Shown: positions 1 through 11,370 of the stretch, piece after piece | How positions within the stretch are numbered: position 1 is the first letter of the stretch | How the letters are laid out: every line of letters starts with the position of its first letter | From: a virus | Lineage: Duplodnaviria; Heunggongvirae; Uroviricota; Caudoviricetes | Length of the DNA stretch: 11,370 nucleotides | Direction: 5' to 3' (one strand) | Virus record (IMG/VR): IMGVR_UViG_2585427766_000010 | Span: 1 to 11,370 of that record | Position numbers and translations under genes: made by a program | Notes under the pieces: generated by a model | Seen by the model: the letters and a program-made list of their open reading frames with translations, nothing else | Databases searched by the model: none | What the model was told of the DNA's origin: nothing

Positions 1-46
1 CCGCCCACGCAATATTGCCTTCAATTATATTGTGAGAACCGCATAA
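1..46 (+). CDS. Tail fiber protein, extreme C-terminal end only (5' part lies upstream of the window); cassette Sv_c
   Basis: Frame starting at base 2 reads RPRNIAFNYIVRTA then TAA at 44-46, matching the last 14 residues of the two minus-strand fiber cassettes (TRPRNIAFNYIVRAA, TRPRNVAFNYIVRAA). The stop overlaps the tfa ATG at 46 (TAATG). Confidence 0.6.
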   Translation, partial: RPRNIAFNYIVRTA

Positions 47-657
47 TGAATAACGCGATATTAAATGATGACCTTATTGCCGTACAGGCAGGAAACATCG
101 TCGTTTATAACTATGATGGTGAGACACGGGAATATATTTCCGAATCAACTGAATATCTTGCTGTGGGTGTCGGTATTCCGGCAAATTCCTGTTTAGATGC
201 CCCGGGCGCACATAAAGCGGGCTATGCTATCCGCCGTTCGGAGAATTTAAGTTCATGGGAGTATGCGCCAGACCATCGTGGTGAAACCGTCTATAGCACT
301 GACACGGGAAACACCGAAGAAATCACGGCGCTGGGTGACTACCCGAAAACTACAACCACTATCGCCCCGTTAACACCATACGATAAATGGGATGGTGAAA
401 AATGGGTGACAGATACTGAGGCACAACATCGTGCCGCAGTAGAAGCGGCAGAAACCAAGCGCCAGTCACTGGCTGATGCGGCAATGGCTTCCATAAGTCT
501 GATTCAGTTGAAGTTGCAGGCCGGGCGGAAGTTGACGCAGGCAGAAACCACCCGGCTTAATGCCGTGCTGGATTATATAGACGCGCTGAACGCAATGGAT
601 ATAAACATGGTACCAGATATCAACTTGCCGGAAATACCACTGGCAGCAGCCAGTTGA
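46..657 (+). CDS. Tail fiber assembly protein (Tfa; lambda Tfa / Mu U-like chaperone)
   Basis: 203-aa ORF with ATG at 46 and TGA at 655-657. Motifs typical of the Tfa family as I recall them: PDHRGETVY, KWDGEKWVTDTEAQ, and a C-terminal ...MVPDINLPEIP segment. It follows a fiber C-terminus on the same strand with start/stop overlap. Confidence 0.88.
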   Translation: MNNAILNDDLIAVQAGNIVVYNYDGETREYISESTEYLAVGVGIPANSCLDAPGAHKAGYAIRRSENLSSWEYAPDHRGETVYSTDTGNTEEITALGDYPKTTTTIAPLTPYDKWDGEKWVTDTEAQHRAAVEAAETKRQSLADAAMASISLIQLKLQAGRKLTQAETTRLNAVLDYIDALNAMDINMVPDINLPEIPLAAAS

Positions 658-663
658 ATATAA

Positions 664-1140
664 CTAAGCCGCCCTCACGATATAGTTAAATGCAATATTG
701 CGGGGGCGGGTTTCACTACCACCTGTGTTACCAATACTTCCTCGTGAATGAAGCGTTGGTGATGGAATCAAACTCCCTCCTGTATTTGTGGCATCAAGCC
801 CCCTGCCTTGTGTATATGTTTTTTTGAAAATCGTAGCCAACTCCCATTCATCTTTTGTGTCATATCCATCGTTAGCTACAACAATATGGCGGTGTTTTTC
901 CAACATCCCGTTTTGAATGCTCAATAAAGCGCGTGCCGCATCAATTCCTCGCCCATCATCCCAGCCACGGATAAATTCACCGCGTAAATCCGGTAATTTA
1001 TTGGTGGGGTAGGCCTTTGCCAGATTGGGGTACATTTCAGAAGAAAATGCTGCACCGTTACATTTCAGCCAGCCCGTTGGTGGTGTGGCTGAGGGCCATG
1101 GAACAGGCACACCAACGGGCAGTGCAGAGCCTTCCCCCAA
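664..1140 (-). CDS. Alternative tail-fiber C-terminal cassette (Sv_b): promoterless, start-less copy of the fiber distal domain
   Basis: The open frame runs from a stop at 1162-1164 down to TAG at 664-666. The track start at 1140 is a TTG with no Shine-Dalgarno upstream. The first ~65 aa (GLGEGSALPVGVPVPWPSATPPTGWLKCNGAAFSSEM...LPDLRGEFIRGWDDGRG) are near-identical to residues ~219-285 of the upstream fiber; the middle diverges; the last 15 aa are conserved again. Confidence 0.6.
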   Translation of the reverse strand: MGEGSALPVGVPVPWPSATPPTGWLKCNGAAFSSEMYPNLAKAYPTNKLPDLRGEFIRGWDDGRGIDAARALLSIQNGMLEKHRHIVVANDGYDTKDEWELATIFKKTYTQGRGLDATNTGGSLIPSPTLHSRGSIGNTGGSETRPRNIAFNYIVRAA

Positions 1141-1145
1141 ACCAA
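926..1145 (-). repeat. Direct repeat copy A (~220 bp), 5' homology block of cassette Sv_b
   Basis: Aligned by eye against 1440-1659 at a constant 514-bp offset; roughly 88-90% identical, differences mostly transitions. Homology stops abruptly at both ends. Confidence 0.8.
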
Positions 1146-1157
1146 CGTTTTCATGCG
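1132..1157. other. Candidate serine-invertase crossover site (site 2), 12-2-12 layout TTCCCCCAAACC-AA-CGTTTTCATGCG
   Basis: Sits exactly at the upstream edge of the cassette homology and spans the fiber stop codon. The left half-site matches the TTCnnnnAAACC pattern of hix/gix/cix sites as I remember them; the right half-site is degenerate. Confidence 0.4.
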
Positions 1158-2305
1158 GCTCTTACGATGTAATTAAATGCAACGTTGCGAGGGCGAGTTT
1201 CTGTACCTACATTTCCACTAATTTCACCAAACCGTCTTACATTACGAGAGCTAATGGCTCGTAGTGAGGAAGGCACCTTTAAACCGGGTTCGTCTGTTTT
1301 AACTATTCCCCCGTCCCCGTATGTAGCCAGTATTCCAGGGTTTACTCCTTCCCGTGTGCTTCCCGTGGCAAGTCCATCCCCGGTCCATAATTCCATATAG
1401 TGTGCATGATCCAAAATTGTGTGTGGCTGCCAATTAAGCAAAGCGCGGCCAGCATCCACCCCGCGCCCATCATCCCAGCCGCGAATAAATTCTCCCCGTA
1501 AATCCGGTAATTTATTGGCGGGGTAGGCCTTTGCCAGATTGGGGGACATTTCAGAAGAAAATGCTGCACCGTTACATTTCAGCCACCCCGTTGGCGGCGT
1601 GGCTGAAGGCCATGGAACGGGCACACCAACGGGCAGCGCCGAGCCTTCCCCTAAACCAAGGTAATTGAGGACTTCTTTTATACTGCCCATAGCGATAATA
1701 GCGCGACCAATAGCTGTAAGGGTTGTCAGTGCTGCGCGGTCTGCTCCGGTAAAATAAGGCAACCGATCTGCTGCAGTGGCAAGTCCTGCCAGAGCAGTGA
1801 GCGTGGCATCTGCCGGTTGTTTTCCGTTTGCCAGATCGTATGCAGCCTTGACCGCTTTCGGTGTGGCGGCCAGTATTTCAGACGTGCTGTTGATGTCACT
1901 GCTCAATTGTACGGTGCCTTTTGCCGTCAGCGAGGCAGCAGGCACTCCCGTTATCTGACTCCACGGGTGAGTATGGCTGACGGGGGCCTTGCCGGCAGCC
2001 AGGTCATATGCAGCCTTGACGGCCTTTGGTGTGGCGGCCAGCGTTTCAGAGGTGCTGTTGGTGGCACTGCTCAGTTGGGTGAACCCCTTAGCTGTCAGTG
2101 TCGCGTCCGGGTGGTTACGGGAACGTACGTGTTCAGCCAGTGACTGTGCGGCTTCCTCCGTTTTTTTCTTCAGCCATTTCGTCCTGTTTGCCAGTTGCCG
2201 GGGGGCTCGATTTGATATCCCGTCTGCACCACCCAGAACCGGATCTGATGTCTCCAGTTGATAGATATTTTCTTCCCACTTTTCTGTTTCATTCAGGTTT
2301 CCCAT
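1151..2305 (-). CDS. Tail fiber protein (Sc constant part plus Sv_a distal cassette)
   Basis: Long ORF with stop TGA at 1151-1153. Preferred start is the ATG at 2305-2303, which has GGGAG 9 nt upstream; the track start (TTG at 2311) is too close to that GGGAG to be likely. Contains two copies of the phage fiber repeat (LTAKG..QLSS...STSE.LAATPKAVKAAYDLA.GK) and a collar-like domain (WLKCNGAAF...LPDLRGEFIRGWDDGRG). Confidence 0.88.
   Translation of the reverse strand: MGNLNETEKWEENIYQLETSDPVLGGADGISNRAPRQLANRTKWLKKKTEEAAQSLAEHVRSRNHPDATLTAKGFTQLSSATNSTSETLAATPKAVKAAYDLAAGKAPVSHTHPWSQITGVPAASLTAKGTVQLSSDINSTSEILAATPKAVKAAYDLANGKQPADATLTALAGLATAADRLPYFTGADRAALTTLTAIGRAIIAMGSIKEVLNYLGLGEGSALPVGVPVPWPSATPPTGWLKCNGAAFSSEMSPNLAKAYPANKLPDLRGEFIRGWDDGRGVDAGRALLNWQPHTILDHAHYMELWTGDGLATGSTREGVNPGILATYGDGGIVKTDEPGLKVPSSLRAISSRNVRRFGEISGNVGTETRPRNVAFNYIVRAA
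1440..1659 (-). repeat. Direct repeat copy B (~220 bp), 5' homology block of cassette Sv_a inside the fiber gene
   Basis: Partner of 926-1145; same orientation, 514 bp apart. Confidence 0.8.
1646..1671. other. Candidate serine-invertase crossover site (site 1), TTCCCCTAAACC-AA-GGTAATTGAGGA, at the Sc/Sv_a junction
   Basis: Same left half-site and AA core as site 2; the right half (GGTAATTGAGGA) partly matches the GGTTTnnGAnAA pattern. Lies in the same codon phase as site 2 relative to the cassette frames (core in codon positions 2-3 of ...NYL / ...ENV before GLGEGS). Confidence 0.45.
1820..2098 (-). repeat. Tandem in-frame repeat inside the fiber shaft (two units, period 168 bp / 56 aa)
   Basis: tgcagccttgac recurs at 1841 and 2009; the encoded units LTAKGFTQLSSATNSTSETLAATPKAVKAAYDLAAGK and LTAKGTVQLSSDINSTSEILAATPKAVKAAYDLANGK match the common phage tail fiber repeat. 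Confidence 0.75.
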
Positions 2306-2307
2306 AA

Positions 2308-2886
2308 TCAACTGCTCCCGTGGTTATAACTGCCATCATGGATGGCGGTATTGTTATAGCGAATGGCCACAGACTGATACTCCAGGCTGGCCAGATGGCA
2401 GCGGGCCGGTGCAAATGCAGCCAGCGTCTGACGCAGCATCGCGGCCTGATCGTTAGTAATGGGCTGTTTCAGAATAACGCGATAAACTGCCCAGGCGGCT
2501 GCATCTCCATGAACAAACAGTCCGTTATAGCTGCGATTGCCGTCGTAACTGAGACGACCTGTGCCTTCAATCAGATCCACTTCACCAAAGCCAAAACGGC
2601 GGATAACTTCCCGGATTGACCACGGCGTCCCTTTATACCGGTGCAGTTCGATGGCTGCTTTTATAAGCATGCGGCGAACATCGTCCGATTCCGCCAGCTC
2701 CCAGCCATCGCCAGACAGTGAGAACTGCTCGCCCAGCCATGGCAGCGCGGAACTGTCGACGATATCGACGAGAAAGACCATCAGTACGCTCAGGTCGATG
2801 TTATCCAGCCGTCCTGCCAGTCTTCCCAGCGTCCTGAGACTGATATCACCCTCAAGCGGTGGCGGGAGTTGTAATGGCTCAGTCAT
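2308..2886 (-). CDS. Baseplate/tail protein, P2 gpI-like (Mu gp48-like)
   Basis: 192-aa ORF, ATG at 2886-2884 with GGAG upstream. Its stop overlaps the fiber start region and its start overlaps the gpJ 3' end by 8 bp. Size and position (between the J-like gene and the fiber) fit gpI. Confidence 0.8.
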   Translation of the reverse strand: MTEPLQLPPPLEGDISLRTLGRLAGRLDNIDLSVLMVFLVDIVDSSALPWLGEQFSLSGDGWELAESDDVRRMLIKAAIELHRYKGTPWSIREVIRRFGFGEVDLIEGTGRLSYDGNRSYNGLFVHGDAAAWAVYRVILKQPITNDQAAMLRQTLAAFAPARCHLASLEYQSVAIRYNNTAIHDGSYNHGSS

Positions 2887-3982
2887 CAGACACTCCAGTC
2901 ATGTTAAGAGTGATTGCCGTACAGTTTGCCCATTCGTTTTCTGCCACCACCCGCAGTGCCGGTGTCACCAGTTCAACCTGGTACACCCCGGAAACGGACA
3001 ATGCACTGATAATCTGGCTGGGGACAATATCGCGCCCCAGCGTGGCGGCACGTGATGCCACCCAGTTCTGTATGGCGCTGTTAGCGGCATCTTTTACAGA
3101 CCTGGCATCCTGATCACGATAGATCGTAATCTTGGCTTCAATGGTGTAATCCACCTTCACTGGTGTTTTAGCCCGCACTGTATCAGTGAGTGGCCTGACT
3201 TTCTCATCAGAGCAGAAACTCTCTACCAGCGTGAGAACACCGCCGTCCGGCAGACCGGTACTGAGCAGCGGATACAGATCTACGGTCCCGGGAACCGGGG
3301 AAAGCACAGCAACATCGACAATGTTGGGATGGGCCTGCATGGCATGAAAGCGGTATGCGCCACGGCTTCCGGCATTGGTGAATGACTCCGGGGCCAGCCT
3401 GATACGCTCCCGGAGCCTGTCATCGTCTTCCTGTTCTGAACCGCCGGAACTGGCCGTCAGATTGCTCACCAGCAGGTCGACGTTATCAATCTCATCGAGT
3501 AACTGACTGACCTGCGCAGGTTGCCAGCCGTTACCAGCGGTACCGGGTTCGGTACAGGTGGACGTGACATTGACCAGCAGCAATCCGGCCTTCAGTACCA
3601 CATCTGTATCGGTGGCAAAAATAACGCTGTCGGAAGCGCTGACGCGGGTGCCTGCCGGGATCAGCACATCAATGGCCAGTGCCTCATCTACGGAGAACTG
3701 GAGCGTGGTAGTGGCAGGCTGCGCGGCAAGACGGTATACACCGACCAGTTCACCGAGGTAATCAATCATCGGCTCACGGGCAAAGGCGACCAGATTCTGC
3801 TTTGCTGCCTCCTGTACCGCAACCCTGACCAGCATTTCGCGATAGGCCCACAGATCAATCAGCAGACGTTCTGCCTGTGCCGGGTACAGCGTTTTGCCGG
3901 TATCCGCTTCATACTTCGCAATCATTTCTGCCGTGATTTTGTCGGCATCGCGTTCAATAAAATCGGGTTCTGTCAGCGCCAT
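2879..3982 (-). CDS. Baseplate J-like protein (P2 gpJ / Mu gp47 family)
   Basis: 367-aa ORF, ATG at 3982-3980 with AGGAG upstream. Position between W-like and I-like genes and size are typical of baseplate wedge J proteins. Confidence 0.85.
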   Translation of the reverse strand: MALTEPDFIERDADKITAEMIAKYEADTGKTLYPAQAERLLIDLWAYREMLVRVAVQEAAKQNLVAFAREPMIDYLGELVGVYRLAAQPATTTLQFSVDEALAIDVLIPAGTRVSASDSVIFATDTDVVLKAGLLLVNVTSTCTEPGTAGNGWQPAQVSQLLDEIDNVDLLVSNLTASSGGSEQEDDDRLRERIRLAPESFTNAGSRGAYRFHAMQAHPNIVDVAVLSPVPGTVDLYPLLSTGLPDGGVLTLVESFCSDEKVRPLTDTVRAKTPVKVDYTIEAKITIYRDQDARSVKDAANSAIQNWVASRAATLGRDIVPSQIISALSVSGVYQVELVTPALRVVAENEWANCTAITLNMTGVSDD

Positions 3983-4320
3983 AGCAGCTCCTGAGTCCGG
4001 GTCTGTCCGTCTGAGCCTTTCCAGCTCACCCGGAGCGTAAGATGTTCGCCGTCGACGGCGGGTTTAACTGACATAAGCTGGCAGCGGGGCTCCCAGCGCC
4101 GGATGGCATCGACGGATTCGCGCACCACATGCGGAATGGCCCGGTCTACAGGCCAGTCGATATAAAGATGCAGATTGCTGCCGAACTCCGGGCGATGCGG
4201 GTCGCTGCCGCGGGGAGTCCGCAGGATAATTTGAATCGCCTGCCGGATATCATCCAGCCCCCGGACAATTTCGCCGGGAGCCTGCAGGGTCGGTTGCCAG
4301 AATACTGAGGTTGTTTTCAT
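3973..4320 (-). CDS. Baseplate wedge protein, GPW/gp25-like (P2 gpW / Mu gp46 family)
   Basis: 115-aa ORF, ATG at 4320-4318. Size and the ...IRQAIQIILRTPRGSDPHRPEFGSNLH... segment resemble the GPW/gp25 family; overlaps the J-like gene by 10 bp. Confidence 0.8.
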   Translation of the reverse strand: MKTTSVFWQPTLQAPGEIVRGLDDIRQAIQIILRTPRGSDPHRPEFGSNLHLYIDWPVDRAIPHVVRESVDAIRRWEPRCQLMSVKPAVDGEHLTLRVSWKGSDGQTRTQELLWR

Positions 4321-4338
4321 GGGGGCAGTATTGCCCCC
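4321..4338 (-). other. Perfect 7-bp-stem hairpin (GGGGGCA-GTAT-TGCCCCC) directly abutting the gpW start codon
   Basis: Inverted repeat read directly in the 54-bp gpV-gpW gap. There is no downstream U-tract on the transcribed strand, so it is not a canonical terminator. Confidence 0.35.
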
Positions 4339-4374
4339 GTGCGGGAACGCTGATATTAAAGGCGTTTAAAAAGC

Positions 4375-4971
4375 TCAGTGGGAGTGGTGGCTGGAGTTTT
4401 CGCCATCAGACAACATACTGCCCGTGGCATGGGCATTCCCTTTAATCTCGATATTGCCATGGATGGTCGCGGTAACCCCTTCACCACCAGAACCCGCCAT
4501 GCCTCCTTCGTAAATCAGCTTACCCCTGACACGCAGATCTCCGGTAAGTTCGGTTTCCGGTGCGTCAATCGTGGCTTTCTGTGTTTTCAATACCACATCA
4601 GCACCACACTCAATGACAATATGCTCAATGCCGCCCCGGATGGTCAGAGTGTGCGTCTTCCGGTTGTAGCTGTACTCTGCACCATCAGCAAACCGGGTTC
4701 CCCGGATATTTTTGTCACTGAACGGTGGTTTATCGACGTCTGAATACACCGCGCCCAGAATAACACCATCCTCGCCGTTGGCATCGAGCAGCACCTCAAC
4801 CTGCTCCCCCACGTCAGGGAGCCAGTAATCTTTGTTATCCTGGGTATTGCGCTGCAGCACGTTAAGCCAGTTTGTGCGCAGGTTATCGCATTCAGGCAGA
4901 CGAACGCGGGCCTGAACCCTGTCGGCATCAACGGCACTGACCGTACCGACCTGACGAGTGACACCAGTCAT
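4375..4971 (-). CDS. Baseplate assembly/spike protein V (P2 gpV / Mu gp45 family)
   Basis: 198-aa ORF, ATG at 4971-4969 with AAGGAG upstream and ATGA overlap with the gpD-like stop. The ...WLPDVGEQVEVLLDANGEDGVILGAVYSD... N-domain and a C-terminal spike region resemble gpV. Confidence 0.82.
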   Translation of the reverse strand: MTGVTRQVGTVSAVDADRVQARVRLPECDNLRTNWLNVLQRNTQDNKDYWLPDVGEQVEVLLDANGEDGVILGAVYSDVDKPPFSDKNIRGTRFADGAEYSYNRKTHTLTIRGGIEHIVIECGADVVLKTQKATIDAPETELTGDLRVRGKLIYEGGMAGSGGEGVTATIHGNIEIKGNAHATGSMLSDGENSSHHSH

Positions 4972-6122
4972 TTTTTCTTCTCCTTAATCACCGTCGATGT
5001 ACTGCCATCCGGGTGATAAACCGTGAGTTTCTGAGTTTTTTGTTTTTTCCCTCTTGTGACTGGCCCCCGTGCCACTTCCAGCTCTGTGGTGTAGCCGCTG
5101 TTACGGTCAAACGCATGGCGGGCAGTGGTTATGAGCCATGGCCCGGATAACTGCCCAAAACCCACCAGTTCAATTTTGTTGCCTGCTGTCAGTTGAGGTG
5201 TTCCCGTCAGCGTCAGGGAGCCGTTCTGCTGGTATTCGTTATGTCTGGCCAGTGCTGAATCCGCTTTAATCCGGGCACTGTCCGGGTCGCTGACGCGGCT
5301 GTTAACTTTAAGTGAGTCAGCGCTGGTAACCTTACCACCTTTGAGCTTTTTGTCGCTTTCACGGGTACCACCATCAGCTTCGTAGACGATCAGTTTTTTA
5401 CTGCTGCTTTTCTGGTGTTTTACCTTTGCAGATTTATAGACCCGGTTGATGGTGTCACGCAGGGAAAAGCGGGCCACATCCTGCGGTTTTAACTGCCTGA
5501 CCGGCTCCTGACTGCGCAGTGTGGCCAGATGAGAAAAAATCAGCTGGTCACTGACCACTTTCACTGCATAACCATACTCGCTGGCCAGCCGGCGCAGAAA
5601 ACCCACGTCGGTTTCAGCATACTGGGTCACCCGGTCGATTCTGATGGACTCAATGCTGCCCACCAGTTTCAGTCGGTGCTTTCTGGCAATCCGCCCCGCA
5701 ACAGCTGCCAGCGTGGTGTTCTCAAAACCACGACTGGTTTTAGTCCGCAGGGCACTGTTAACCGAGGTGGCCACCCCACGGATAGAAACAACGGAAGCGG
5801 GCGAACTCACTTCGATCTCGTCTATAGAGAACGTACCGCAGGACAGCAGCTTCTCGCCCTGATAGCCCATTTTCAGCGTCAGCGTGTCACCCTTGCCCGG
5901 ATACCATTTATCCAGCCAGCGGCCATCGGTGTCGTCCAGCTCCACCTCAATGGTATCGGACTCATTTTTGATGTTATCGCTCCAGGTCACACGGGTGACA
6001 TAAGGCGCGATATCAGAGGTGATGTTTTTCTGCAGATACCACAAAGTGAACACCGGTGTCAGCACATCGCTGACGCCGGTTAACGCTGATGTGACTTGCG
6101 CAGTGCTGTTTATCTCAGCCAT
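4968..6122 (-). CDS. Late control gene D-like tail protein (baseplate hub; P2 gpD / Mu gp44 family)
   Basis: 384-aa ORF, ATG at 6122-6120. Size and position immediately upstream of gpV are characteristic; Lys-rich C-terminus. Confidence 0.82.
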   Translation of the reverse strand: MAEINSTAQVTSALTGVSDVLTPVFTLWYLQKNITSDIAPYVTRVTWSDNIKNESDTIEVELDDTDGRWLDKWYPGKGDTLTLKMGYQGEKLLSCGTFSIDEIEVSSPASVVSIRGVATSVNSALRTKTSRGFENTTLAAVAGRIARKHRLKLVGSIESIRIDRVTQYAETDVGFLRRLASEYGYAVKVVSDQLIFSHLATLRSQEPVRQLKPQDVARFSLRDTINRVYKSAKVKHQKSSSKKLIVYEADGGTRESDKKLKGGKVTSADSLKVNSRVSDPDSARIKADSALARHNEYQQNGSLTLTGTPQLTAGNKIELVGFGQLSGPWLITTARHAFDRNSGYTTELEVARGPVTRGKKQKTQKLTVYHPDGSTSTVIKEKKK

Positions 6123-6322
6123 GGGGCAATATCCTCTTCTGTACGGGCTTCTTCAGCCTCAATCACCGGGATCAGTAACAACAGCCCGGAGGGCAGCACC
6201 GGCGTGATGGCCACGTGCGGATTGGCGGCAATAATCCGGGGATAGCCCAGCGGGTCACCGTAGTACTGCCATGCCAGCGAATCCCAGCGCTCTCCGTCAC
6301 GGGTAACATGTTCAAGAAACAT
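6110..6322 (-). CDS. Tail protein X-like (P2 gpX family, LysM-like)
   Basis: About 70 aa. Preferred start is the ATG at 6322-6320 (the track's 6325 start is GTG). The ...WDSLAWQYYGDPLGYPRIIAANP...LPSG...IPVIE pattern resembles gpX; 1-bp overlap with the upstream gene's stop (TGATG). Confidence 0.7.
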   Translation of the reverse strand: MFLEHVTRDGERWDSLAWQYYGDPLGYPRIIAANPHVAITPVLPSGLLLLIPVIEAEEARTEEDIAPWLR

Positions 6323-7206
6323 CACACACTCCTCGTCAGTATTCTGGCGGCCATTGCACTTAATCCCGGAGACATGCGGTTGAATGCTGTGCCGGCGGCG
6401 TTAAGCTGCCCGGAAACGGTATCCAGAGCATCTGCAATATTTCTTTTGTCCACACCACTCAGCGCAGACTGTGCCTGCTGTACATACGTGGCTGCTTCGC
6501 TGGCTGTTCTGGCCAGACTGATGGCATCGGGCATGGATTCAGAGAGTGCGTTAAACGCCGGAACACTTTTCCCCAGAGCCCCGGAGATATTACCCAGTCC
6601 GCTCATCAGCCCCGGCACACGGGTCAGTGCGACAACGGGGTTATCCTTCATTTTCTGTGTCACCCGAACGGCGCTGATAGTGGTCTGGAGTACAGACTGC
6701 GCCTGTTTCGCATAGTTGACGCCGTTGCGGATGAACTGCGCCACCCCTGAAGGTGAAGGTATGGCACCGGAGACCGCCCCGACACCCGGGAGCTTCGTGC
6801 GTATTGCCGGTGGTTGCAGAGGATTTTTCGGGTCACCGGTGTATTCCCGGAGAGACACGGTGGCACTGACAGCCAGCACGTTGCCGGTACTGTCAGTCTG
6901 CTCGCTGGTTGCAGTCACATCGGTAATCACGAACCAGCCGCGATAGTCACCGTTGCCGAAGACCAGCGCCAGTGCCTGATGGGCTTTCATGGCTGTTCGC
7001 AGTCTCGCCAGCTCCACATCGGGTACACAATAATGCTGATGGAAAACCAGAGTTATCTGGATTTCGTCCAGCCTGTCGCCGACGAACTGCAGGCCAGGCT
7101 TACCCCCGATGCGGGCATGCTCCGCATAATCGACGCCGAACGTGGCCTCGAAGCCGTCCCAGTAGGTAATCAGCTCAAACTCAATATCACCCAGTACGGC
7201 AAACAT
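6322..7206 (-). CDS. Tail protein with P2 gpU-like N-terminal domain and an Ala/Ser-rich C-terminal extension
   Basis: 294-aa ORF, ATG at 7206-7204, abutting the tape measure stop. The N-terminal ~130 aa (MFAVLGDIEFELITYWDG...GLQFVGDRLDEIQITLVFHQ) resemble gpU; the C-terminal ~160 aa are low-complexity. Confidence 0.65.
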   Translation of the reverse strand: MFAVLGDIEFELITYWDGFEATFGVDYAEHARIGGKPGLQFVGDRLDEIQITLVFHQHYCVPDVELARLRTAMKAHQALALVFGNGDYRGWFVITDVTATSEQTDSTGNVLAVSATVSLREYTGDPKNPLQPPAIRTKLPGVGAVSGAIPSPSGVAQFIRNGVNYAKQAQSVLQTTISAVRVTQKMKDNPVVALTRVPGLMSGLGNISGALGKSVPAFNALSESMPDAISLARTASEAATYVQQAQSALSGVDKRNIADALDTVSGQLNAAGTAFNRMSPGLSAMAARILTRSV

Positions 7207-9106
7207 CAGCGGTACTCCTTACGTTGTTTCTGAGCCAGCAGACGCTCCAGCATTTTTTCCAGCTCATGCAGACTCATATTCAGGGCACCAGTCAGTCCTG
7301 CAGGCGCTGTGGTTTCCCTGCCATTGAGGAAAAACTGAGGATTAAAGCTGACCTGGATACCACCAGACGTTCCACCGCCGGTTGCAGCTGCACCACGGCC
7401 TGAATATCCGGCAGCCAGGATTTCAGGCGAGGGGATACGGGGAACATCCGGTGTCATCTCATTTGCCAGACGTTGCCCTGGTAAAATCGATGCCCGGGTG
7501 GAGAGCGGAATAGCGGGCATGGAAGACAAACTATTGATTACGGCTCCGATCGCATTTTTAGCAGACGACATAAACCCATTGATATCGGGCAACGGCATAC
7601 TGAAGCGAACACCTGAAGTGTTATCCCGTATTTCTGGCCCCTGGATGCTCACGGGCATTCTGGGGAGCAGTTCACTGGCCATTCGCTGCCCGGCCAGAGC
7701 TGCAAGCGGAGTGGTCCGCTGCAGGCCAATGGCGGCCCCCTGCGCGATATTGTCACCAAAGCCCATAAACACGCGGCTCGGCGAATGAATGCCCAGCTTT
7801 TCGCTGAACCAGCCACTGATGCTGTCACCCATTCCGGTTACACTGGATTTGAGCGACTCCCATTTGTTTTTGATACCGTTAATCAGACCATCGACAAGAT
7901 GGCCACCGAAGTCGGTAAACTTTGCCGGCAGATCAACACCAAGATATTTCAGCGCAGCTGCAAAGGCTTTATAGAGCAGGCCTGCCGGCGACCAGTTAAT
8001 CAGTAACTTACCAATTCCCACAATGCCGCCGTTAAAGGCTTCCTGAATGTCTGCCCAGCGCTGTTTAAACCAGCCACTGACTGCCCCCCAGTTGCGGTAG
8101 ATAAGGTAAGCTGCTGCCGCGACAGCGGTGATAACGAGACCGATGGGATTCATCATCAGCGCACGTCCAATCCAGAGAACAGCACGTCCGGCGAGCATAA
8201 TTCCGCGAACCAGCCCCTCGGAGAGCACGCCACTCAGTGTTCTGGCTCCTCTGGCGACGGCGCTAAATCCGGTCACCAGCCAGCGGAGCTTACCGCCTTG
8301 CCCCAGTGCGAGCGACAGACGAAGCCAGTTGGCCCGAAGTAAAACAGCATTTTTCCAGACACTTACAAAGGGGGAAATAAGGAGATTCAGCCCCAGTTTG
8401 AGACCAACAGTCGCTATCTTAATCGCAAGGAGCGCACTGATGAGCTTAAAAGCCCCACTGACAAATTGCGGGTGAGTCGCTACCCAGTGTTTTGCCCCCT
8501 GAATGAGTGGAAGCAGTTCCTGAGTCAAAGAAATAAAAGATGGAGCTAATTGATCGCCCAGCGTAATTGCCAGATCGCGACTGCTGACCATAAGTGTTTT
8601 AGTGGCTTCAAGGGGAGATTTCAGCCGCTGATCATAAGCACTGGCAAGCAAATCGTTATCCGCAGCCCTGAGAGCACCGGCACGGATCTCTCGATATCTG
8701 TCCATGTTGGCCAGCATCGGGCGGATAAATGCCATGACCTGCATATCCGCGAACATATCGCCCAGACCAAAGTTTTTCGCCAGAGCCTGAAGTGCCTCAT
8801 CTCTTGCCGTATCATTCTTTATTTTCATGGCTGATTTGAAGCCGGCCAGCGCTTCGGGGCTTTTGGCATTGAGGTAACGTTCTATAACACTCAACATCCC
8901 TTCAATCGGAGAGATCCCCGCAGCTTTATAACTCGCAATAGATCCCTGCAAATCAATACCCAGATCAGCAAACTGTTTCTGAGTATCGCGGGCAAAAATT
9001 TTGGTAAGAAAGTTTTTAAAATTATTGGCTGCTTCGTCGGTGGAACCTGCACCGATTTTTGCTATCTGGAGACTGGCCCCGATTTCAGCAACAGCCTCTT
9101 TTCCAC
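7206..9106 (-). CDS. Tail tape measure protein, 5'-interrupted by the IS66-family insertion (probable pseudogene/fragment)
   Basis: Stop TGA at 7208-7206. The frame is open upstream well past the track start (TTG at 8951) to about 9106, where the sequence becomes the IS end (in-frame stop at 9155-9153 inside the IS). Contains the GIHSPSRVF-type motif and long hydrophobic helices typical of tape measure proteins. Confidence 0.75.
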
Positions 9107-9192
9107 TGTAAGCGTAAAGCCAATGCCGTCTGTAACACCTGCTCCTTGCAGACTAAATTAGAGCTCCTTCTAAATTAGACGGAGTTCTATTG

Positions 9193-9627
9193 ATGGATAA
9201 ACCTACAGACTGGCGCTCCGGAACCCGCCGGATATTTTCTAATGAATTTAAACTTCATATGGTTGAACTGGCTTCGAAACCAAATGCCAATGTTGCACAA
9301 CTGGCCCGGGAACATGGCGTTGATAACAACCTGATTTTTAAATGGCTACGCCTCTGGCAAAGAGAAGGACGTATTTCTCGTAGAATGCCTCCAACTATTG
9401 TAGGCCCTACAGTATCACAATCTTTTCCGGCCTCTCCGACTCTGGTTCCAGTGGAACTTATCGACACCCCGCGCTGTGCTACAGATGCTCCTGCTCCGGA
9501 GGCATTATCAGTTGCTTGTGCAGCTTCCTGCCATGTGGAATTCCATTACGGTAAAATGATGCTGGAAAATCCTTCACCAGAGCTGCTCACGGTGTTGATC
9601 CGTGAGCTGACCGGGAGGGGACGATGA
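9193..9627 (+). CDS. tnpA: IS66-family accessory protein TnpA (orf1)
   Basis: ATG at 9193 with GGAG 8 nt upstream (the track start at 9190 is TTG); about 144 aa. Stop overlaps the tnpB start (ATGA at 9624-9627). Confidence 0.8.
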   Translation: MDKPTDWRSGTRRIFSNEFKLHMVELASKPNANVAQLAREHGVDNNLIFKWLRLWQREGRISRRMPPTIVGPTVSQSFPASPTLVPVELIDTPRCATDAPAPEALSVACAASCHVEFHYGKMMLENPSPELLTVLIRELTGRGR

Positions 9628-9974
9628 TTTCACTCCCATCAGGTACCCGTATCTGGCTCGTTGCCGGCGTTACTGATATGCGTAAATCCTTCAACGGTCT
9701 GGGGGAGCAGATACAGCATGTGCTGGATGATAACCCCTTCTCCGGTCACCTGTTTATCTTCCGTGGCCGACGGGGAGACACGATTAAAATCCTGTGGGCT
9801 GATGCTGATGGTCTGTGCCTGTTCACCAAACGCCTTGAGGAAGGTCAGTTTATCTGGCCTGCGGTGCGTGACGGTAAGATATCCATTACCCGCTCGCAAC
9901 TGGCAATGCTCCTCGATAAGCTGGACTGGCGTCAGCCAAAAACATCCCGCCTTAACGCACTGACAATGTTGTAA
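9624..9974 (+). CDS. tnpB: IS66-family accessory protein TnpB (orf2)
   Basis: 116 aa; MISLPSGTRIWLVAGVTDMRKSFNGL...IKILWADADGLCLF... is the characteristic IS66 Orf2 sequence as I recall it. Confidence 0.85.
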   Translation: MISLPSGTRIWLVAGVTDMRKSFNGLGEQIQHVLDDNPFSGHLFIFRGRRGDTIKILWADADGLCLFTKRLEEGQFIWPAVRDGKISITRSQLAMLLDKLDWRQPKTSRLNALTML

Positions 9975-10004
9975 AAAACTCCTGACCGCATTATAAAAAC
10001 GGCC

Positions 10005-11370
10005 ATGAGTCAGAAATACCTCATTCGCATCGCTGAGCTGGAAAGGCTGCTCTCTGAGCAGGCTGAAGCCCTCCGTCAGAAAGACCAGCAACTGAGTCTG
10101 GTTGAAGAGACGGAGGCCTTCCTGCGCTCTGCACTGGCACGTGCCGAAGAAAAGATCGAAGAAGATGAACGGGAAATAGAGCATCTGCGGGCTCAGATAG
10201 AAAAACTGCGCCGGATGCTGTTCGGAACCCGTTCTGAAAAACTGCGTCGTGAGGTTGAACAGGCTGAAGCCCTGCTGAAACAACGCGAGCAGGAAAGCGA
10301 TCGTTACAGTGGGCGTGAGGATGACCCGCTGGTTCCCCGCCAGTTGCGACAGTCGCGCCATCGTCGTCCGTTACCGGCACATCTCCCCCGTGAAATATAC
10401 CGCCTGGAGCCTGAAGAAAGCTGTTGCCCGGAGTGTGGCGGTGAGCTGGATTATCTGGGGGAAGTCAGCGCAGAACAACTGGAACTGGTGAGCAGCGCCC
10501 TGAAAGTGATCCGCACAGAACGGGTAAAAAAAGCCTGTACAAAATGTGACTGCATCGTTGAAGCACCGGCACCATCCCGTCCGATAGAGCGTGGTATCGC
10601 GGGCCCGGGGTTACTTGCCCGCGTGTTAACGGGAAAATACTGCGAACACCTGCCACTGTATCGTCAGAGTGAAATCTTTGCCCGCCAGGGTGTCGAACTG
10701 AGCCGTGCCTTACTCTCCAACTGGGTTGATGCGTGCTGCCAGTTAATGACGCCGCTGAATGATGCCCTGTACAGTTATGTGATGAACACCCGCAAGGTTC
10801 ACACTGATGACACACCAGTAAAAGTACTGGCACCGGGCAGGAAGAAGGCGAAAACAGGATATATCTGGACGTATGTCCGGGATGACCGAAATGCCGGTTC
10901 GCCAGAACCTCCGGCGGTCTGGTTCGCCTACTCACCGGACCATCAGGGTAAACATCCGGAGCAACACCTTCGTCCCTTCCGGGGTATCCTGCAGGCAGAT
11001 GCGTTCGCAGGTTACGATCGGCTGTTCAGTGCCGAACGTGAAGGCGGCGCGTTGACGGAAGCAGGATGCTGGGCTCATGCGCGGCGCAAAATCCACGATG
11101 TATATATCAGTACCAAAAGCGCGACGGCGGAAGAAGCACTGAAACTAATCGGCGAACTGTACGCCATTGAGCACGAAATACGCGGGTTGCCGGTGTCTGA
11201 ACGCCTGGCGGTCAGGCAAATGCAGAGTAAACCGCTACTGACTTCCCTGTATAAGCTGATGCAGGAGAAAGAACACACGTTATCGAAAAAATGCCGTCTG
11301 AGAGATGCGTTCCGGTATATCAGGAAGCACTGGGTTGCGTTGTGCAACTTCTGTGATGACGGTCTGGCGG
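10005..11370 (+). CDS. tnpC: IS66-family transposase TnpC (orf3), 3'-partial (runs off the window)
   Basis: ATG at 10005, open to the end of the window (over 455 codons), so absent from the stop-delimited ORF track. Has an N-terminal coiled-coil/leucine-zipper-like region and a CPECGG...CTKCDC zinc-ribbon motif, as in IS66 transposases. Confidence 0.8.
   Translation, partial: MSQKYLIRIAELERLLSEQAEALRQKDQQLSLVEETEAFLRSALARAEEKIEEDEREIEHLRAQIEKLRRMLFGTRSEKLRREVEQAEALLKQREQESDRYSGREDDPLVPRQLRQSRHRRPLPAHLPREIYRLEPEESCCPECGGELDYLGEVSAEQLELVSSALKVIRTERVKKACTKCDCIVEAPAPSRPIERGIAGPGLLARVLTGKYCEHLPLYRQSEIFARQGVELSRALLSNWVDACCQLMTPLNDALYSYVMNTRKVHTDDTPVKVLAPGRKKAKTGYIWTYVRDDRNAGSPEPPAVWFAYSPDHQGKHPEQHLRPFRGILQADAFAGYDRLFSAEREGGALTEAGCWAHARRKIHDVYISTKSATAEEALKLIGELYAIEHEIRGLPVSERLAVRQMQSKPLLTSLYKLMQEKEHTLSKKCRLRDAFRYIRKHWVALCNFCDDGLA

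Follow-up and report, generated by a model that had tools for sequence, protein, structure and literature searches.

A three-cassette tail-fibre switch of the Gin/Cin/Pin family in a damaged Mu-like prophage of Escherichia coli

Closest described fibre switches

Invertase-driven switching of tail fibres is a textbook form of bet-hedging for host range. The Min system of p15B, the Cin system of P1 and the Pin system of e14, which were reportedly reviewed by Sandmeier in 1994, use Gin-family invertases that act on 26-bp sites inside the fibre genes. P1 and e14 carry two such sites; p15B carries six, and nested inversions there allow one 5′ end to be joined to any of several 3′ ends. In prophage Phi2 of E. 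coli EC958 the inversion was seen directly in PacBio reads and the sites were listed against the Sandmeier consensus (Forde et al., 2014; PMC4134206). A fibre switch with three repeats and four variants, termed a ‘shufflon’, was validated by PCR in a P2-like prophage of EPEC E2348/69 (Goldberg et al., 2014; PMC4272514).

The DNA analysed here (the window) is a complete draft contig of 11,370 bp, and the element that it represents is a damaged Mu-like transposable prophage of E. coli. Positions 1–1671 are most of an invertible segment of ∼2.08 kb, a tail-fibre switch of the Gin/Cin/Pin family; the 5′ part of one cassette, a third crossover site and the invertase gene lie past the contig end. 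The system has already been described, since read-level evidence of inversion has been published for the same prophage family, and the published Phi2 site coordinates correspond to the EC958 copy of the locus examined here (L006). Biology thus gains little beyond what is known. The locus explains why draft assemblies break at this point, why automatic annotation leaves ‘phage tail protein’ fragments strewn about and why otherwise clonal isolates, for example ST131 strains, differ by 2 kb; the survey given below contributes a population picture of the isomers.

Locus layout and crossover sites

Positions 1–1671 of the window contain an expressed tip (SvA), a silent tip (SvB), a single tail-fibre assembly gene (tfa) and the final 14 codons of a third tip (SvC); the coordinates given for the features in the preliminary description were all correct. 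The constant N-terminal part of the fibre gene, Sc (1660–2305, minus strand), encodes two Phage_fiber_2 repeats (PF03406, E = 6.4e-38) and is similar to residues 107–149 of Mu S. It is fused in frame to SvA (1151–1659, minus strand), the cassette now joined to it, which gives a single intact ORF of 384 amino acids starting from the ATG at 2305. SvA encodes a Collar domain at the distal (receptor-binding) end of the fibre and resembles the collar regions of T4 gp37 and gp12 and the short tail fibre of PDB entry 9CUY. SvB (664–1145, minus strand, 159 codons; Pfam Collar, E = 8e-15) has the orientation of the expressed gene and is silent, as had been claimed: both an in-frame ATG and a Shine–Dalgarno sequence are absent and the sole possible start is a TTG at 1140. 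In the gene map of strain cS51a SvB is fused to Sc and expressed as an annotated intact CDS.

The 3′ end of SvC, a silent cassette on the plus strand, is visible at 2–46 as 14 codons (RPRNIAFNYIVRTA) followed by a stop codon; the full-length cassette is present in strains DLI.5a and cS51a and encodes 153 amino acids. The SvC stop codon overlaps the start (ATAATG) of tfa (46–657, plus strand; Pfam Caudo_TAP, E = 8.9e-31), the sole assembly (chaperone) gene of the segment, which is antisense to the fibre gene in the window state and is annotated as a tail fiber assembly protein in neighbouring genomes. A sequence search of the PDB with Tfa gave no match, and in NCBIfam neither the fibre nor SvB nor Tfa could be placed in a family and the invertase of the sister genomes had sub-threshold matches only.

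The collar-coding 5′ stretches of SvA (1440–1662, encoding the Pfam Collar domain) and SvB (926–1148) form a direct repeat of 223 nt. The preliminary description had put the length of this stretch at about 220 bp, which stands, and had called the copies near-identical, which does not, as they are 90% identical. It had also given all three cassettes the same final 15 residues; their C-terminal tails (TETRPRNVAFNYIVRAA, SETRPRNIAFNYIVRAA and RPRNIAFNYIVRTA, the last being the 14 residues of SvC that are visible) are alike but not identical, and the pattern common to the three is RPRN(I/V)AFNYIVRAA. Tandem Repeats Finder reported nothing in positions 1–2400, and the shaft repeat was detected only as a 78% direct repeat.

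Two 26-bp crossover sites of the Gin/Cin/Pin type mark the cassette 5′ ends, so placed that the constant/variable boundary falls inside the fibre ORF. The internal site (1132–1157, plus strand, TTCCCCCAAACC AA CGTTTTCATGCG) has the 5′ end of SvB as its left half, and its right half overlaps the SvA stop codon. The site at the Sc/Sv junction (1646–1671, plus strand, TTCCCCTAAACC AA GGTAATTGAGGA) is recombinant, with an SvA-type left half and an Sc-type right half, and differs by one base from the published 5′ site of EC958 Phi2, TCCTCAATTACCTTGGTTTAGGAGAA. The cassette boundaries at 1659 and 1145 coincide exactly with the AA core dinucleotides of the two sites. When the 11,370 nt were scanned with the 17-nt site consensus, allowing up to two mismatches, exactly two places were found, both of them exact matches, against 0.03 expected by chance. 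A third site with the same AA core was found at the 5′ end of SvC in sister genomes, where the preliminary description had suggested looking for one. Each of the three consists of two imperfectly symmetric 12-bp half-sites around the shared 2-bp core. All fusions across them are in frame, namely Sc–SvA in the window, Sc–SvC in DLI.5a and Sc–SvB in cS51a, the last also when the B fusion was built in silico. The reciprocal site of the window strain is predicted to be TTCCCCCAAACC AA CGTTTATCTCTC, with the invertase gene next to it.

Elsewhere in the window an IS66-family element truncates the tape-measure gene, so that fibre switching may have no phage-level consequence in this strain; other strains have the prophage in complete form, including its head, lysis and transposition genes.

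Inversion, isomers and the invertase

The organization of positions 1–1671 is very probably explained by an invertase-driven three-cassette tail-fibre switch. The fibre gene has a fixed 5′ part (Sc) and ends in SvA, SvB or SvC as its exchangeable 3′ cassette; in front of every cassette lies a 26-bp crossover site whose core is AA. A small serine invertase, with its gene immediately beyond the segment and presumably aided by Fis and an enhancer, would bring the Sc site together with any partner site in inverted orientation and flip the intervening DNA. Three sites yield four isomers in this way. Isomer C carries Sc–C and a co-oriented tfa followed by inverted B and A; isomer B carries Sc–B followed by inverted tfa, C and A; isomer A2 carries Sc–A and co-oriented C and tfa followed by inverted B; and isomer A carries Sc–A and co-oriented B followed by inverted tfa and C. 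The window corresponds to isomer A, in which the whole segment is flipped relative to isomer C.

Strains DLI.5a and E30 are 100% identical to the window over positions 1663–9108 (7.4 kb), and positions 1–1662 are inverted in both, at 99.9% identity in DLI.5a and 98.5% in E30. The clonal ST131 isolates JJ1886 and JJ1887/EC958 are separated by the same flip. In both comparisons (the window against DLI.5a/E30 and JJ1886 against JJ1887/EC958) the half-sites are swapped reciprocally at the AA core. The window junction is an exact reciprocal recombinant: the last SvA-type SNP stands 8 nt from the core end and Sc sequence begins with the first base after the core, which confines the crossover to the 7 nt AAACCAA.

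RecA-dependent homologous recombination between the inverted collar-coding repeats of about 220 nt could in principle have produced the inversion, as the repeats, at 223 nt and 90% identity, are long enough. Such recombination would spread crossovers over the repeat, whereas in every comparison the exchange falls within the 7 nt that surround the AA core, on the extreme edge of the homology, and the 223-nt stretch keeps all its cassette-specific SNPs, the closest of them 8 nt from the core end. With all exchange points at the core, this route was rejected as extremely improbable. The Sc–SvA junction might instead be a short-read assembly chimera across repeated cassette sequence, given that the contig is a short draft with repeated DNA at both ends (the IS66-family element and the cassette 3′ end). 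The parental sites share just seven exact bases at the join (AAACCAA), however, far fewer than any assembler k-mer, and the same type of junction is present in closed long-read genomes such as that of JJ1886. The shortness of the common sequence led to the rejection of a chimera, the chance of which is close to negligible.

The distribution of the isomers was surveyed with junction queries against 5426 complete genomes. The C junction was found in 327 genomes, A and A2 junctions together in 157 and the B junction in 202. The B and A2 junctions were first assembled in silico; both then turned up in genomes with identity and coverage of 100%, and gene maps confirmed them. All four isomers predicted from the three sites are therefore present in complete E. 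coli genomes. The existence of genomes in the B and A2 states shows that the internal site is used, and with it the extra same-orientation cassette that had been likened to multi-site systems; since the isomers are common, this site, which is unlisted in the EC958 paper, is in regular use. The core-to-core lengths of the invertible segments are 2075 and 1561 nt. The exact pair of Sc and SvA alleles of the window occurred in none of the 5426 complete genomes, and the junction of its IS66-family element with the tape-measure gene was in no complete E. coli genome. Among indexed contigs the window was the only one to encode the identical fibre protein.

A serine recombinase of 190 amino acids (WP_000904922.1) with an intact ORF is encoded 54 nt from the segment in DLI.5a, in the same prophage, and also adjoins it in E30, cS51a, EC958 and others. 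Its domains are Resolvase and HTH_7, its match to the Mu Gin structures 4M6F and 3UJ3 has E = 2e-93, and in an alignment with Mu Gin 138 of 193 positions are shared. Over its initial 240 nt the gene aligns with Mu gin, and one strict match to the Fis consensus, at nt 71–85, is common to the two genes. The preliminary description had proposed an invertase-type fibre switch and had named a serine recombinase of about 190 residues beside the segment and heterogeneous junctions as what should be sought. The proposal is borne out by the sister genomes, in which the Gin-like invertase, the third site and plentiful junction heterogeneity between genomes, with reciprocal exchange at the AA core, are all seen.

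The switch may still be active in the window strain. It could alternatively be a frozen relic, in which invertase-mediated inversion occurred in the past and the switch now sits in a dead prophage, no longer flipping and without function, the invertase having been lost or inactivated. The truncated tape-measure gene points in this direction, as does a contig that stops before the expected position of the invertase. On the other side, neither the segment nor either visible site is damaged, they match DLI.5a at 99.9% identity, the invertase ORF of that strain is intact, and the fibre ORF and all baseplate ORFs of the window are intact as well. Invertases moreover act in trans on other prophages, and Phi4 flips although its own invertase is truncated (Forde et al., 2014; PMC4134206). 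A relic is accordingly considered unlikely, though not strongly so.

As for the consequence of switching, the analogy with Mu, P1 and carotovoricin suggests that the cassettes would change host range. By a different analogy, that of PinQ and StfE2 of e14, the flipping fibre C-termini might have been domesticated to serve the bacterium, for example as a protein that blocks the adsorption of other phages: when PinQ inverts the P segment of e14, StfE2 arises and prevents T2 from adsorbing (Kirigo et al., 2025), and the fibre locus of the window is intact even though its prophage is defective. Because a complete prophage exists elsewhere and ordinary phage host-range variation suffices as an explanation, a domesticated function is regarded as very unlikely.

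The single assembly gene and comparison with known systems

One tfa serves three cassettes, where the layout of Mu (U and U′) and P1 provides an assembly gene for each; an own assembly gene per cassette is a trait of that layout and not of the recombination mechanism. In isomers A (the state of the window) and B, two of the four, tfa runs antisense to the fibre gene, and SvB lacks a co-oriented tfa in every isomer. An independent promoter for SvC–tfa was considered and rejected: promoter-like matches in the window did not exceed chance, and no promoter-like site was present upstream of SvC–tfa in a sister locus in the A state. The single tfa might make the locus more than a swap between three tips, in one of three ways: the switch may also toggle the supply of the chaperone and give fibre-less or ‘off’ virions; some collar-type tips may fold without Tfa, or all three may share one Tfa, supplied in trans from other prophages, through their common tail; or defective copies like that of the window may persist because they serve the host, for instance by hindering the adsorption of other phages. 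Even taken together, these readings are judged rather improbable. The single and often antisense tfa is the only part of the locus that could repay experiment.

EC958 Phi2 belongs to the same prophage family, with a constant region 97.8% identical to that of the window. The invertase is the same protein (WP_000904922.1) and its gene occupies the same place, there are three cassettes with one tfa, and the 26-bp sites agree apart from the one base in the Sc-junction site. It differs in that the variable parts of its cassettes are other alleles, with 50–60% protein identity to those of the window, and in that the paper gives two outer sites and one inversion of 2067 bp and not the internal site. 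The window copy is distinguished from it by the truncation by the IS66-family element and by one shaft repeat fewer. The EPEC shufflon is likewise built on three inverted repeats with partial homology, and its four variants coexist and give the fibre three alternative C-termini (PMC4272514); its inversions of ∼2.2 and ∼1.8 kb follow, by the published description, the same logic as the segments of 2075 and 1561 nt at the window-type locus, but it resides in a P2-like and not a Mu-like prophage.

The locus shares with the Mu G segment a 26-bp site that divides the fibre gene into Sc and Sv, and an invertase gene immediately outside the segment that is read in the direction leading away from it. 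On the Sv side the half-site reads GGTTTAGGGGAA at the window-type locus and GGTTTACAGGAA in Mu gix, and the core is AA/TT here and GA/TC in Mu. The 3-kb segment of Mu contains two sites and two cassettes, the latter with an assembly gene apiece (U, U′), whereas three sites, three cassettes and one tfa occupy 2.08 kb here, and the cassettes of the window are short collar-domain tips, unlike Mu Sv. The isomer set of p15B Min is far larger than that of the window-type locus, and the likeness to p15B, P1 and e14 is one of layout as described for them. In the R64/IncI shufflon, too, multiple inversions give an adhesin, PilV, its C-terminus from one or another of several cassettes, but that system depends on the tyrosine recombinase Rci and 19-bp sfx sites; the recombinase that neighbours the present locus is a serine resolvase/invertase, and membership of the R64-type shufflons was rejected on this ground. 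With three sites and the four isomers found, the locus belongs to the class of multiple-inversion systems, which have more than two sites and more than two isomers.

Tail module and fibre cassettes

A contractile-tail module is encoded on the minus strand of the window and comprises the tape measure (7206–9108), a GpU-like gene (6322–7206), X (6110–6325), D (4968–6122), V (4375–4971), W (3973–4320), J (2879–3982), I (2308–2886) and the 384-residue tail fibre (1151–2305). The constant N-terminal part of the fibre gene, Sc, contains two Phage_fiber_2 repeats (Pfam) and is joined to SvA, one of three interchangeable 3' cassettes encoding the fibre tip. SvB (664–1145) lies beyond the fibre gene in the same minus orientation and has neither an in-frame ATG nor a Shine–Dalgarno sequence; the last 14 codons of the third cassette, SvC, are found on the plus strand (2–46) ahead of the tail-fibre assembly gene tfa (46–657, plus; Pfam Caudo_TAP). 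This layout, proposed in a preliminary description, was confirmed with two small corrections: the 5' ends of SvB and SvA do share 223 nt (926–1148 versus 1440–1662; about 220 bp had been noted), but at 90% identity and not as near-identical sequence, and the C-termini, described as the same 15 residues in all three cassettes, are alike but not identical. Both visible cassettes contain a Pfam Collar domain, and the short collar-type tips show similarity to T4 gp37 and gp12 in their collar regions and to a short tail fibre (PDB 9CUY). A search for the exact fibre protein matched a single indexed contig, JOQO01000076.1 of draft assembly GCA_000714135.1, which is the window itself. A 45-nt inverted repeat around tfa is formed by the 3' ends of SvC (1–45) and SvB (665–709), which are 80% complementary. 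The first base of the window falls exactly in the conserved cassette tail, suggesting that the assembly was broken here at a repeat common to another prophage in the same genome.

Crossover sites and the invertase

The cassette boundaries of the preliminary description coincide with the AA dinucleotides at the centre of two sites of 26 bp, one at the Sc/SvA junction (1646–1671; TTCCCCTAAACC AA GGTAATTGAGGA) and one internal (1132–1157; TTCCCCCAAACC AA CGTTTTCATGCG). A scan of the window with the 17-nt site consensus, allowing up to two mismatches, gave exactly two matches, both exact (chance expectation 0.03). On the strand of the fibre gene, the site at 1646–1671 reads TCCTCAATTACCTTGGTTTAGGGGAA, one base off the published site of prophage Phi2 of strain EC958; the Phi2 sites were there set against the Sandmeier consensus of Mu, P1, e14, p15B and S. 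boydii (PMC4134206).

Window 1663–9108 is 100% identical in E. coli DLI.5a and E30, which carry the same prophage, and 1–1662 is inverted in both (99.9 and 98.5% identity, respectively), the order being invertase, SvA and SvB on one strand, then tfa and SvC–Sc on the other. The invertase (WP_000904922.1, 190 aa), which in DLI.5a starts at a distance of 54 nt from the segment, contains Resolvase and HTH_7 domains, aligns with the Mu Gin structures 4M6F and 3UJ3 (E = 2e-93) and is identical to Mu Gin at 138 of 193 aligned positions; a gin/cin/pin-like serine recombinase of about 190 aa, as anticipated beside the segment, is therefore present in these sister genomes. In a scan for a Fis-dependent enhancer, the initial 240 nt of this invertase gene could be aligned with Mu gin, and a single strict match to the Fis consensus (nt 71–85) occurs in both genes. 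The NCBI annotation pipeline cuts the intact Sc–Sv fibre ORF of such loci into short CDS and 'incomplete' pseudo-fragments (L003 6103–7214; L004, L006–L009) and labels the silent cassettes, which lack promoters, as 'phage tail protein' (L003, L004, L006–L009); zero internal stops were found in the fibre ORF of DLI.5a.

The SvA-type left half TTCCCCTAAACC continues in DLI.5a through AA into the invertase-side half CGTTTATCTCTC, and the SvC-type left half has the Sc-side half GGTAATTGAGGA as its partner; the third crossover-like site that had been sought is thus located at the Sc/SvC junction of this genome. In the window, unlike in DLI.5a, the Sc-side half is joined to the SvA-type left half. 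SvA-specific SNPs extend to 8 nt from the core end and Sc sequence starts from the first base after the core, so that the crossover is confined to AAACCAA. Homologous recombination in the 223-nt repeat was ruled out since its crossovers would scatter along the repeat, and an assembler mis-join at Sc/SvA was ruled out because the join has just 7 shared bases. These junctions identify the window as the precise product of site-specific recombination. The same reciprocal swap sets JJ1886 apart from JJ1887 and EC958 among clonal ST131 isolates.

Isomers of the segment in E. coli genomes

Three sites permit four isomers, named by the cassette joined to Sc and connected in the cycle C–B–A2–A–C. In state C, Sc–C is followed by tfa and then by B and A inverted; in state B, Sc–B is followed by tfa, C and A inverted; in state A2, Sc–A, C and tfa are followed by B inverted; in state A, Sc–A and B are followed by tfa and C inverted. 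The window is state A, the fully inverted isomer. tfa is co-oriented with the fibre gene in C and A2 and antisense to it in A and B, SvB has a co-oriented tfa in none of the four states and a promoter scan found no sigma-70-like site above chance upstream of SvC–tfa. The RPRN(I/V)AFNYIVRAA tail common to all cassettes could provide a shared handle for one Tfa.

Junction sequences with ST131 alleles were compared with 5426 complete E. coli genomes and counted at a coverage of at least 80%; the B junction query was assembled in silico from the silent middle cassette of EC958 and Sc. The counts are approximate, as every complete genome records a single consensus state and several such prophages are present in some of them: the C junction was found in 327 genomes, the Sc–A junction (A and A2 together) in 157 and the B junction in 202, with many matches at 100% identity and 100% coverage. 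An in silico A2 junction also gave matches at 100% identity and 100% coverage (∼70–90 genomes, from the rank spread of the matches). Gene maps and site scans assigned AR_0055 to state B and strains 463 and 1435 to state A2; another state B genome, that of cS51a, shares its SvB, SvC and tfa alleles with the window (100% identity over 1–1145). Though approximate, the counts show the internal site to be in regular use. The alternative junctions expected in the preliminary description thus occur as all four isomers, and the extra same-orientation cassette behaves as in a multi-site system.

In the two-cassette form of the switch carried by strain CE10 (L009 2869–4509), the invertase-proximal site has an invertase-side right half and a left flank identical to that of the middle (B) cassette in ST131, as would remain after a deletion between the two directly repeated sites. 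In strain 4/0 (L011, NZ_CP023849.1, 97–4002) the B cassette lies away from the invertase: an ordinary crossover site joins it to another fibre gene, located after a gene I of P2 type. The arrangement has the appearance of either a misassembly or a large chromosomal inversion, produced by site-specific exchange between fibre sites belonging to two different prophages.

Host element and comparison with known systems

The EC958 copy of the prophage encodes a DDE transposase, a MuB-like ATPase, Gam and Mor, and sister copies are found at many different chromosomal loci; on these transposition genes and varied positions, the host element is a transposable Mu-like phage. Its early and late regions are transcribed divergently. 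One copy disrupts ompF, a sodium symporter gene and an EAL-domain gene are each truncated by others, and further copies lie next to torZ, next to aroA or within a lambdoid prophage (strain 1435, L014 227–1776; L002, L003, L004, L006, L009). A P2-like prophage of KOr024 (L001 6571–8671) contains an SvC–tfa–SvB–SvA block 97.9% identical to window 1–1662, behind a different Sc and adjoining its own recombinase (WP_001165544.1), which indicates that the whole invertible module is exchanged between phage types. The shaft repeat in Sc (1821–1930 and 1989–2098; Phage_fiber_2 motif) has a spacing of 168 nt, and the stretch between the crossover site and gene I measures 637 nt in both the window and DLI.5a, against 805 nt in ST131 and 1141 nt in cS51a; these lengths differ by multiples of 168 nt, so that shaft length varies with repeat copy number.

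An IS66-family element (9107–11370), encoding TnpA (9190–9627), TnpB (9624–9974) and a partial DDE transposase (10005–11370), is inserted in the tape-measure gene, of which 7206–9108 is left of 2691 nt; the window ends inside the element. The insertion makes the prophage of this strain defective, and the switch may be a relic; alternatively, by analogy with PinQ and e14, for which a host-level role has been reported (Kirigo et al., 2025), it may have such a role here.

The evidence supports a fibre switch of the Gin family that works by multiple inversion, seen here as its fully inverted isomer, in keeping with the invertase-type interpretation first put forward. Such a switch is already known, both as a kind and at this locus family. 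The sites of the EC958 locus (L006) lie at the exact coordinates published as Phi2_5prime and Phi2_3prime; the 2067-bp invertible segment of Phi2 was found via an alternative-orientation contig from PacBio reads, with only the two outer sites listed (Forde et al., 2014; PMC4134206). A three-repeat layout was described in a P2-like prophage of EPEC E2348/69, with four variants, three alternative C-termini and inversions of ∼2.2 and ∼1.8 kb, all PCR-validated (Goldberg et al., 2014; PMC4272514), compared with core-to-core lengths of 2075 and 1561 nt here. Mu, in contrast, has two cassettes rather than three, one tfa per cassette rather than one in all and a GA rather than an AA core dinucleotide, and the short collar-type tips found here are unlike those of Mu.

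Follow-up and report, generated by a model that had tools for sequence, protein, structure and literature searches.

The Din-family serine invertases Min of p15B and Pin of e14 act on fiber genes in which a constant 5' part is combined with alternative 3' cassettes at 26-bp sites, several cassettes being accompanied by one tfa and an adjacent invertase. Details of Min, in the multiple-inversion region of p15B, were reportedly described by Sandmeier et al. in 1990-1992. The G segment of Mu (S/U and S'/U') also has an invertible 3' fiber part and a Caudo_TAP chaperone (Mu fiber-Tfa complex, PDB 5YVQ).

T4 gp37, which lies outside any inversion system, ends in a tip (PDB 2XGF) with a discontinuous collar domain, D10. 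According to one source D10 comprises residues 811-881 and 1010-1026, with D11 (882-1009) as an insertion inside it (PMC6957217), and in another the collar limits are given as 811-860 and 1016-1026 (PMC12724248). In the solved structures the terminal segment returns from the receptor-binding head and completes the collar (PMC6957217, PMC12724248). In gp37 the insertion takes the form of a long needle of six strands that carries seven HxH motifs, and the partner of gp37 is gp38. The receptor-binding domain of T4 gp12 (PDB 1OCY, 1H6W, 5LYE) belongs to a baseplate short fiber, not to an invertible cassette; gp12 has no adjacent Tfa and is folded by gp57A without gp38 or Tfa (PMC3004832).

Layout of the fiber locus and its crossover sites

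The fiber locus lies within a window of 11,370 nt (the whole stretch of DNA analyzed). The constant part of the fiber gene (Sc; 1658-2311, minus strand) contains two Phage_fiber_2 repeats (Pfam E 6.5e-38; direct repeat D2), which match Mu S. On the same strand lies the expressed cassette 1, consisting of a collar N-part (1484-1627), a variable head with an HAH motif (1199-1483) and a C-terminal tail (1151-1198). The silent cassette 2, also on the minus strand, has the same order: a collar N-part (970-1113), a variable head inserted into the collar and containing HRH (712-969), and a tail (664-711). The gene for the tail fiber assembly protein (Tfa, 203 aa) is found at 46-657 on the plus strand, and its ATG (46-48) overlaps the TAA stop (44-46) of cassette 3, the end of which occupies 1-46, plus strand. 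The rest of cassette 3 lies left of the window; the full cassette is visible in the related loci L001 and L002 at 5588-6046. The element itself is a chromosomal P2/Mu-like tail module, interrupted by an IS66 element.

Pfam Collar (PF07484) matched the N-part of both window cassettes, with E 5.2e-12 for the fiber (residues 229-276) and E 8e-15 for cassette 2. The collar N-parts carry a PWP...LPDLRGEFIRGW segment and are 89-94% identical in DNA between cassettes; the cassette 1 region forms a 223-nt direct repeat that is 90% identical to 926-1148. The heads differ strongly. That of cassette 2 is saturated at both synonymous and non-synonymous sites relative to the other cassettes. Putative metal-binding HxH motifs are HAH, HRH and HYH in cassettes 1-3, with none in cassette 4.

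Two 26-bp sites with a central TT dinucleotide were identified in the window, both in the same orientation. One is a Pin/Min-type crossover site at the 5' end of cassette 2 (1132-1157, minus strand; CGCATGAAAACG TT GGTTTGGGGGAA), of which the outer half overlaps just the last Ala codon and stop of cassette 1. The other (1646-1671, minus strand; TCCTCAATTACC TT GGTTTAGGGGAA) marks the junction between constant and variable parts. Both match, at the site core, the Pin repeat of the e14 P segment, TTGGTTTGGGAGAAGG (PMC12529663), and the same 26-bp sites are present in the related loci L001, L002 and L005. In these three loci the homologous cassettes have on their left a gene annotated "recombinase family protein". 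Among the related loci, sites occur on both strands, and in L002 the constant part is joined directly to cassette 2. L005, a P1/p15B-like plasmid locus, is arranged likewise and is 87% identical in DNA. Unlike the Min and Pin systems, the window holds two same-orientation sites and no invertase gene, their partners lying to its left. Judged by its arrangement, the locus is a predicted Min/Pin-like multi-inversion fiber system. An inverted repeat of 45 nt between tails was also considered as a switch of tfa orientation and discarded: its arms reach only 80% complementarity, exact identity extends over about 11 nt at most, and no invertase-site pattern was seen.

Protein-level selection on the cassette tails

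The three cassette ends in the window encode the peptide (T)RPRN(I/V)AFNYIVR(A/T)A (n = 3 places). Cassettes 2 and 1 end in TRPRNIAFNYIVRAA and TRPRNVAFNYIVRAA, respectively. The cassette 3 end, translated from position 2 to 46, provides 14 tail codons, RPRNIAFNYIVRTA, plus stop; its first codon is cut at the window edge, so that the T before R is unseen and 14 residues are readable. A degenerate back-translation of RPRN(I/V)AFNYIVR matched just these three places and gave 0 matches in 200 shuffles. Each tail is in the true frame, as the end of an ORF with a Pfam Collar N-part, and homologues end likewise. A preliminary description had reported one shared tail on divergent codons, with I/V and A/T variants. 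Translation and codon counts agree on both points, and the peptides are near-identical, not strictly identical.

The counts of substitutions locate the constraint at the level of protein. Across 14 shared codons, each pair of tails differed at 9 of 42 nucleotides, with 7-8 synonymous versus 1-2 non-synonymous differences, so that the divergence is mostly synonymous in the true frame, as had been supposed. Nei-Gojobori estimates over 15 codons, in a set that took in cassettes 3 and 4 as they stand complete in a related locus, gave a saturated pS of 0.70-0.97 and a pN of 0.03-0.12. Saturation at synonymous sites, with the amino acids retained, means that the peptide and not the DNA is under selection, and the earlier proposal of selection on the peptide rather than a recombination site holds; the crossover sites lie elsewhere.

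Conservation of the tail as DNA, whether as a recombination site, as part of an invertase site or enhancer, or as a homology patch for head swaps by homologous recombination or gene conversion, has some features in its favor. Between the tails there is an inverted repeat of 45 nt on either side of tfa (1-45/665-709, 80% complementary), as well as a direct repeat (668-720/1155-1207, 79% identical), and the crossover site of the following cassette extends with its outer half over the last Ala codon and stop. However, synonymous sites in the tail are as saturated as in the unrelated cassette middle, and the longest exact run common to the tails is about 11 nt (by eye), a length of identity too short for homologous recombination. 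The conserved 26-bp sites with the central TT, which match the e14 Pin repeat, are found instead at the 5' ends of the cassettes, and the terminal residues are also retained in cassettes 2 and 3, which no site follows. We therefore regard a DNA-level function as very improbable; the serine invertase would act at the 26-bp sites, and the tail DNA would play no role in inversion.

Recent cassette duplication, by which the tails would be identical merely through copying, might be suspected from the 89-94% DNA identity of the collar N-parts. The synonymous saturation of tail and middle contradicts this, in line with the preliminary description, and this tail is also found behind at least 22 distinct head clusters at other loci and in over 100 protein clusters. 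This explanation appears extremely improbable.

The tail as probable closing segment of a discontinuous collar

The tail aligned with T4 gp37 residues 1016-1026, NIAFNYIVRLA, which are almost identical to it (C-terminus of the tip chain in 2xgf, ...TENTVKNIAFNYIVRLA), and with the C-terminus of gp12 (NISLNYIIKVKE); gp12 ends in IGNETRPWNISLNYIIKVK(E). The collar N-part also aligned with the gp37 tip (E 3.8e-14), and fold similarity to solved collar domains is present in the cassette. As in gp37, the head is inserted into the collar and HxH motifs occur, whereas the insertions in the window cassettes are short, some 60-90 residues, and none has more than one HxH. The tail is thus homologous to the segment that completes the collar in gp37 and gp12, and therefore each cassette consists of a collar N-part, an inserted head and a closing strand. 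We consider it highly probable that the tail, at the C-terminus, closes a discontinuous collar (D10) domain like those in the receptor-binding tips of gp37 and gp12.

An AlphaFold2 model of cassette 2 is consistent with this assignment: residues 151-156 form a beta strand, and the block 151-158 has a mean pLDDT of 91. The model is monomeric, and confidence in its middle is low. The head has pLDDT below 50, as expected of an intertwined trimeric head.

An invertible cassette would then be one self-contained tip module of three parts. The chain would begin with the conserved collar N-part (PVGVPVPWP...LPDLRGEFIRGWDDGRG), continue into a variable receptor-binding head structurally inserted into the collar, and return to the collar to end in (E)TRPRN(I/V)AFNYIVRAA. 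In the trimer the returning strand would, presumably exactly as in gp37, pack against the collar N-part, which is just as conserved. Such a packing need would place the tail residues under strong purifying selection while their codons drift to saturation. The earlier suggestion of a shared trimerization or anchoring element came close to this closure of a trimeric collar (D10), comparable to gp37 1010/1016-1026 (PMC6957217, PMC12724248). This explains why the alternative cassettes all end alike: each variable head interrupts a conserved collar, which the chain has to complete on its way back.

The same ending is found far beyond this locus. In 150 database representatives (clusters at most 50% identical), the strict motif was the C-terminal end in 106 and a looser motif in about 118; those without a terminal motif mostly look like fragments. 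Database homologues do, then, end with the motif, which was found in fibers of P2-like, lambdoid, T4-like, cyanophage, Bordetella and Ralstonia phages. The segment RPRNIAFNYIVRAA is almost invariant over more than 100 clusters. In multi-module proteins (P0169, P0261, P0134) and the phiTE short fiber 9cuy, of which only residues 3-92 are modelled, leaving the collar region without structure, the motif is internal and closes each collar-head module. Conservation of the tail is stricter than one edge strand might need, a possible sign that it has some further function, for instance in contacting the chaperone or in registering the trimer.

The collar domain is well known and widespread, in thousands of phage fibers including T4 gp37 and gp12, and the tail peptide, though real and under protein-level selection, is ordinary; the finding adds little new biology. 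A full-text literature search for the peptide AFNYIVR matched no paper. The closing strand goes unlabelled in annotation because Pfam Collar models the N-part only, and recognizing it has practical value there. For host-range engineering, swap points should retain both the collar N-part and the tail.

Tfa and the shared collar scaffold

The C-domain of the window Tfa is Caudo_TAP (Pfam E 8.9e-31), and its N-domain (residues 20-93) is homologous to T4 gp38, with 36% identity to gp38 residues 3-73 (74 residues, E 3e-13). No similarity was found between this N-domain and Mu U, and the window Tfa had no match among PDB sequences. The Mu system differs in that S and S' each have their own Tfa, with an unrelated N-domain, and in having neither collar nor tail motif.

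The preliminary description had suggested that the tail could be the docking element for the single Tfa. A dedicated C-terminal docking tag of this kind is not supported. T4 gp12 and its homologues, which end in ...ETRPWNISLNYIIKVK(E) and ...ETRMKNLAVNYVIRVR, have the tail without a Tfa, and the Tfa-dependent Mu S/S' and pro483 gp31 lack the motif. The motif is general to fibers of many phage lineages, which by the terms of the preliminary description itself refutes the tag, and gp12, folded by gp57A, is the valid counter-example; gp37 was dropped as a case of a different chaperone, since gp38 shares its N-domain with the window Tfa.

A broader form of the idea, that the tail, alone or together with the collar N-part, is a docking surface for a single gp38-like Tfa and that one chaperone folds every cassette, is compatible with closure of the collar and not exclusive of it. 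The window Tfa resembles the chaperone of gp37, which bears the same tail. Among loci sampled with the window N-domain as query (relatives at 64-100% identity), 78 IMG/VR loci were judgeable, and in 76 of them a Tfa of the gp38-like class begins within a few nucleotides of where a tail-ended cassette stops. In 27% of the pairs of N-domains that share at least 90% identity, the heads before them share less than 35%. A single N-domain cluster is found behind six head clusters, and 2-7 tail-ended cassettes accompanied by one Tfa occur in 13 of 46 loci. The non-collar alternative tip pro483 gp31 has its own, different Tfa. Near-identical N-domains after unrelated heads, together with tight linkage and several cassettes per Tfa, therefore suggest that the chaperone may recognize the shared scaffold, tail included.

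Several observations weigh against docking. Short fibers of the gp12 type, with collar and tail, fold by gp57A without gp38 or Tfa (PMC3004832), and the motif can be internal, as in the multi-module proteins above. In the complexes from Mu and Pam3, binding by the N-domain of Tfa is to the distal part of the fiber rather than to a proximal collar (PMC9608196). The link between Tfa and fiber tip is a genomic association that could be mere co-inheritance of a fiber-tfa module; binding and folding by the window Tfa are putative, and the contact could equally be the tail, the collar N-part or the HxH region. We therefore judge docking at the tail or collar rather unlikely.

Tentatively, and still against our expectation, the collar scaffold of Min-type loci (N-part plus the invariant RPRNIAFNYIVRAA strand) might be a universal adaptor for one gp38-like Tfa, by which any inserted head would be foldable. 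This would differ from Mu and Pam3, where the N-domain of Tfa is variable and holds its own fiber at the distal part. If confirmed, the use of one gp38-like Tfa with many unrelated heads on one scaffold could guide the design of multi-specificity phages. T4 gp38 itself gave a weak Caudo_TAP match (E 0.076).

Peptide-level selection on the cassette tails

Translation confirmed the positions of the three cassette ends assigned in the preliminary description. The tail, a C-terminal peptide of the form (T)RPRN(I/V)AFNYIVR(A/T)A, closes cassette 3 at 2..46 on the plus strand (RPRNIAFNYIVRTA*, with the first codon cut at the window edge and the leading T not visible), the silent cassette 2 at 664..711 on the minus strand (TRPRNIAFNYIVRAA) and the expressed cassette 1 at 1151..1198 on the minus strand (TRPRNVAFNYIVRAA). 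A degenerate back-translation of RPRN(I/V)AFNYIVR matched the window at these three tails only, with no matches in 200 shuffles. Across the 14 shared codons, tail pairs had 7-8 synonymous and 1-2 non-synonymous codon differences. Nei-Gojobori counts per segment, including the full cassettes 3 and 4 of one related E. coli locus, gave a saturated pS (0.70-0.97) and a pN of 0.03-0.12 for the 15 tail codons; in the variable middle both values were saturated, and in the N-terminal segment of the collar domain (collar N-part) pS was 0.18-0.31 and pN 0.007-0.034. The tail match is the outcome of peptide-level selection and of neither recent copying nor DNA-level conservation, and the saturated pS against low pN bears out the earlier proposal of selection on the peptide as opposed to recent copying or a recombination site.

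Recent duplication of the tails was excluded by synonymous saturation, and also by the many unrelated heads (variable insertions) that the tail closes. A DNA-level role was excluded by the same saturation, by exact runs of at most ~11 nt, and by the location of the true crossover sites elsewhere. A 26-bp site, e.g. CGCATGAAAACG TT GGTTTGGGGGAA, opens every cassette, and its core is matched by the e14 Pin repeat TTGGTTTGGGAGAAGG (PMC12529663). The window has two such sites: 1646-1671, where the constant part meets the variable part, and 1132-1157. The tail thus falls outside the crossover sites, apart from the final Ala codon and stop of cassette 1, which run into the outer half of the site that follows.

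Homology of the tail to the collar closing strand

When the fibre C-terminal module was searched against solved structures, it aligned with 2xgf, the tip of T4 gp37, whose last residues are ...TENTVKNIAFNYIVRLA, and with the phiTE short fibre, which carries ENRPKNIAVMYIIK at residues 290-303 of 554. The C-terminus of T4 gp12 is IGNETRPWNISLNYIIKVK(E), and that of one T4-like gp12 homologue is GGNETRMKNLAVNYVIRVR. According to three papers that describe the gp37 structure, the D10 ("collar") domain consists of residues 811-881 and 1010-1026, its fold is that of the gp12 collar, and the elongated D11 (882-1009) "is an insertion into domain D10" (PMC6957217); elsewhere the collar limits are 811-860 plus 1016-1026 (PMC12724248), and the chain turns back at the head and re-enters the collar (PMC12609058). 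NIAFNYIVRLA is exactly gp37 residues 1016-1026, within the collar, which by homology identifies the tail as the strand that closes a collar domain built from two separate stretches of the chain. A cassette on this basis is a complete module of collar N-part, inserted variable head and collar-closing strand. The tail is a known collar closing strand with an already established structural role; the peptide itself was quoted in no paper found by literature search, and the Pfam Collar model covers the N-part only.

An exhaustive HMMER search recovered 13,659 relatives (E <= 0.001). Among the best 150 representatives of these at pairwise identity <= 50%, the strict motif formed the C-terminal end in 106 and a looser form in 118, with the remainder looking mostly fragment-like or like longer multi-domain proteins. 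In the long proteins P0169 (977 aa), P0261, P0134, P0132 and P0152, the collar-head module is repeated two or three times; these may be fibres that bear multiple receptor-binding heads one after another. The motif stands at module ends in P0169, P0261 and P0134, and in the first two it is followed by a conserved linker, e.g. AWNAPVNQGNIDVAAL. Within a phage collection the module was found in P2-like, lambdoid, T4-like, cyanophage, Bordetella, Ralstonia and Burkholderia phages, with tails ETRPRNVAFNYIVRAA, VRPRNIAFNFLVRAK, ETRPRNIALNYIIKF, ETRPRNVAMNYIIKFA, ETRPRNVALLACIKY and EVRVRSLAMLAMIRAY.

Tail-fibre assembly chaperones and collar-type tips

The suggestion that the tail is a specific docking tag for the tail-fibre assembly chaperone (Tfa) was contradicted by four cases. 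Fibres of the gp12 type carry the tail yet fold with gp57A alone (PMC3004832); Mu S and S' are served by Caudo_TAP chaperones but have no collar and no tail; the expressed tip gp31 of P2-like phage pro483 is without the tail, and the Caudo_TAP gene after it, tfa32, encodes a different N-domain; and the motif also occurs mid-protein. T4 gp37 was ruled out as a further counter-example by gp38-Tfa N-domain homology (36% identity to the gp38 N-terminus, E 3e-13), and comparison of the window's Tfa N-domain with that of Mu U found them unrelated. In T4 gp38 (L012 2479-3030) the clearly homologous part comprises the N-terminal 73 residues and is not modelled by Pfam; gp38 scores under the Pfam threshold for Caudo_TAP (E 0.076).

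A survey covered 80 viral loci with Tfa N-domains 64-100% identical to that of the window, of which 78 could be judged; in 76 of these, the stop codon of a tail-ended cassette lay no more than a few nt from the tfa start. The heads of these cassettes formed 22 clusters at 50% identity, and were < 35% identical in 27% of pairs with Tfa N-domains >= 90% identical. This association fits a broadened docking idea, in which the chaperone recognises something common to collar-type tips and not individual heads, but co-inheritance could also explain it, it does not point to the tail in particular, and in Mu and Pam3 complexes the distal fibre is gripped by the Tfa N-domain (PMC9608196); we consider the broadened idea unlikely. 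Unrelated heads preceded nearly identical Tfa N-domains in the IMG/VR loci (L013-L092) and two related E. coli loci (L001, L002). Arrangements were counted in the 46 loci having full flanks: 16 had one tail-ended cassette and one Tfa, 16 had one such cassette and two Tfa (pro483 type; two different genes, the additional tip being non-collar), 13 had 2-7 such cassettes and one common Tfa, and one, a P1/p15B-like plasmid locus (L005; tfa annotated as frameshifted), had four with no Tfa-like ORF detected.

Layout and state of the Min/Pin-like locus

In its layout and crossover sites the locus resembles Min and Pin, a known kind of multiple-inversion fibre system. Upstream of the fibre gene (1151-2311, minus strand; Phage_fiber_2 repeats and a Pfam Collar domain) are baseplate genes of P2 I, J, W, V, D and U kinds, and downstream is the promoter-less second cassette (664-1140, minus strand) with its own Collar domain. 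The stop of the third cassette overlaps the start of the Caudo_TAP gene tfa (46-657, plus strand). Related E. coli loci extend leftward with one or two further plus-strand cassettes and a serine recombinase, a layout shared by the P1/p15B-like plasmid. In this isomer tfa is translationally coupled (ATAATG, 44-48) to silent cassette 3 and convergent with the expressed fibre gene (46-664; stop codons 6 nt apart), which is therefore without a co-oriented chaperone gene.

Collar N-parts (926-1148 versus 1440-1662, and the L001 cassettes) are 89-94% identical in DNA (dS 0.2-0.4), unlike the synonymously saturated heads and tails of the same cassettes, which suggests concerted evolution or gene conversion beside the crossover sites. 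A 110-nt direct repeat in the constant part (1821-1930 and 1989-2098, 78% identical) corresponds to the pair of Phage_fiber_2 repeats, for which Mu S residues 107-149 are a further match. In the related prophage L001 (E. coli O55:H7 CB9615, 7874-9229) the expressed fibre copy looks degraded, as it ends directly past the collar N-part (...DDGRGVDMGEHY*) and an additional tail-ended remnant lies near ~7665. An IS66-family element (plus strand; HTH transposase, 9190-9627; TnpB_IS66, 9624-9974; DDE_Tnp_IS66, from 9975 past the window end at 11370) lies directly upstream of a 581-aa tape-measure ORF (7206-8951, minus strand), the homologue of which in L002 is ~2.7 kb long; the tape-measure gene has probably been cut short by the insertion, and the prophage tail module inactivated with it.

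Follow-up and report, generated by a model that had tools for sequence, protein, structure and literature searches.

A probable Min-type inversion switch with three tail-fibre tips and a single convergent assembly gene in a P2/Mu-like prophage

Introduction

Tail-fibre switches of the Min type have been known since 1990-92. The Mu G, P1 C and e14 P segments each contain two sites and two cassettes, and either orientation has its own tail fibre assembly gene (tfa), the two genes lying back to back. The R64 shufflon relies on the tyrosine recombinase Rci and sfx sites, targets pilV adhesins instead of a phage fibre, and has no chaperone gene.

Three described systems come closest to the locus considered here. 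On a plasmid, a segment sharing 99% identity with p15B min carries one 612-nt tfaE together with pin, the tfa lying beside a cassette of ~459 nt (PMC5786510). In prophage Phi2 of E. coli EC958 (ST131) a 2067-bp segment was found in both orientations in one culture using PacBio reads (Forde et al., 2014, PMC4134206); that paper describes the two outer sites only, and neither the inner site nor the presence of just one tfa is taken up in it. The ‘shufflon’ of a P2-like prophage of EPEC E2348/69 comprises three partly homologous inverted repeats, nested inversions of ~2.2 and ~1.8 kb, three alternative C-termini and four coexisting variants, with tfa not being addressed (Goldberg et al., 2014, PMC4272514).

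Here we compare with these systems a caudoviral stretch of 11,370 nt (the window), which is the whole of contig JOQO01000076.1. We conclude, with a probability of roughly 70%, that its bases 1-1671 represent one isomer of a Din-family (Pin/Min-type) multiple-inversion switch of tail-fibre host range that is served by a single generalist Tfa.

Results

Organization of the window

The window ends inside a tip cassette, and the missing flank was taken from L010, an E. coli prophage locus on a 5.3-Mb contig that is 99.97% identical to window positions 1-9108 and represents the same isomer. The cassette in question is Sv_c (type K1), of which the 3′ end is present at 2..46 on the plus strand (14 codons and TAA; translation RPRNIAFNYIVRTA followed by the stop); the remainder is lost to the contig end, and the full cassette encodes 152 aa at L010 9543-10001. 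Its TAA (44-46) overlaps the ATG (46-48) of tfa, forming TAATG. The tfa gene (46..657, plus strand; TGA stop at 655-657) encodes 203 aa with a Pfam Caudo_TAP match (E = 8.9e-31); proteins identical to it are annotated with Caudo_TAP_N and Caudo_TAP (PF28596 and PF02413), and the exact protein is present in 547 blocks of the public collection. Considering these family domains and the position of the gene directly 3′ of a fibre tip (Sv_c), its product is a predicted fibre chaperone of the Caudo_TAP family. A search for named NCBIfam families covering Tfa or the cassette returned none.

Facing tfa on the minus strand is the silent tip cassette Sv_b (type K2; 664..1143; 159 codons and stop; Pfam Collar, E = 8e-15), which was delimited and typed by cassette extraction. 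Its stop is CTA (= TAG) at 664-666 and it starts at the right half-site GGTTTGGGGGAA, whose first base is 1143; the ORF tool called 664-1140, the extent to 1143 being taken from the half-site. The convergent stops are separated by the 6-bp spacer ATATAA (658..663). A lone tfa on the opposite strand, converging on the fibre operon with a 6-bp gap, had been claimed in an earlier note on this DNA and is confirmed by the ORFs and the sequence. Of 42 related tfa genes, 31 have a gap of 6 bp to the converging cassette and 8 a gap of 5 bp, and this comparison marks the close convergent spacing as a trait of the family rather than the product of chance.

The expressed fibre ORF occupies 1151-2305 on the minus strand, and its 384-aa product is a called gene on the source contig. 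It consists of the constant part Sc (1658..2305, minus strand; ATG at 2305-2303; Pfam Phage_fiber_2 repeats, E = 6.5e-38) and the variable part Sv_a (type K3 by cassette extraction and typing; 1151..1657, minus strand; 168 codons and stop). Sv_a has similarity to the gp37 tip of T4 (2xgf, E = 3.6e-14) and to a short tail fibre (9cuy, E = 1e-15), the alignments covering the N-terminal part of the tip and the C-terminal NIAFNYIVR strand, and both minus-strand tips match Pfam Collar. The tips show the T4 gp37/gp12-type collar pattern, in which a variable insert separates a collar motif at the N-terminal end from a conserved C-terminal strand; presumably this last strand returns to the collar, as in the gp37/gp12 structures and the Pfam description. 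The conserved C-terminal strand that had been noted as a ‘tag’ does exist, and is better read as the last strand of such a collar.

Upstream, and reading into the fibre gene, lies a tail/baseplate operon (2308..8951, minus strand) comprising gpI, J, W, V, D, X, U and a 5′-truncated tape-measure gene. Because an IS66-family element interrupts the tape-measure gene, the window's copy of the prophage is defective.

Crossover sites and invertase

Two 26-bp sites, for which 0 chance matches are expected, were found on the minus strand, each made of two imperfect 12-bp half-sites around a 2-bp TT core. The first (1646..1671; TCCTCAATTACC-TT-GGTTTAGGGGAA) lies at the Sc/Sv junction, and the second (1132..1157; CGCATGAAAACG-TT-GGTTTGGGGGAA) holds the Sv_a stop codon (1151-1153) in its left half. 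The e14 P-segment repeat TTGGTTTGGGAGAAGG is one base off the right half plus core of the second site (PMC12529663). A third site (GAGAGATAAACG-TT-GGTTTGGGGGAA) was found in L010 beyond the contig end of the window, where the order past the shared DNA is Sv_c, third site, invertase and then host chromosomal genes. The invertase lies 72 bp beyond Sv_c, has Resolvase and HTH_7 domains and matches Mu Gin (E = 1e-93). We infer from L010 that a Gin-like serine invertase and the third site adjoin the contig end of the window. With the L010 recombinase being a serine invertase, an R64-type shufflon was ruled out.

The truncation of the contig inside Sv_c might suggest that a second, co-oriented tfa lies just beyond the window or that the layout is an assembly artefact. 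We consider this hardly credible: in the same isomer on the 5.3-Mb contig Sv_c is followed by the third site, invertase and chromosomal genes, and a search for a second tfa was negative for the window, for L010 and, over 7-10 kb, for 40 of the 41 related loci. The co-oriented copy outside the window that the earlier note had named as the finding that would overturn it is thus not there in L010.

The sites lie inside the fibre ORF and the reading frame (...NYLGLGEGS...) is preserved for every cassette, which implies an in-frame 3′ swap; fused K1, K2, K3, K4, K5, K7 and K8 fibres occur in relatives. Left half-sites of the Sc type, the stop-codon type and the invertase-end type interchange between loci, which is what exchange at the TT core would give.

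Isomers and site grammar

In the switch that we propose, Sc would be fusable in frame to any of three collar-type tips, i.e., Sv_a (K3, fused at present), Sv_b (K2) and Sv_c (K1), by inversion between the 26-bp TT-core sites at the 5′ end of each cassette. The lone tfa would belong to an indivisible central unit (site-Sv_c-tfa> 6 bp <Sv_b-site), with all forward sites on its Sc side and all reverse sites on its invertase side, so that every inversion would flip tfa. Four isomers are predicted, tfa being co-transcribed with the tail operon in two of them and antisense in the other two, including that of the window. A single inner inversion, between the 1132-1157 site and that of Sv_c, would produce the order Sc-Sv_a > Sv_c > tfa; a co-oriented tfa would be reachable for Sv_a and never for Sv_b. 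That the minus-strand cassettes have no tfa on their strand, as previously stated, is correct for the isomer in the window, but as a fixed property of Sv_a it would not survive this inner inversion.

Natural isomers with identity >99.5% differ exactly at the sites: relative to the window, segment 1-1659 is inverted in L002, and Sv_b is fused in L007 and L013. Their coexistence in a culture is known from EC958 Phi2 (PMC4134206). Among assemblies tfa was co-oriented in 14 and antisense in 16. The site grammar was common to all 41 closest related loci, 40 of which have one tfa together with 2-9 collar-type cassettes (3-6 in complete loci), and P1-like plasmids (p15B-Min-like) show the same layout.

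One assembly gene for several tips

The contrast that had been drawn with Mu and P1, in which each variable part has its own assembly gene, is real, and sister loci with a Tfa ~78% identical to the present one (e.g., L089) also have their own tfa for each orientation. The tip types that have no tfa of their own here (K2 = Sv_b type, K3 = Sv_a type, K4, K5, K6, K8, K12) are found with an adjacent Tfa of the same family in these two-tfa loci, as is K15. The retention of a co-oriented tfa for each tip in the sister loci suggests that co-transcription matters.

Whole Tfas were up to 95-97.5% identical across different tip types, and identity in the Tfa N-domain was 81-93% between tip-type groups vs. 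84-96% within groups. The upstream variable regions were just 17-35% identical to K1, whereas Tfa was ~75-80% identical. Lambda Tfa can substitute for gp38 on the homologous T4 gp37 tip (PMC9659904, PMC3004832). Taken as comparative evidence, these data support a Tfa shared by all cassettes, which was one of the two readings originally put forward. The single Tfa would then be a generalist chaperone for all collar-type tips, probably acting on the conserved collar (the N-terminal ~65 aa and the C-terminal strand) and not on the variable insert. The Tfa of Mu has a fibre-specific N-domain that binds the distal fibre (PMC9608196), which calls for caution over such a collar-binding generalist. 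The Mu tip is not homologous to the present tips: sequence comparison detected no homology of the Mu tip and Mu Tfa to them or to the present Tfa. The Mu fibre-Tfa crystal complex was accordingly set aside as a model, since only the Sc repeats match Mu S and neither tip nor Tfa has a match.

An alternative is that Tfa is required by Sv_c (K1) alone, the remaining collar-type tips folding unaided or with the help of a general chaperone from host or phage, so that the direction in which tfa points would be irrelevant to them. The K1-tfa linkage with overlapping stop and start (36 of 37 loci) is in line with such a restricted role, which would also account for the selection on converging K2 described below; moreover, T4 gp12 has a collar domain and needs gp57A, not gp38, and gp37 mutants that bypass gp38 exist (PMC3004832). 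However, in two-tfa segments every K2, K3, K4, K5, K6, K8 or K12 tip has a closely related Tfa immediately behind it, and these Tfas do not track tip type, so that we regard a K1-restricted Tfa as improbable and retain the generalist Tfa as the preferred reading.

Selection on the converging cassette and supply of Tfa

In 28 related loci the converging cassette is of type K2, and it is intact in every case. Its dN/dS, as a pairwise average on related sequences, was 0.11 (0.17 in the variable part) and equal to that of tfa-linked K1. Judged by these values, Sv_b-type cassettes are under purifying selection. K2 also occurs elsewhere with its own tfa, and part of the constraint could come in by recombination.

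These data bear on the other of the two original readings, i.e., that the arrangement in the window is non-productive. With tfa antisense the Sc-Sv_a fibre could not trimerise, just the two tfa-forward isomers would be infectious, and inversion would toggle competence. The gene is indeed antisense to the sole evident late operon, the homologous T4 gp37 requires gp38 (PMC3004832), the same tip types carry an adjacent Tfa in two-tfa loci, and the productive Sv_a isomer would be one inversion away.

Nor was an orientation-independent promoter found in consensus scans, which is also in favour of a non-productive state: matches to a sigma-70 promoter for tfa in the antisense state were no richer than in shuffled sequence. 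A CTGGCA-16-TAAAAT motif inside Sv_c was rejected as a tfa promoter because it is unconserved, being present in 5 of 17 K1 variants and also in K6 and K8. P2-like relatives have, between gpU and the invertase, a hairpin with a 12-bp stem flanked by runs of A and T (L009 8853-8882), and this strong terminator blocks read-in from the neighbouring tail operon, again as expected of a non-productive state. P2-like and P1-like relatives carry one exact copy of the P2 late-promoter dyad TGT-N12-ACA in the spacer between invertase and site (L009 9487-9504), with no -10 element at the expected distance; the dyad was not found in the window-type spacer, and its copies across the locus were fewer than chance predicts.

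On the other hand, if antisense isomers were dead, converging Sv_b types could never function, yet they are intact and as constrained as tfa-linked K1, and half of the isomers would be wasted in a design that is kept on three phage backbones. The antisense orientation is also as frequent as the co-oriented one in assemblies, a weak point given that prophages are not selected for fibre state. Because of the purifying selection on Sv_b-type cassettes in particular, the proposal of a non-productive state is weakened and we consider it possible but doubtful.

A further option is that a different prophage of the same host cell provides antisense isomers with Tfa in trans. In genomes with any match to bases 1-2400 the median number of matching places is 2 and the maximum 18, the tfa shares 84% DNA identity with that of HK97, and cross-complementation of Tfa proteins between phages has been described (PMC9659904). 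Such a supply would require co-induction of an unrelated prophage and would not be guaranteed in every host, and we hold it to be very improbable.

Under the preferred reading of one generalist Tfa, antisense isomers are probably at least partly productive, which would call either for a supply of Tfa that does not depend on orientation or for no more than a partial need for it. Since tfa would flip with each inversion, yet the cassette that is never co-transcribed with it stays under purifying selection, we tentatively suggest that either Tfa is produced independently of orientation (e.g., from a promoter on the invertase side) or the orientation of tfa forms a superimposed on/off layer that gates fibre assembly whatever tip is chosen, though we rate this suggestion as unlikely. 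The antisense tfa poses a small and directly testable question on how switches avoid wasting half their isomers. If confirmed, a generalist Tfa would ease the engineering of P2-like, P1-like and tailocin fibres, as tips could be swapped while one chaperone is kept.

Comparison with known systems

The T4 gp37 tip with gp38 and lambda Stf with Tfa share with the present tips the collar including its C-terminal ...NIAFNYIVR strand, but involve no inversion and have the chaperone gene always co-oriented and directly 3′. In the R64 shufflon multiple inversions likewise put alternative C-termini on a constant N-terminal part. The Mu G, P1 C and e14 P segments resemble the present locus in having an invertase of the Gin/Cin/Pin family, sites at the Sc/Sv junction and an in-frame swap of the fibre C-terminus; their two-tfa layout is not found here, the present locus combining one tfa with three sites and three cassettes.

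By its published description, the shufflon in the P2-like prophage of EPEC E2348/69 is like the switch proposed here in its three repeats and four variants. EC958 Phi2 likewise joins a Phage_fiber_2 constant part to a Collar variable part; its segment measures 2067 bp vs. ~2.08 kb in L010, and its outer sites, TCCTCAATTACCTTGGTTTAGGAGAA (the 5′ site, at Sc, one base off the 1646-1671 site) and GAGAGATAAACGTTGGTTTGGGGGAA, are essentially those of the window type.

The p15B Min region (E. coli 15T-) and P1-like phage-plasmids likewise have a Pin/Min-type serine invertase, and the alternative 3′ cassettes of the fibre gene in p15B Min each have a 26-bp site at the 5′ end, with more than two such sites in all. 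The cassette types of these plasmids are the same as here and their tfa belongs to the same family (~82% identical). The window and L010 together show the corresponding elements, namely three cassettes, against 3-9 in relatives, two sites in the window with a third in L010, and a single tfa beside one cassette. p15B Min differs in having about six cassettes vs. three here, K6 vs. K2 as the converging cassette, and a P1-like plasmid backbone vs. a chromosomal P2/Mu-like myovirus prophage.

The Min-type architecture is thus already known, and the switch is of an ordinary, well-known type apart from the supply of Tfa when the gene faces backwards. The system itself is textbook, and in 2014 inversion was demonstrated for the same type of prophage in E. 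coli ST131. What is useful here is the site grammar, by which the chaperone gene would flip with each inversion, one cassette type would never be co-transcribed with it and one Tfa appears to serve many tips.

Gene layout and state of the prophage copy

The minus strand of the window carries a P2/Mu-like tail and baseplate operon that starts with a 5'-truncated tape-measure gene, continues with gpU, X, D, V, W, J and I, and ends in the fibre gene (1151-2305, 384 aa), in which a constant part (Sc) is fused to the tip cassette Sv_a (tip type K3). A 110-nt direct repeat within Sc (1821-1930 and 1989-2098; 78% identical, spacing 168 nt) corresponds to Phage_fiber_2 repeats. Downstream of the fibre gene, a 159-codon ORF fragment with a Collar domain (664-1143, minus strand) represents the silent cassette Sv_b (K2), and its stop codon faces that of the tail fibre assembly gene tfa (46-657, plus strand; Caudo_TAP, E=8.9e-31) across 6 bp. 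A third Collar-type tip, Sv_c (K1), is present only as its final 14 codons (2-46, plus strand), whose TAA overlaps the tfa ATG. The ORF positions and the Caudo_TAP and Collar matches confirmed the layout described in the earlier note.

The window is the whole of the 11,370-bp contig JOQO01000076.1. This contig ends at window position 1, 45 nt before the Sv_c stop, inside the invertible segment and away from any crossover site; the assembly probably broke there because tip or tfa sequence is repeated at other places in the genome. The missing flank was read from a near-identical prophage on a 5.3-Mb E. coli contig (L010), which has the same arrangement and 99.97% identity over window 1-9108. 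Beyond the window end it completes Sv_c, which is 152 aa in full, and continues with a crossover site (GAGAGATAAACG-TT-GGTTTGGGGGAA) and, after 72 bp, a 190-aa serine invertase (Mu Gin match, E=1e-93) followed by host genes. Since the flank runs from Sv_c through site and invertase into host genes, there is no second tfa just outside the window, where the earlier note had allowed for one.

Homology to intact relatives ends at 9108/9109, precisely where an IS66-family element starts (9109-11370), comprising orfA (HTH_Tnp_1, 9190-9627), a TnpB_IS66 gene (9624-9974) and a transposase gene that runs past the contig end. The tape-measure gene thereby loses its 5' part, and 581 aa remain where relatives encode 896-983 aa; this copy of the prophage is therefore defective regardless of which way the switch stands.

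Crossover sites and isomers

Two 26-bp crossover sites were located in the window, at the Sc/Sv_a junction (1646-1671) and across the Sv_a stop and Sv_b start (1132-1157), against a chance expectation of none. In each site a TT core separates a 12-bp left half, which varies, from the right half GGTTT(G/A)GGGGAA. Left half-sites across the relatives are of three kinds (the Sc type, a type holding the TGA stop of the preceding cassette, and an invertase-end type), and their swapping between loci matches strand exchange at the core exactly. As the left half of every internal site contains the preceding stop codon (GCA TGA AAACG; window 1146-1157 and equivalents), cassette end and recombination site are a single fused module and cassettes chain head to tail. 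Two sites each in the relatives L004 (8982, 11572) and L011 (7506, 8504) have a core one base shorter (...AAACG-T-GGTTTGGGGGAA instead of ...AAACG-TT-GG...) and may be either a separate compatibility class or crippled sites.

Among relatives more than 99.5% identical, natural isomers were found: compared with the window, segment 1-1659 is inverted in L002, with Sv_c fused and tfa co-oriented with the tail operon, and Sv_b is fused in L007 and L013. The e14 P-segment repeat nearly equals the window sites (PMC12529663), and the outer site pair of E. coli EC958 prophage Phi2, whose 2067-bp segment occurs in both orientations among PacBio reads from one culture, is essentially the same apart from a single-base difference in the Sc site (PMC4134206). 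In EPEC, PCR demonstrated a version with three repeats and four variants in a P2-like prophage (PMC4272514). The window region is probably one isomer of a multiple-inversion switch.

Relative to the central unit (Sv_c, tfa and converging Sv_b), all forward sites lie towards Sc and all reverse sites towards the invertase. Din invertases act on inverted sites, so each inversion should take in the central unit and flip tfa. The three-site system of the window would give four isomers: (i) Sc-K3 > K2 > < tfa < K1 (window and L010), (ii) Sc-K3 > K1 > tfa > < K2, (iii) Sc-K1 > tfa > < K2 < K3 (L001 and L002), and (iv) Sc-K2 > < tfa < K1 < K3 (L007 and L013). It follows from the site arrangement and these isomers that one inner inversion would make Sv_a expressible with tfa downstream in the same operon, and that tfa would always be co-oriented for Sv_c and never for Sv_b. 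Comparable arrangements, in which silent cassettes separate the fused tip from tfa, occur in L004 and L071. Public assemblies show 14 loci with a co-oriented and 16 with an antisense tfa, which is the expectation for a freely flipping switch in unselected lysogens.

Productivity of the isomers with antisense tfa

The earlier note offered a non-productive state as one explanation of the antisense tfa. In its favor, promoter, terminator and dyad scans revealed no route to an antisense tfa transcript: consensus promoter scans gave chance-level results, and the sole match inside K1 is polymorphic and not K1-specific. P2-like relatives have a strong terminator between the neighboring operon and the invertase; in one of them, L009, a 12-bp-stem bidirectional hairpin lies between gpU and the invertase (8853-8882). 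Gene order in the P2-like L008 and L009 differs from canonical P2 in that the FI-FII-E-T-U block is inverted, converging on the invertase and fibre segment. In L009, the 55-bp spacer that separates the invertase start codon from the outer crossover site contains an exact TGT-N12-ACA dyad (TGTTTCGTGAAAAATACA, 9487-9504), the sequence form of P2 Ogr-binding sites, which recurs in the corresponding spacers of P2-like and P1-like relatives. The dyad is without promoter geometry, with no -10 element at the expected distance, and is absent from the window-type spacer.

Selection on K2 nevertheless stands against dead isomers. Although a converging K2 cassette can be expressed only with tfa antisense, it is intact in 28/28 copies, and its dN/dS, averaged over pairs of related sequences, is 0.11 for the whole cassette and 0.17 for the variable part (pS 0.12-0.20), the same level as the tfa-linked K1 (0.13 and 0.22). 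This constraint could possibly reflect recombination with loci where K2 owns a tfa. We put at about 0.5 the probability that isomers with antisense tfa retain at least partial productivity via some route; that they are dead appears doubtful, and Tfa-independent tips or Tfa supplied in trans are, even taken together, less probable still. A modest but testable puzzle thus lies in the single flipping tfa and the selection on a cassette that it can never accompany.

Tip specificity of Tfa

Homology of the tips to the T4 gp37 tip (2xgf), to T4 gp12 and to a short tail fibre (9cuy) covers the collar motif at the N-terminus and, at the C-terminus, the strand ...NIAFNYIVR, with an unrelated insert between them. 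The conserved C-terminal strand that the earlier note had regarded as a tag, through which one Tfa might serve all cassettes, is better read as part of the collar fold, in line with the structures of gp12 and gp37 and with the way Pfam describes the domain.

In two-tfa sister loci K2, K3, K4, K5, K6, K8, K12 and K15 each directly precede a Tfa of the window family. The N-domains of these Tfas are 81-93% identical between tip-type groups and 84-96% within them, and between whole Tfas that accompany different tips identity reaches 95-97.5%, while the variable regions of the tips upstream share only 17-35% identity with K1. At the sequence level, Tfas of sister loci do not track tip type. In the few loci whose tips have a terminal ...LVRAK in place of ...IVRAA, the Tfa N-domain is only ~27-36% identical, and in two E. 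coli loci of this type the C-domain is still 76-81% identical; this small sample hints that the N-domain may co-vary with the collar. Published work agrees that the Tfa chaperone family works across tips: lambda Tfa can stand in for gp38 on gp37 (PMC9659904, PMC3004832), and the fibre-binding part of Mu Tfa is the N-domain (PMC9608196). A shared generalist Tfa is thus likely, which agrees with one of the two options in the earlier note, apart from the tag.

Comparison with known systems

A total of 136 loci encoding relatives of the window Tfa were mapped for tfa, collar cassettes, Sc, gpI and invertase, and the 41 loci with a Tfa at least 80% identical to that of the window formed the close set. 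All but one of these (40/41) have a lone tfa. They hold 3-6 cassettes when complete and up to 9 in partial loci, with 144/151 cassettes intact and 15 tip types. The layout is constant: Sc > [forward cassettes] > [K1-tfa > gap < converging cassette] < [reverse cassettes] < invertase end. K1 directly precedes tfa in 36/37 cases, and the gap to the converging cassette is 6 bp for 31 and 5 bp for 8 of the 42 tfa genes. The sole close relative with two tfa (L058, 4600-8200) has two central units in a palindrome (K2 > < tfa < c c > tfa > < K2), which could be a true inverted duplication or an assembly artefact from mixed isomers. Since P2-like loci of Photorhabdus show the order fibre > silent collar cassette > tfa (L022, 5424-7597; Tfa only ~44-49% identical), this layout is not limited to E. 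coli.

The classical layout of Mu, P1 and e14 has, unlike window-type loci, two back-to-back tfa genes, as does the sister group (Tfa ~78% identical), where one serves a collar tip and the other, encoding a shorter Tfa, a non-collar tip. In L089 (6453-9523), of sister architecture, a K3 (Sv_a-type) collar cassette and its Tfa of 201 aa face another Tfa, of 147 aa, which has a different N-domain and belongs to a non-collar tip. How many tfa genes a locus has seems to follow its count of tip classes rather than that of cassettes.

The single-tfa layout is borne by three backbones, namely P2-like prophages, the window-type myovirus prophage and ~200 P1-like plasmids. In one P1-like plasmid a segment with one 612-nt tfaE and pin is 99% identical to p15B min (PMC5786510). 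The window architecture is therefore that of p15B Min, known since 1990-92. The lone antisense tfa was correctly observed and in part correctly interpreted; it is a standard member of this known system, within a defective prophage copy.

What the first reader, a model, noticed from the sequence alone, without database searches (positions are those of the whole stretch)
1132..1671. Two 26-bp hix/gix/cix-like crossover motifs exactly at the cassette homology boundaries
Site 1 (1646-1671, TTCCCCTAAACC AA GGTAATTGAGGA) and site 2 (1132-1157, TTCCCCCAAACC AA CGTTTTCATGCG) have the 12-2-12 layout and the AAACC-nn-GGTTT-like core of serine-invertase sites; the consensus I compare against is recalled from memory, not looked up. 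Both sit where cassette homology ends and unrelated upstream sequence begins, and both are in the same codon phase, so any exchange at the core gives an in-frame fiber. Site 2 also overlaps the stop codon of the expressed fiber.
Basis: partly seen in the sequence, partly recalled or inferred. Interest (0 to 1): 0.7.

Follow-up and report, generated by a model that had tools for sequence, protein, structure and literature searches.

The report
Prophage tail-fibre invertase crossover sites

Summary
Both 26-mers are present exactly as described. They match published Min (p15B) crossover sites at 22/26 and 24/26 positions; no other 26-mer in the window exceeds 18/26. They lie at the 5' ends of two tandem tail-fibre tip cassettes (Sv1 expressed, Sv2 silent), in the same codon phase, and site 2 overlaps the Sv1 stop codon.

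Near-identical E. coli prophages carry the same DNA in other arrangements, with breakpoints at the AA cores:
- DLI.5a has window 1-1659 (99.94% identical) inverted relative to the constant fibre part.
- cS51a has window 1-1145 (100% identical) fused to that constant part.
- HSP60 versus cS51a shows inversion at the internal site.

SNPs bracket the site-1 exchange to the 7 bp AAACCAA, which excludes general homologous recombination.

All four relatives examined have a third, inverted site and an adjacent invertase, 72-82% identical to Gin, Cin and Pin. In the window both would lie beyond the left contig end.

The constant-side half of site 1 is identical to a crossover site reported for EC958 prophage Phi2, where PacBio reads showed inversion.

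One correction: sites 1 and 2 are direct repeats, so each recombines with the unseen inverted site rather than with the other.

Verdict: a three-site chromosomal member of the Din/Min multiple-inversion family. Low novelty.

The parts
1646..1671 (+). Crossover site 1, at the junction of the constant fibre part (Sc) and cassette Sv1. Left half TTCCCCTAAACC lies on the cassette side, the core AA is at 1658-1659, and right half GGTAATTGAGGA lies on the Sc side.
   Evidence: Read. It matches mixQ''R' at 22/26. The right half is identical to the EC958 Phi2_5prime site. Homology to DLI.5a flips orientation exactly after 1659.
1132..1157 (+). Crossover site 2, an internal site between the end of Sv1 and the start of Sv2. 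Left half TTCCCCCAAACC, core AA at 1144-1145, right half CGTTTTCATGCG, which contains the Sv1 stop codon (TGA at 1153-1151 on the - strand).
   Evidence: Read. It matches mixN''O' at 24/26. In cS51a, window 1-1145 is 100% identical and is joined to Sc exactly after the core.
1660..2305 (-). Constant part (Sc) of the tail-fibre gene. The ATG is at 2305 and it contains two 56-aa Phage_fiber_2 repeats.
   Evidence: ORF. Pfam PF03406 is on record for the called gene. It is co-linear at 99.5% with DLI.5a and cS51a.
1151..1659 (-). Cassette Sv1, the expressed tip (169 aa, collar domain), including the stop codon.
   Evidence: It is 96% identical in protein to the silent cassette next to the invertase in KOr024.
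664..1145 (-). Cassette Sv2, a silent tip (160 aa, collar domain), in tandem with and in the same orientation as Sv1.
   Evidence: It is the expressed tip in cS51a, where the Sc::Sv2 junction query matches at 100%.
46..657 (+). Tail-fibre assembly (chaperone) gene. It belongs to cassette Sv3 and is antisense to the fibre operon in this isomer.
   Evidence: ORF. Caudo_TAP Pfam families are on record. It is annotated as a tail fiber assembly protein in relatives.
2..46 (+). Last 14 codons and stop of a third cassette, Sv3 (RPRNIAFNYIVRTA*). The rest of Sv3, site 3 and the invertase gene lie beyond the contig end.
   Evidence: Sequence. The full Sv3 was read in KOr024, cS51a and DLI.5a. The window is a whole contig.
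926..1148 (.). Conserved 5' portion of the cassettes (Collar-domain N-terminus). It is repeated at 1440-1662.
   Evidence: Direct repeat D1, 90% identical, spacing 514.

Best explanation
The left 1.7 kb of the window is most of the invertible region of a prophage tail-fibre host-range switch of the Din (Hin/Gin/Cin/Pin/Min) serine-invertase type, in its multi-site, Min-like form. The fibre gene on the - strand consists of a constant part, Sc, fused at site 1 to tip cassette Sv1. Directly downstream, site 2 precedes a promoterless, start-less second tip, Sv2. A third tip, Sv3, with its chaperone gene faces the opposite way.

Inferred from relatives: a third site in inverted orientation and the invertase gene lie just beyond the contig end. 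The invertase would make a 2-bp staggered cut at the AA core of two inverted sites and exchange the strands. Site 1 x site 3 flips the whole segment, giving Sc::Sv3 followed by tfa. In that isomer, the Sc site x the now-inverted site 2 gives Sc::Sv2. Because every core sits at the same codon position, each product is an in-frame fibre with a different receptor-binding tip. Four arrangements and three fibre proteins are possible.

Sites 1 and 2 are direct repeats and are not expected to recombine productively with each other.

Shown here: the site sequences, their reading frame, the natural isomers and the breakpoint positions. Inferred: the presence and activity of an invertase in this particular strain, Fis and enhancer dependence, and the host-range consequence.
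For: 1. Site identity. Site 1 matches published mix sites at 22/26 and site 2 at 24/26, against a window background of at most 18/26. Chance expectation for the shared 17-mer pattern is 0. gix, cix and pix read from the Mu, P1 and e14 records share the same TTCyCyyAAACC-AA-sGT pattern.
2. The right half of site 1 is identical to the EC958 Phi2 5' crossover site, and PacBio reads showed that this region inverts (PMC4134206). EC958 Phi2 also has an internal third site.
3. DLI.5a carries the same prophage, 99.5% identical over 4.8 kb. Window 1-1659 is 99.94% identical there but inverted relative to Sc, and the match ends at core base 1659.
4. SNPs at -6, -18 and -21 on the cassette side and at +2 on the other side bracket the exchange to the 7 bp AAACCAA.
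5. In cS51a, window 1-1145 is 100% identical and is fused to Sc at the site 2 core. HSP60 has the same cassette set as cS51a with the Sv3-tfa-Sv2 sub-segment inverted.
6. KOr024, cS51a, EC958, DLI.5a and HSP60 each have three sites with AA cores, one of them inverted relative to the other two.
7. All five carry an adjacent recombinase gene. The two distinct proteins are 72-82% identical to Gin, Cin and PinE, have the RVSTNDQ catalytic-serine motif, and at gene position 19-90 match the P1 enhancer at 54-57 of 72 positions, similar to Gin versus Cin.
8. Cassette proteins share about 75 N-terminal collar-domain residues and about 15 C-terminal residues, with a variable middle.
Against: The third site and the invertase gene are not in the window, because the contig ends inside Sv3. 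Activity in this strain is therefore unproven. The prophage is defective: an IS66-family element truncates the tape-measure gene. No complete E. coli chromosome in the collection carries the Sc::Sv1 junction at high identity; the only full-length matches are roughly 86% identical and sit on 90-100 kb records. This isomer therefore rests on one short-read contig. No recombination assay was possible.
Confidence: 0.9

Rival explanations
1. The sites are fossils in this strain. The architecture is that of an invertase switch, but the prophage is decayed and no cognate invertase acts, so the arrangement is frozen.
For: The tape-measure gene is interrupted by an IS66-family element. The invertase is not visible because the contig ends at Sv3. 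The contig runs uninterrupted through both sites, so there is no sign of a mixed population at these junctions.
Against: Both sites are intact, at 22-24/26 to validated sites, and both cassettes are open reading frames. All the near-identical prophages examined keep an intact invertase gene. Din invertases are reported to act in trans; the EC958 authors inferred this for Phi4, whose own invertase gene is truncated (PMC4134206). This rival concerns present activity, not what the sites are.
Confidence: 0.07
2. The cassette boundaries and the isomers result from general homologous recombination, or a recent tandem duplication, involving the roughly 220-bp conserved cassette 5' regions. The 26-mers would then be incidental.
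For: Cassettes share 90% identical 220-nt stretches in direct and inverted orientation, which could support RecA-dependent inversion or duplication.
Against: The exchange between the window and DLI.5a is bracketed to 7 bp at the core. Cassette-specific SNPs at -6, -18 and -21 stay with the cassette. In cS51a the Sv2 sequence is 100% identical right up to the core. The motif matches experimentally defined invertase sites far above background. An invertase gene always accompanies the module.
Confidence: 0.02
3. Sites 1 and 2 recombine with each other, which is the literal reading of 'any exchange at the core'. This would excise Sv1 and bring Sv2 under Sc by deletion.
For: Window 1-1145 joined to 1660 onward, as in cS51a, is formally the product of such a deletion.
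Against: cS51a still has three cassettes. It differs from HSP60 by an inversion using the internal site, not by a loss. DNA inversion systems with several sites prefer inversion between reverse-oriented sites over deletion between same-oriented ones (general statement in PMC11850598; the topological filter of the Fis-enhancer invertasome is established knowledge, see PMC3798978).
Confidence: 0.01

Closest known systems
Min multiple-inversion system of plasmid p15B (mix sites; Sandmeier et al. 1990, 1992, cited from PMC3241671 Table 3 and the reference lists)
   Same: The left half-site is identical, TTCCCC(C/T)AAACC with an AA core. Internal sites have a right half of the form CGTTTT.ATG.. that overlaps the stop codon of the preceding cassette. 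The Sc-side right half begins GGTAAT. There are more than two sites, some in direct orientation, and the tip cassettes are tandem. A P1-like plasmid, pSOI121-1, carries about 86% identical Sc::Sv DNA with five cassettes, one tfa and a recombinase.
   Different: There are three sites and three cassettes instead of six sites. The system sits in a chromosomal prophage whose tail module contains P2-type genes (gpU, X, D, V, W, J, I by Pfam), not on a P1-like plasmid.
E. coli EC958 prophage Phi2 invertible tail-fibre region (Forde et al. 2014, PMC4134206)
   Same: It is the same prophage family: tail genes are 98.9% identical, the invertase protein WP_000904922.1 is the same as in DLI.5a, cS51a and HSP60, and the Sc half-site GGTAATTGAGGA is identical. 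Inversion was observed there directly with PacBio reads.
   Different: It carries different cassette alleles, 45-52% identical in protein. The passages of the paper returned by my term search list only the two outer sites. The internal third site at L007 4980-5005 was found here.
Pin/pix of e14, Cin/cix of P1 and Gin/gix of Mu
   Same: These have the same 12-2-12 site layout at the Sc/Sv junction of a tail-fibre gene, an adjacent invertase, and in-frame tip switching. pixR (TTCTCCCAAACC AA CGTTTATGAAAA) and cixR (TTCTCTTAAACC AA GGTATTGGATAA) resemble sites 2 and 1 at 18/26 and 20/26.
   Different: They are two-site systems with one invertible segment, and each tip has its own tfa. Here two tips are tandem and lack their own tfa. 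The gix core is GA rather than AA.

Membership tests
Din-family serine-invertase crossover site (hix/gix/cix/pix/mix) | A 26-bp site made of two imperfectly symmetric 12-bp half-sites around a 2-bp core | tested here: met
   Both sites have the 12-2-12 layout. The left halves are identical to mix left halves, and the right halves are degenerate in the same way as mix, pixR and cixL.
Din-family serine-invertase crossover site (hix/gix/cix/pix/mix) | Sequence similarity to experimentally defined sites well above background | tested here: met
   The sites score 22/26 and 24/26 against published mix sites. The best of all other 26-mers in the window is 18/26. The shared pattern is expected 0.00 times by chance.
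Din-family serine-invertase crossover site (hix/gix/cix/pix/mix) | Identical core dinucleotide in all partner sites | tested here: met
   The core is AA in both window sites and in all three sites of KOr024, cS51a, EC958, DLI.5a and HSP60.
Din-family serine-invertase crossover site (hix/gix/cix/pix/mix) | A partner site in inverted orientation on the same molecule | tested here: inconclusive
   There is none in the window, where both sites are direct. The contig ends inside Sv3. In the 99.5% identical prophage of DLI.5a the inverted site lies at the Sv3 start, 405-430 nt beyond the position matching window base 1.
Din-family serine-invertase crossover site (hix/gix/cix/pix/mix) | An adjacent Din-type invertase gene with a catalytic serine and an enhancer in its 5' coding region | tested here: inconclusive
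   It is not in the window. It is present next to the module in all five relatives examined. The proteins are 72-82% identical to Gin, Cin and PinE, carry RVSTNDQ, and match the P1 enhancer stretch at 54-57 of 72 positions.
Din-family serine-invertase crossover site (hix/gix/cix/pix/mix) | Strand exchange actually occurs at the core | tested here: met
   The evidence is comparative. Breakpoints between the window and DLI.5a, and between the window and cS51a, fall at core bases 1659 and 1145. The site-1 exchange is bracketed to 7 bp by SNPs. Inversion in the same prophage family was observed by PacBio (PMC4134206). There is no biochemical test.
Din-family serine-invertase crossover site (hix/gix/cix/pix/mix) | Dependence on Fis, an enhancer and DNA supercoiling | not testable with these tools
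   This requires an in vitro or genetic assay.
Min-type multiple-inversion system | More than two crossover sites, in both orientations, delimiting overlapping invertible segments | tested here: met
   The window has two direct sites. Relatives have three sites in total, one of them inverted. Isomers using the outer pair and the internal site were both observed.
Min-type multiple-inversion system | Tandem 3' cassettes in which the internal site overlaps the stop codon of the preceding cassette | tested here: met
   The right half of site 2, CGTTTTCATGCG, is the reverse complement of ...GCA TGA AAACG. Published mix internal sites read CGTTTTTATGCC or CGTTTTTATGTG.
Min-type multiple-inversion system | Identity with the p15B locus itself (P1-like plasmid, six mix sites) | tested here: not met
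   This is a chromosomal prophage with P2-type tail genes and three sites in relatives. The matches on 90-100 kb records (P1-like where examined) are only about 86% identical. It is the same kind of system but not the same element.

The most novel reading that the evidence does not exclude
The whole switch, meaning the invertible segment plus the invertase gene, may behave as a portable module whose edge is the crossover site itself. A P2-like prophage (KOr024) and the unrelated-Sc prophage of this window share window 1-1659 at 98% identity, ending exactly at the site 1 core. KOr024 and DLI.5a share segment plus invertase at 92%, starting inside the Sc-side site. This would fit occasional invertase-mediated, or site-targeted, exchange between co-resident prophages. 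A second open point is that three tips share a single chaperone gene, which is antisense to the fibre operon whenever Sv1 (in this arrangement) or Sv2 is expressed. Tip choice may therefore be coupled to the presence or absence of the chaperone.
Probability: 0.15. Interest if true: 0.4.

Novelty: new member of a known kind. Interest (0 to 1): 0.15.

Why it matters
The practical value lies in annotation and assembly. These sites explain why the short 'phage tail protein' ORFs next to the fibre gene are silent alternative 3' cassettes rather than separate genes. They explain why homology to hundreds of E. coli genomes stops abruptly at base 1659. They may also explain why draft assemblies break in this region. 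Biologically this is one more example of programmed host-range variation in a prophage, a mechanism understood since the 1980s and 1990s. It does not open a new question.

Tried and rejected
1. I tried to read the original Min papers (PMC53420, PMC206102) and a review on serine DNA invertases whose PMC id (PMC4384473) I recalled from memory. None is held. The mix sequences were therefore taken from Table 3 of PMC3241671.
2. I looked for the window's own isomer (the Sc::Sv1 junction) in 5,426 complete E. coli genomes. No chromosome has it at high identity; the only full-length matches listed are at roughly 86% on 90-100 kb records. I could not confirm the arrangement independently.
3. I tried to see the DNA left of the window through the exact fibre protein. 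The only contig carrying it is the window itself, so the invertase and third site of the source strain remain unseen.
4. I considered that cS51a is a deletion product of site 1 x site 2. I rejected this because cS51a keeps three cassettes and is the inversion partner of HSP60.
5. I considered homologous recombination in the 220-bp repeats. I rejected this because of the SNP bracket.
6. A literature search for recent descriptions of three-cassette chromosomal systems returned nothing specific.
Full report
**What is in the sequence**

The window is an entire 11,370-bp draft contig, JOQO01000076.1 of GCA_000714135.1. It carries a prophage tail module on the - strand, with these Pfam families on record:
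- tape measure
- gpU-like
- X
- D
- V
- W
- J
- I
- a fibre gene with Phage_fiber_2 and Collar domains

The right end is an IS66-family element that truncates the tape-measure gene.

At the left end the layout is as follows:
- Fibre gene, 2305 to 1151 on the - strand.
- A 158-aa Collar-domain ORF directly downstream, 1140 to 664 on the - strand.
- A tail-fibre assembly gene, 46-657 on the + strand.
- Ahead of that gene, the last 14 codons of another fibre tip on the + strand (2-46, RPRNIAFNYIVRTA*).

**Checking the observation**

- The shared pattern TTCCCCYAAACCAASGT occurs only at these two places. It is expected 0.00 times in 200 dinucleotide-preserving shuffles.
- The direct repeat 926-1148 / 1440-1662 (90% identical, spacing 514) ends 3 nt beyond each AA core. 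Cassette homology therefore does stop at the sites.
- Translated from the codon that spans the core, the two cassettes read L/V-GLGEGSALPVGVPVPWP..., so they are in the same phase.
- The TGA stop of the expressed fibre (1153-1151) lies inside the right half of site 2.

**Comparison with validated sites**

I read gix, cix and pix from the Mu, P1 and K-12 e14 records, at the annotated segment boundaries for Mu and P1. I took the published table of Din-family sites from PMC3241671.

| Window site | Best published match | Identity |
|---|---|---|
| Site 2 | mixN''O' (TTCCCCCAAACC AA CGTTTTTATGTG) | 24/26 |
| Site 1 | mixQ''R' (TTCCCCCAAACC AA GGTAATCAAGAA) | 22/26 |

Identity to hix, gix, cix and pix sites is 11-21/26. 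The best score of any other 26-mer in the window, on either strand, against any published site is 18/26.

The Sc-side half of site 1 (GGTAATTGAGGA) is identical to the 'Phi2_5prime' crossover site of E. coli EC958. In that strain PacBio reads showed the region in both orientations (PMC4134206).

**Related loci show the recombination products**

Megablast of window 1-2400 against complete E. coli genomes gives many hits that stop at 1659 or 1662. Five loci were read in detail.

| Strain | Prophage | Arrangement |
|---|---|---|
| DLI.5a | Same prophage, 99.5% identical over 4.8 kb | Window 1-1659 is 99.94% identical but inverted relative to Sc: Sc::Sv3, tfa, then Sv2 and Sv1 reversed, then a recombinase gene. 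The match ends at core base 1659. |
| cS51a | Same prophage | Window 1-1145 at 100.000% identity, joined directly to Sc after the site 2 core. Sv3-tfa and a fourth cassette allele lie reversed next to the same recombinase. |
| HSP60 | Same prophage | Same cassette set as cS51a, with the Sv3-tfa-Sv2 sub-segment in the other orientation. The internal site is therefore used for inversion, not deletion. |
| KOr024 | P2-like | The same three cassettes at 96-99% protein identity, in the DLI.5a-type arrangement. |
| EC958 Phi2 | Same prophage family | Three different cassette alleles, with three sites. |

In every locus there are three sites with an AA core. One is inverted relative to the other two, and each sits at a cassette start.

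**Site-specific versus homologous exchange**

I aligned the arms around the sites of the window and DLI.5a.
- The window's Sv1 arm is identical to DLI.5a's Sv1 arm from -112 through the core and first differs at +2.
- The window's Sc arm is identical to DLI.5a's Sc arm from -5 onward. It differs at -6, -18, -21 and further out, which are positions diagnostic of Sv1 versus Sv3.

The exchange is therefore confined to the 7 bp AAACCAA that contain the core. Recombination elsewhere in the 220-bp conserved cassette region would have moved those SNPs.

The base immediately 3' of the core is G next to Sc and C elsewhere. It always stays with the non-cassette side, so the core-spanning codon is Leu in expressed fibres and Val in silent cassettes.

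**The recombinase**

The gene next to the module in cS51a, EC958, DLI.5a and HSP60 encodes one and the same 190-aa protein, WP_000904922.1. KOr024 has an 85% identical protein. Both proteins:
- are 72-82% identical to Gin, Cin and PinE;
- carry the N-terminal RVSTNDQ catalytic-serine motif;
- match the annotated P1 recombinational enhancer (gene position 19-90) at 54-57 of 72 positions. Gin matches at 55 of 72.

None of this lies in the window. By analogy with DLI.5a, the third site should lie 405-430 nt left of base 1, with the invertase gene just beyond it.

**Mechanism**

Shown:
- the site sequences, their phase and their orientation;
- the existence of the isomers predicted by pairwise inversions;
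- breakpoints at the cores.

Inferred from established knowledge of Din invertases (the Fis-enhancer invertasome, PMC3798978; preference for inversion over deletion in multi-site systems, PMC11850598): the invertase cuts with a 2-bp stagger at AA in two inverted sites and exchanges strands.

The possible arrangements follow from this.
- From the window's arrangement (Sc|Sv1>|Sv2> <tfa <Sv3|), site 1 x site 3 gives Sc::Sv3-tfa.
- In that isomer, the Sc site x the now-inverted internal site gives Sc::Sv2.
- From the window's arrangement, site 2 x site 3 leaves Sv1 expressed but reorders the silent cassettes.

In all there are four arrangements and three fibre proteins.

Sites 1 and 2 are direct repeats and should not recombine productively with each other.

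**Comparison with what is known**

The closest system is Min of plasmid p15B. It shares these features:
- the same left half-site and AA core;
- the same stop-codon-overlapping internal right halves;
- the same GGTAAT Sc half;
- tandem cassettes.

P1-like plasmids in E. coli carry about 86% identical Sc::Sv DNA. pSOI121-1, for example, has five cassettes, one tfa and a recombinase.

The present locus is a reduced version in a chromosomal prophage, with three sites in its near-identical relatives. It belongs to the same prophage family as EC958 Phi2. It is a new member of a known kind, not a new kind.

**Limits**

- The Sc::Sv1 isomer is seen only in this short-read contig.
- The invertase of the source strain is unseen.
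- The prophage is defective.
- No biochemical test was possible.

None of these affects what the motifs are. They affect only whether the switch is currently active in this strain.

Noticed in passing
window 9190-11370, and 7206-8951 (- strand): An IS66-family element occupies the right end of the contig: an HTH_Tnp_1 ORF at 9190-9627, TnpB_IS66 at 9624-9974, and a DDE_Tnp_IS66 transposase running to the contig end. The tape-measure ORF beside it is only 581 aa, whereas the cS51a gene spans 2,691 nt. The prophage is therefore probably defective.
   Followed up: partly
window 1821-1930 and 1989-2098 (- strand, fibre constant part): The constant fibre part has two copies of a 168-nt (56-aa) Phage_fiber_2 repeat. 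The cS51a fibre has five copies (384 aa versus 543 aa). This is either real copy-number variation or a repeat collapsed in the short-read assembly.
   Followed up: partly
window 46-657 (+ strand): There is only one tail-fibre assembly gene for three tip cassettes, and it follows Sv3. In this isomer, and in the Sc::Sv2 isomer, it is antisense to the fibre operon. Sv1 and Sv2 would therefore be made without a co-transcribed chaperone. The P1-like plasmid pSOI121-1 (L009) likewise has five cassettes and one tfa.
   Followed up: no
window 1-1659; L001 5577-8267 versus L008 4577-7267: The invertible segment is shared at 98% identity with a P2-like prophage (KOr024) whose fibre constant part is unrelated. 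The homology ends exactly at the site 1 core. KOr024 and DLI.5a share the segment plus the invertase gene at 92%, starting inside the Sc-side site. The switch looks like a portable module bounded by its own crossover site.
   Followed up: partly
window 1138 and 1652 (site position 7): Position 7 of the left half-site is C or T. It is not linked to cassette identity across strains: Sv1 has T here and in DLI.5a but C in KOr024, and Sv2 has C here but T in KOr024. The same C/T variation is seen among the published mix sites.
   Followed up: no
window 1-45 versus 665-709 and 1155-1207: The last roughly 15 codons of all three cassettes (ETRPRN(I/V)AFNYIVR(A/T)A*) are conserved, giving a 45-nt inverted repeat (80%) and a 53-nt direct repeat (79%). 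The cassettes thus have conserved ends and a variable middle of about 70-80 aa. The contig's left end falls in this conserved tail.
   Followed up: partly
L007 4980-5005 (E. coli EC958 prophage Phi2): EC958 Phi2 has an internal third crossover site, TTCCCCCAAACC AA CGTTTCTATGCC, between its two silent cassettes. The passages of the 2014 paper returned by my term search list only the two outer sites; I did not read the whole paper.
   Followed up: partly

Follow-up and report, generated by a model that had tools for sequence, protein, structure and literature searches.

A silent cassette behind a prophage tail-fibre gene is probably one of three exchangeable ends in a multiple-inversion switch of a published kind

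Introduction

The Mu G (Gin), P1 C (Cin) and e14 P (Pin) systems exchange a C-terminus in frame at sites of a common 26-bp design; each holds two cassettes, each with its own tfa gene (U, U′), and has two states. Din-family systems also include an enhancer of recombination that depends on Fis and mostly sits within the 5′ portion of the invertase gene. The Min system of plasmid p15B has six sites and 240 isomers, and combines a Din-family serine invertase with one constant 5′ part of a tail-fibre gene and alternative 3′ cassettes, some of which need successive inversions. Multiple inversions also choose a C-terminal end in the R64/IncI shufflon, there of the adhesin PilV, through the tyrosine recombinase Rci and 19-bp sfx repeats in the conjugative pilus gene pilV.

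Two Escherichia coli prophages are close to the locus analysed here. The P2-like prophage of E2348/69 (E. coli O127:H6) has three 215-bp inverted repeats, a big and a small inversion, and three alternative C-termini (PMC4272514). Four variants coexist in culture, where they were detected by sequencing and validated by PCR (Goldberg et al. 2014, PMC4272514). PacBio reads of EC958 revealed a 2,067-bp inversion at 26-bp sites in prophage Phi2 (Forde et al. 2014, PMC4134206).

Here we analysed the whole of a viral draft contig of 11,370 nucleotides (IMG/VR record IMGVR_UViG_2585427766_000010; hereafter the window), both ends of which lie in repeated DNA. An exact protein look-up matched the window to the whole of contig JOQO01000076.1 of assembly GCA_000714135.1. 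We conclude, with a probability of about 0.9, that Sv_b, a silent cassette in this window, belongs to a set of three receptor-binding cassettes that replace one another through a Gin/Pin/Min-type multiple-inversion switch in the tail-fibre gene of an E. coli prophage with a P2-type tail.

Results

Organisation of the tail-fibre locus

The tail-fibre gene comes after P2-type J and I genes and is called, in its expressed form, at 1151-2305 (384 aa; Table 1). Its constant part, Sc, contains two Phage_fiber_2 repeats (PF03406, E 6.5e-38), and the fibre also matches the Collar family (PF07484). Read in the direction of the tail genes, Sc is followed by Sv_a and then by Sv_b in the same orientation, and beyond these by tfa and Sv_c in the opposed orientation, an order that would be state A of the proposed switch.

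Table 1. Positions of the tail-fibre cassettes, repeats and crossover sites in the window
Feature	Position	Strand	Description
Sv_c 3′ end	1..45	+	last 14 codons + stop of the third cassette, inverted orientation; inverted repeat I1
tfa	46..657	+	tail-fibre assembly gene (PF02413, E 8.9e-31)
Sv_b	664..1143	-	silent C-terminal cassette, direct orientation, 159 aa + stop
Repeat copy, proximal, in Sv_b	926..1148	.	encodes conserved collar part
Crossover site 2 (Sv_a end / Sv_b)	1132..1157	-	CGCATGAAAACG TT GGTTTGGGGGAA, core 1144-1145
Sv_a	1151..1657	-	now-expressed C-terminal cassette, 168 aa + stop
Repeat copy, proximal, in Sv_a	1440..1662	.	201/223 identical to 926..1148
Crossover site 1 (Sc / Sv_a)	1646..1671	-	TCCTCAATTACC TT GGTTTAGGGGAA, TT core 1658-1659
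Sc	1660..2305	-	constant 5′ part of tail-fibre gene

The invertible segment has tfa as its sole tail-fibre assembly gene, which is convergent with Sv_b and coupled to Sv_c by a stop/start overlap (TAATG); a PDB sequence search with tfa returned no relative. In states A and C this gene is antisense to the fibre gene; fibres ending in Sv_a or Sv_b would lack a cis-encoded chaperone. Of Sv_c the window contains just the final 45 nt, and it shows no site 3 and no invertase gene; these, and the remainder of Sv_c, would lie beyond the window end, and a complete Sv_c is present in a sister locus (L002). An IS66-family element interrupts the tape-measure gene at 9108/9109, which makes phage production, and hence the current selective value of switching, doubtful here.

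Repeats, register and crossover sites

A repeat search of the window found a single direct repeat family, comprising two 223-nt copies with 90% identity and a spacing of 514; the 514-bp offset had been noticed in an earlier, sequence-only reading. The copies differ about every 10 nt, their longest perfect run is 40 nt, and their homology ends abruptly at both flanks. The copy in Sv_b corresponds to the 215-bp inverted repeats of PMC4272514, and its Sc-proximal end overlaps the core and right half of site 2. The earlier reading had treated the 514 bp as a repeat unit, but this is the length of the Sv_a module, made up of 507 nt of cassette with its stop codon and a further 7 nt before Sv_b begins, and is not the unit of a tandem duplication. 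Those 7 nt lie in the left half and core of site 2. Nor is the one-base shift in frame, which had been thought noteworthy, an independent observation, being merely what homologous coding sequence implies: the cassettes start at 1657 (1 mod 3) and 1143 (0 mod 3), a difference of 1 mod 3 like that of the offset (514 = 1 mod 3), and Sv_a and Sv_b therefore stand in equal register relative to the repeat.

Sites 1 and 2, together with the sites of the sister loci, match the sites and consensus tabulated in PMC4134206 and have the Din-type design of 26 bp, with two imperfectly symmetric 12-bp halves and a shared 2-bp core. The left half and core of site 1 are identical to the Phi2_5prime site of EC958 (Table 3, PMC4134206), and the homology of the window to the inverted sister locus L002 switches exactly at this site. 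Site 2, whose left half includes the Sv_a stop codon (TGA, 1151-1153), is of a type that joins cassettes in 42 IMG/VR loci, and its counterpart in E2348/69 is where the 'small inversion' has its left boundary. A further site in sister loci reads GAGAGATAAACG TT GGTTT(A/G)GGGGAA. The base next to the core is A in Sv_a and G in both Sv_b and Sv_c. When Sc was joined synthetically to Sv_b, the product was one 375-codon ORF (...EVLNYL/GLGEGS..., with the slash marking the join). The same join occurs naturally in E. coli cS51a (L003), bearing out the prediction that such a fusion would be in frame.

The silent cassette is intact and under purifying selection

The minus-strand frame of Sv_b is open from 1161 to 664 (165 codons), and the ORF listing gives 158 aa from a TTG at 1140, which lies inside crossover site 2; this ORF starts 10 nt past the Sv_a stop codon. 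We found no Shine-Dalgarno-like sequence upstream of this TTG, and a promoter/terminator scan of positions 1-2500 gave no signal above shuffled expectation, including none between Sv_a and Sv_b. The earlier description of 158 codons lacking both start codon and ribosome-binding site thus held for the open frame and the Shine-Dalgarno-like sequence, but not for the start, as the TTG is formally one.

Sv_b consists of a collar domain (PF07484, E 8.8e-15), a variable tip and the conserved C-terminal RPRNIAFNYIVRAA. The T4 gp37 tip structure 2XGF matches Sv_b (E 4.6e-17), and an NCBIfam search assigned none of the fibre, Sv_b and tfa to a named family. Compared with Sv_a, Sv_b is identical at 69/73 of the first residues, 21/69 in the middle part and 15/16 of the last residues, with 30% amino-acid identity between the variable regions. 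A dN/dS comparison of the two distal regions had been suggested, but is not meaningful at 30% identity with gaps; we therefore used orthologue pairs. For the distal part of Sv_b, the window compared with L008 or L015 gave Sd = 31.5, Nd = 3.5 and an omega of 0.02. Orthologues that have diverged to dS ~0.9 still show omega ~0.02, i.e. strong purifying selection. The identical 158-aa ORF is found on 302 contigs, and Sv_b is fused to Sc, and therefore expressed, in three sister loci (L003, L015 and L016). These results support the view that Sv_b is maintained as a functional swap-in cassette. The cross-genome comparison that had been proposed showed that relatives carry other isomers and mostly intact cassettes (36/36 in the first 14 loci, and 152 of the 158 complete cassettes in the 42 IMG/VR loci).

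All four isomers occur in related genomes

Each of the four predicted isomers is present in public genomes, and the reciprocal exchange falls precisely on the TT core. State A is represented by the window and the E2348/69 locus (L005), state B by L001, L002 and L004, state C by L003, and state D by L016 and also by L015, which has four cassettes; strain 2014EL-1343-2 has the fourth state. In DLI.5a the whole segment is inverted, giving Sc-Sv_c. L002 is the same prophage as that of the window (99.6% identical over 5.8 kb), and its positions 6001-7659 match window 1-1659 in inverted orientation at 99.94% identity. Here the left halves are swapped exactly at the TT (Sc-left/Sv_c and inv-left/Sv_a), and the third crossover site is present in this segment. 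The Sv_a cassette is silent and inverted in L001 and L002, where it adjoins the invertase gene. In cS51a, Sc is fused to an identical Sv_b (Sc-left/Sv_b, 100% identical to window 1-1145), and a cassette-end-left/Sv_c junction is also present, just as would be expected, in both topology and half-site exchange, after a second inversion. This locus keeps three cassettes, the third being Sv_d and not Sv_a; the isomer series is therefore pieced together from close relatives and not from one clone.

The fusions Sc-Sv_a (window), Sc-Sv_c (L002) and Sc-Sv_b (L003) are all in frame through ...NYL/GLGEGS.... As in a Min-type system, there are more than two crossover sites (up to 8 in relatives) and more than two isomers are realised, including that of the two-step cassette. 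In every sister locus examined, a 190-aa invertase adjoins the segment and matches the Gin structures 4M6F and 3UJ3 (E 2e-93). A scan with a generic site found only 8 loci. None of the complete E. coli genomes in the collection had this prophage's Sc-Sv_a junction at high identity, and the state-A junction had no exact match among species-representative genomes.

Proposed multiple-inversion switch

In the switch that we propose, each cassette begins with a 26-bp TT-core site followed by ~220 nt encoding the conserved collar domain. Site 3, off the contig, is predicted to be GAGAGATAAACGTTGGTTTGGGGGAA, followed by Sv_c, and a serine invertase, also off the contig, would recombine inverted site pairs only. 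Recombination between sites 1 and 3 would flip the whole ~2.08-kb segment to give Sc-Sv_c followed by tfa (state B), and recombination between sites 2 and 3 would flip the inner ~1.56-kb segment (state D). From B or D, a second inversion would bring together the Sc site and the Sv_b site to form an in-frame Sc-Sv_b (state C). As the earlier reading had argued, and as our analysis supports, directly oriented sites cannot be used by a classical invertase in one step; because Sc-Sv_b would arise only via B or D, Sv_b would be two inversions from expression. Of the two routes then put forward, sequential inversion as in Min is documented by the four isomers in public genomes and by the four E2348/69 variants of Goldberg et al., while RecA-dependent deletion is not needed. 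Inversion may still operate in this particular genome, with its IS-interrupted prophage.

Comparison with described systems

The locus of E2348/69 has the architecture of the window (Sc and Sv_e, then Sv_b, followed by opposed tfa and Sv_c and the invertase gene). Its Sv_b-tfa-Sv_c block is 97.7% identical to window 4-1196, its repeats are of 215-220 nt as in the window, and its inversions are likewise of about 2.0 and 1.6 kb. The two differ in the first cassette, which is the 143-aa Sv_e in E2348/69 and the 168-aa Sv_a in the window, and in Sc (with Sc repeats only ~77% identical) and the remaining prophage. The E2348/69 invertase is only 84% identical to that of the window's sister loci; in the window, in contrast, the invertase gene is off the contig and the prophage is IS-interrupted. 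EC958 Phi2 is a prophage of the same type, to which the window has 98.9% DNA identity over ~4.1 kb of the region. With L002 and L003 it shares an identical tail protein I, and with L002 an identical invertase; it also has the same 26-bp sites and a 227-bp imperfect inverted repeat. Unlike in the window, all three cassettes are of other types. Its authors described the two outer sites alone, but a middle site and a third cassette can be recognised in its sequence.

The window resembles the p15B Min system in the invertase family of its sister loci, in having more than two sites, and in its single constant part with alternative cassettes; it differs in having three sites and four isomers, a chromosomal prophage and a P2-type tail. 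Cassettes resembling Sv_a, Sv_b and Sv_c, at ~85% identity, occur on P1-like plasmids, which also have an invertase 99% identical to that of the window's prophage family. The invertase family of the sister loci, the 26-bp site design and the in-frame C-terminus exchange are shared with Mu G, P1 C and e14 P, but in the window the cassettes follow one another head to tail, and there is one tfa, which serves or accompanies just one of them. The R64/IncI shufflon resembles the window in its multiple inversions but is not homologous to it, and a switch of that type is ruled out by the serine invertase of the sister loci, the 26-bp gix-like sites and the tail-fibre target.

Alternative explanations for the silent cassette

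We considered whether RecA-dependent deletion between the two direct repeats of 220 nt might be the main way in which Sv_b is activated, with Sv_a lost irreversibly and Sc-Sv_b left behind. Homologous deletion is physically possible, because the repeats are direct, 90% identical and share a 40-nt perfect run, and many E. coli prophages with two cassettes (c-tfa-b; H13-H30, ~1.2 kb, and H45) could be its products. These forms may equally be ancestral, however, and in one of them (HSP60, H45) Sv_b is 100% b-like up to the site, with no a/b hybrid. L003 has Sc-Sv_b yet retains three cassettes in an inversion-type arrangement, and the variants reported for E2348/69 are inversions. Deletion would also destroy the switch and leave arrays of up to 8 intact cassettes unexplained. 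We therefore consider this route very unlikely. Less probable still is that Sv_b is translated by itself, giving a separate tail protein of 158 aa that starts at the TTG at 1140. RefSeq annotates such a CDS (e.g. WP_000503759.1), and with a 10-nt gap and no terminator-like site Sv_b would be co-transcribed with Sc-Sv_a. However, the TTG falls within a crossover site and has no Shine-Dalgarno-like sequence upstream, and the annotated start varies by genome (7140 in L002, 7122 in L001). Forde et al. regard such fragments as auto-annotation artefacts (PMC4134206), and in one source a member of the cluster is called 'alternative C-terminus of phage tail fiber protein'.

Two further explanations have, in our view, next to no chance of being correct. 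In one, the 3′ end of the gene was recently duplicated in tandem at this locus, and Sv_b is the functionless, decaying remnant; the copies are indeed in tandem, 10 nt apart, there is no ribosome-binding site, and the prophage is itself defective. With just 30% identity between their variable parts, though, Sv_b is not a recent duplicate of Sv_a, and this identity, the omega of ~0.02 at dS ~0.9 and the 302 contigs together refute a duplication relic, while elsewhere Sv_b is expressed as an Sc fusion. The other makes the order Sc-Sv_a-Sv_b an artefact of short-read assembly across the 220-nt repeats, in keeping with a window that is a whole draft contig with repeated DNA at both ends. Against this, the two repeats are told apart by a difference about every 10 nt, among them the base beside the core, and the finished genome of E2348/69 has the identical order, as have many IMG/VR contigs.

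Discussion

The multiple-inversion switch of which Sv_b would be a part appears real but ordinary, because the same architecture has already been shown experimentally in E2348/69. Both the mechanism and this very architecture have been published, and current understanding is unchanged.

Other readings go further, and taken jointly we consider them unlikely. The cassettes are intact and strongly conserved in a defective prophage, and the switch might be kept for the benefit of the host. By analogy, this would resemble the case of PinQ/e14, where inversion makes a chimeric fibre protein that blocks T2 adsorption (PMC12529663). Alternatively, the switch might arm a tailocin. The rule of 'one cassette, one chaperone' known from Mu and P1 may also not hold in this family, which has one tfa for up to 8 cassettes, and this tfa flips at every inversion. 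If so, most cassettes, including Sv_a and Sv_b, would fold without a cis-encoded Tfa.

The main value of the finding lies in annotation: the 158-aa 'phage tail protein' ORFs called across E. coli genomes are silent shufflon cassettes, at which draft assemblies break or freeze. The locus also shows how stacked modules of a site and a cassette turn a two-state switch into a multi-state switch, with three cassettes here and up to 8 in relatives, where more cassettes would mean a wider receptor range for the prophage or tailocin.

Sv_b belongs to a characterised tail-fibre shufflon

The window is one entire draft contig (11,370 bp; JOQO01000076.1 of GCA_000714135.1) with a P2-type tail module on its minus strand. 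In the tail-fibre gene, the constant 5′ part (Sc) is joined to the expressed C-terminal cassette Sv_a, and the frame of the silent cassette Sv_b begins 10 nt past the TGA stop. In the reference genome of E2348/69 (L005) the layout is the same, with Sc and a cassette followed by Sv_b in the same direction, opposed by the assembly gene tfa and a third cassette, Sv_c, and then the invertase; window positions 4-1196 are 97.7% identical to it. Its three 215-bp repeats (92% homology), with a big and a small inversion, were named a shufflon by Goldberg et al. 2014, who validated four coexisting variants by PCR and described three alternative C-termini (PMC4272514). The Sv_b locus is a member of this published, experimentally characterised system, and the sequence-only reading of it as a silent swap-in cassette was right overall.

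Features of the window
Feature	Position	Strand	Remarks
IS66-family element	9109-11370	plus
DDE_Tnp_IS66 gene	runs off contig	plus	IS66-family element
TnpB_IS66	9624-9974	plus	IS66-family element
HTH_Tnp_1 ORF	9190-9627	plus	IS66-family element
Tape-measure gene	7206-8951	minus
Genes for U-like, X and D proteins	between tape-measure gene and V	minus
V	4375-4971	minus
W	3973-4320	minus
J	2879-3982	minus
I	2308-2886	minus
Tail-fibre gene	1151-2305	minus	last of module; Phage_fiber_2 repeats and Collar domain
Sv_b	1143 to 664	minus	second Collar-domain reading frame (PF07484, E 8.8e-15)
tfa	46-657	plus	convergent with Sv_b
Sv_c	1-45		last 14 codons only; directly upstream of tfa

Within Sc, a 168-nt direct repeat (1821-1930 / 1989-2098, 78% identical) codes for Phage_fiber_2 repeats. 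Their copy number differs among sister prophages, with fibres of 384 aa in the window, 543 aa in cS51a (L003) and 599 aa in strain 2014EL-1343-2 (L016).

The tape-measure gene is cut at 9108/9109 by the IS66-family element, and the match to E. coli DLI.5a (L002), 100% over 6094-9108, ends there. Of the gene's 2,691 nt, just the 3′ 1,903 are left on this side of the junction, which makes the prophage defective. Both contig ends (1 and 11370) lie in repeated DNA, a cassette and an IS66-family transposase gene, respectively. Breaks at shufflon and IS repeats are typical of short-read assemblies, which is why many Sv_b and invertase cluster members are 'partial'.

Sv_b is distinct from Sv_a and is maintained

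As proposed from the sequence alone, Sv_b lies in a direct repeat at an offset of 514 nt (926-1148 / 1440-1662; 201/223 identical, longest perfect run 40 nt). The predicted in-frame fusion also held, since a synthetic join of Sc and Sv_b is a single open frame through ...EVLNYL/GLGEGS... (slash, junction). The accompanying point that the frames agree was correct (1657 - 1143 = 514, the same register in both copies), but this follows automatically because the copies are homologous. The two proteins share 69/73 N-terminal, 21/69 middle and 15/16 C-terminal residues; they are distinct specificity cassettes with common ends and not a fresh duplication.

Eight of eight Sv_b orthologues have equal length and an open frame, and the exact 158-aa ORF occurs on 302 contigs. 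Between the window and L008 (Escherichia sp. MOD1-EC7003) or L015 (a P1-like plasmid), the specificity region has 31.5 synonymous and 3.5 non-synonymous differences (dS 0.89, dN 0.018, omega 0.02). In one source, a member of its cluster carries the name 'alternative C-terminus of phage tail fiber protein'. These data support the proposal that Sv_b is maintained as a functional cassette. A decaying duplicate is excluded by the omega value and the low middle identity. Independent translation of Sv_b from a TTG within the crossover site is unsupported, because no Shine-Dalgarno-like sequence was found for it.

When the window's Sv_b (664-1143) is compared with its orthologues in L001, L002 and L005, the 220-nt proximal repeat and the distal part of the cassette show a several-fold difference in synonymous divergence (dS 0.18 and 0.035, respectively, for L001 vs L002), suggestive of gene conversion or exchange among repeats. 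Codon 38 of Sv_a (1544-1546, minus strand) encodes Ser, where 184/186 cassettes across all loci, including the otherwise identical Sv_a of L002, have Tyr (motif xYP), possibly a sign that the defective prophage is decaying.

Across 42 IMG/VR loci collected via the cassette-cassette junction, 152/158 complete cassettes were intact, in arrays of up to eight, the expressed cassette often being followed by several silent ones in direct orientation. Arrays of 7-8 cassettes with intact ORFs (L019 9438-13959, L025 1489-4835, L045 8976-11880) have more sites than the six of p15B Min.

Each shufflon has one tfa irrespective of cassette number (1 to 8; loci L001-L058), and its neighbour is always one kind of cassette, of the 153-aa Sv_c type at 25 loci and of a 171-aa type at 6. 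The gene lies where the cassettes converge, so each inversion flips it too; with the window's arrangement, tfa runs antisense to the fibre gene that is expressed.

Relatives carry four arrangements joined at 26-bp sites

Many E. coli genomes contain window 1-1659 with 96-99% identity, and the matches end at 1659-1662, where the core of site 1 lies (1658-1659, between Sc and Sv_a). DLI.5a carries the same prophage (99.6% identical across 5.8 kb) with the segment inverted at 99.94% identity: Sc is joined to Sv_c, then tfa, while Sv_b and Sv_a are reversed and adjoin the recombinase gene, and half-sites are exchanged exactly at TT. In cS51a, Sc is fused to Sv_b (100% identity to window 1-1145); from the invertase side, Sv_d and Sv_c in the same direction precede tfa, then Sv_b and Sc follow on the other strand, and the cassette-end left half now stands ahead of Sv_c. 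This is exactly what a second inversion, between the Sc and Sv_b sites, produces. The last of the arrangements, in which a silent cassette in direct orientation plus tfa comes after an expressed cassette, was found in 2014EL-1343-2 and the P1-like plasmid. The window is in state A (Sc-Sv_a), L001, L002 and L004 (EC958 Phi2) in B (whole segment inverted, Sc-Sv_c), L003 in C (Sc-Sv_b) and L016 in D (inner segment inverted).

On the minus strand, the Sc/Sv_a junction (site 1) reads TCCTCAATTACC TT GGTTTAGGGGAA and the Sv_a-end/Sv_b junction (site 2) CGCATGAAAACG TT GGTTTGGGGGAA, with the Sv_a stop codon inside the left half of site 2. Both are gix/cix/pix-type 26-bp recombination sites. For EC958 Phi2, Forde et al. 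published two crossover sites, TCCTCAATTACCTT GGTTTAGGAGAA and GAGAGATAAACGTT GGTTTGGGGGAA, and detected an inversion of 2,067 bp with PacBio reads (PMC4134206). L008 has three tandem sites with spacings of 514 and 487 nt.

Sequential inversion probably accounts for Sv_b expression

The invertase of sister loci (190 aa) matches Gin crystal structures (E 2e-93). EC958 Phi2 has the identical protein, and the enzymes of the P1-like plasmid and E2348/69 share 99% and 84% identity with it, respectively. The first of the two routes named in the sequence-only reading, sequential inversions, is borne out by the four states across relatives, the half-sites exchanged at TT and the E2348/69 experiments. 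RecA-dependent deletion between the repeats is a possible route to Sc-Sv_b, given their 40-nt identical run and the existence of two-cassette relatives, but it is irreversible, leaves cS51a and the large arrays unexplained, and is superfluous as an explanation. An assembly artefact is an unlikely source of the cassette order, given repeats that differ every ~10 nt and the recurrence of this order in finished genomes.

Switching in the window's own strain we only infer, since site 3 (on the Sv_c side) and the invertase lie beyond the contig end and the tape-measure gene is interrupted. One mobile and two fixed sites give exactly four states, and Sv_b expression is confined to state C, two inversions away from A. 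The sequence of EC958 Phi2 (L004 3552-4458) holds, beyond the two published sites, one between cassettes (GGCATAGAAACG TT GGTTT...) as well as a third cassette, also intact, so this prophage should likewise have four states.

Follow-up and report, generated by a model that had tools for sequence, protein, structure and literature searches.

We analyzed a window of 11,370 nucleotides, which is the entire draft contig JOQO01000076.1 (assembly GCA_000714135.1) of Escherichia coli 5-172-05_S3_C3. The minus strand of the window carries tail genes of a prophage, in which P2 GpU, GPD, GPW, J and I types were found, and the plus strand carries an insertion sequence (IS) that is cut by the contig end. 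A 3′ remnant of the tape measure protein (TMP) gene is followed by intact gpU-like (6322-7206), gpX-like (6110-6325), gpD-like (4968-6122) and gpV-like (4375-4971) genes, and then by intact gpW-like (3973-4320), gpJ-like (2879-3982), gpI-like (2308-2886) and tail fiber (1151-2311) genes, all on the minus strand. The genes from TMP to V overlap or abut without intergenic space, and those of the tightly packed U-X-D-V unit (4375-7206) have the same lengths as in the IS-free relative L001. The module has a single intergenic gap, between V and W, in which a promoter-like element precedes W.

A second contig of the same assembly, JOQO01000066.1 (L007), carries Portal_Mu, Phage_Mu_F and Mu Gp36 alongside P2-type sheath and tube genes. 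Escherichia phage PhiKM (PQ738613), which is 96% identical and classified as Bcepmuvirus, carries transposase, gam, gemA and C genes. By gene content, the prophage is of the BcepMu-like (Bcepmuvirus) transposable type, which combines Mu-type head and transposition genes with a P2-type contractile tail. Identity in the TMP region was 99.5-100% to DLI.5a and 96% to PhiKM. The prophage shares its gene order with PhiKM, the DLI.5a prophage, ST131-type strains such as JJ1886, Klebsiella phage KP12 and Burkholderia phage BcepMu; i.e., Mu-type portal, F and G head genes, P2-type sheath and tube, E/E′ chaperone, TMP, U, X, D, V, W, J, I, fiber and invertase. TMP, a long gene of the P2 gpT / BcepMu gp44 type, lies between the frameshifted tail chaperone (E/E′) and gpU of the contractile-tail module in L001, L007, PhiKM and BcepMu, and a GpU Pfam match lies directly downstream of it in the window. 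In the Bcepmuvirus relatives, TMP is uninterrupted and 896 aa or longer, whereas here it is split by the IS.

Insertion sequence and the tape measure gene

Positions 9108-11370 (plus strand) correspond to the first 2263 of the 2541 bp of ISEc43, an IS66-family element common in E. coli, and are 100% identical (0 mismatches over 2263 bp) to the complete element of E. coli RM13322 (L005 3504-5766; whole element at NZ_CP050498.1 1275062-1277602), which is flanked by an 8-bp duplication. The name ISEc43 rests on the RefSeq product name of this matching copy, whose transposase is listed as 'IS66-like element ISEc43 family transposase'. The sequence from 9108 opens with GTAAGCG; the left terminal inverted repeat GTAAGCGTAAAGCCAATGCCG (9108-9128, plus strand) is identical in its first 8 nt to the reverse complement of the right end GTAAGCGTCAACGGAGCACCG, and a right repeat of the GTAAGCG type is present on JOQO01000066.1 and in the complete RM13322 copy. 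Three plus-strand genes follow in a row: tnpA (9193-9627; Pfam HTH_Tnp_1, E=1.9e-10), tnpB (9624-9974; IS66 Orf2-like, PF05717, TnpB_IS66, E=3.1e-36) and tnpC, encoding the DDE transposase (10005 to the contig end at 11370; DDE_Tnp_IS66, E=8.1e-81, with zf-IS66 and LZ_Tnp_IS66). The contig end falls inside tnpC and cuts it after 455 codons, and the CDS of the reference copy has 1614 bp. The last 278 bp of ISEc43 lie beyond the window, and the last 185 bp were found on JOQO01000066.1. The tnpA-tnpB-tnpC order, the GTAAGCG termini and an 8-bp target-site duplication are features of the IS66 family. ISEc43 in RM13322 and in ORF S023 of SGI1-B-Ec1 (PMC6531882) has the same gene order, termini and duplication length, and 8-bp direct repeats made by ISEc43 were reported at other sites (PMC6531882). 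The insertion site is the sole difference between this copy and the others.

On the minus strand, the frame of the ORF ending at 7206 was open past its first possible start (TTG 8951) through 9107. IS-free E. coli DLI.5a has an uninterrupted CDS of 2691 bp, annotated 'phage tail tape measure protein', whose final 1902 bp match the stretch 7206-9107 with 100% identity. Hence 789 nt (263 codons) of the gene precede the break. TMP has 896 aa in IS-free relatives, and ISEc43 is located after codon 263. The 3′ remnant (7206-9107) thus comprises codons 264-896 and the stop, i.e., 633 codons, with no start codon before TTG 8951, no evident ribosome-binding site and no Pfam domain in its 633 aa. Beyond 9107, the frame runs on into the IS (9108-9155, minus strand) for 15 foreign codons to a TAG at 9153-9155. 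The N-terminal piece on the far side of the IS has 266 aa, carries PF10145 (PhageMin_Tail) and ends at a TAA that arises at the boundary between the duplicated target and the IS right end (AGT GGA AAG TAA). This predicted fragment was found exactly as KEL38982.1. GenBank lists the two halves of this one gene as unrelated-looking proteins, KEL38982.1 being named 'tape measure protein' and KEL37986.1 'putative phage tail protein'.

The original prediction, made from the window alone, had placed an IS66-family element within TMP, not ahead of it, had assigned tnpA/B/C to the opposite strand and had read the TMP frame as open up to the GTAAGCG sequence. These points agree with the open frame through 9107, the IS from 9108, the three plus-strand genes opposite a minus-strand TMP and the start of the DLI.5a CDS 789 nt beyond the insertion point. 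The alternative that the IS lies upstream of an intact TMP whose true start is between 8952 and 9106, so that the promoter alone is displaced, draws on TTG 8951 being the first mechanical ORF start and on the domain-free remnant, but it is refuted by the uninterrupted 2691-bp CDS, which has no start codon in that interval and begins 789 nt past the insertion, and by the 266-aa fragment with PF10145 across the IS. We also considered 'partial' TMP proteins of the same 90% clusters (e.g., the 627-aa P0018, 928 contigs) as further truncation alleles and rejected them; they are N-terminal and stop at contig breaks or frameshifts rather than at IS junctions.

Both junctions of the insertion

The left copy of the 8-bp target-site duplication, TTTCCACT, lies at 9100-9107, and the second copy adjoins the IS right end on JOQO01000066.1; the original prediction had anticipated an 8-bp duplication at this place. 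This octamer covers TMP codons 264-266 and is present as a single copy in IS-free L001 (10895-10902). The right junction on JOQO01000066.1 reads CGCTTAC, then TTTCCACT, then GGCAATACC; it is followed by the intact 5′ part of TMP and then by the chaperone, tube, sheath and head genes. The genes flanking the insertion were unchanged in length on both contigs when compared with IS-free relatives. It had been left undecided from the window whether the 5′ part of TMP was displaced or deleted; the duplication and the continuation of the gene on the second contig show that it was displaced. Therefore, the event appears to be a simple insertion in which nothing was deleted.

The left junction recurred base-for-base in two independent metagenome assemblies (L003 and L004), and the matching right junction was also found in five other assemblies, one of them a Logan assembly (L006, L008, L009, L011 and L012). 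These contigs were at least 99.95% identical to the source contigs, the figure for L003 excluding a paralogous fiber repeat. In the source strain, the two junctions lie on separate short-read contigs, and the window and L006 together cover all but 5 nt of the IS. The matching duplication and the orientation of both junctions suggest that a single IS copy physically joins them. The junction was absent from all 5,426 complete E. coli genomes searched, and the exact left-junction 38-mer had no match in species-representative genome contigs or viral contigs.

This absence, and the fact that the window is a draft contig broken off within a multi-copy IS, could be taken as signs of an artefact of assembly in which the repeated element produced a chimeric contig end. 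We consider this very improbable, as the recurrence of the left junction in two independent assemblies and of the right junction in the same assembly and five others argues against it, and an exact 8-bp duplication on either side is what a real IS66-family transposition leaves behind. A later IS-mediated rearrangement, either an inversion or a composite between two ISEc43 copies, would leave the two halves of the tail operon no longer adjacent. Such an event might be considered given that many E. coli genomes carry several copies of ISEc43-like sequence, at up to 42 places in one genome, and that the contigs stop inside the IS without overlap. Nevertheless, orientation and duplication at both junctions are as expected for a simple insertion, and the same junction pair was found in several independent assemblies. 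Nothing calls for a more complex history, which makes a rearrangement improbable, although less so than an artefact.

We therefore favor the explanation that ISEc43 (2541 bp) transposed into TMP of a BcepMu-like prophage in E. coli 5-172-05_S3_C3, duplicating its 8-bp target, deleting no phage DNA and splitting the gene into the 266-aa N-terminal fragment and the 633-codon 3′ remnant, which lacks an early start. The probability of this explanation as a whole, with the consequences for the tail module given below, is, in our estimate, roughly 0.88. The insertion is probably recent, given its perfect duplication, the 100% identity of the IS and flanks without decay. The same IS allele was present in several metagenomes, and the near-identical junction contigs in several other samples suggest that the insertion has been inherited clonally. 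ISEc43 at TMP codon 264 is accordingly a precise lineage marker, seen in several gut metagenomes, and the IS in TMP explains the break of the draft assembly at the window end.

Late-promoter-like element in the V-W gap

A candidate late promoter of the Mor/C type was found in the V-W gap (4369-4327, minus strand), on the downstream side of the IS and in front of W-J-I-fiber. It consists of TTAA (4369-4366), a 6-nt spacer, TTAATATC (4359-4352), a 19-nt spacer and AATACT (4332-4327), and the ATG of W (4320) lies only 6 nt beyond this -10-like hexamer. The bipartite motif, TTAA-N6-TTAAWATC-N19-nAWRCT, has exactly four copies in PhiKM against 0.04 expected, a count made in the same genome in which the motif was derived by comparing intergenic regions, so that KP12 and BcepMu, in which it is conserved, provide its only independent support. 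All four PhiKM copies are intergenic and on the late-gene strand, and the motif is kept at the same four syntenic places in KP12. It is present in a recognizably similar form in BcepMu, where four of the five relaxed matches precede late genes and share their strand; three of these four are at syntenic positions (lys, head and V-W), and the V-W site has 0 mismatches. The source strain has one copy in the V-W gap of the window and two on JOQO01000066.1. Directly upstream of the element in front of the chaperone and TMP genes is a hairpin that resembles a terminator. In addition, PhiKM encodes an activator of the C/Mor family.

The arrangement resembles that of the Mor/C-dependent promoters of phage Mu (Plys, PI, PP and Pmom) in that four elements per genome stand ahead of lysis, head or tail blocks. 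In Mu, the late promoters lack a -35 and combine a -10 hexamer with an activator dyad centered at -43.5 (PMC2582627). The elements described here fit this layout in sequence: A2 and T6 of their -10-like hexamer are conserved, a -35 is absent, and the dyad TTAA-N6-TTAA is centered about 43 bp upstream, at about -42.5 relative to the hexamer. They differ from Mu in the dyad sequence and, at the V-W element, in the 6 nt left between the hexamer and the ATG. The pattern TTAT-N6-ATAA, which we take to be that of the Mu C site, had no match in PhiKM or the window and was dropped as a late-promoter motif for this prophage. A literature search found no published work relevant to BcepMu late promoters or to strain 5-172-05_S3_C3.

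Consequences for the tail module

A consensus scan found no outward sigma-70 promoter at the IS left end, with counts at or below the shuffle expectation. By eye, the minus strand at 9108-9130 has a -35-like hexamer (TTGGCT), but no TAnnnT 16-18 nt away. A scan of the minus strand inside the IS likewise found no strong or convincing intrinsic terminator (at or below shuffle expectation); therefore, some read-through of the IS may be possible.

Tape measure proteins set tail length and are essential for the assembly of long tails. Because of this, the prophage with a broken TMP almost certainly makes no tails and would form no infectious particles. Beyond the premature stop, the transcript would contain about 2.5 kb of antisense IS RNA that is not translated; this should produce classical IS polarity on U, X, D and V, which form the rest of a unit that appears to start at the terminator and promoter boundary 0.5 kb upstream of TMP. 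As a conserved late-promoter-like element lies in the V-W gap downstream of the IS, W-J-I-fiber probably keep their own late promoter and may still be inducible, and U-X-D-V alone would depend on transcription through the IS; i.e., polarity probably reaches only these four genes.

The original prediction had gone further, in that the IS was proposed to silence the whole downstream tail module up to the fiber gene by cutting it off from its only late promoter. The genes from TMP to V, which leave no gaps, and the IS left end, where no sigma-70-like outward promoter was found, are compatible with this proposal. It is opposed by the V-W element, conserved in KP12 and BcepMu, and by P2, in which the baseplate and fiber genes are transcribed from a promoter other than that of the TMP operon. 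Phage Mu, too, has several late promoters rather than one (PMC2582627). We consider silencing of the whole module unlikely, although it is the alternative that survives best. The proposed separation of everything from the TMP remnant to the fiber from any late promoter is thus not fully supported; the tail module would be disabled mainly by the split in an essential structural gene, not by promoter separation.

More tentatively, the IS may knock out only one of two tail units. In this case, Bcepmuvirus tails would be made from two Mor/C-type late promoters, the second of which, so close to the W start codon, would give a leaderless W-J-I-fiber mRNA, baseplate-wedge and fiber proteins would still be made on induction and the fiber segment would still be flipped. 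We regard this as possible but rather doubtful. If true, the prophage would be a partly active remnant and not a silent module.

The insertion resembles classical polar IS insertions and the IS-disrupted genes of E. coli cryptic prophages, in which a late-operon structural gene is interrupted by a stop and a long untranslated insert with the flanks intact. We see no substantive difference from these cases, the polarity here being drawn from general knowledge of them. The event is ordinary prophage decay of an already-known kind, and its importance hardly extends beyond annotation. It marks this prophage copy as defective for tail formation. The conserved four-site motif of Bcepmuvirus, with one site inside the tail module, may be of some practical use when operon structure and polarity are predicted across this widespread group of prophages of E. 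coli, Klebsiella and Burkholderia.

Two further observations were made on the fiber region. A related case was seen in E. coli E302, whose prophage of this type carries ISEc23, which also belongs to the IS66 family, in its tail-fiber gene. Among the carriers of the IS, the fiber segment was found in both orientations.

ISEc43 interrupts the tape measure gene of a BcepMu-like prophage

An exact-protein match identified the window as the entire contig JOQO01000076.1 of E. coli 5-172-05_S3_C3 (assembly GCA_000714135.1). A closely packed P2-type tail module occupies its minus strand. A long ORF ending at 7206, the 3' part of the tail tape measure protein (TMP) gene, is followed on that strand by GpU-like (6322–7206), GpX-like (6110–6325), GpD-like (4968–6122), GpV-like (4375–4971), GpW/gp25-like (3973–4320), GpJ-like (2879–3982), GpI-like (2308–2886) and tail fibre (1151–2311) genes. 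The TMP-remnant frame, which reads ...SGKEAVAEIGASLQIAK... from 9107 downwards, is open far 5' of TTG at 8951 (minus strand), the earliest codon at which it could start; above 9107, it consists of 15 unrelated codons and then TAG at 9153–9155. From 9108 the sequence runs GTAAGCGTAAAGCC..., preceded by the eight bases TTTCCACT. The original prediction had described an open tape measure frame running into the start of an IS, and a direct sequence check agreed with every element of this description.

Three IS genes run rightwards on the plus strand from 9108: tnpA (HTH_Tnp_1), tnpB (IS66 Orf2-like, E = 3e-36) and tnpC, which passes the window end (LZ, zinc-finger and DDE_Tnp_IS66 domains, E = 8e-81). 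A Megablast search of 5,426 complete RefSeq genomes of E. coli returned thousands of matches, all only from ~9105–9107 onwards, and no match across the left junction in any of these genomes. E. coli RM13322 carries a complete IS copy of 2541 bp between 8-bp direct repeats, CAACAACT, with its transposase annotated as 'IS66-like element ISEc43 family'. The first 2263 bp of this copy equal window 9108–11370 without a mismatch, and comparison with it gave the termini as GTAAGCGTAAAGCC... (left) and GTAAGCGTCAACGG... (right, reverse-complemented). The proposed IS66-family assignment was thus borne out by both the transposase domains and the identity to ISEc43, which has already been described with a flanking 8-bp repeat (PMC6531882).

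Window 7206–9107 matched E. coli DLI.5a and E30 at 100% identity and several hundred other genomes at 95–99%; in every genome listed, the matching region fell within a 'phage tail tape measure protein' CDS. In the IS-free DLI.5a prophage, this CDS is 2691 bp long (896 aa), is flanked by the GpE/E' tail chaperone and GpU-like genes, and contains the target TTTCCACT in a single copy. The window holds its last 1902 bp, which places the insertion 789 nt into the CDS, exactly after codon 263. The IS is inside TMP, as had been proposed, and not upstream of it, and IS-free relatives have no TMP start codon between 8952 and 9106. Escherichia phage PhiKM (96% identical), classified in Bcepmuvirus, combines Mu-type terminase, portal, F, G, transposase, gam, gemA and C genes with the same P2-type tail, and its gene order is the same in Burkholderia phage BcepMu. 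The phage with the disrupted TMP is a member of the BcepMu group.

TMP is length-polymorphic. Many relatives, including IAI39 (NC_011750.1) and CE10 (NC_017646.1), carry an extra 261 bp in the 3' part (2163 vs 1902 bp matched), and TMP of E. coli E302 (L014, NZ_AP022362.1; 10263–13214) is 2952 bp vs 2691 bp. Many 'partial' TMP database proteins stop in this length-variable region, probably owing to assembly breaks at an internal repeat.

The 5' part of the gene is displaced, not deleted

The window contig ends at 11370, inside the IS, and the right side of the IS is therefore found only on other contigs. A simple insertion predicts that TMP codons 1–263 are followed by the duplicated AGTGGAAA and the IS end GTAAGCG; the resulting reading, AGT GGA AAG TAA, yields a 266-aa protein equal to residues 1–266 of intact TMP. 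Exactly this fragment was found in the protein collection as KEL38982.1, encoded on JOQO01000066.1 (L007) of the same assembly. The gene order of this companion contig is portal, F, G, head genes, sheath, tube, chaperone and TMP(1–266), with upstream head and tail genes equal in length to those of DLI.5a. The contig ends 185 bp into the IS66 transposase C-terminus on the strand opposite to TMP, and these 185 bp are the last 185 bp of the RM13322 copy. The right junction reads ...GTTGACGCTTAC|TTTCCACT|GGCAATACCCGCC..., indicating that the 5' part of TMP was displaced rather than deleted. Both features anticipated beyond the IS, the in-frame continuation of TMP and the 8-bp target duplication (TTTCCACT on both sides), were recovered. 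GenBank already listed the two TMP halves, each with its own name. IS coverage in the window stops at nucleotide 2263 and resumes at 2269 in L006, the longest right-end contig, leaving no overlap; the matching duplication and orientation, rather than a spanning read, point to the two IS halves being linked.

The left junction occurs base-for-base in two ENA metagenome contigs and the right junction in five further ENA or Logan contigs. All were at least 99.95% identical to the source contigs, for L003 (a left-junction contig) with a paralogous fibre repeat that inflates its mismatches set aside. The pattern fits one insertion event inherited in a lineage. In the metagenome contig L010 (ERZ28595720 scaffold_10177), the same prophage is represented by an allele with more divergence (12 mismatches over 3.8 kb), and the contig stops at 3800, exactly at the ISEc43 insertion point; either this background carries the IS allele too, or IS-bearing and IS-free alleles occur together in that metagenome. 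A parallel case in the same prophage type comes from E302, where a separate IS66-family element, ISEc23, whose own tnpB and tnpC are frameshifted, has inserted into the tail-fibre gene of a close relative of the prophage (L014 2144–4552).

Bcepmuvirus phages share a late-promoter-like motif

Comparison of the five intergenic gaps of PhiKM revealed in four of them a common bipartite element with identical spacing, TTAA-N6-TTAAWATC-N19-nAWRCT. With one mismatch allowed, the motif occurred exactly four times in the 34.7-kb PhiKM genome (5051, 10968, 17233 and 32258) vs 0.04 expected, a count made in the genome of its origin; independent support came from other phages. Each of the four lies on the late-gene strand. 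One precedes the lysis genes, one precedes the head protease/scaffold gene, one lies between the chaperone E gene and the ORF that follows the tube gene, and one is in the V–W gap. Klebsiella phage KP12 (~85% identical, with diverged spacers) carries the element in all four syntenic positions (4872, 10688, 16606 and 23992). In high-GC BcepMu, the element precedes the holin gene and the head protease gene and also lies in the V–W gap (11495, 18822 and 30784), the V–W element showing no mismatch to the relaxed pattern. The companion contig holds the head and chaperone copies, and the window holds one, in the V–W gap (4359–4326, minus strand; upstream TTAA at 4369–4366).

In sequence architecture, the Bcepmuvirus element matches the description of the four C-dependent late promoters of Mu (PMC2582627): its -10-like hexamer has A2 and T6, a -35 is absent, and the dyad is centred ~43 bp upstream. 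PhiKM encodes a C/Mor-family activator. In the V–W gap of the E. coli, Klebsiella and Burkholderia phages (window 4369–4318, minus strand), exactly 6 nt separate the hexamer from the W start codon; if the element is a promoter, W mRNA would be leaderless or nearly so. A perfect 6-bp hairpin, GGGGGC/GCCCCC (window 4338–4321, minus strand), abuts the W ATG and has the V–W hexamer, AATACT, in its loop; a comparable hairpin, GCGGC/GCCGC, occupies the corresponding position in BcepMu. The V–W hairpin may form in RNA when transcription reads through the gap, or be part of the promoter at the DNA level. A terminator-like hairpin, AGGGGCTCCGGCCCCT, with a T-rich run lies directly upstream of the chaperone-side element (L007 9417–9432), which suggests an operon boundary before the chaperone and TMP genes, where the sheath–tube unit would end.

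Predicted consequences for the tail module

The insertion splits TMP into a 266-aa fragment and a 633-codon remnant without a start. Long-tailed phages do not assemble tails without a full tape measure protein; therefore, we infer that the prophage cannot make infectious particles. The original prediction held that the IS separates the whole downstream module, through the fibre, from any upstream late promoter and so probably silences it. The disruption of TMP stood, but the cut-off of everything downstream became less likely, given the promoter-like element in the V–W gap, downstream of the IS. As read from the sequence, the IS would break a unit E-E'-T-U-X-D-V, which begins 0.5 kb upstream of TMP, and U, X, D and V would suffer classical polarity from the premature TAA and 2.5 kb of untranslated antisense IS RNA. 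W-J-I-fibre would have its own activator-dependent promoter. Within the IS, a search revealed neither a sigma-70-like outward promoter nor a strong minus-strand terminator. The earlier interpretation was largely right on what the insertion is and only partly right on how the module is silenced. The case is a textbook example of an IS disrupting a prophage structural gene, with the IS, phage group and phenomenon all already known; the most useful by-product is the conserved late-promoter-like motif, which would imply that the tail module comprises two transcription units.

The fibre region is invertible

Window 1–1662 is an invertible segment containing the fibre C-terminal part, a second fibre tip (664–1140, minus strand) and a fibre-assembly gene (46–657, plus strand). 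Compared with L001 (IS-free DLI.5a; 1375–3036) and IS-carrying L003 (7922–9580), it is flipped; it is collinear with IS-carrying L004. Both orientations thus occur among carriers of the IS allele, and inversion apparently went on after the prophage was disabled. A recombinase/invertase gene adjoins the segment in DLI.5a. Both fibre tips share a 223-nt repeat (926–1148 and 1440–1662, 90%), which likely contains the crossover sites. The fibre gene also has 110-nt direct repeats (1821–1930 and 1989–2098, 78%) encoding a repeated ...ATPKAVKAAYDLA... motif.
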